Below, piece after piece: positions 1 through 62,326 of a stretch of DNA of 62,326 nucleotides. This stretch comes from Pocillopora damicornis (lineage: Eukaryota), in NCBI RefSeq assembly GCF_003704095.1, contig NW_020845316.1:496001-558326 (forward strand), written 5' to 3'. Every line of letters begins with the position of its first letter. The stretch's first letter is position 1. The notes beneath the pieces were generated by a model, which saw nothing but the letters and a program-made list of their open reading frames with translations, did no database searches and was not told where the DNA came from. The translations under genes were made by a program, and so were the position numbers.

Positions 1-1563
1 AGCACAAGAGACCTCTCCATCCAGCGAATAAATTACGAGAAAGAAGAAGCTATGAAAGAATTGTTGTTAACACGGATACGTGTCCAAGTTCAAACATAGT
101 GACTCAGGACAGATCGTGGTATTATCAAGACCGAACAGGCAAGTGTCGGTATCTGAGAGTCCCTGAGTCACCAGTACCACCTGTAGAATGGGTGTTCAAA
201 CGAACCCCGTCTCCATAAGATAGCCCACAATGCCGACAGAACTTTGACATACGAAATTTATTGGGGGTTTCTAATACGGGTCCCGACGGTAACGGTAACC
301 AAAGCCTAGCTCCCCAAATGAAAAAGGGTCGATGCGATCTTTAAGTTTCAACCCAGTAACAGGGCTGGAAGTAAGTGTTTGTGTGTGAAAAGTTCCAGTC
401 TGTATATCGAGATCTCTGTAACCGGCAAAGTCCGTTTCTCATTTCAAAATGAACACATCTCAAGATTGAGGGGGAAGTTGGGATGAATTCTGCTAGAGAA
501 AATAGAAAGTAGCGTTGCATCTTTCGAACGGTTACCGCGATATAGGTATGTTTCATTTTTGTTTTCCAGAGTTATTGATAAACGGCTTCCAACACAAGTC
601 ATAATATGACAATAACATTTCTTCTCAAGTTACATAAGTTATTTAACCTTTGTACGAAATCAATTAGCCGGCGATTGTTTACAACTGTGATAGCAAAAAA
701 AAAAATAAACTCCAGGCACGTCAAAACCGAAGATATATTTAGTTACATGTTTTACACAATAACACTTGTTATATTGACACTGAAATAAATTTGTATTGGA
801 ACAACAGGAAAGTTGTGGGTTTGAGTTTCCTGTCGCATTGTTAACATACTTAATGATATGAAGAGTAGATTTACGTGAACAACAATCGATAGATAAATGT
901 GGCATAAGATACATGTTAAAAGAAATTTCGGAAGCTTGACACATTATGTACTAATTGACTGAGAGGGAGGGCTGGATGGAAAAAATATTTGGCTTGAGGT
1001 TATAACGTACAGAATGCGTGCAGCAAGGTCCTTGCGTCACGATCGAGAGACGAACATTTTCCCGGCCGGCTGGACTTGCCTCAGTCAATAAACATTTTAT
1101 CTTATGACCATCGCTCTTTCCCTTTTTTTTTTTTTCTTCCTTGTTTTAACTCGCATCATACGGGGCCATACAACTTTTCTCCGCTCTGCTCAAGCTATCC
1201 CGTACGGCCCCCTCTCGAGGATTTTTAGGGAATGTTTTTCAAAAGATGCAGACTTGGGCCGTACGGGTTGTATGAAATTTAGAAGTCAGGATCTAAAATC
1301 TAAGGCAAATAATCTCATGTTTTAAGGTCTTAACTTGTGATTTAGGTTCGATAAGGTCGAAGTCTTGAACTGACTAGAAGCAGGTAACTCATCAAACACT
1401 GCATAAAGTAGCCATAGATTTATCAATACTATCTTGCATGTAAATAGTTTAGGGAGAAGTTTTTGCTTAAATAGTTGAAACAACACTTGTGGATGGACTG
1501 CAATCCTATTGGTCAGGTTCGTGTGCATCACAAGTGCTATTTGAATTACACGACATTCAGGCA

Positions 1564-3411
1564 TCACTCATCCTCCAGATTACTTGCTGAGTAGGACAAG
1601 TGATCAAAACGGAGACAGCAGGTATTCCTTGAGGGACCAGAAGTCGATGTTGTATTCGTTCTAGTCCTTTGCGAGTCTTTGCGCCATTTGACCCGTCTGT
1701 TTTTGAACCAGGTCTGAAAAATGTGCAACCTTGTTAATTTTAAACAGTATGCCTTGAATCAATGTTTCCTTGTATGCCAATATAAACTCAGAAATACCTT
1801 AATGATTTTCTCAGAAATCCCCAGTTCTTGTGTCAACCTGTGGTAATTCTGCATTGAAAGGAAGGGCGAGCAGCTAAATGTCTTCTCCAGCTCTCGCTTT
1901 TGATGAGTAGTAAACTTAGTACGACTTCGACGAGCTGTGAGTTTTGCCGGCTTAGTGGCAAGTTCCAGTGCTTCCTGAGGTATGGTACCTGCACAGGAAA
2001 GTTAATGTTATTAAATTCACACAAAACTTAAACCTCGACAAGCCATCTACAGGTAAAGTAGCTATGGACGGGTTTTGTCGATATCTACCACCTATCTAGG
2101 GTAAATTATAGCAGCAATCAAGTTTCTTCTTGAGAGAGAGCAAAAACATTGCAAGAGAAGAGATTGGGACGAGACGCGGGCTAGACAGGTTGCGCTTCGC
2201 CTCAGTCGCCTCTCACTATATCACATCACGTTTTTTTTTTCCCTCCTAGCTCCTAGTCCTGCCAGAAAGTAGCAAAAAACCAAAGATTAAAAATGAAAAA
2301 CTACTGCATGATAGTCCGAACAGATCTATGCAATGACGATACATATGTGAACAACAGTGTCACAGAAAGCTGAGATTGATTTTCAGTCACATGTTGTCGT
2401 GGTACTACAACCTAGTACCTAATCATCCTCACTGAATTTAGTATTTAAAAGAGCCGAACAATAAACTAAAAACTCAACTTCCCTTGGTTCCTTCTCAATT
2501 TTTTAAACTTTACAAGTTCACTTGTATGAGATCACCCGTTTTATTGAACTAGAACAATCCATCATGTTAAAAAGTCTCCGCGGATACAAAATACAATGAT
2601 TGTTTTTTTTCTAAAAATGATCGTAAAGGTACGAGAGCCTCTTTATGTTTCCGTTAACTCTGTGTAGCATTTTGACCCCTCGGCGTCCTTTTCTAGTCAA
2701 CGAAAGGTTGAAATCTGATGAAAAAGAACCGATAGATCGATTCATATTCCCCCAACAGTGATTCGTTTCGAGAAATGATAAAACATACATTAACTATATA
2801 ATTTCATACTGATGTGGAGTTCTGACCTTTCACTAAATCTACTGAGACGAGAGGCTGTGGTTTTTATCACAATAAGAGATGTGAGATAGAATGAGAATGA
2901 TTTAGTTTTTGTGGTACATCTTTCATGACTACGTCTATAATAACCTTTGAACGAGTAAAATCAATAGAGAGGGATTTTATATAAATTTATCTCGGTGGCC
3001 GAAAAAAGTCCTGCTCCCTCAAAGATCAAACCGCAGATCTTTGGATCGTTAGGTTAAATCCATGTCTTATTTCTGAGCTCAAGGAAATCAAGAAGTGAAC
3101 TGAACCACAAAAGCAGACATTTCGGCGCAGAATTATTTGAAGGGTCCATAACCTTTGATATTTAGCCTACGAACTTCATCATCTAAACAATGTGAAAAAA
3201 AAATTCCATTAGACGAACCTGATTCCTTTATGGCACCATCGATCAAGAAAACCTTCTCATCCGAGTTATCAGTCTGTCGATTCCATCTTTCTTCCCGGCC
3301 GGCGTAGCAAATTGTCGCTGGTCTGGGATAGTCGAGTTGGGAACGCTCAGACTGATTCAAGTTTTTTTGATGAATCATTCCAAAGCTGCAAGATAACGTG
3401 ATGTTTGCCAT
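1564..3411 (-). CDS. Divergent K50 homeobox gene A (3 exons: 3411-3153 tentative, 1988-1798, 1713-1564)
   Basis: Exons 1988-1798 and 1713-1564 splice (AAG|gtattt...tttcag|ACC, 84-nt intron) into a complete homeodomain ARRSRTKFTTHQKRELEKTFSCSPFLSMQNYHRLTQELGISEKIIK|TWFKNRRVKWRKDS. It has R5, F8, L16, F20, W48, F49, N51, R53; TGA stop at 1566-1564. Exon 1 is inferred from ORF 3133-3411 with a phase-1 donor AAG|gttatg at 3153/3152 that matches the phase-1 acceptor at 1988. Confidence 0.85.
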
Positions 3412-6044
3412 TTCCAGAATGCTCGATTTTCTGTGTTCCTATCCTAGATCATTCAAAATATGTAATCTAAATATGCGCTTTTTGCACGTAATTGTGTTTA
3501 TTTGTTTTCCTTTGGGTTTTTTAATTTTACGCAGCTTAAACTAAAATTTTCGAAAGAGAGTTTTCGAAAACAGATTAGATAGAAAACAAACGTCATAGAG
3601 CCACCCCTAGCAACCTCTTGTTTTTGCTTTAGCGCTTTGTTGTTTTTTTTTTCTGATTTTTTTGTCCATTCTTCCATTTTTTTTACGATTGGCACCATTC
3701 GTTAGATGGTTACAGCTCGTTACGCGTGTAATAATTTCATTGGGTTAATACAACACATTTTTCATTCATTTTAATTTACCATGGTACATCGACACTCTTC
3801 AACTTAGAGAACACAATCTCACAAGTCACGTCATGCGGACGAAAATATTGCCAGTATAGTCTCCCATGTTTATGCTTTAATCTTACTCAGTGAAATAGTC
3901 TTGACATTTCTGAATTTTCTGGTTTTTCAAGTAGGTTGTTAGGTGTTTACATTGCCTTCAGAACGAAATAAGAAATGTTAAAAAAAATATGAGTGAACTC
4001 AAGTAACTTTTTAACATCAAAAATGATTACGAAAAGTGACTAACTGAAACAATTATCTTTGTGCTATGTGTATTTTATGTAAGATCTCTACACGTGCACC
4101 TATTTTTCATAACGTTAACTTAGAAAAAAGCAAAAAGAAAAAAGAAAAAGCCAAATTGAACTTTATAAGCATATAAAACTACCCTCTTGCTACATGCCCA
4201 TGTAACAAGCGACATGTAAACATGAGCTCATAAGCTCATATAAACAAAGATATCTCCCAACTCTCCGCCAATTCATAAAAGTATATAAGCCATAAAGCTA
4301 ACCGAATTTAGCGTGAAGCTAGTCAATGTCACTTAGCAAAAATTCAACGTTAGAAATCGATGTTTCGGCAGCGAGATCGAACCGGTCCTCTTTTTGCACC
4401 TGCTTGTAAAGAGCCGGCAATCGCTATTGCCACATTACGTCACATCATAAATGGATGTTATAGATTAATTTCAAGTTTATCTCTCTCAAAATATTTCTAC
4501 GTTCGATACACCATTTAAACACTAAGCGTTATAAATTTTTCGGGCACAGTTGGGTGAATTGATGAGAAATCGCGCCTCACTGTTGCTCAGACGAGCTCTC
4601 CATCGGTTAGTTTTCAATTCAATCAAACCATAGGGACTCTTGTAAACGGTCATCTGCTGTATAATTTTCTATCAAATTCAAATGAGTCTGTCTCTTGGTA
4701 AGGGGTCGAGATAAAAAGTCACATAGCTACACCAGCCTAGAGGTCAGCAACTAACGGCACAGTTTTTTACAATTAAGAAATCATCAAGATCGAGCCGGTT
4801 CCCTTTCTGTAGTCTGGAAAATGTGTGCTATTATCGCCTAATAGATAACCCGGTAGGTAATTTACCTGAATCAGCCACTGGAAGATATTCAGTTCTTCTA
4901 ATCAAACCGTCAGATGAAATATCTTCCACGCACCCCAACTTGTAGAAGAGGGGAAGATAACCTCAGGCTTCAAGAGTAGCGCTCAGAGGTTACGCTTTCT
5001 CAGCTTTTTGGGTAATTTTTTTGATAAAAAACTGAAACTTGTTAGCGAGTAGAGTGGTATGTTGCTCGCACCATTAGAATATGTATCTCGCACCAATTAG
5101 TTTGCTGAATAAGGATATGTATTTCGCACCAACCATATCACAGCATTTGAATATCCTGCACCAATCACAGCGTTTGGGTGTTGTTTTCTTGCAAATTATT
5201 TCATGGAATTAGGGGGCTGGCACTGTGCGCAAAGAATTACATTAACCAGAAATTTGGACCCCATTTGATAAGTGTAATGGTTAATGGCCTTCGCAAGAGC
5301 CACGTCGAGATGTTTTGGGATATGAAACGTTCTCATTGAACTTTTCGTATCATTTTTAGGTTAAAACGTGTTTTTCTACCCCTTTGCTCACAGCGCACAC
5401 GCCAAACAACTTACATTCCATCACGTACTATGAAAACAACGTCCAAAATTCCAATCAGAAGATACCCAATTACTGCACTACATGAACATTAGGAAATTTT
5501 TCACATGCTTGAATTATATTCAACCAATCAAATTCCATGTTGCCACATAAGACTTGGCTCCATCACGTGTCACTTTTTTTTTTTTTTCTATAGACAACCT
5601 GCTTTTTATCACGTACTCTGATTGCGTTGTCCAACCCCGCTGAAAAAAATTCACATGGAACTAAATGCTACTGATGGTGAACTTTCCACGCAATTCTTCC
5701 GCGTTTTGACTTCATCTAAAGATAAAATTCGCTTTTAATTAACTTGGTCTTAACCCAATCGCGTGTTAATTCCTTGTAAGTAACCTGCATCTTATTACGT
5801 ATTTCACACACAGAGAGGCAACAACCAATCAAGGAGCCCTTTTTGGAATATTCTCGTTTTCTTTTGTTTAATGTAACTTCACTATTCGGAGATCGCAAGA
5901 TATCCCTGCTTAGGATCTAATGGAGATACAACAGAGTTTCAGTTTGCTTTTCGTAGTAAAATTACGTGGAATCATATTTTTGAGGCAACTAATTGGCGAC
6001 GAATAATTTTGATTTTCTTCCTGTAAGAGGAACGGCAGTAAGCG

Positions 6045-6154
6045 TAGTCTCTTACGCAGTCGTTATTTGGTCACGTCACGCAACACGCTCTCTCTCCAAC
6101 GGGGAATAGAGGGCGTTGTGTGACGAGATCAAACAACGGCTGTGAAGGAGACAA
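6045..6154. mobile_element. ~110-bp non-autonomous TIR element, Academ(H)-like
   Basis: Imperfect inverted ends TAGTCTC...GAGACAA, flanked by near-identical 9-mers CAGTAAGCG (6036-6044) and CAGTAAGCT (6155-6163). TAG..CTA ends with a ~9-bp TSD fit AcademH as I recall it. Confidence 0.55.
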
Positions 6155-6765
6155 CAGTAAGCTTGGCACAAAGCATTTGATTTTTGATTAGAGGTATTTC
6201 GACAATAGAGAAAATAGACCACAAAATACCTGTGTGAGTTCAGATAAATTAGGTTTTTTTTGTCTTTCTCTTAAAGTGACGTAATGCAATAGTTTCGTTC
6301 TCTTGAAAGTTTTGCTCTTTTTCTGTTACAAAAATGAAAACATTAGGTTCACAAAGCGTCCCACCTCGACTTACCCAGCCAAAACATAATTCTTGCATGC
6401 TACGCATGCCCCGTTGTTGTTTTTTTTTTCAATCGTCATTACGTCATCATGGTGAATGCCACAAACCACAAACCGCAAGCTGCCAAACATTACACATCAG
6501 ATTTCACCACAGAACCACTAACTAATAAGCTGTTATTCTCAAATTAGTCGCGCCGCAGGAACGCTCACTAAAAATTAGAAAAATTATCATTGGAAGAGGG
6601 GTATGAACGGGGGATAAGTTCTCTCAGTTGATATTCTGTTAGTAAAAACTATTCCACGATGAGCTCCTCAAGAGATGTAGAAAGATGTTTTCTCTCTGAA
6701 AAGAATCAATAGGGATTTTTGTAGGAATAAATGATCAGTTTAAGTCGTTCAGTCGGACTCCTTAA

Positions 6766-6969
6766 CCCTTTAACTCCCATGAGTGACCAAGAGAGAATTT
6801 CTCCTTACAATATCAATGCAATATCAACCAGACTAGTGATGAAAATAAAGAAAAGTCTTATTTAGGGGATTATCGGTTGATCCAATACCAAATTCTACAA
6901 ACTAACATCAGAAGAACTATATGGCAGACAGTAAGGAGAATTAATAATGAGATCTTGGGAGTTAAAGGG
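6766..6969. mobile_element. piggyBac-like MITE (TTAA TSD), intact copy
   Basis: 14-bp TIRs CCCTTTAACTCCCA / TGGGAGTTAAAGGG flanked by TTAA at 6762-6765 and 6970-6973. Same family at 25032-25234, ~30865-31012, 32524-32697 and ~36314-36493. Confidence 0.85.
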
Positions 6970-7500
6970 TTAAGAAACGGGAAAAATGCAATAAGTAAAT
7001 CTATCGAGACCCATGATTTGGTCAAGGTTACTGTTTTTTCCACTGATTCGTTCAACGGATTTCGCTTGGAGAGAGGGCACGCTCTTAAGTCCCATTCACA
7101 ACAACAACAAAACATGTTCAGTTAAACCAGGTTTAACTGAAAGAAAATCAGCTACAGCAAAAAGAAAAACTAAAGTTTGCAAAGAAGGGTCTGAAAGGGG
7201 TTAACCGACTTACTGAAAAAGGGTTAAATATAACTGACTACCGACACAACGCAAAAAGATTACTGATTAGCGAAAAGTGAATACTGACCGACATCCGATA
7301 TGGTCCGACATTGTCGATATTTGTGATCACAAAGAAGATCACTTTAGCTTAGGAGGTAACTACTTTAAATTGAACATTCAAATAATTATAGAATTTCCTG
7401 TCATCAAACTTCCTTCAAGGCGGGTTCGGAGCGCGGGCTCATTTCCAGAACAACATCCAGTACTAACGAACTCGTATATATAACTTGCATTGTTAATCAT

Positions 7501-7682
7501 NNNNNNNNNNNNNNNNNNNNNNNNNNNNNNNNNNNNNNNNNNNNNNNNNNNNNNNNNNNNNNNNNNNNNNNNNNNNNNNNNNNNNNNNNNNNNNNNNNNN
7601 NNNNNNNNNNNNNNNNNNNNNNNNNNNNNNNNNNNNNNNNNNNNNNNNNNNNNNNNNNNNNNNNNNNNNNNNNNNNNNNNNN
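7501..7682. other. Assembly gap (others at 14034-14125, 53422-53521, 59677-59970, 60095-60195)
   Basis: Runs of N; ORF-track entries crossing them are artefacts. Confidence 1.
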
Positions 7683-9349
7683 AACAGCCTTAGCTTTGGT
7701 CTGAATAAGGTGTTACCCTGAAAGGGAGCCATGTTTCGAAATACGCCTTTAGTAATAAAAACGAGTTCGTTTATTTTTTCTATGTAAAGTAATAAAGGTG
7801 AAAAAGTGAAACTCTTGAGCTGGTTCTTTTCTTCGGCTTTTTTTTCGACGTAGACGGGGGTTATTGCGCGATAACCGTCCGATGATTTTCACCACGTGAC
7901 GTTGCGTAACCATGAGAATCACGGGAAAATCAATGAGTGGGTTATAAAATAACAAAAACTTCACTACTTATATGGGGTAAAGTACATTTAAATATGATCT
8001 GCTGCGCTTATATAACACCACAACTACGTCAATCAAAGGAGTTTAGACCAATTCTACCGACAGAAGTATCACATTCATAATAACTTGCTTTTTGAGAGTG
8101 AATTACCATCCACACTGGAATAATCACAAATTTTGATGCTAAAACTTTGAGCTCTTTGATTTCATCAAAAGTTATTGTATGACATATACTGAACTATTCG
8201 TGATAGATTCAAATATGTACTTATTCCTGGTTACTGAAAAGACGTATAAAATTAACCGCTCGTGGCTAACAACGATCAAAAACATTTTCGTCTTGAGAGA
8301 TCGGTTTTCCCCTCTGTTAACAATTAGTGATTTATAATAGTTATTAACTATCAGGGTGAAGACCTGTGATCGGTGAACAGGTTAGTATTAAAAAGTTACT
8401 GTAACATCTGAATAAACCTGATAAAACATTCCTATTTGTGGCTTGCTCTAACGTTAGCACAAGTCTTAGCCTCATTCCCGAGAAAATAAGTTTGCAAAAA
8501 GGTCCATTTTGAACTGTTGACCTTTTCCTTATAAAGAAGAAGACTGGGGGCACAAAATATATTTCTGGAATTCTGTAACAATTTAGCCGTGCAAACATCA
8601 AATGCTCAAATCTGGTTGTTAATAATAACGCTGCACAACTTTCTTCCCTTCCCTCTCAATTGTGATGCAATTTTTGCCCAAAAAGTCTATGCAAATCACA
8701 ATGCCTTAATGCCTTAATTTCATAAATAGTACGTTTTCCGTTAACGTTGCCCCTTCTTCTTCTTCTTCGGTCCGCTTTCGCCAGACATATATCAGTCGAG
8801 CTCCGTTGGGAACTGGATCGAGTGTGACGTCAAGTGACGTCATTTTTTAGTGACTAGTTTGATCATTCTACAATTTGTGAACCAAGCATAGTTTGTATGT
8901 AGCATGAGATTTTAGTGCTTTTAGAAGTTAGTGTCATTCTACATATAAAGTTAGCATGCTTCAAACAAACAAATAATAGTAATAATAATGATGCTAATGA
9001 AAGTGGTAATAAATATGACAAACATAGTTTCAACGAGAAAAAAACATGATAAATATAACAACAGTTAGTTTTATAAATAATTTTTTTCCGGGTTGTAATG
9101 AGGCTTTCTATATCCTCTATTTAAGTTTAAAAAGTGTTGGGAATCAAGAATACAAGACGTAATACCTTCGAAAGACAGTAATATAATAAGATGTTTGAAA
9201 TATGTGGAGGAGCAAGTCCAGTGAGAGCAGTGAAAGTGATGAGTCAATTTTAAAGAATTAGTGGAAAAATCGAACAAATATATAATTGCCTCAAGGCATA
9301 AGTAAAGCATATCAATTATTCATCTGCCATTTTTAAAAACGAATTAAAA

Positions 9350-11414
9350 CTATGATTTGCTGATGTACGAGGCTTGTGGAGAACCAAGCAACATCCGTGC
9401 ATCACGCACCATAAGTTTGCTATTAGGATATGGCACGTGACCCAAATAGGTAAAGTAGGGACCAGTCCTAAGGGATGCAGGAGCTAAGCCCTCACCGGTC
9501 TGTCGCTCTTCTTTCCGCCATTTCACACGTCTGTTCTTGAACCAAGTCTTAAAAAGAAATACAAGATGTTCGAATTAATATTGCCCTTGATGCTGATTTT
9601 CCCTGTGGACGGAGGAATGCGAGAATGAATTTAGAAGAAAATAATTGGTGTTTTGGAAGCCAAAGTTAAGGGCTGATGATGCGCAAATATTTATGAATCT
9701 AAATTTAGACGAACGAAGCAGGAAATGACCGGTCACCTGCACTAAGATATGATTGGTTGACATTCTAGGACGTGGCTATGTAACGTAATCACTTCTCTTC
9801 CTTTACGTGTACTGTACACCAGTTAGGATGCCAAGGTCAAGGGCTGATGTCGTGCAAGTCCTTAACATGTTGATTGGTTAAATTTTGAGATTGGCCCTAA
9901 TGACGTCATTTCCTTCACCTGCGCCTCCTCCACCTCCTTATTACTCTCAAGATCTCATAGCGACTCTCCCTCCCTCCCTCCCTCCCTCTGTGTAAATGCA
10001 ATGATGGTTTCAATTAATATGAAGACAGTGGAGATGTTTTGAATGTATGATGTCTTTTTAAATCAAAAGGTTTTTGAGAAAATCACTTAATTGGGATCGG
10101 TGAGGAGAAAGAAATGACACGCACAACATGGGCACAATACCGTGACACATTACTTGAAAAGCATTAGGGCAATTCTACTTTACACATCATTTTTGAAATT
10201 GCGCTCAAATCGCACTCTATGAGAATTGTCCAGTTTGGACAGAATCTTCAAACTACTTGCTTTCATGACAATCTTTCAACTATTATAATGTATTCAATGA
10301 AAGAAGTGATCTTTGGTGTTGTTTTTCCATCTAAAAACGAGAGCAGAATGATTTAGTACTAAGATCTACCTGGATTTTTTCACATGAAATTCCCAGTTCT
10401 TGAGATAATGCTAGGCGTTTCTGAGCTGAAATATACTGTGACAGAGAAAATGTCTTCTCCAACACACATCTTTGATAAACAGTGAATTGAACTCTTGTAC
10501 ATTTGACTGGTTCTTTTACTGGCCCTTCCCTCTTTTTTTGAGGCTCTGTATGCGAGAAAAGAAAAGCAAATTATGATGATGCCATTCCAGAAATGTTGAC
10601 GGGAAAATACCCGTCGGCTGCTTGACGATTTTATTTGTACTGGCAGCCGACAAGTTCATTTAACATGCCCTGACAACAGGAACATAAAAAAGCTACTAAT
10701 GATCTTATGGATGTGGTGTCCAAACGTTACCGAGTCGATTCTTTCTCTTCATCTGCAGAAATCCAGTTGAAACGTTGCAAGTTGGTAAGCGTTCAGGATT
10801 AGAATTTTGGAAGTAAAAAAGGGATTGGAATTCATAATTTGGGCCGCGTGGATGATATATTTTTTTTGTCTTTTTATTGTTTCCTTCTTTTGAAAAATTA
10901 GAGAAAATTATTCATTTTTTAAGAAACGGGTATGGTTCTTCTCATAACTTTATCTATCAAGGATTTGATTTTTTTCAGAAAATTAAGAAATTCAAAAGCC
11001 TTATTCAACTGCTCTTTTTCATTTTTTTTCCACTTACCTCCTTCGCCGTCGGTAAAATTAAACAAAAATTATGTATGACTATCCATGTATTTCGGAAACG
11101 TGAATAGTCTCGTCTCCTCTCTCCTAATCGAAGATTTACCATTTCGGTATAAGTTCAAAAGCTATTTTCCATGCTATGAATGCACGATTACGGCGGGCTA
11201 CATCACTTAATATTATCTTTTACCAACCTCTTGTTGGGTTCACTCGAATAACGGTGCTTGTCTCTTTTGGGAAACTATGGGCAGTGACATTTTGGACGAC
11301 AGAAATCGTCACGGGTTCAGCGTACAGACATCCAGGGCAAGCTGATGGCTCATCCATGATTCGAGAAGAACTGGTCGAACCAGCACCACTTTGATAGACG
11401 TGATAAAAGGCCAT
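9350..11414 (-). CDS. Divergent K50 homeobox gene B (homeobox exons 10545-10370 and 9547-9350; 5' exon(s) from ATG 11414 tentative)
   Basis: Polypyrimidine acceptor ...tctcgcatacag|AG at 10545, donor CAG|gtagat at 10370 and acceptor ttttaag|ACT at 9547 give VKCTRVQFTVYQRCVLEKTFSLSQYISAQKRLALSQELGISCEKIQ|TWFKNRRVKWRKEE...; TAG stop at 9352-9350. The upstream ORF 11414-11220 has a phase-1 donor near 11228 and a TATA-like element near 11503-11508. Extra small exons (~11124-11038, 10752-10731) are possible but ambiguous. Confidence 0.85.
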
Positions 11415-11760
11415 GTTAATTCTGGTTGAGTCTGCATTAACTAAGTTTTAACGCTTCATTTAACCAATCTATTTCTACTCTTCAACTCCTCTCTGCCAAT
11501 CATTTATATTAACGTCTATTTTAGTGAAAAACAAATGGGAATGACGTCACTAAAGCGCTCTTCCAATTAACGCGTTAAAGACTTGCATGACATCAGCCCT
11601 GACCTTGACATCCTAGCTGGTATATGGCACACGTAAGGGAAGAGAGGTGATAACGTATTAAAGCCACGCCTAAAAATATTAACCAATCGTCTTAAATGAG
11701 TTGACATCAATCTATGCTTCGTTCGTTCGAACATGGGACCATCATCTATTTGCGCAGCAA
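9680..11760. repeat. Pair of diverged inverted copies (~9680-9913 and ~11538-11760) of a motif-rich segment
   Basis: For example 9801-9862 CTTTACGTG...GGATGCCAAGGTCAAGGGCTGATGTCGTGCAAGTC is the reverse complement of 11580-11640 GACTTGCATGACATCAGCCCTGACCTTGACATCC...CACGTAAGG. Both copies carry TGACGTCA and CCAAT. Confidence 0.8.
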
Positions 11761-24586: not shown

Positions 24587-27351
24587 TTACTTTAGTTTCA
24601 AAAATTCCATGAGTTGCTCATTTTCCACTGCAGCATCAAACTCACCAAAACCCTACAAAGATGGGCATAAAAATTGTTGACATTACTTGCCTTAAATCTC
24701 TCCTCTAGTAATTTATTAATGTCTGTTTTAGTTTATTGCTGACAGAGCTACATCACACTTTTCGCTTCACTCTATGTCATTGTGCACTTGCATTCAAAAG
24801 CACAAGTTTGATAATTTTGCCAATCATTTGAAATTATTCCAGAGAAAATGGTTCTAGTGGATAAGAAAATGACTACTGTGACTGGATGACAAGCTTCAAT
24901 TGCAAAGATTTCAGTGTAATTTCCAGGCTCCAACTTCCTGTATATGTTAAGTGTGTACTTATATGTATTAGATCACAAGTATCACACTGACCATGTGAAT
25001 GCATTTGTAGAATCAGTACATGCATCTTTAACCCTTTAACTCCCATAAGTGACCAAGACAGAATTTATTCTTACAATATCAATACAATATCACACAGACA
25101 AGCAATGAGAATAAGGAAAAATATCGATTAGGGAATTATAAATTGATCCAATACCAAATTCTCCAAACCAACATCACACGAACTTCAAGCATACAGTAAG
25201 GAGAATTACTAATGAGATCTTGGGAGTTGATGGGTTAACAATGAGCAGCAATACATCATCCTTTTACTTACCCCAAGGTATTGATGACCTTTTGCCAATT
25301 GTGGAGGCAGACCTTTTGGATCACCCATGATGTCTCTCATTTCATTCTTTAATTTCTCAGAGCTGCTGATATCTATTTTCTCATAATCAATTTTCTTGCT
25401 GTCCAGGATCATCTCAATCTTTTGTTGTTGTTTCTTCATCTAGAGTAAATTCAACATATAATATAGAGAGAGTTTTGTAACCACAATCCATATTATTTGA
25501 AAGTCATGTGAAAAAATATTTGGAAAAAAGAAAAAAAAAAAAGAACAGTATGTTAAATTCTAGTAACACTAAATTTATATGACATCATCATTTCTACCTT
25601 CTCTTTTATCTACAAAACAAGGAGTTCACATTATGTAAGAGGATTTAGGACCCAGAGCCAAGTTGTTCAAAGCAAGATTAAGCTAACCAGAGGTTAGCCA
25701 ACAATTTCTTATTTATTTTTGTAGCTTTGCAGTTTGGTCTTACCCCAAGGTAAAACCCCCTCAAAATGTAGGCCCCTTTACATGCTCTATTTCAAGAGAA
25801 ATCAAGGAAAATTTAAAATTTTAATCCTGGGTTATAGCTAACCATCTTTTGAACTACTGGGACCAGGGTAGTAGCAGTGGATTGTGCAGTGTGGCTACCT
25901 AGATGAGGAAAATCTTAAAAAAAGGACCACTGTTAGTGACTGTGGATGACTGTTTAAAAAATCCCAATCCCCACCAACAATGGTGCTTTTACCTATATCT
26001 TCACCTGCCAGTGGATGATCACACTATGCAATCAACAAATTACATTTAACCAAACGCCTGTTTGGCCACATACATTGTACAGACTTCAAAGTTAGTAAGG
26101 TGTTATTCAGTGGCAACATTTATCCCACCTTAATACCATCTGTACTCAGTTATGGACCTAATGTGTACATGGCAATATTGAATCCATATAACTAAGAAAT
26201 AAATCCATTAAGAAAAGTACATACAGATGTGCATCAGTTAATAGTAGTGGAAACAAAAGGCCTTAAATACATGCCCATACAATGCAATATGTTACAGCCA
26301 AACAAATGCAAGAATCCCTGGGTGCCCCTAAGTGAAAATTCACAAATGCATTTTTGATAAAAAATCCTCTATTTACATCCATGGAATGGATTATGGCAAG
26401 GAAAGAAGTATTTTCAGCAAAAAAAATTCAGAAAATCTTTGATCAAAATTTGTAAATTCCAGATTTCAAGGTCACACTGACTCACACACAATAACTCTCA
26501 CATCACTTGCTTCCAATTGCATGAAACTTTGTTGCTTAGGTGACATAAATGCTATTTAGAATATGTCATAATTGATTCTCATTTCAGTCTCCCCTTCTCA
26601 TAACCAAATGAACACTGTAATAAAATAAGTTTTAATTGTTCATCGTGGTGTAAGATAGGAGATGAACTTTATTCATTTGTCTCATGATGGTTCACTTTGG
26701 ATGTTGATTGTGACGTTTCGACTGCAATACTGCTAGTTTTCATTGGGTGATGAGGTTGATAGTTTATGTGTCATTATTTTTAGCACGTTGGCTCGCTGCC
26801 ATTGGTGCATTTCAATCCTCATTATTATTCCAGTTGTTAGATGGGGTTCCCTCATAGGTCCTCATTAATTGCCTGTATATTCTGTATCGGAATAATAATG
26901 AGGATCGAAATGCACCAATAGCAGCAAACCAATGTGCTACAAATGGTGACACATAAACAATTGACTTCACTGCCTGATGAAGACTAGCAGTATTGCAAGT
27001 TGAAATGTCACAATCAACTTCCAAGGTGAATCCATTGTGAGACAAGCGAATAAAGTTCATCTCCAACTAAACACTTTTTACTTTTATCTTGGGACCAACA
27101 ATGAGATCCTACAGTCATCCCTGTCTGAAAGATTGCAAGTTTATGTATGTGAATACAAGATATCAAATCTCTAAATAATGTTCATTTGGCAAGTACATAT
27201 AAATAGAGAAAAAAATACGGATGGTCAACTTGATCACATTTAGTTATCCTCAGAGGTCTAATATTTACATGAATAATCTTCCTGAAACCTTACTTAGAAA
27301 AATCAACTTCTAATGAAAACATATTAAATTGTGAATAATTCATATGAATGC

Positions 27352-27382
<31 letters not shown>

Positions 27383-28132
27383 ATTCTTATGTGCCTGAAC
27401 ATGCTTCTATATAGTGTAGACATCAATTGAAAACTAATACCACTATCTTAATCACAAAAGATAATTATCTCCCATACAACATTGTAATCATGGACGAGCT
27501 ATTAAATCATGTCTAGCATCTTACACATTTTAAATGGATTATCATGAAGCAAAAAAGAAAAAGAAGTATTTGTCCATTATACAAAGGAGGATGTTGATTA
27601 ATCGTATGTATGATGCATAAAATATACTGACTATGCGGACCGAAGGTCCTCGCCTTGCGTCCTTAGTTATTAAACGCTCCAGTTATTCTCGTTCACCTGA
27701 GGCCATTCTTATCAAACAGACCAATTAACGTCACGTCGAGACACGTTACTGAGTACCTATAATCTATAAAGGTGCACTCAGGAGAAAATACATTTAAATT
27801 CACTTTCATAGATTCTAGTTGGAGACAATTTGAATTTGCACCCTCCATATCACTTATAACTTTCTAACCACCGGGAAATACAATCGTTGTATACAAATAC
27901 AGCTTACGGTTAGTTTTTTGCTTCGAGATAAAATATTAACTACAGGTAACCTGAACGAAAGAAAGAATCTGTCGTTGCAGATGAGTGTGTCGTCAATTTA
28001 TCACTCTACAGGCAAACCACACCTACATGGTTAAAGCTAAAGTTTCGAATAAAAGGTAGGAGAATTTCTCGCCAAACTCACCTCTAAATTACTAGAGACA
28101 GAAGAGAAGTAAAATTTAATCTTGTCTGCCAT
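24587..28132 (-). CDS. SH3BGRL3: SH3BGR-family thioredoxin-fold protein, paralogue A (exons 28132-28082, 25439-25272, 24652-24587; 94 aa)
   Basis: MADKIKFYFSSVSSNLE|MKKQQQKIEMILDSKKIDYEKIDIS...GDPKGLPPQLAKGHQYLG|GFGEFDAAVENEQLMEFLKLK*; canonical phase-0 GT-AG introns. The symbol denotes the closest-looking family member, not proven orthology. Confidence 0.92.
25652..25866. mobile_element. TIR MITE (GTTGTTCAAA-type ends); related element at ~44160-44306
   Basis: Inverted ends AGTTGTTCAAAG..ATTAAGCTAACC and GGTTATAGCTAACC..TTTGAACTACT. Confidence 0.55.
26658..27064. mobile_element. Fold-back element (~175-bp inverted arms, ~57-bp spacer) with decayed hammerhead-ribozyme cores; Penelope-like/retrozyme remnant
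   Basis: Arm 26658-26831 is the reverse complement of 26889-27064, with mostly transition differences. The right arm has CTGATGA (26974-26980), hairpin GACT-A-GCA-gtat-TGC-A-AGTT, GAAA (27002-27005) and TGTC. Confidence 0.7.
27352..27382. repeat. (GTT)n microsatellite
   Basis: About 10 tandem GTT units. Confidence 0.95.
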
Positions 28133-28577
28133 CTTCGGTGAAAAGCGTCGGTACAATATGTCAAATTCTTCCTCGAATAAGGCGCTACAACCTCAACTGC
28201 TCACTCGGGCTCGAGGAAACACTTTGCAATTCAAGGTCTTGTCTCGATGCAAATCAACCCTTTGTCACACAATAGTTTCCGCCTTGACAGGTCACAAATC
28301 TACCTGCAACCACAAGTCCTTTGCCAGCGAAGGCTATTCGCTTATTACTTATCAATTCAGATCTTAATATGGTCTAGTAATATGGTCTTCTTTCTGAGAG
28401 GATCACATCACACACGATGTGCTCAATGAGGTGATGAAACGGTGACTGTTGTAACCAGTTTTCCCCGTCCAAGCAGTACGCCTGCCAGGAGCTGCAGGGG
28501 GTGTAGTCTGTTAGTTGAGGCTAGGGTTACGCTTCTCTTTCATTTCACTCAATCTGAAGAGCACTTTCGCTTGAATT
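28133..28577. promoter_or_regulatory. Putative bidirectional promoter between the SH3BGRL paralogues
   Basis: 445 bp between divergent ATGs; CpG-rich compared with the flanking gene bodies. Confidence 0.7.
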
Positions 28578-31497
28578 ATGAGTGGAAAAGTTACCTTATT
28601 CGTCTCCGATATCTCAGGAAACAAGGAGGTGAGTATGAGACGATTTAAACAAACGATGCAAGTTTTCAGGTGTCATCAATAGCCAAAGTTTAAGACAAGA
28701 ATTTTCAAGATCAATTTACAGTGCTTAAAATGAATAATTCATTTGTGCTTCGAGGAACGATCCTGCATTAAAAGAGACACGATCATGGATGTAAAATTTC
28801 TAATAAGGATTACACTTGATTCTTTTCGCGAAAAATAAGGGTTTAGTAGCTTCTAATTCATTTTTCTTTGAAACGGAAACCTATGTGTAGCTAGACAAAT
28901 TTGTTATAGTTTATTTTCTCAGCCATCCGGCCTGTATGGTTGTAAGACTTGAACAGCATGTTTGTACAGTTATACAACCAGGCTGGATCATTCAGAACGT
29001 CAAAATACTCAGAGCTTTCTTTTAAACATTTCATTTAATCTCAACTTGCGTGTGTGTGTATTTGAGTAAATTTCACTCAACTATTTCGTGATTTAAATGA
29101 GCTTCTGATGACTACATATAGCACATATTTCAGATGTGCCGATTAAATTAATTCACTTAAGTACTTAGAAGTAAGCTCAATACCATTGATTAAGGTATAA
29201 GTAAAATATGGATTGAGCATTCCAATGGTTTTGAAATTTGAGACAAGGTGATATTGAATGCCTATTTCTTTTGACAATTGGAAATTGTTTTCCAATACTG
29301 CTAAAGAAAGAGTTAAAGAATTTCATTTTCAGATCAAAACATAATTTTGACACTACCACATAAACAAGTTTAATGTTTTTCACATTAGAAGGACAAACTA
29401 AAGTTTGTACAATTTCTGGCATCTTAAATGTTATGTTGTCTGCAGGAAATAAAAAAATAAATAAAACAAAACAAAAACCACACAGATTATATATAAAGAC
29501 AAGGGCACAAGACCCTTACTGTCAGGATTTTGTTGTGGTCTGTCATGCTATTGCAAAGTTTGCGGTAAGACCAGCTTGAAGAAATTTGTTAAAAATGGAA
29601 CATTCAAAAATTAGTGGATGAATGAAGTGTTATTTAATTCCAGCATTAATGATTGGTTTCATAATGTTTTAAAAATCCTAAATTGTTTAAAAAGTGTTAA
29701 TTGATTGGTGGTAAACCTTCTGTTAAGATGTAAGAACAATATTGATCATTCTGCTAAATAAGGTAACACTGGAGGGATCTCTTGGCCTTCAAGTACAGTT
29801 GCAGCAAAGTTATAAATGATGGAGAATTTATGTCTTGCCAACATCAAAATTGAAACTCATCTTTCACAAAGTTAGTTTTCCTTTGGAAAGTTTCAAGTAG
29901 TGACTTTGACTTTTGGGATTTTCCATTAACCCTTTACACCTAATATCAGTATGCATATTCTCCACACAGTTCTCTTTACATTTCTTATGGTACTGACAAG
30001 GAGAATTTGTTTGACAGTCGGGACCGACTTTAAACTGATGATCATTTCCTTAATTCTCATGACATATATTTTTGATTTAAGGGGTTGTATTATAAGGAGA
30101 AAGTAGGAGTCACTCCTAGGGGTTAAAGGGTTTAGAATTATAGCATACCTGAACTGAAACTCAAATGTTAGATCAAGGTTTATGTTGACTTATAAAATTG
30201 TATATATAACAGATTTTCAAAAGAACATTTTTTATAACAGTTAATTAATTTTATTTATTTATTTCTTTGTATTTTTTCTTTGCTTGTCGTGATCTCCTTT
30301 GATTAGTTTATTGCTTTTGTTATAAAGACTAAAAAACGTCAACAACACATGCGCACCCAACTAGAGGCACATAAAGTGCCTTTTGATGTAATTGATGTTG
30401 CACAAGATTCTGATGCTTTGGATAGAATGAGGGAACTTGTGGGAGATGAAGAAGCTCTAGCTCCTCAGATTGCCAATGGTGATGAGTACTGTGGGGTAAG
30501 TTGAATGAATTTTAACCCTTAACACTTCATTATACATTATCTACATAGAATTCCCTATACTTTCCTAAGGTGCTGTCAAAGAGAATTTGTTTAACAATTA
30601 AGAGCTTCTTTAGTTGGTGACCATTTTCTCTATTCTCATTACCTTAATGTATGATTTGGGGGTAATATTTTAAGGAGAAATTGGACACTAATTACTCTTA
30701 GGGGTCAAAGGGTTGAATGATTGTTACAGAAACAAAACTAATCCTGAGTAAATAATCACAGGGGAAATCAGGATAAACCCAAAGTGCAGGGTGAGAGTTT
30801 TCAAGACAAATCAGTGAGCAAAGTGAAGCAAAACAAATGCAACCCCAGCCTGATTACTATAAAACCCCTTGATTACTCCCATAAGTGACCGAGACAGAAT
30901 TTCTCCTTACAATATTAATATCATATCAAACAGACAAGTGATGAGAATAATTACAAATATCGCAGGTGGTAAGGAGAATTACGTAGTAACTGAGAACTTG
31001 GAAGAGAAAGGGTTGATTTACACTCAATTGAAAGTTGCCCTATATATCAAGAGAGATCTATATAATGTTTGGTATTTAGATGGTTAGTACCATTTCATGG
31101 TACTAAGAAGGGGAGAAGGGGGGGAGGCAGGGGAGGGGAGATTTGCTAGGATTCGTATGTGCTCTAGGAACTTTGAAATCCCTTCACCAATTTAAAACAG
31201 CATGGGGAACATTACCATTAAACTAGTCTTCTATAAAATGGCAAAACTTAATGAACAAAAGTCTGATTAAGAATGGATAAAATCTGGTAATTATTCAGTA
31301 GTATTTCAAAAATCTTTTTTTACGAAATCCTCAAAAGACCAGAAAACAGCCAATTTGTTAAAGTAAGCTTACCTTAAATTTGTAACTTCAACCTCTTAAT
31401 TCTAATGATAACCTTTGTCTTTTTCATCCAGGGCTTTGAAGAATTTGAAGCTGCCATTGAAGGAGAAACTCTAGGAGAATTCCTGAAACTGAAATAA
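28578..31497 (+). CDS. SH3BGRL3: SH3BGR-family thioredoxin-fold protein, paralogue B (exons 28578-28628, 30328-30495, 31432-31497; 94 aa)
   Basis: MSGKVTLFVSDISGNKE|TKKRQQHMRTQLEAHKVPFDVIDVAQD...GDEEALAPQIANGDEYCG|GFEEFEAAIEGETLGEFLKLK*; same exon lengths as paralogue A; not in the ORF track. Confidence 0.92.
29930..30130. mobile_element. Second TTAA/piggyBac-like MITE subfamily (other copies ~30516-30712, ~34240-34439, ~37680-37795, ~41780-42000, ~44731-44935)
   Basis: TTAA-CCCTTTACACC...GGGGTTAAAGGG ends and shared internal AAGGAGAATTTGTTT..CAATC motif. Confidence 0.75.
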
Positions 31498-33354
31498 AAA
31501 TTTTACAGTATGGTTGAAAAAATGTTGGAAAGGAGGACAAGTAGTATTCACATGGCTCAGATAATTAATGTCCAGATATATTTTTTCATCAGACAACTGT
31601 GACAAAGGACTTGCATCTCTTTTAAATACCTTGTTAAGGAAAACTACCATTTTTATTGCTCTCATTTTCTGAAAGAGTAGATGTACCATACTTTGCATGT
31701 AGGAAACGCTACAGTTTAAGATTCCCGTGATGTTGGCATGACAGGGTTCGTTGTGGTTGGTTTAAAAGTGATTATTACTATATGATAAACTTGTGAGCTT
31801 AGTAATCCAGGATTCCTCCTTATCTATGTAACTGGGTTTCTGGCTAAAACTAGGTTGGCTGATTGTCAGGGAATTGCTAAGTTCAAGTTCTGCATTTAAA
31901 GTTTAATGGTCCAATTTGGAAACATTCTGGTAAAATTCACCTTTGTTATAATGGCCAGCTCAGTTCATACTATCCGACTCTGATACCAATGCGTTAGTCA
32001 CCGCATTCAACTTTTTTTATTTTAGGTTCAGTTCAAAAGTCTAATTTTGTTTCCTGCTATTGGTCTTGGCTTGTTAACTCATGTTTAGTGTTGGGAAGGG
32101 GTCAATAATTTCCACTATGATTGAAGGCTCCACCCACAGTCTAACTTTACTTCTTTTATACACTGAAGAGTACACTCTGAAGATTTACATATCAGTTGTA
32201 GATATTTATGTTTGACTTAGAAACTTCTAAAGCCTGCACTATTTGACTCTGTGGTGAAGTCCCTTCAAGTTTGTATAGTGGATACTTTTATGGGCCATGT
32301 ATTTGATTAAGCCCTCTGCTGAAAGTTCATGTGAAGTCTTGATGGCACTGAGTTTTTTCTTTGCCTTGCTCCATTATTTCATTTTCATGTAATTATTCAT
32401 TTGGTCTCAGTGGTCTGAGAAAACTTACTGTCAGATGTTACATTTCCCCAGTCTGCACTTTGAAGTAAGGCTTGGAGAGGGGTTGTTGGTCACTCTGATG
32501 CAAACATGCACAAGGGCTGTTAACCATTTAACTCCCATGAGTGACCAAGACATAATTTCTCCTTACTATACCTATACAATATCATGCAGACAGGTGATGA
32601 GAATAAAGAAAAATACCAAATTCTCCAAACTAACATAATGAGAATCATTTGGCAGACAGTGAGGAGTACTATTAATGAGATCTTGGGAGTTTAAGGGTGA
32701 ACATTTATTCTTAAAATTTAGGGTTTTTCTAATTGTAACACCACCAGTACTCTTTTAATGTAATTGTGGTGTAAATGCCAGTGACCCATGTATGATGTCA
32801 GCAAATTTAGTAGAAGTACAACATCTTACATTGTACACTTAAAGTTGGGATAATTGTTTTGTTAGACTGCAGTCTGTCATCCTTTGAATTTTGATTTTAA
32901 TTGATCCAGGTTGCAGTCTTCTAAGTAACTATGATCTGCTGGACACAGTGGGCTCTGTCCTCATTACAAAAAGGTTTAATAAATTCATTACTGAATCAGT
33001 TTTGATACTCAGAGAATTGATCAACTTTGTCATAATATAGTTTTATAATTGTTATTTTATAGCTAAATAAATTTCCTTTTGCAATATGTAAAATTGTGAT
33101 TCTCATTTTTTGAATAGTCATCATGAGCAATCATTCACAGATGATTGCACAAATCCACATAAACATAAATTAAAGATTGCACAAATCCACATAAACATAA
33201 ATTAAAGACATAAAGTTTAATATTAGTAGCTTGTTAACCTGTTCAGTGTTACACTTTTCTTTCAACTTTCATGTTGACCCTCATCAGATTTTACTTAACT
33301 GTCACATCTCCTTTAAATAAGGCGAATGTGGGAGAGAAAGTTACTAGTGTGAAT

Positions 33355-33549
33355 CAAAGCATCAGAATCTTGTGCAACATCAATTACATCAAAAGGCACT
33401 TTATGTGCCTCTAGTTGAGTGCGCATGTGTTGTTGATGTTTTTTAGTCTGGATAATGAAAGCAATAAACTAGTTAAAGGAGATCAAGACAAGCAAATGAA
33501 AAACACAAAAAAAGTGATAAACAAAAGTAATAAACTGGTATGAAATGTT
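33355..33549 (-). pseudogene. Inverted partial duplicate of SH3BGRL-B intron-1 end plus 5' 93 nt of exon 2
   Basis: 33447-33355 matches 30328-30420 with 2 mismatches in 93 nt; 33549-33448 aligns more loosely to 30224-30327; AG acceptor retained. Confidence 0.9.
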
Positions 33550-34930
33550 GCGAATCAAACAATGTAGAAGTGTTTGAATCGACACAAATGAGGCTGGCGT
33601 TCAGGCAAAAAGTGTTCATTCTTAGCTTGAAATCAAATGATTGTACTTTATGAATCAACTCAAGCAACTAAATGATTTGTATTTTATTGTCAAATTTTAT
33701 GGATCAAAAGCAACCATTTCTAATTTGTCTTCATGTGGAATGAATAAAAATTACTATAAATTTTTATACTCACTTTAAAATGGCTACCATTAAAAATTAA
33801 GAAAATTTTTGGGAATAAGAAAAAAATCAATTGCCCAGTCAGTTCACCCTAGTGTTCATAAGTGTGGTTAAGACACCAACATAACTGCAATATATTTTAA
33901 TCATTTCAGGTGCAATAGGTCCTTAAATATATTTCGATCCCAACTAAATGGAAAAAAATGACAAGACTAAGAAAAGACCATTCAAAAAGTAAACAAGCCT
34001 ATCACGAGAAAATTGTCTCAATTAGTCACATGCAATGTAACTGCAGAAGTATTCTGACAATTATTTAAAAAAAATTTACAAGGAGACCATAGGGCTATTA
34101 CTTGGGGAAAGGGTTTGAAAATAAAGTGGTACTAGTTTTCATTAGTAAGAATATTAGCCACCTCTGATCACCTACTGTAATTCATAGATGATTTGATATC
34201 ACTAACTCCTGAAGTGAGAATGTGAAGCAGATAGAATAAACCCTGTTCACTCTAACATCAGTATGCTTACTGTTCTCCACATATTTTCTATGGTGTTGAC
34301 ATGGAGAATTTCTTTAATCAGGACGTTCTTTAGTTGATGATCATTTTCTTTATTAAATTTTTTTGTGACACTAACATGTGACTCAAAGGTGACAGTGTAA
34401 GGAAAAATAAGACGCCAGTTGCTCTTTGGGGTCAAGGGGTTAATTTTACTTAAAGTTTGTTCCTTATAGTTTGGGAAATACTGCCCACAGAGTACATACC
34501 AGAGGGTCAATTTCTATTTCTGACACTCTCAAGCCTAGTATTCTTTCTGTCATTGAGCCTGCAGAATAGAGCAGGAGTATAATGTAGTTTATGTAATATG
34601 AAAATAGAATTTTTAATGTTTGAGTTCAATAGGTAGATTTAGTTGCTTTGGGTTGAGAGTTTCCATACTTGTAAATACATGTTTAAATACAAATTAATCC
34701 AAACCAATTTAGAAACCTAAATTTTTTAGAAACCTTGGTGACACATGGTTTTGCTTCTTTCTGCAGTACTCATTTTGCTTTCATCCACTACACATACATG
34801 TACATTTAGGATGAGCCCTTAAAACCAAAATAAAAGAAAAATTTATGATTCACAAACAACTGTTGTGGAATCAATGGCAAAGAGGAGACTAGAGCTTCAA
34901 GGAAAGTGCATTTCTAGGTGTCCTGCAACA

Positions 34931-37900
34931 TTAATCTGTTCCAAAATATCTCTGTCCAAAATATGAGGGGCAGTCCGAGTGCACCTCTGACGTCAGAATG
35001 GTAACAGATGGAAAGTTTTTCAGTAGCTGCTTCACACCTACAGAAAAAAATCATACCTGTAAAAAATCTGGATGGTGTAAAACAATAAGAGAATTCCCAT
35101 TATTCAATGCATTTAGAGAATTTTGTCGATCAAACTGCATCATACACTATGGCATATCAAGACTCTTTTAAAGGGTAATTTTAATTAATGTCTGTTGGTC
35201 CAGATCATGTCCAAGGAAAAACTATGGGTACTAGGTTTCATGTAGAGGAAAGGTCAAACAGAAATTAATTAATTCATATATTAGTTAAAACTCTTGTACT
35301 CTTTTGAGTTAAAATATCTGCCATCTAATCTGCTTCTTTTCAGAGCACTGTGAAAGATGTCTAAGGCTGATAGAAGAGCAGCACCTTAGATTGGAATCTA
35401 AATTCACTGAAGCCAATCATTCATCAAACATACTCACCATTTGGGGTGGCAAATACATTTAAAAGAAGAATGTTTTCCTGTTTAACACCATGATCAAGAA
35501 GAACCTTGATGGCTGTTATTACAGTAGCTCCTGAATCTGCTGAAAAAGATCAGAGGACTATCATCACCCCTTCTCATAAATTTCTGTCATGAAACAGTGT
35601 CTCTCCTTTATCTAAGTTCAGTTGAAAAAAGAATTGCTCTAGATGAACACAAACCAATTAATATTCAATTTCACAACAGAGTGAAAACTACATTTCAACT
35701 GTGAAATTCTACACTGTCATAAAAGATATTACAGCTTATTAGTGGAACCTTCTCATTTGGCAAGAACTGACTTAATGTTTGTGACTTGTGTAACAAAAGA
35801 ATCAAACAATGATTAAGCAAATATAAAAATGCATACTAAACTGCCAGTCTTTTCAAGGATTTCTGGCCCTGAGAAAAGCTGTAACAGTACATGTGGAAAG
35901 TTACAATAATTATTTGCCAATTAGCTGCTGACAAGTTGCTTGCCTTTCATGTGCCTCTGTCTAGTTGATTAATGAATTAAGTCTACTTTCTTTGTCAGTG
36001 AAGGCTTATGGTGTTTGTATGATAAACAAAGTAATAAATGGTTTGTAGATGTGGAATTTCTCTTTGAGTGATCAACTGAATTTCTCACTAGTGTAATGCC
36101 CTCCCTTGAGAGATATTGAGTTGAACACTTGAAGAGAAATTCCTTCTCTGTGCAAGCCCATGTAGTTTTTTCTTTGTAATAATTAAAGAAGAATGAAACT
36201 TGTGTACTCACTTAGGAGAGGATACATAAGAAGAACTTTTCTTTGATCAATACCAGGAGGGAACTTTGCATAATAAACCTTGTATAAAGAGGATACAAAA
36301 TAAATGTGAATTATCCCTTTTACTCTCAAGATCTCATTTAATTCTTACTCTCTGCTATACGATGTTAGTTCTGAGAATTTGGTATTGGATCAACTTATGA
36401 CCATCTCATGGATATTTTTCTACATTCTCATTACTTGTCTGCTCGATATTGAAAGGAGAAATTCCCCCTTGGTCACTCATGGGAGTTAAAGGGTCAACTT
36501 TAAGTTAATACCAGTAAATGCAATGAGACTTGATATTGCATAAAATAGCAATTTTGTAAAAGTGGAAAACAAATTCAAAGTCATTATCATGATAAAGGTA
36601 AAGAATCTGAAGTGTCGGCCGACACACTACCAGCATTGGCTGACACACTACCAATGCATTGGCCAACAAACTGCCAATGCATTGACTGACACACTACCAA
36701 CATGTCAGCCAACACACTACCACTGCATTGGCCGACACACTACTTGCATGTTGGTAAGATTGAATGCATAAGACCACCCTCATAAGAAAAGAAATCTAAA
36801 TCACTGCCATTTTGAGAACAAAACACTAATACCTAGTGCTTTTTTTTAAGGGTTGGATACTGAGGGAGTTAGCATGTTACATGTTGGTAAGCTGGTCACA
36901 CTAGAATGCACTGTTTAGCTATGTGCAGCTCATGTAGTGGTGAGAGCTGCAGAACAGCCAAAGTCTCCAGAAACTGAGCCAAACTAAAAAGCCATTTGTA
37001 CTAACTGTAAAAATCATCGCATAGGAATGTCAGAAACAGCTGGGTGGACTCCTTCCAGTCGTTAAAGGAAGATAATAATTATTCATTTTCATGTTGTCAG
37101 TGAAAGTTTTCCAAAGAAGACGTTACAGATAAGTGTGGAAAAGGAAGGGTTAGCATTGCTTTACATAAGTAAGGCCCAAACAAAGTCACCGACACACCAC
37201 CAATACACCACTGACACATCTAGTACATTAGATGGATAAACAGTGGCCACTGTGTCGGCTGACAGTTGGTCAACATGTCAGTAGGATTGGATTCTTTACC
37301 TTTACCATTACCATTATGGTAACTTTCAAAACTTGTTTTAATGGTTTTTTGCTTTATCTAGTTAAAGAACTACAAGGTAACAATAATTTAATCTTTAACA
37401 AAGATTAACTAACCAGGTGACATCAAATCAAATTAATTTAACTATGACAAACTGTGCTCTAGGTCTAATCAACTGTATTACCATAGGTGTCTTGGATTCT
37501 TCATTGAATTTAATCAAAATCTTTCCTATTCTTATTGATCTGCAACAATCGCGTAATCCTTTCTCCATTGCTTCACCTATGGAAAAAGTTTGACAAAAAG
37601 AGATCCATGGATAAATCTATAATGTAAGCATTCTATATAGGCTTTACAGCTGGTACTATTAATAATAGCATCTTTTTAACCTTTCATACCCTAACATGAG
37701 ATGACTATGCTTATTCTCCGTACTGTTCTCTATACATTTCCTATGGTGTTGAGAAGGAGAATTTGTTTAAAAATCAAAAGCTAATCTTAAGTTGGTGAGT
37801 AAAATTCATAAAATATAAAGATAATAAGACAACAAGCAGGGGTACTTCAGGAAAGCCTTGGATTGAAATTTGTTTGATTCCAAAAAAAAAAAAATTGTAC

Positions 37901-40210
37901 TTCTTCATGGACACAATATTAGTTATTCGATTAAAAGAACTAAATATAACACTCATTCAGATATTCTTTAGTTGTAATCTTTTTGATGAGTAAATGGAAA
38001 CTTAATCATGTTATTCAGGATGTTTTTCTAATTCAAGGAACTAGAGATTGAATAATCCTCTGCCTACCATGAAGAAATAATCTGGTTAAATTTCATGGCC
38101 TGGGCTATTTTTCATTTAAACATGAAGAGCATTATCTTTCCTTGGGAAAGGAATAATAATATAGTTATAGTAATAAGGAAAAAGTATTTCATGGATGAGG
38201 TCTTTCCATATTTCTCAGTTGTATGCAAAGTAAACAATGAATAGCCTGATATAACTGCAATACCTTTACTTGAATGAAAGACAGAAAGAGAACAAACAAT
38301 TTTGTACAAGTAACTCAATTTGGTTAAATCACAATATGTATGTGTTATTGACCAAGTGTGAGGTCAAATTGGCCAGATATTAGCTAAGTTCTTTATTTGC
38401 ATTTTTATAAACCATGAGGAAGTTGAGTCAGAAAAGGAACAAGGCTAACATGCAGCCATCTTGACTGAACAAGCTTGGTCAAAAAGAATTTAGTATTTAG
38501 CAAAAAGATTTCACTTTATCAAGAATCAAGAATGACACTTTTATTTCAAGAGCGGGAAAGAAAGCCAACTGCGTTGGTGTGTTTGGAACACAATAAACCC
38601 TCCAGAGTCATCAACATTTTCTTTGTTTTGACTGTTTTCTACCACTTTTTGCAACTTCATCCCCAACACTGCAATTGTTTGCTTGTGCGGGATCAAAGTG
38701 GGCAATCCTGAGCAGGCATGATGGGTCTATCTTGCCCTCTTAGTAGCCAATCAGAACACAAGATTCCCCTCTTATTGCCCACAAGCAATGCAAGCGATGC
38801 AATAATACACTGTACAAGTCATACATGGACATAACAAGAAAAAACTATTTTATAAAACATAGCTGTAAAAACCCTGAGCATACAAAAATTTCAGTCAGTT
38901 TGTGTCTATTTATTTGCTGAACAAATAAATGATACATTGTTGTTTATAATTTTTTCCTAATTTCACACTAACCACTTCGCATAATGCTGACACCACAGTT
39001 TCCTCTCTGAAAAGCTAACCCTTCATAGGAGGCTCCTGTGGAGATAAAAGAATAAAGTTAAGGTAATTGTAGAGGACCTTTGTTGCTACAAGTTCAGTCT
39101 ATTATAATTTGAATTTCAAGCTATAGATATTAAAAAATAGTCCAAATGTCTAAATCTTTAAATTATTGACACTTCCAAGGAAAAAAAAGATCTTACCAGT
39201 GGGTGTCTTCACTGTGCAGGTTTCATATGGAAGCTGGTTCAGGCCTTCCTCTACCACCAGTCTTATCTGGGTAAGAATAAAAATCAGTTTTAACTATTAA
39301 CAACTGAAAGATGAAAACCAGACTAAGTCTTACATTGACGCAGTGTGTTAATTCACTCACAAGGCGATCAGCATAAAAGACAAAGTCTCCTCTCTCTGTT
39401 TCTCTACAAAGACAAAAGGTAGTAAGCAATGAGGATTTGCAAACATCACCTTTCAGTTAAACGTATTGAAAATGGAGGATGTCAGAAGGTAGACCACTGG
39501 TTAGTCAAAGGTTAATGTTATGCTGAGCCAAAAATACAAATTTAGAAATAGGCAAATTGGAGCACAAGAGGACAATCTTTGTAGTAATGGAAAAATAAGG
39601 AGTTCCCTCCTTTTTCCATGTGGAGCATATCACATCGAAAAAGTAGCCTCTATCCCTACCAACCCAATGCGCCCAAGGTCAATGAAGTATGACGTGATTT
39701 TATGTATTCAATGAAAGAGAGACAGGTAAAAAAAAGGCGCACACACACACACATCTAGCCAGCTCCTCAATAAAAGGGTCATCTGGAAAGGCACCTTAAT
39801 TCAACTCTCGATCTTGAACTTGACTCAGCTGTGAATTTAATGATAGCTTGAAAGCATCTCGTAATGGCCATGCAATCACTCGTGAATTCATTTAAGTTTA
39901 ACTAATTTTTAGACGTCTAAGATAGATTTGCATCGATCCTGTTGGCAGATTTAAACAAGAAAATAAGAACCTACTTGTCTCTCAAAATTGTCTGTAGCTC
40001 TCGAACTTGATCATTTATCTGGATTATTTTCAGTTGTGAGCCAAATTCGTCTCTCGTAGCCGTCACCGGCGGTTTTTCGTCGGGTGCTGCTGAAAGTCCA
40101 TTCAAAAGTTCACCGTTTTCTGCGGCAATGTTACATTTCCCGGTCGTTTTAGAATCTTTTCGTTTTCTACGCGTCTCATTTTCTTCCTTACAGCTCAAAA
40201 CGTCGGGCAT
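34931..40210 (-). CDS. UPRT: Uracil phosphoribosyltransferase homolog (8 exons: 40210-39975, 39403-39361, 39266-39197, 39035-38973, 37576-37482, 36278-36212, 35536-35438, 35037-34931)
   Basis: ELQTILRDK|ETERGDFVFYADRL|IRLVVEEGLNQLPY..KTPT|G..NCGVSIMRS|GEAMEKGLRDCCRSIRIGKILI|VYYAKFPP..KVLLMYPLL|NSGATV|..FGQRYFGTD*, closely matching metazoan UPRT; all phases consistent. Confidence 0.95.
36597..37300. mobile_element. TIR element remnant with internal ~23-bp tandem repeats
   Basis: Ends GGTAAAGAATC / GATTCTTTACC; about 6 units of ATTGGCCGACACACTACCAATGC at 36613-36743 and related units at ~37187-37280. Confidence 0.6.
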
Positions 40211-40402
40211 TTTCGACAAAATAGCAGTAATTCATGCCCAAACCTTCCACGCTACCCACGACACAACTAAAACACGTTTTGAACGAGGTTTCGAGCCTCG
40301 TTCCAGGACAAACCGCGCTAATACCGCTATCAGCTACTCGAATCAGATCACAAGATTTAGTGCTCGTGCCGACAAAGATCGGATTGTTGCACGCTGCTGA
40401 GT
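40211..40402. promoter_or_regulatory. Putative bidirectional promoter UPRT/SMS
   Basis: 192 bp between divergent start codons; CpG-rich. Confidence 0.75.
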
Positions 40403-43400
40403 ATGGCGAAACATAGTATTTTTGACTTTCAATCGCCCGATGCTGACCTAAAAGACGATGTCCTAAGGAGCCGACTGTTCGAAATTTTAAGAAAATATGC
40501 CAGTGGTCCTGTTATATCAACTGAACTGGAAGATGGCAAGAGCTGTTTGTTTATCTTCGTTGGAGAAAATGGGGGGTAAGGAAAGTTAACTATATAAACT
40601 TTCAGGAAGTTGGGTTAAACTGCAAAATGCCAGGTTATGAAGCTTACCCTTTGCATAGATTCCTCTTCGTGGAGTTTTAATCACTGTAACTAAAGAATCG
40701 GTCGCATGGGCTTGGTGTGTGTGATCCTGAATGTCTTGGTTGGTCGCGCGATGAACAAATACTTTGCAAAATTGGTGGAAGGGGGCCGTGGGGAGAGGGG
40801 GAATAGGTAAAAATCATAGTAGGAGGATACCTAAGTGCAATAGTTAAAGTTATTAAATAAAGTCCCTCTATGTCTAAAAGTGGGTGACAAAAACGAATCA
40901 TTCTTACCAAAGCCAAAACGTGCCTAATCAACCATGCCCTAGAGTGTTATTCAAGCTTACGAAATTTAAAGGACAACTCGAGCATTAAATTAAATGTTAT
41001 TCGCCAAATTAGGTTGGCTTTCTATATTGAAGATATCTTTTGCAAAATTTCTAACGGTCATTGACTGGAATATTTTTCCTTTTATATGCTATCAATGTCA
41101 AGGGTAGTAATGGCACATTAAAAAGCCTCAAAAAGGAAGTATGATCTTATCACTTCTAAGAGCAGGAAAATTTCAGAACGTTCCATTCCAGTGCTTCCAG
41201 TCCCTAGGAGATATCTCTTCGCTGAAGAGGTTTTTATGAGGCATCCAAAGAACTATGATACTGAAAATCGCTACTACTAAACATTTTGACATTGACTTAA
41301 ATTTCCTCTTTCTTTTCTCATTATAACTTGTATTTATTAACAGTTTATTTTACTTAATTTTTAGACCAGGTTAGGAAGGACCATCATGTGAACTTAACTG
41401 ACTTAACCATCTGTTATAAATGTCACTCATTGTTTAAAATGTTTTTAATATTATTTATTTACTTAGTAGGCTTGTTTTTTGGAACACAAAACATACCATT
41501 AATATTTCAGTCTAGTTTTTTGGGTTTTCTGATTTTCATATATTACATTAAACTTATATTTTCCCAATATTTTTATTTTCTATAGACATTGGATTCTGCG
41601 AAGTTTCTCCACCGGTTTGATAACCTTGGATGTAATGCAATATGGGAAAGAAGAAATATTGTCTAAGGATGTAAGATTTTATCACATGATCTGTTCAATC
41701 TTCAGCTAAGAATAAATGAACATTTTTCAACTAAGTAAGTCTTGACCCTCTAAGTCACTGTGTTACTGGGTTGCTTCAAACCTTCACACCCTAACACCAA
41801 TATTTATAATTTCTCTGTACTGTTCTCTATACATTTCACATGGTGAATACAAGGAGAATTTTGGCTAACAATCAAGAGCTTCTTTACAATTTGGTGATCA
41901 TTTCCTTTATTCTTGTGATCTTAGTGTTTGGTTCAAGGGTTATAATGTAAGGGTGATCATGTAAGGAGAAATTAGAAGTCAATCACTCCAAGGAATAAGG
42001 TTGAATAAACTCCCATCTCTAGTAGAACTGTACTTACAAAGGTAATCCTTTTTTTCCCTTTTCTGCAAGAAATCTTGTAAAGGTTCATTAGGTGATGATG
42101 TTTAATGCCACATTCTTTCCCTGATAAGAAGGACAATTTTTGGCACAAAATGTGATGTTAGATGATCTGACTTTTGTGAAGTATACCAAATATGCTCACT
42201 ACTGATTAGGGATATAGGAAATTCAATGCCACTTGCATGTACATGTAGTTTAGTCTTTGGAAATTATGAGTGCCTTCTATATTGGTCAACATGATAAACA
42301 TTCTTTAAACATCTCAGGTGTTCATGATCTTCCAAGTTGGAGACTAACATGAATATTCTCTTTTATTTGGAACTTCAGACTTTAAAAAGTATAGAAAAGG
42401 AGATCTGCAAAGTTCTCTCAGCTGAGAAGTCACTGCATTTGCCACCAATAAATCGAGGAGCTAAAGTGAACACCTATTATCCAACTGTAGATGATCTTCT
42501 AATCCAGTATGACTTTGACAGGTACGAAAACCTAATTACAGTGCTCAGTTAGGGATGGTGGCTGGAATTTGTAATGTGGAGTATATCACTTTTGACTATA
42601 TCTTCCACAAATTGATTATACAGCTACACCCGTAGCTGTATAATGCATTCATTATGATTCAATGAAAAGTGGGAAAAGCATTAAAAATATATGGAGAAGG
42701 GAAAAAAAGGCAGAGCAGGCTGCTTGTAAAAGAGTTTCTTATGGTGTTCTAATTTTAAGAGATTTGTTCTAGTTTATGATATATATTAGATTTTTAAAAT
42801 GTAATTTTAGTTTCAAAATATTATTATTTTTATTTTGATACTGGGCCTTTATGGATACCAGCCTTCTCAAACTGATTGATATGAAATTATTTTTTTTAGT
42901 TTCTAATGTATTCCTTTCCTCTTTGATTTAGATTAGAATTTGAAACCAATTCTCCCTACCAAAACATCAAAATTCTTCACTCCCAGCAGTTTGGGAATAT
43001 ACTTATTCTAGATGATGACATAAGTAAGTATTTTAGACCTGCAAAATAAGGCTTTAAAGTTTTTGTTGCCGCTCTCTTTGTAGTCATACACAGTCATTAT
43101 TTCAAGAGATGATCTGCCATTTTTTTAGGCACACATAGATTGTCATCAGATGAAAACAAGTTGAACATAAAACAGTGAAACATTACGACAGAAGAAAATA
43201 CTCAACTTGCTCTTACATTGTACACAGAATTGTGATGACCATCAATAATACTTGTTTCTTTGCACAGATCTTGCTGAAAGTGACTTCATCTATACTAAGA
43301 CAATAACAGGAAGTGGCAGAGAAGTCTTTAAGGACAAAACCATTCTTATTCTTGGGGGAGGGGATGGTGGAATTCTAAATGAACTCCTGCAATGCTCCCC

Positions 43401-46400
43401 TGAGTTTGTCACAATGGTTGATGTATCCTTTGAGTAATCCAAGCAACTTTGTAAATTGTATTTTGTAATTTTTTTCTTATTAGGAAACATGTTTTCCCTG
43501 TAGGGAAGTTCCAAAACAAGCATGTTGCTTTCTTTTCTTTCTAAACTGTTACACCATGAATGCAGCTGATTAAGCCACACATTTTTCCCCAATATTTTTG
43601 TAATAAATTAGGGGTGCAGCTTTGGCCACAAGAACATCTGAAAAATGTGCTACAATTTGCTTGAATTAACATTATTGATCTGAAATTTTTAAGTGTGCTT
43701 AGCAAACAACTAGGAACTTCATAAAAATATACAACAATAGAAATTATATGTACAGTTTTAAGCTGTTAGTTCATGTGTCTAAGCTGGCTGCATCAACAGG
43801 AAACTTTCAATTTGCTTAAAGTTGTATTACCATATGCTTGATCCTTAATTTATCCATTTTTTAAACTATGTAAGATTGATGAAGATGTGATAAACTGTGC
43901 TATAAAGTATTTACGAGGGATATGTGGAAATGCTTTAGACAATCTCTCTGGTGAACATCACAAGGTTTGTTGCACCACAGGTTGAGCTTAGAAATTTATG
44001 TAATTCATGAGGCCATTTGTGGTACTTACTACCATTTCAAGAAATAGTGTTTGACATGAGGAGGACTCAGCCTCATCCTATTGTCCCGTGCTAATTTTCT
44101 TCAGAAATTATCTTTTTTTGTCTTCAGTACACCCTTCTTGTGCCGCCTTGAATGGATTTGGGCCCAGTTTTATAAAGGGTAGATAATGCTATCCAAACAA
44201 TAAATTGCTATCCGGCAGATAAGTGATGGCAAAAGGTATAGTGTTATCCACTGGATAGAGATTTATCCTTTGGATGGAGTTATCTGACCTTCAAACAACT
44301 AGGGCCTGAGGGATAATTTGTATAAATTTGGTTTTGGACATGTGATGTGCTTTGTAAACAGAATGGTCTCATCTCAATGACACTAATAGTGGTCCAATTA
44401 ACTTCTAAAATCACAAACTCAAAGTTTATTGTTATTCATATGTATTAATTATATACTGAACAGTAGTCATTAATGATGATAATTGGTCAGTACATTTTCA
44501 TAGGTACACATTGGTGATTGCGTGAAATATTTAGAGCAGTGCATAGAGGAAGGCAGAACATTTGATTATGTCATCAATGATTTGACAGCAATTCCTGTCA
44601 CAAAGGAGCCAATAGGTATGCTAAGATAAGGGAATCTCGTTTCTTTCTTGGTAACTTATTATTGAGTGAGTAGGCAAGCTGGTCACATTCTCCATTAAGA
44701 TAGGATGTGTCTTGACCTTTTTTTTCTTAACCCTTTAACACCCTATTGTGATTGGCCTCTAATTTTTCCCCAAAGTATAACCCTTGAATCATATGTAAAG
44801 TTTGTGAGAGTTATGAAAATGATCACCTACTTAAGAAGCTCCTGATTGTCAAATGAATTCTCCTTGTCATTGACACGGTAAATGTGGAAATATCAGTGTG
44901 GATAATATGAATACCTATGTTAGAGTTTATTGGATTGAGAGATTCACCGTGCTGATCAAGAGGTCTGAGCATGAGTGTGGGTAGGGGTTGCTTGGTGCTA
45001 ATAGGCAAGACACGTTGCCCTCTCACAGGCTCTCTCCACTGGCAAATAGTTAAATGGGTCTATGCACCTAGAAACTGTGCAGACAACTTGACCCAGTGTC
45101 ATGGGGTAACTTCTAAACTAGCTAAATGAGTCGGTCATCTACGGAAATTTTCTATGAAATGGCACGTCTAAAATTTCTTACCTTAGAGGTCTCAAACCTT
45201 CTTGTGTATCTCTGCCTTTATGAGAAGGAAGGAGCAATTTATTTCAAAATACTTGGGCACAGGGACTTGACAACAAGCTGCCTTGATATTTTGTACTTTG
45301 CTTGTTTTCTTTTTATGGTGTAATACTGATAAATGTTAAGTTGAAGTGTAAATTTTAGTAAGAGATCCTAATGTTTTCATCTGCTGTTTTGAAAGGTTCC
45401 TTGTGGGAATTCTTAAGACTGATTCTGGATATGTCAATGAAGGTGCTGTCACCTAGTGGGAAATATTTCACCCAGGTTTGTAAATTTCATTATTTTACAT
45501 CATGAAATCTGTACTGGTAATTGTGTGTATATCCTCAGGGAAAGCTCTCAGCACCAAAACTAAACCTTTCATTCTTTTGTTTACATTAGACATAGCTTCT
45601 TTGTTGCATGTACTGTGTGCTTCTTCTTACGAACCTTGTAAATAGGAGACAAATAGCACAAACAGGACACAACGTTGGGTCTATGAATTGTAACTTCTTC
45701 GGTTACATTCATTAACTCTGTAAACCAGAGTAGCATCAAACCATTTCAGGAAAAAAGTAAGACTCATTACTGCAGCCTCGTTCCTGGGAAGAACATAGAC
45801 CCTGGGAACGAGGCTGTCCCAACTGTCAAACCAACTGACTGCTGAAAGAAGAACAGTAGAAGGTTTGAACTCAGATTAACAGAGAACAAAGATGCTTAAG
45901 TGTCGTTATGGAAAATTTAACCCTTGCACCTCTAGACTCTCTTCTACCACCTTTGAAGCAATTGGTCATGTTGTATCTTGCCTAAAGTAATATCATAACG
46001 AAAAATCAGCCTTATTGTACTTTAAGACTATATATGTATATATATATTTTTTTATTTCCAGGGTAACAGTTACAATAAGCCGGATGCTTTACTAATGTAC
46101 GAACAACAGTTAACCAAGCTGTCTTGCCCTGTCCAATTCAGAAAAGAAGACGTCTTTGTTCCATCTTACCACGAAAAGTATCCTTTGATCATCTAACTAC
46201 ACCGTTTTATCCCTTGTGTCTTTGACCACATTTCCATTGTAGTTTTGCATTCATAGTAGGGTTTACAGTTTGAGGTTTTGATTAAAAATTATTGGAACCG
46301 TGTGGCCTATAACTGTCCTTGCTTATACCCGGTTTCGTTGCCATGGAGTTACGAGGGTGATGTTTAAAGCCGAATAAAGGGGGTAAATTTCTAAAGAAAC

Positions 46401-46887
46401 TGTGGTGCTGGGTCGGTGGGAGAGTATAACAAAACAATTCAGTATTATCAACTGAGTTGATTACGTAAATTGGCTACCATAATAAGAGTTTCAAAGCTGA
46501 TTTTTACAGCCTCTGGAATGGAATGCTAGTACATCACAGGTTCATGTACCCGCCATGTTTTTTGTCACATTTTCGTGACGGTTCTCTCGCATCCATGTGA
46601 ACTTCTGGGTGGAGAAAGACAGGAAAGACATTTTACCAAAATGAAATAACCCAGCTATTTAAAGTCGTTACATTTGACTAAGATAATAAAGCGTCTTAGT
46701 ATGAAGAGCAATGGCGCGTTGAAAAGGTTGAACAGCATAGAAACATCAGATCCGCTTCAAGGTTTGTAATTATGTTCTTAACTCTATAAAAACCCTATAT
46801 AATTATGATATATTGGCTCCTTGACTTATTTGATCCAGATGGGTATTCTACGAAATATGGAAGACGAATGAAAGTACACTCTCATAA
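40403..46887 (+). CDS. SMS: Spermine synthase (10 exons: 40403-40575, 41586-41670, 42379-42521, 42932-43023, 43268-43422, 43875-43964, 44504-44615, 45396-45475, 46062-46177, 46839-46887)
   Basis: MAKHSIFDF; LPPINRG; QYDFD; [23 protein letters not shown]; LAESDFIYT; dcAdoMet-binding [11 protein letters not shown]; [12 protein letters not shown]; WEFLRLIL; GKYFTQG; VPSYHEKWVFY. All phases consistent. Confidence 0.95.
43423..43874 (+). other. U12-type (minor spliceosome) GT-AG intron, SMS intron 5
   Basis: 5' site GTATCCTTT; branch-like TCCTTAAT at 43842-43849; weak polypyrimidine tract. Confidence 0.85.
46178..46838 (+). other. U12-type GT-AG intron, SMS intron 9
   Basis: 5' site GTATCCTTT; branch site TCCTTGAC at 46818-46825, 13 nt before the 3' end. 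Confidence 0.92.
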
Positions 46888-48412
46888 TACCAATTGTAAA
46901 CTGAGCTTAATTGATGTCTTACTGGAGATGAAAGTATCGAAACCAATTGCATTTTAGCCGAAATTAGCTTAGTTTGAGGCACTAAACCGTCAAACGACTA
47001 TGTTTAACAAAGAGACCTTGGAACATAGTTAGGTCATCGTTTTAAATAATTTATTATACAACCGTTGTAATAGAACACGCATACCCCCACTAAAATCGTT
47101 GGTGTTTATTGTCACGAATATTAAACAACAGTCTATCAGCCCGCTTCTATGTAGCTACCTACTTTGCGTACATTTTAGCCTGACTGCTTGGCTTAGTTTG
47201 TCGTCGTGAAAAGAGAAAGCTTACACCGAGGCATAGATGCCGTAATGATTTCTCAACGAGCGAACACTCAACTCCCAATGCCTTGTTGAAGGAACCGAAA
47301 CGAGATAACCTGTGTCTGATACAACTCCCGCTTGCTACGCATGGTTATCTCGAGCCACGAGTATTTTGAACTTCTGTTTAGGCCAATTCGTCTTCCTAAA
47401 CATTTATTTGACCCCGTCGATCCTTTGAGCTTGTTGCTGATCCCCATAAGCTTAGAGAAAGCTTCTCAAATCAAGCCCAAAGGAAAAATGAACAACAAGG
47501 CCTACAGCTAACTTGGTCCTAACCGGGATTATCTTTGTAAGTATAAATAAATGGTGAGTAGGGCTACCCTCTCCCCAAATAAAGAAGAAACAAAGACAAA
47601 GTAACTTTACAATTAGCCATTGCAACTTATAATGTTAAATGCCTGCCCTCTCCCCCTCCTGAAAAGTATCTCCCGTGATCTATGTTGGTATGTGTGGACT
47701 CGTAAGAAAATGAATCGAATTCTCGTCTCTCTCTTAAGGTGAGATTCATAGGGCTATCTTTAAGGTTAAGGTAGCTTCAAGGTTGCCATTAGAGAAGTAA
47801 AAAACTGTATTTGTGTTATTGTGATGCGGCAAGTTTGAAGGGTTTGAAGATTGTAGGGTGGGCTCTCGGCAACTTCCGAGCGAGAGAAATCGTCTTTCAA
47901 ATCATGGTCTAACTCTAACTCGTTTGTGTATGTTAGACCAGTAGTGTGTTTTCATGAGAAAACATCATGTGAGCTTAAGGTCTTTCTGGACTTGAAAAAG
48001 CTAATAAAACGACGCAAAGATTGGTCTGCCTCATTGTCAAATTAACCAAACCTCAAAGTCATGACGATTGAATACTGAAGAAGCATCTTCAAAAAAGCAT
48101 CCACTTTGAAAGACCATAAAAGTCATGAAAGGATTGTTCCTTTGGCCCAAGCCTTCTCTATCTCTCGGAGGAACTGTGACGTCAGCACTACGTTCACAGC
48201 GGCTCGCACACTTTCAATCCCCTTATAATCAAGGACGAATTTCAATACGGTTAGTGTCTTAGAGTCAGCCTTTGTGTTTCCAGTACTTTAATCGATAGGA
48301 AACGTTTGATAAGAGTGCCCTTGACTTATTTCGCCCGAACTCAGTTCTTCGTACACCGCCTCTCGATTTACTACATTCTGTTACAAAAAGCGAGCTCATT
48401 CAATTTCATAAG

Positions 48413-50947
48413 ATGGCTTCTAATAATTCTGGCGAAGGAGCAGAAACCGTTGAGATCACTGAGTTAAATGCTATCAAAAGCATAAAAAACGATGAGATAA
48501 TCGTTGAAAAGGGTAAGTTATATTGTTGAAGAGATTTTTCAAGTTATCCTGAACACGAGAGATGTTGGAAAGTACACTAACACTGTTTAAGCCTCCACCT
48601 CCCGCCTCGAATTATGAAATCCGATACAGCAAAGCACTCGAATTGTTCTCGTTTTGAGACTAGAGTGCCTGTAAATGGGCGCACTGAATATCAATGAAAA
48701 ATCAGAATATAATGAGAAATTTTACTTGACTATGTATGGTAGCGAAGAAAATATGGGGAATGACAGAGTGGGATGCTAGGGAGTCCTGTACGCTTTTAAT
48801 CTAAACACTTACGGGCAATAAAATAAGGAAGATGGCGGAATGAATGTGAACCAACGGGCCATATTACATAGTCGATGGGCGTCGTATTATATTTAGCAAG
48901 ACTCAGTATCAGCCGCAAGAGTGATTTCATCGATACTCTGATGTAAAACTGACACGATTTTAAAGCTCTTGGCACAGACACGAAGGCCTAATTAGCATTT
49001 TAACAGGGCTAAATTGAGCAGAGGCCATTCTGCAATTAACATAAATGTCACGCAAATGTTTCGAATGATAGCTTTGTTTCCAGTCAGTTCTAAAAGCTAC
49101 TTTCGGTAGGAGCCGTTCCTATCCATTAGTGAATGATATAACTGCCGTATTCTTTATTAGAGGTCATATGTTTGCTCCTTCGGTGATAGAGGTTTGTAAA
49201 TAGATCAGTCACGTTCATGCTCTATTTTTGTGGACTCCGAGTTTTCTGTGAATAGAATTCTGTACTTCTGGCCAGGCTTCGCTTTTAGCTGGTTTATTAT
49301 CGGCGGAGATGTCCCAACTCTAAATTCTTAGCAGGTTGCCTCAAATGATTTATATTTTTTGCCCATGAAGAGCATAGCAGACGGGAAAGTGTATCATTGT
49401 TTCCCTGTGTCGCGAGAAGTCTCTAATTAATATGGTTTCTTCGTAAGCAGGAGCTGATTCAAGTGACGAGAAGAGAGAGAAAGCAAGACATCATTTCTCT
49501 GAGCCGTGGGAAGACAGCGATGTGATTCTAGTTGTGGAGAATGAAAACTTTCATGTCCATCGCCTGATAATGAGTATGAACTCGCCAGTGTTCAAAGCGA
49601 TGTTCAAATCTCAGTTTAAAGAGGCAACCGCCAACGAGATTCCACTGCCTGAGAAAAACGCAAAGGGAGTCTTGGACTTTTTGATGAAAATTTATGGACC
49701 CCAGTACACAAAAAAGGAAGTGGAAATCACAAGTAAGAATTATTAGGATAATTATCGTTTTTGTTTTGAGAAAGATGACCCATCTACGAGAGAACTTCGT
49801 AGACAGCTATGATTTATTCAACAAGGGAAGAGTACAATTCAACAAATCCTGAAAGTGACGCATCTTTTCTCATTTCCATTTGCTCCTTGGAATACCGTTA
49901 TCAAAAATGACATTCAAATAAAATAGTACAAAAGTTAAAAGTTATTACAAAAAATAACATTTTGTATTTCCATTTGGAGAATTCTTCTTTAAAAGCTACT
50001 TAGTCGATATTTTGAAGAATCCTTCTTTTCCATAGCCTTATCCCGTCATCCAAACACTGGGGTAGTGGGGTCAGGACGAGAGAATTTTAAACGTTTTGCA
50101 AACCTCTTGACTACGTCTGGGCCTTAGCGAAGCCCTTTGAAGGACTTTGAATCCGTCCAGGAAGGTTTCGAGTGATTATACAGTCGTGGGAAAAAAAATT
50201 CAATGTCACCACTTGCATAATTTACTCTTAGGTGTGCATGTACCACAATATTAATCGGTACTGATTCTGTGGGCAATCAGTCAACTAACTTTCTCGATAT
50301 TTACAAAATATTAAATCTTAGTGGAAAACGTGGAACAACTTATGCAGTTAAGTGACGAGTATCAAGTAACAGAACACATCTTCCAACCTTGTGTAGAGTT
50401 CCTTGAAGACGAACCTAAAACTAAGGAAAATGTCATGAAGATTCGAGCGCTTGCAGAGTTTTATGACCTGGAGAAAGTGTGTCAGGATTGCGACGAACTG
50501 CTCAGCGGTATGACGCTGGGGACTCTTTCTGAAACCGTCCAGTTTGAAAATGTTGAGAAGGATAAACTGCAGCATTTTCTGACGCAGAGGATTAAAGTGC
50601 TGGAAGATTATCTGGAGAAATTGTATCCACAATTCATAGGCCTCCTGGAATGTTGTTTGTGGTTGTGGCATGAGAATAACCGGTCCCTTGAATGGTGTGC
50701 TACTCATTTCAGCAGAGGAAAAGTAGATGTCAATCTTGATAAATGTATCAAGGGATGTAATGATTGTAAAAAAATGCTGGGTCGTTTGGCTTCATCCACT
50801 TTCCCGAGAATTAAAAGCTACTATACTGCCAATACACCAATCTATAATTTCCAAAACACTTATGGCAATGCTATCTCCAATCGTCATCGTTTTGACAAGT
50901 GTTTGCCAGATATAATTCAGAGATACTCTCAGTTAATGGCTTTATAA
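48413..50947 (+). CDS. BTB/POZ-domain protein, paralogue 1 (exons 48413-48512, 49451-49732, 50322-50947)
   Basis: BTB: FSEPWEDSDVILVVENENFHVHRLIMSMNSPVFKAMF..EIPLPEK..ENVEQLMQLSDEYQV; both introns phase 1 with canonical sites; Cys/His-rich C-terminus. Confidence 0.88.
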
Positions 50948-51939
50948 ATGAAACATTAAGAAATGTGGCGCCAATGTAACATAAGTTAACAAATTACTAA
51001 GATTCGGTGTACATTTTTTCGAACTACATCCCATGAACATTTATTTTAAGATGAAATTTTCATTATTCTGGAACACTTGATAACTTGAATTTTGAGCATC
51101 ATGGTATTCATGCATGGTTTTCACGGAGTCGCTCCTGATCATTCGGAAATAATTAAAATAAGGCTTATGCTACACTGTTAGGGGCTTATTTTACAACAGA
51201 ATTAGGAGAAATTTGTGAAGTATGTAGCCATAAAAAGGTAAATTTGAAGAGGAAAGAGTTTTTAGATGTGACATGGATTGTAAACGGGGTTAAAATTAAA
51301 TTTGTAAACATGAGGGGCCTTAGGCCCCCCCAAAAATTCGCAGCATGCATTCTACGGAGGCGCTATCATTTGTCATCAATTTAGAGAATTACGTTAACAC
51401 TTGCATTCCGTAGCTGTCCATTTGGCTCATTAAAACGGGACATGCCATGAAGATCAATCAACAGGTCACGAAGAATTAAACGTGCTCTTGAATTATGTAA
51501 AAAAAAAAGTAGATTAAAGCAGTAAAATATTGGAGAAAAAGATTTGCGTTTATTACAAATGCGTGTAGCCTCTTCAACAGTAATTTAAAATTTGTGGCAA
51601 AATAGTGCTGTATTTAAATACTCTTGTATTTCTGGGTATCATGAAACTCAGTCTCATTATAAATGAGAAGTATTACTTCAAATAAATTTCAAAGTTTCAC
51701 TGAGCGGTTGTTGTATCCGTGAACGGTAACGCTTTAGGGTTCATTTGCATATAAATTGCGTAACGTCATATGTTGTTTACTTGTGCGCGCCACATACAGC
51801 TGGGCAAGGAACCTTCCGTCCATTGTGGTTGGTTTTCATAAACATTAAAGGTTCACTTAATAATTCATGTTTCACCCTAAGCCCTAATGAAAATTTAGAA
51901 AAAACAATAAATCTTAGATCGGAATCACTTGGCGCGAGG

Positions 51940-52244
51940 CTGAGTTAGATGGTGTGTTGGAAAAGTAACACGAGACCCCGGCCTGTATATTAGGCAACAG
52001 TTTTTTGTATGACAGTGATGAACAGAAAGCAAAGGTCTCAAAAGCCATATCAGAAGTGGTCAATTTAGTTATGGATGTACATGGAGCTAAGGATGCACAT
52101 GGAACTTACCAACCGCTTATCAACAGCTCTTGAAAGAGTATCCGTGTGCCTGATTGGCTCTTGCTCTATTTTAAATTGCAAGCAAAATTGCCAGATGCTG
52201 CTTGGCAAACTCTTTTTAATCTCACTCAGCTTGGAAAAAGTAGG
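51940..52244 (+). pseudogene. Disrupted coding exon remnant, possibly transposase-derived
   Basis: Reads ELDGVLEK*HETPACILGNSFLYDSDEQKAKVSKAISEVVNLVMDVHGAK, then after frameshifts SIRVPDWLLLYFKLQAKLPDAAWQTLFNLTQLGKSR, ending at a strong donor AGG|gtaagt. Identity not established. Confidence 0.4.
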
Positions 52245-52548
52245 GTAAGTTTGACCTTATAACTCCAAGGTATTATGTTCAGAGTATAATGACTTTTTCT
52301 AATCCTTTGAAAAATTTAACGGCTCAATTGTTATCAAATTTGATGATTTCCAGTAATTTGAATCTAGATTTTAATCTCACGGGCAAGTAGCTAAAACCAA
52401 AAAACCTAAAATTTTCTATGACAAGAAGATAAAAAAGACCACCAAGATGATCCCAATGGATTCTAGTAAACCACACCTCTCACCCTTCCACCAAAGCCTT
52501 ATTTGTGGTCAGCAGGTGTTACCAGAAATAAGTTCTCTCAATTTCAAC

Positions 52549-52615
52549 GGTTTACGGTCAAGTCGCCCGAAACCAGAGTCACGTTGCCCGAAATTTCAAG
52601 TCATGTCGCCCGAAA
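52549..52615. repeat. Transposon-end-like sequence with three GT(C/T)GCCCGAAA subrepeats
   Basis: GGTTTACGGTCAAGTCGCCCGAAA..GTCACGTTGCCCGAAA..GTCATGTCGCCCGAAA. Confidence 0.6.
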
Positions 52616-55600
52616 TTTTATCGAGTGTTTAAACTTAAAGAAAAGCAACATCTTAAGTAAATCGCAAGGAATAAACTCGTAAAATGTTGACTCATGAAAC
52701 TCAGGTTGTTCGTTTCGCTCTCGTTTGATATCACGGAGAAAGTAATCCTAAAATAGAACACGAAAATAAAAAAAATTAAAAAATAGTAATAGCAGTTACA
52801 GTATGGTTCTAACTGTTGTTGTTTTACCTGTGGAAGCATTCTGTTTCGAACGAAGGTTCACATCACTATGTTTGGAACATTGGAAAACGCCGCCATCTTG
52901 AATACAGCATGTGCTCAAGAATCATCACATGGTCGCCAAGCAAGATTGTGACGTTGCGGTCATTTCAGACACGCATTAATACAAACATACTTATTGCTAG
53001 CAACTAAACCTAATCACACGCGAGGATGTGGGGGTTGTCCAAGTGATACCCGCCCCTTGAAAACGAATTCAAATGCCAACTTAAGGTAAGTTCGTTATGA
53101 AAAAAAAATACTTTTTACATATCTGGTTTTTTTTTTTTTATCGTGATAAAATAAACTATTCCTTTTAAACTATAATAATAATAATAATATTATTATAACT
53201 TGCCTAAACGCGAGCAAAACTAAAGAAAACTAATCTGTACGAACTGGTCCACGTGCTAGGTGCGTCGGTTCTCGTGCTCTCAGCAGCGGGGACCTGGTTA
53301 CTTGGGTTAGATGCCGCAAGAGAACATGCAACGCACAACCAATCTATTCTTACTCTGATTATTGCTAAACGGTAGCTGGCTTGGTCGATACCAGTCCCGC
53401 AGATACGATGCTGCCAAAAGCNNNNNNNNNNNNNNNNNNNNNNNNNNNNNNNNNNNNNNNNNNNNNNNNNNNNNNNNNNNNNNNNNNNNNNNNNNNNNNN
53501 NNNNNNNNNNNNNNNNNNNNNGCCACCGTACTGCGGTGCCGTACAGTGGGATCAGACAGCCGAGAAGGATGCTATTTACATCGAAAAAGATCTCTAACGG
53601 GGGCGAATCATTAGTCTTTTGCAATTAAGGGGTTGGGTGGGATATTTTTGGTGAGTGCTAGACTTGGTAACATATAAATATAACGAGCTAAAACACAAAC
53701 CTTTCATTCTGAGAATGACATCACAACTCTGCCTATCTGCCTGCCAACACTAACCGGAAGTAATGTAGCGCTCAGTTCCCAGAATTCCACTGAAACCTAA
53801 GCGTAATCTCGCCCTTATCACAACACTTTTTTAATCAGCTAACTTGGTGTGCTTTCTTCGTGGCATCACGACCTCAAGTTTTATGGCCTCGAACACCGCC
53901 TCAGCGACAGAAATAAGCGAAAGTTCAGGTATTAAGTTCCTTTCAATTTCAGCCTACGTTACAGCATGTGACTAGCTTAGATAATCATTCAGGACCCTGC
54001 TCAGGCCTCTTGAAAACATACTGAGATACTGTTGCATGCAGATGTCTTAATTAGACGAAAATAGCTTATTTCTCTGGATAATTTTTTTTTTATCGTATAC
54101 TACGCTCAAACCATGGTTGAATTACGTTCACAATCACTTAAAATCAATTATTTTCGACCAACTGGTAAATCCAACTGGTAAATCCAACTGGAATCGAACG
54201 GAACGGCGATCGATCGAATCTCGACCATTTCAGTTTTAGTATTCGGTTATAAGAAAGCAAACCTTTTTCAGAGTTAGGTGGTTGATATGATGATGACTTC
54301 CGCGCAGGTGCTTGTTGGAAACACAAGTCAGGTTATCACCGAATGAAGTTCTTTTTAATAGTTCCCTCATTCGCATGACCACACAATACAATCAGTTATA
54401 ACTCTATGGTTTAAACAAATTCGAATATTATGGGGTGTAAGTATGAAATTACGCCGTCTCAGCTGATTTCCACGGTCTTCGAGAACTCGAGAGGTTCGTG
54501 ACAAGTGTGAAATGGCAGGTAAATTGCCTTCTCGCAATTGTACGTAAATGTACATTTGTTGTTACAAATATTTTGAAGATCGATAGAAAGTCTAATGAGT
54601 ATTCCGCTTCTGTGCTCTCGAATACTTTCTGTTACCAACAGATATGTAATTTGATCTCTCAAAATTATTGTCTCCGTATAATATGTGATCAAAGAGTTAA
54701 AACATAAGAGTTAAAAATCTCTTATAGGAACGGGAACGAGAGCCCAGACTGCTACCGTCATTTTGGATTTCCGCCTGGGTAGATTTTGGTCACGTGCTAG
54801 GCAACGTATAGTCGAGAACAAGATATAATTTTATTCCAGCCCGAGCCTGCATAAAAAACTATCATTAATCGGTAATGTGACATTGAGGTGGAATGTCGGG
54901 TAAGATTTCCGTAAGGCCGCATCCTTCATTATGTATAAAGCTATTTAATGAAAGGAAACAATTTTTACCTTCGGGGCTAATGCTATATTTTAGAATAGTT
55001 TGGGGCTATACGGAAATCTTTCCGAATGTCGTGCTGTCTGTTTGTGTCACTCCTCCTGACCTTTAATTTTTAAAAGCATCACGTCACATAGATTTGTCAA
55101 TATCTTTTTACCCGCTAGACCTTAGAGCCTTGCTCGGTAGGTGCTTTTCTGGTGGAAAGCCTGCGATAAAGCTGCCTTTTCCTTTTGCGTCAATGATTTA
55201 AATCAGTTGTTACCTCTCCTAACCAAGTGATATGTGACATATCAGTCATATGATATGTTTGTGTCACTTTTGTAAACTCTAAGTCGGCCTAAACGAAATC
55301 TTTGCATCTGGGTTTCGCTGTTAAGTCGTTTCCTATCGACTGAATTGATTTTATAAAGTGCATAAAACGGAATTCAATATGGAGGCAGGAACTTCCGTAA
55401 GAAGTGATAGGGCATTACGAGATCGGTTCTAGAAGATATGTTGCGTGGATAGTTCCTCTAACACGACATTCCCTTTCTTGGCAAAAATTGCTAGATCTGT
55501 CATGGAGATAATGTTTCGATTCCACAGTTTTATGTTGCATGAAATTCAGCAGGTTCGATTTCGTACAACAAGCTGTGGAAGGAAAATGACCCCTGTATCC

Positions 55601-55776
55601 AATTTCACATCTTCTGTAACTGCGGTATGTAATGAGTGACCTATCGAGAGGCTTGTTGGCGCGTAAAAAGTAGACCGCAAAATTTAAATTCTCCCACAAA
55701 CAAACTGCATTTGCTATTCCGAGTCAAGTGCTTTATGTATAATCAGCATTTAACTCAGTCTTATCTGACGTGACAG

Positions 55777-57383
55777 TTCAAGAGGCACAAGAAAAAGAGA
55801 AAGTCAAGCATTGTTTCGCTGAGCCATGGGAGGACAGTGATGTGATCCTTGTTGTGGAAAATGAGCAGTTTCATGTCCATCGTCTGATATTAAGCATGAG
55901 CTCACCAGTGTTCAAGGCCATGTTCAAATCTCAGTTTAAGGAGGCAGCTGCTGATGAGATTCCGCTACCTGGAAAGAAACCCAATGAGGTGTTGGACTTC
56001 CTGATAAAAATGTATGGACCCCACCACTCCAAAACAGAACTGCAAATCACAAGTAAGGTGCTAACGGACTCTGCTTAGACTTCTTAGGCCCCTGATTCCC
56101 CAAGCAACCTTGCATCTTATAGACCAAGCTTTAATATAACCTCACTTAGACTATTGTAGCACTGGTTGAGGAACCTGTGCGGTAATTTAAAAGACAAGCT
56201 TCAAAAATTGCAGAATAAAGCAGCTCGCGTTATGATGATTCTCAAACTATGACGTTGATGCTGATCAATTGTTAGAAATTTTGGGGTAGAAAAATCTCGA
56301 CCGCCAGCGGACCAAACAAAAAGCCACTATGGCATTAAAATGCCTACATGGGTTAGCTCCGAACTCTTTATCATCGAAATTCCCTGAACGCAATACAATC
56401 TACATCCTGAGAATAATGCTCTAAAGCTGTGACTAAGCAAAGCCAAGGTGTTAGCTTTATCAGTTATTTCTAAATGGTTTGAGAATTTCCAGACGCACTC
56501 AGTCTTTCTCTTACTCTGTGGTCGAATAGCTTGAATTGCATATATTTTACCCATTATTTACTCATCAATCGCCAGTTATTGTGTAGTGTGCAGCTCGTTG
56601 AATGTAACCTCCTGTATAATGCTAGGATAGGTACCTACCGGTATGTAATAACAATTGTTTTCAGTGCGGTTGTGGTCTCTGTTCCGGCAGTTCATAGACA
56701 GTAGTCCACCATACATACCTTTTAATTGAGTGTTATATCTTTAACCATGCTTTTTGATCCTAGTGGAGAATGTGGAACATCTTCTACTCTTAAGTGATGA
56801 GTACCAAGTAACAGAACAGATTTTCAAACCCTGTGTTAAGTTCCTTGATGAGGAGCCAAAAACAAAGGAAAATGTCATGAAGATTCTAGCGCTCGCCGAG
56901 TTGTACAATTTAGAGAAAGTACGCCAAGACTGCGATGATCTGCTTAAGGGTTTGAGCCTCAAAACTCTTTCTGATACCGTTCAGTTTCAAAATATTGACA
57001 AGGATAAACTGCAGTATTTCTTAACGCAAAGAATTGAATTGTTAGAAGGATTACTAAAAGAGGTCTATCCACAATTCATTGGCTTGGCGGAATGTTGTAT
57101 GTGGTTGTGGGATGAAGAAGAAAAAGACATGCCAGATTTGTGCCCCACTCATTATAGTGATGGAAAACCAACTACTGATCTTGTTGATCGTTTCGAGGAA
57201 TGTAATAAATGCCGATTTGTGCTAGACAAAATTGCAAGATATACTGCCCCACAAAGACGGAGGGGCGGGTATTTGGAATTTTCTGGTACTTACGCTACTT
57301 ATTATGCTAGTAGGCATCGCTTTGACAGCAATGTGTCAGGTATTATTAACAAGTTCTCTCAGATAATGACTCAATTAAAATGA
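55777..57383 (+). CDS. BTB/POZ-domain protein, paralogue 2 (exons 55777-56052, 56764-57383; first exon unresolved)
   Basis: Highly similar to paralogue 1 with the same intron position (IT|M ENVE). Candidate upstream donors at 55397 and 55625 could not be joined unambiguously. Confidence 0.85.
56085..56400 (+). mobile_element. CR1/L2-clade LINE ORF2 C-terminal fragment, degraded, in the BTB-2 intron
   Basis: Translates with stops and frameshifts to PHLDYCST..LKDKLQKLQNKAARV..SNYDVDADQLLEILG*KNL..KCLHGLAP, the typical post-RT region of L2/CR1. Confidence 0.8.
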
Positions 57384-58690
57384 AAAATTAAGAAAGTCTT
57401 AAAGTAGTTGTTGAGAATCCCGGCAGAGGCAATGAAAAAATAGAAATATATTGAGCTGAAATAATATCTAATCGGACTTAGCATTTCCACCATACATCAT
57501 TAAGGGTTTTAGTGCATGCTTTCAAATGAACTGAATTTGTCATAGGTCTGTTATAGCTTACGTAGGTCTCATATCTTACATGTCGATTTTTGAAGAAACT
57601 AATGGATCCTAAGAGTTTGAATTTTACATATTTTACACATTATTTACTCATCGAACGCCGATTATCGATAACTGAATAAAAGCGGTTATTGTTAATGTGC
57701 AGCTTCTTGATCCTTGGAGCCTGTATTTTACAAGACTCTCGGCGTGCATTGTTAAAGATCGATCTAATTCTTGAAAGGTCGATTATTTTGTAATCAATAA
57801 AGAGTGGATTTTCTGTTAGATCAGTTTCGAACATTTGTAGTTGTAAAAGGTTAATTTGTAGACTATGAAATGCATGGACTTGTAGGTTAAATCGATTTGA
57901 GATGAATGATTTTGGAAAATAAAATATTTTAGAACATGAATGTATTTCTTGAACCTCATTGCATAAAGTTCTGTAATTTAAAATAGTTTATTAAAATAAA
58001 TTTTCTGAAGAAAGAAAAGGAGTTACAAAGATACAAAAGTACTTTGACGAACCTCATCAACACAAGAAGTTTTCCGAGTGACTTCTGCTTGTCCGTCCTT
58101 ATCCAAAATTTTTAGAATAAGAACGGAGATCTTCAAGAAGTCGGAAGGGACTCGAACCTTTTCAATGTAAATACACACATAGTCCAGTTGAGATTCTCCC
58201 AATAGTTTGCTCTTTTTGCTGATTTTTCGGGTGTTAGTCGTCTTTGAAGAGCCTTACAATGTGAGTCAAGATTTCTGCGATTGTTATCTCTGTTACGATT
58301 CAGGACTTGGCACGATTTTTAAGCTTTTTACCAAAACGTTTGAAATTTCTCGAATCTTTAGGGCCTGCTACTCAGTTCGCTTATTCGCCCATGCGGTGGA
58401 TATACTTTGAACGTTGCCATCCGGCTTGTTGGTCGCTTGCAAGTAACAAGAATAAAGTTGTTGTCATTCTAAGCACTTCGCTGCTCAGTCTCTTGGCGTT
58501 TTCATCTCAGCAAAACCAGCTGGACATAATCTTTCGCTCGGCCGATTCTAAAGTGTTAACAAACCGAGCGAACACTTAGCTATAGATGCCTGGTTTAGGA
58601 CCCGAAACGAGATAATACTGTAACGTAGTCACAAATAGAGACGCCAGTGACTCGAGACACGGAAACTTGAACTTACGTTTAACCTGTCTT

Positions 58691-58753
58691 TATGGGGCGC
58701 CATACTGCATATATATCAAAGGTTTGCAATAATGTCCAGTATGGCGCCCCATA
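58691..58753. mobile_element. 63-bp miniature TIR element, IS3EU-like
   Basis: Perfect 17-bp TIRs TATGGGGCGCCATACTG / CAGTATGGCGCCCCATA; perfect 6-bp TSD TGTCTT at 58685-58690 and 58754-58759. Confidence 0.8.
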
Positions 58754-58928
58754 TGTCTTCCCGTGCATTTAGTTTGACATAGTCAACCGTTTGAACTTTT
58801 TGCTTATCCCCATTGCCGTGACGGAAGCGTTACAAGGTGCTAGTCGATAAGTTCTTGACAGTAGCACGGAAATTAGGTTTTTTGATTGTATAAGACCGTG
58901 GGTTTTTAGTGATTTAAAGAATACACAG

Positions 58929-59280
58929 TGTTACGAGTGTCGATGTAGAGCAGGGTTGTTCCTAGACAAAACTCAGGATCGTCAGTAACAACAACAAACT
59001 GTTTTATTTCCGCGTAGCTGACTTCTTGTTTTTATAGCACTAAACTTCTCTCTGTTCGACGGAACTGTCGCTCTTATATACATAAAGTATAAGGATCTAG
59101 AAACTTCTCTAAAGAACTAAATTTAGTAGATTAACGGGGTTTCTAAATTTGAACAATTACGTAAGAAATAGAACGTTCCAGAATGTTCTTTTTACCAGAA
59201 GGTCACGTCTAGATGACTTCGGGTTCTAGAATGTTCTATTAGAATGTTCTGGGACTTTACTTAGACAATTTTTCGTAACA
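58929..59280 (-). mobile_element. Solo LTR (352 bp), BEL/Pao- or Gypsy-type
   Basis: 8-bp inverted termini TGTTACGA...TCGTAACA; 5-bp flanks CACAG/CATAG; minus-strand TATATAA (59080-59074) followed by AATAAA (59008-59003), i.e. U3-R-U5 order. Confidence 0.8.
59170..59250. promoter_or_regulatory. Heat-shock elements in the LTR U3 region
   Basis: aGAAcgTTCcaGAAtgTTCt (59170-59189, four alternating nGAAn units), gTTCtaGAAtgTTCt (59223-59237), aGAAtgTTCt (59241-59250). Confidence 0.7.
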
Positions 59281-59363
59281 CATAGTGACCATCGAACTGA
59301 CCCGTGTGATTGTTTGTCGCGAGATCATTTACGACACCATACATATGTAAGCTTAGAGAAATT

Positions 59364-59443
59364 CGGTGTCACGGCGGATTTGGACCACCCGGTCCAAATC
59401 CGCTAGCGGATATGGACCCCTCTTCGCAGATTTGGACCCCCCC
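59364..59443. repeat. Transposon-end-like GGATTTGGACC repeats with a perfect 13-bp hairpin
   Basis: GCGGATTTGGACC-accc-GGTCCAAATCCGC at 59374-59403, followed by two more direct units. Confidence 0.7.
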
Positions 59444-60413
59444 CGGCTACCAAACTTTCCTTTTAAGCATCGTTTGTATCATATTCGGTAACTAATTCTA
59501 TTTGCAAGCTTTCTGTCGATGTTTTTTTCAATCACAACACAAAATTCCTCGATAAAGAAATTGAAATTATAACAATAAATCTCTGCTTCTTCTGATGCGA
59601 ATCAACATCGATACGAAACGTCATAACAATAGTGCAGACTATTGCGTCCAGTCACAAAAATAACTCAGTCTGATTTNNNNNNNNNNNNNNNNNNNNNNNN
59701 NNNNNNNNNNNNNNNNNNNNNNNNNNNNNNNNNNNNNNNNNNNNNNNNNNNNNNNNNNNNNNNNNNNNNNNNNNNNNNNNNNNNNNNNNNNNNNNNNNNN
59801 NNNNNNNNNNNNNNNNNNNNNNNNNNNNNNNNNNNNNNNNNNNNNNNNNNNNNNNNNNNNNNNNNNNNNNNNNNNNNNNNNNNNNNNNNNNNNNNNNNNN
59901 NNNNNNNNNNNNNNNNNNNNNNNNNNNNNNNNNNNNNNNNNNNNNNNNNNNNNNNNNNNNNNNNNNNNNNACACTTGGGCATTGAACAATAACAAATTAA
60001 ATTAGTGTCATAAGTTTGTCTCTTACTGAATCTAGCGGTTTTCGACTATCGCGGAAAAGGTTCAAAAACGACCTTTCTCCGAACATTGAACTAANNNNNN
60101 NNNNNNNNNNNNNNNNNNNNNNNNNNNNNNNNNNNNNNNNNNNNNNNNNNNNNNNNNNNNNNNNNNNNNNNNNNNNNNNNNNNNNNNNNNNNNNAAAACA
60201 TTCCGTTTAGAACTAAAATACAATAAGCTTGTGTAGTCGTCACAGTAAGCGGAAGGATTGAAGTCGAGAAACAATGCAGGAAAATTGAAGCTGGAACTTA
60301 TCACAGTTTTTATCACGTTTATTGCATAAAAGCGACGATCGATTTAACATAATATACTTCGGATATCTGAGAGTGCACACACAGTCTGCAGTTCTCCTCA
60401 CATTATTACTCAC

Positions 60414-60668
60414 ATGTAATTTCATCTCTATCTTTCATGTACAATTGCTTCAGGAAGTTCAACGCCTCATCTGCCTTCTTCTCTGGTAATGGGATCTCTT
60501 TGGCTTCTGCTTCCTTAAATTGGGTACTCAACATGGCTTTAAAAACTGGCGAGTGGATGCTCAGTATCTGTCGATGGACGTGGAATCTTTCATTTTCCAC
60601 CACAAGCACCAAATCACTATCCTCCCAAGACTCCGAAAAGGGATTTGTATCCTTTTTGTCATGTAATA
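60414..60668 (-). CDS. BTB/POZ-domain exon, paralogue 3 (partial; other exons not found)
   Basis: PFSESWEDSDLVLVVENERFHVHRQILSIHSPVFKAML..EIPLPEKKADEALNFLKQLY..EIT|gtgagt, with the same phase-1 donor position as paralogues 1 and 2. Acceptor at 60668 or 60680. The C-terminal exon is not visible and may lie in the N-gaps. Confidence 0.8.
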
Positions 60669-62326
60669 CTGAAACAAAACCTGAAATTCAACGATGTAAT
60701 CCATTAACTTCCCTTTTCTTCTATTGATCTTTTACTGAGTTTGGATCTACGGCCATTGAGACCCAGGTAAAATGATGGCCTGCAGTGCATTACGTAGATC
60801 AAACAGTTTCTGACGCAATTTTCCTAAACACCAAATTATAGGTCATGTTTGAGCAGAATACGAGTAACAGTCTCAAGGAGTTACTTTACGAATACAAAAC
60901 AAGCATGAACTTAAAGGAGATCACAAAAAAAATCATTTGTTAAGATGGAAAAGGACAAGAGAGGTAATGACAAGTAAAAAAGGAATAAATGGTTGAAAAT
61001 AGGAACTTTGAAACGGAATGCTTTTACGTCAGTAAATGTGAATTAGCTTCATATCAAGTAAGTATAAGAAAGCGTCTTCATGTTAGCAATAATCAATCAG
61101 AAATGTACGTTCACTAAGATAATATAAACTAAGAGGACTTAACTCCGTGACTCATGATAATTATTTAAAGTCTATTTTAAATTTCGCAACATGCTGGGAA
61201 GTTATTCTTATTTATGCCTCCCATGAAAACGCGGTTAACGATCTCAATATCTTCTGTATTGTCTTATTATTGAAAAAATTATAAACGTTTGCTTCACCAT
61301 TCGAATACTTACCTTTATTGATTTATAGGCACACAGATTAATGAATAAACAAAAAATCGTGCCAAACCGGTAGTTTTGGTTAGCTTAACTTCTGCTATTA
61401 TCTTGATATTTTTTCATTTCTCGCAAACGGCAGGAGGTCATAAAAACAAAGTCATCTACCAATCTCTCCATTATTAATAAAGGTAAAAAGCTCACCGAGT
61501 TTAGCATGAAGCTAGTAAGTGTCACTAAATAAGCAAAAATTTTTTCCGAGTTATCTTCGTCGTGGAGGGTCGTCTTTGTCTATCTTTCTCAAAAAACTCT
61601 AAGAATCCAATTTGAAAGTTTGGGATATCTGCTTCTTAGTTTTGCTCTTTTTACTCGTTTTCGTACCTTTTCTTTTATGTGTTTCAAATTTTTCTTCAAG
61701 AGACATTTTGACAATCAAGACAAACTTTTAAATTTTGAGCAGTGAAATACGGCCCGCAAAATGAACCAATCATAGTGGACGTACTAACTGAGAGATATAA
61801 TAAATATATGTTATTCGCCAACTGGGAGGTCCGTATTGGGAAAACTGTGCCCGGGGTCTTGAGTACCGCCCGAGGCACTAGGCTGGTGAATGACATTTTT
61901 ATTTTTTCCCTTAAACTTAACTAAATTTAGTCTTCCAAAAACTGAACAATTTTTGAGCGAGTGGATGGTAGTTAAAATAGAATTAATGCAAATTAAAGAA
62001 AGTGGCTTCACCGAAACTTTTTCATTTACGTTATGATAAAGGTGATTTAAAAGGCGTTCAAACAAAGTTTGAAACATTTATTTTTACAACTATCTGTCAC
62101 AATCTGACAACTGTCAATTAGAGAGCGCGTAAGAAAAAAAAAGCGCATGTACCCTTTTGAAAAAAGAACGGAACTAGTTTAGCAAGGACTGTCACGACAA
62201 TGTTTTCTTCAAAAATAGTCAATGACGTTACGGAAAGTATTATTCGTCCTTATCGACAATTAATAAATGTACGAAGATTTACCCTTGTTCAGTTAGTAAA
62301 TGGCAAGGAAAGTAATTGTAAGTTAA

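What the first reader, a model, noticed from the sequence alone, without database searches (positions are those of the whole stretch)
58929..59280. Solo LTR built like a heat-shock promoter
Seen: one perfect 4-unit HSE, one 3-unit HSE and two 2-unit sites (59241-59250, 59099-59108), all about 20-170 bp upstream of the LTR TATA box on the minus strand. Established: HSF trimers bind three or more alternating nGAAn units, and the plant retrotransposon ONSEN is heat-activated through LTR HSEs. Inference: a heat-inducible retroelement family in a probable coral; this copy could act as a heat-responsive enhancer or promoter between BTB-2 and BTB-3, firing antisense toward BTB-2.
Basis: partly seen in the sequence, partly recalled or inferred. 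Interest (0 to 1): 0.7.

Follow-up and report, generated by a model that had tools for sequence, protein, structure and literature searches.

The report
Coral retrotransposon with heat-shock promoter
This is the leftover end-piece (solo LTR) of a coral jumping-gene family whose promoter carries textbook heat-shock-factor sites, kept at the same places in distant relatives, so heat likely switches the family on; this single copy probably does little to its neighbouring genes.

Summary
Observation confirmed. 58929-59280 is a 352-bp solo LTR (TG..CA, 5-bp target duplication with one mismatch), read on the minus strand, from a Ty3/Gypsy family with Gmr1-type order (integrase before RT), a tRNA-Pro primer site and 35 matches in the genome. 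All four heat-shock-element (HSE) sites are where stated; 0 of 20,000 shuffles give a 4-unit plus a 3-unit array. 19 of 21 full copies keep an array of 3 or more units; 18 of the genome's 121 perfect GAA-first 4-unit HSEs lie in this family. Relatives from metagenome contigs keep the 4-unit and TATA-proximal sites; against the most distant HSE-bearing LTR only the terminus, the distal HSE and the proximal HSE-TATA block still align. A second Gmr1-type family in the genome also carries a 3-unit HSE. Some relatives carry none. Heat induction and HSF binding were not testable. A role of this copy for the BTB genes is unsupported: it lies behind both 3' ends, 5 kb from the BTB-2 start. The kind is known (ONSEN; Macrostomum LTRs); nine searches found no coral case, and it offers a candidate cis-element for reported heat induction of coral LTR elements.

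The parts
58929..59280 (-). Solo LTR, 352 bp, of a Gmr1-type Ty3/Gypsy retrotransposon family
   Evidence: TG..CA with 8-bp terminal inverted repeats; 35 matches in own genome; linked to PBS+gag and to PR-IN-RT-RH-PPT in other copies
58924..58928 (.). Target-site duplication, left copy (CACAG)
59281..59285 (.). Target-site duplication, right copy (CATAG, one mismatch)
59241..59250 (-). 2-unit HSE-type site, inside a 13-bp duplication found in this genome's copies but not in the 7 metagenome LTRs aligned
59223..59237 (-). 3-unit HSE; perfect only in the younger subfamily
59170..59189 (-). 4-unit HSE (distal site); perfect in 13 of 21 full copies and in 7 of 7 aligned metagenome LTRs
59099..59108 (-). 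TATA-proximal HSE site: 2 perfect units here, 3 in several relatives; first GAA 26-28 bases before the TATA box in five LTRs compared
59073..59080 (-). TATA box (TATATAAG)
   Evidence: conserved in L110 and L147
59046..59055 (-). Predicted transcription start region (inferred from TATA distance); this copy lacks about 14 bp here that its closest relatives have
   Evidence: alignment; insertion row; start not mapped
59003..59008 (-). Poly(A) signal AATAAA of the LTR
53874..57953 (+). Neighbour BTB-2: first exon about 53874-53928, BTB exon 55777-56052, last exon 56764 to about 57950; its 3' end faces the LTR
   Evidence: spliced RNA contigs in 4 of 4 runs; first exon located; Pfam BTB
60412..60680 (-). 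Neighbour BTB-3: BTB-coding exon; its second coding exon was not found in the window (two N gaps lie between it and the LTR)

Best explanation
This is a solo LTR of a Gmr1-type Ty3/Gypsy retrotransposon family of a coral, and the HSE arrays in front of its TATA box are likely the element's own heat-shock-factor-driven promoter, kept by selection on the replicating element, while this copy is probably a passive remnant. Shown: the LTR anatomy, family, orientation, domain order, HSE arrays and their conservation. Inferred: activated HSF1 trimers would bind the distal 4-unit site and the TATA-proximal site and start transcription near 59050, so that full elements would be transcribed during heat or other proteotoxic stress; recombination between the two LTRs of an inserted element left this copy. 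Inferred: this copy may still bind HSF1 and start a short RNA, but is unlikely to regulate BTB-2 or BTB-3 to any important degree.
For: LTR identity: (18 of 21 full copies have a 5-bp duplication with at most 1 mismatch). PBS matches the genome's own tRNA-Pro 3' end, 17 of 18 bases in L007. PR-IN-RT-RH order with Gypsy-type Pfam domains. HSEs beyond chance. 13 of 21 full copies keep the 4-unit array, 19 of 21 an array of 3 or more. Metagenome relatives at about 72% LTR identity keep all 18 core bases of the distal and proximal sites against 115-127 of 167 other U3 bases (p 0.002 and 0.01, sites chosen after seeing the alignment) and have a third unit at the proximal site. Against L147 (integrase 59%), the only segments aligning at E<0.01 are the terminus, the distal HSE and the proximal HSE-TATA block. 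Proximal GAA-to-TATA distance is 27, 27, 28, 28, 26 in five LTRs. HSE score is at least that of a host intronless hsp70 promoter (12 vs 12); the genome encodes HSF DNA-binding domains. Three RT-before-IN Gypsy LTRs of the same genome have no array. Precedent: in Macrostomum 6 of 137 LTR families have canonical HSEs, the 4 Ty3/Gypsy ones are strongly heat-induced, and HSE mutation abolishes induction (PMC12801592, passages).
Against: No heat-stress expression, start-site or binding data could be obtained. Much of the spacer variation is CpG-type decay, so it is weak evidence of relaxed spacers. Four Gmr1-type relatives show no array (L121, L134, L142, L148; LTR bounds uncertain or partial for some), L113 and L120 only imperfect ones. 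In Macrostomum 2 of 6 HSE-bearing families were not induced. No intact internal region of the family was found: one integrase match, broken.
Confidence: 0.7

Rival explanations
1. This copy has been co-opted, or acts by accident, as a heat-responsive promoter or enhancer for the BTB cluster, firing antisense RNA into the BTB-2 3' end or boosting BTB-2/BTB-3 under heat.
For: All four sites and the TATA box are intact in this copy; it points at the BTB-2 3' end 1 kb away; flank contigs run 28 bases into the LTR in 2 of 2 other DNA runs and no empty site was listed (28 is short of the tool's 31-base bar). Helitron-borne HSEs up-regulate nearby genes in C. elegans (PMC6927752, abstract).
Against: Intact HSEs are the family norm, so their presence here needs no host selection. 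It lies behind the 3' ends of both neighbours, 5.3 kb from the BTB-2 first exon. The LTR's AATAAA lies about 45 bases after the predicted start, and this copy has a private 14-bp loss at the start region. In Macrostomum only two solo LTRs of induced families lay within 2 kb of mildly induced genes (PMC12801592, passage).
Confidence: 0.15
2. The arrays are a by-product of short duplications of an AGAAC(A/G)TTCT near-palindrome in U3, or are read by another factor; they do not make the element heat-responsive.
For: One site is part of a 13-bp duplication and one became perfect by a single substitution; the a-priori core test is not significant; some relatives lack arrays; the genome has 78 control matches against 121 real 4-unit matches, so many perfect arrays arise by chance.
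Against: Two sites survive at fixed positions where the rest of U3 no longer aligns; the 2-base spacing fits HSF and not STAT (TTC-N3-GAA) or steroid-receptor (3-base spacer) sites (established knowledge, recalled); a second, unrelated-looking LTR family also has a 3-unit array in 10 of 13 copies that cover the site.
Confidence: 0.12
3. The sites are true HSF1 sites, but the element uses them chiefly for non-thermal HSF1 activity (germ line, early embryo, oxidative or proteotoxic stress), with heat induction as a side effect.
For: Selection on a retrotransposon acts through heritable insertions; HSF1 has non-heat roles in animal gametes and embryos (established knowledge, recalled). Family sequence is present in 5 of 5 RNA libraries of unknown treatment.
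Against: No stage-resolved data here; Macrostomum LTRs of the same layout respond to heat within 5-15 min (PMC12801592, passage). Contigs in RNA libraries may be read-through from host genes or DNA.
Confidence: 0.1

Closest known systems
Macrostomum lignano HSE-bearing Ty3/Gypsy LTR families, in particular Mlig-id38 (Gmr1/Osvaldo) and Mlig-id115 (Mag) (PMC12801592; read: abstract, part 1 of 6 of the text, passages; supplements not opened)
   Same: Animal Ty3/Gypsy LTR with canonical HSEs upstream of the TATA box; same broad clade type as Mlig-id38; similar copy number (about 20-35).
   Different: Cnidarian host; heat induction not tested here; Mlig-id38 has one HSE, this LTR a 4-unit plus a 3-unit array; the paper infers independent gains per family, whereas here the two-site layout is shared by LTRs that no longer align elsewhere. 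Relationship to Mlig-id38 not tested.
ONSEN (Ty1/Copia, Brassicaceae) (as described in PMC12801592 passages; primary papers not read)
   Same: HSEs in the LTR that would let the host heat-shock factor drive the element.
   Different: Plant Copia element with proven HSF binding and transposition; this is an animal Gypsy element and no intact copy was found in the assembly.
Caenorhabditis Helitron-borne HSEs (PMC6927752; abstract and section list seen)
   Same: A transposon family scatters HSEs over the genome (here 18 of 121 perfect GAA-first 4-unit sites).
   Different: Helitrons hold the majority of C. elegans HSEs and are shown to up-regulate neighbours; here a minority share and no shown effect on genes.
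Heat-induced LTR elements of Acropora hyacinthus (Traylor-Knowles et al. 2017; not read, known only as cited in PMC12801592)
   Same: Coral LTR elements; reported up to 250-fold induction after 4 h of heat.
   Different: No cis-element was shown there; whether those elements belong to this lineage is untested.

Membership tests
Solo LTR of an LTR retrotransposon | TG...CA termini and a 4-6 bp target-site duplication around a single LTR | tested here: met
   (one mismatch in this copy's duplication)
Solo LTR of an LTR retrotransposon | Same sequence flanks a PBS, gag/pol and PPT elsewhere | tested here: met
   PBS+gag in L031 and L035, PPT in L036, tRNA-Pro match
Gmr1-type Ty3/Gypsy | Integrase upstream of RT (PMC8220671, passage) | tested here: met
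   L036 order PR-IN-RT-RH; same in L110, L113, L120, L121, L128, L130, L131, L142
Gmr1-type Ty3/Gypsy | Gypsy-type domains rather than Copia-type | tested here: met
   Integrase_H2C2, rve, RVT_1, RT_RNaseH_2 over cut-off; SH3_Tf2-1 below cut-off
Gmr1-type Ty3/Gypsy | Groups with named Gmr1 references in an RT tree | not tested
HSF-activated LTR retrotransposons (ONSEN, Macrostomum type) | Canonical HSE of 3 or more units in U3 upstream of the TATA box, shared by the family | tested here: met
HSF-activated LTR retrotransposons (ONSEN, Macrostomum type) | Host encodes HSF and uses the same HSE in hsp70 promoters | tested here: met
   HSF_DNA-bind matches; 3-unit arrays before the TATA box in 2 of 7 hsp70-family loci scanned
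HSF-activated LTR retrotransposons (ONSEN, Macrostomum type) | Strong transcriptional induction by heat | not testable with these tools
   All runs offered were contigs without treatment, level or strand
HSF-activated LTR retrotransposons (ONSEN, Macrostomum type) | Induction needs the HSEs / HSF binds them | not testable with these tools
   Needs reporter, ChIP or EMSA
Transposon-donated HSE regulating a host gene (Helitron type) | Neighbouring gene is heat-induced through the inserted HSE | tested here: inconclusive
   Position is downstream of both genes; RNA contigs cannot show level or treatment

The most novel reading that the evidence does not exclude
A two-site heat-shock promoter (distal 4-unit HSE plus an HSE fixed 26-28 bases before the TATA box) is an old, inherited trait of a Gmr1-type lineage rather than a recent one-off gain; HSF1 drives these elements during marine heat waves, which would explain the heat induction of coral LTR elements, and their solo LTRs, which hold about 15% of the genome's perfect GAA-first 4-unit HSEs, wire some coral genes into the heat-shock response in ways that differ between colonies or species.
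Probability: 0.22. Interest if true: 0.75.

Novelty: new member of a known kind. Interest (0 to 1): 0.48.

Why it matters
Coral LTR elements are reported to be strongly induced by heat with no known cis-element (as cited in PMC12801592). This family gives a precise, testable candidate: named HSF1 sites at fixed positions, in a host where HSF1 knock-out is feasible (title only, in the reference list seen). If confirmed it would be a further animal case of a retrotransposon using the heat-shock factor and, by these searches, the first in cnidarians, and it would link bleaching-level heat to transposon transcription. The single insertion beside the BTB genes matters much less than the family.

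Tried and rejected
RNA evidence for firing from this copy: 3 of 4 runs (X1, X5, X9) have no cover at 58074-58803, and 2 of 2 RNA runs (X1, X12) none at 58450-58914; X11 (random-primed, also covers the BTB-2 intron) has low-depth pieces there. These are contigs of unknown treatment, so absence shows nothing. LTR-matching RNA contigs carry flanks of other copies (L005 in X1, L009 in X5; 4 of 6 loose ends tested matched no fetched locus). Contig ends near 59048 were rejected as a start-site signal: they coincide with the indel that separates this copy from its relatives. Search for an intact full element: C2536's two LTRs are separate insertions (the second has its own duplication, and the coding sequence between is Bel/Pao-like); C793's two are a local duplication with shared flanks. 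Base rate of HSEs among the genome's LTR families: of 20 integrase regions fetched only 5 gave usable LTR pairs, too few for a rate. The integrase tree leaves 10 of 15 inner branches open, so single origin versus repeated gain of HSEs is unresolved. C1801's 4-unit site is not a family member. Hosts of the metagenome contigs were not determined. Literature: nine searches listed no paper on HSEs in coral or cnidarian LTRs; subscription journals and bioRxiv supplements are not covered, and the coral HSF1 knock-out paper was not held. The scan's own notes had nothing on this sequence.

Full report
Observation. The stretch 58929-59280 is 352 bp, begins and ends with an 8-bp inverted repeat (TGTTACGA...TCGTAACA) and is flanked by CACAG and CATAG, a 5-bp target duplication with one mismatch. 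Strict alternating GAA/TTC arrays lie at 59170-59189 (4 units), 59223-59237 (3 units), 59241-59250 and 59099-59108 (2 units each). On the minus strand TATATAAG is at 59080-59073 and AATAAA at 59008-59003. Of 20,000 dinucleotide shuffles 7 give a 4-unit array and none gives a 4-unit plus a 3-unit array.

What the element is. The own genome gives 35 matches at 68-100% identity (a lower bound). Of 21 full-length copies, 12 have a perfect 5-bp duplication, 6 have one mismatch and 3 have none: mostly solo LTRs. Two copies are followed by a primer-binding site and a gag start (L031, L035) and one follows a polypurine tract (L036), which fixes the window's minus strand as sense. The primer site matches the 3' end of the genome's tRNA-Pro genes, 17 of 18 bases in L007. 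The one internal region found has protease, integrase, RT and RNase H in that order, with Gypsy-type Pfam domains; integrase before RT marks the Gmr1 group (PMC8220671, passage). Its frames are broken, and no second close integrase was found; the assembly is fragmented, so intact copies are not excluded. The host is a coral: spliced BTB-2 RNA is held by runs labelled coral metagenome.

HSEs within the family. 13 of 21 full copies have the perfect 4-unit array and 19 of 21 an array of at least 3 units. The window copy belongs to a younger group of 7 (mean pairwise difference 5.0%, against 12.1% among the other 14; it differs from its closest relatives by 3.7-5.4%). The 3-unit array is perfect only in that group (middle unit 7 of 7 against 1 of 14). 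Core columns vary only slightly less than other U3 columns (33 of 692 against 224 of 3121 minor bases), as expected for copies that decay neutrally after insertion. Genome-wide there are 121 perfect GAA-first 4-unit sites against 78 for the reversed control; 18 of them lie in the 30 family loci fetched.

HSEs in relatives. A scan of metagenome contigs with the integrase gave 41 loci; hosts were not determined. Seven loci with the left part of a related LTR (about 72-75% identical; L115/L116 and L128/L130/L131 are near-identical groups, so about three or four independent sequences) all keep a perfect 4-unit array, and those that reach the TATA-proximal site (L110, L115, L116, L129, L146) have three perfect units there. 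They lack the 13-bp duplication that holds the 59241-59250 site and have ATC in the middle of the 3-unit site, so the test on all 33 core bases is not significant (p 0.07-0.6). For the distal and proximal sites alone, chosen after seeing the alignment, 18 of 18 core bases are kept against 115 and 127 of 167 other U3 bases (p 0.002, 0.01). The strongest footprint is L147 (integrase 59% identical, tRNA-Pro-like primer site): the only segments aligning to the window LTR at E<0.01 are the terminus, the distal HSE (one mismatch) and the block from the proximal HSE (3 units) to the TATA box. The first GAA of the proximal site lies 27, 27, 28, 28 and 26 bases before the TATA box in the window, L115, L110, L147 and L120. 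L113 and L120 have imperfect arrays that still beat 998 and 1000 of 1000 shuffles; L121, L134, L142 and L148 have none (LTR bounds uncertain or partial for some). A second Gmr1-type family in the own genome (integrase 41-45% identical, different LTR) has a 3-unit array in 10 of 13 distinct copies that cover the site (two duplicate rows dropped). Three LTRs of RT-before-IN Gypsy elements have none. The integrase tree cannot order gains and losses.

Host controls. The genome has four HSF DNA-binding-domain matches. Two of seven hsp70-family loci scanned have 3-unit arrays before a TATA box; on the same score the LTR equals the intronless hsp70 promoter (12 and 12) and is below the other (17).

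This copy and the BTB genes. BTB-2 is transcribed on the plus strand from a first exon near 53874-53928 to about 57950; BTB-3 has a BTB exon at 60680-60412 on the minus strand and no second coding exon was found, with two N gaps in between. The LTR therefore lies behind the 3' ends of a convergent pair, 1 kb from the BTB-2 end and 5.3 kb from its start. Its predicted start is followed within about 45 bases by its own AATAAA, and this copy lacks about 14 bp that relatives have at that place. Flank contigs run 28 bases into the LTR in both other DNA runs laid, with no empty-site joint listed (below the tool's 31-base bar), so the insertion is probably shared among individuals. Family sequence is present in all five RNA libraries laid, with flanks of other copies where these could be traced; the contigs give no strand, level, start or treatment. 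Nothing here supports a role for this copy; nothing excludes it.

Mechanism. Shown: anatomy, family, orientation and conservation. Inferred from established HSF biology and from precedent: HSF1 trimers would bind the distal and proximal arrays under heat and start transcription near 59050; in a full element this is the genomic RNA. Conservation across long-diverged LTRs points to selection on the replicating element. Confidence in the whole reading 0.7.

Comparison and novelty. In Macrostomum lignano 6 of 137 LTR families carry canonical HSEs; the four Ty3/Gypsy families, one of them Gmr1/Osvaldo, are induced about 250-fold, two Copia families are not, and mutating the HSEs abolishes induction; the authors call it the second validated case after ONSEN and note that heat-induced LTR elements of Acropora hyacinthus have no known cis-element (PMC12801592; abstract, part 1 of 6 and passages read; supplements not opened). 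Helitrons supply HSEs to host genes in Caenorhabditis (PMC6927752, abstract). In Nematostella, promoters with three or more HSEs are more strongly heat-induced in two of three populations (PMC13104882, passages). One Acropora study found a transposon module that varied among samples but little between treatments (PMC4758253, passages), a caution against assuming heat control of coral elements in general. Nine searches listed no report of HSEs in coral or cnidarian LTRs. Verdict: a new member of a known kind, real and well supported at sequence level, untested in function; the family is of more interest than this insertion. Interest 0.48.

Noticed in passing
L151:2860-3147 and 6115-6403; L154:2602-2880 and 7395-7683 (G000 C1904, C1108); 17 matches: A second Gmr1-type family with about 285-bp LTRs, another primer site and its own 3-unit HSE about 100 bp before the TATA box; one copy (C883) has a perfect 4-unit site. 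L154 has both LTRs and IN-RT-RH.
   Followed up: partly
window 60412-60680 and gaps 59677-59970, 60095-60194: BTB-3 has no second coding exon in the window; it may lie in an assembly gap or the gene may be truncated.
   Followed up: partly
window 59300-59670: Another repeat adjoins the LTR: a 37-bp block (59300-59336) shared by many DNA and RNA contigs with different flanks, then palindromic GGATTTGGACC-type units. The LTR probably inserted at the edge of an older repeat.
   Followed up: no
L048 (G000 C231:34080-34275) and L054 (G000 C526:4545-4735): Dense HSE clusters (5+3 units with a TATA-like box; 3+4+4 units) whose genes or elements were not identified; candidates for strong HSF1 targets.
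   Followed up: no
L134:4879-5486, L135:169-339: A related LTR with the TATA and R-U5 part kept but the U3 HSEs lost, inverted against the integrase and interrupted by a LINE-like piece.
   Followed up: partly
L031:2957-4824: Bel/Pao-like coding remains (Peptidase_A17) between two unrelated insertions of this LTR family.
   Followed up: partly
L024 (G000 C4113:53221-53659): A copy with an internal U3 duplication of about 57 bp that repeats part of the distal HSE region.
   Followed up: no
window 59010-59069 in run X23; L031:545-791: Family variants that lack the start-site region or the TATA region altogether.
   Followed up: no
L005 (C3193:30130-30494) and L009 (C266:286891-287257): These two copies appear with their flanks in RNA-library contigs (X1, X5); whether by read-through or LTR-driven transcription is unknown.
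   Followed up: partly
G000 C1082, C3871, C3188, C1056: Four HSF DNA-binding-domain matches, three in apparently uninterrupted frames; more HSF-like genes than the single HSF1 usually discussed for corals (recalled).
   Followed up: no
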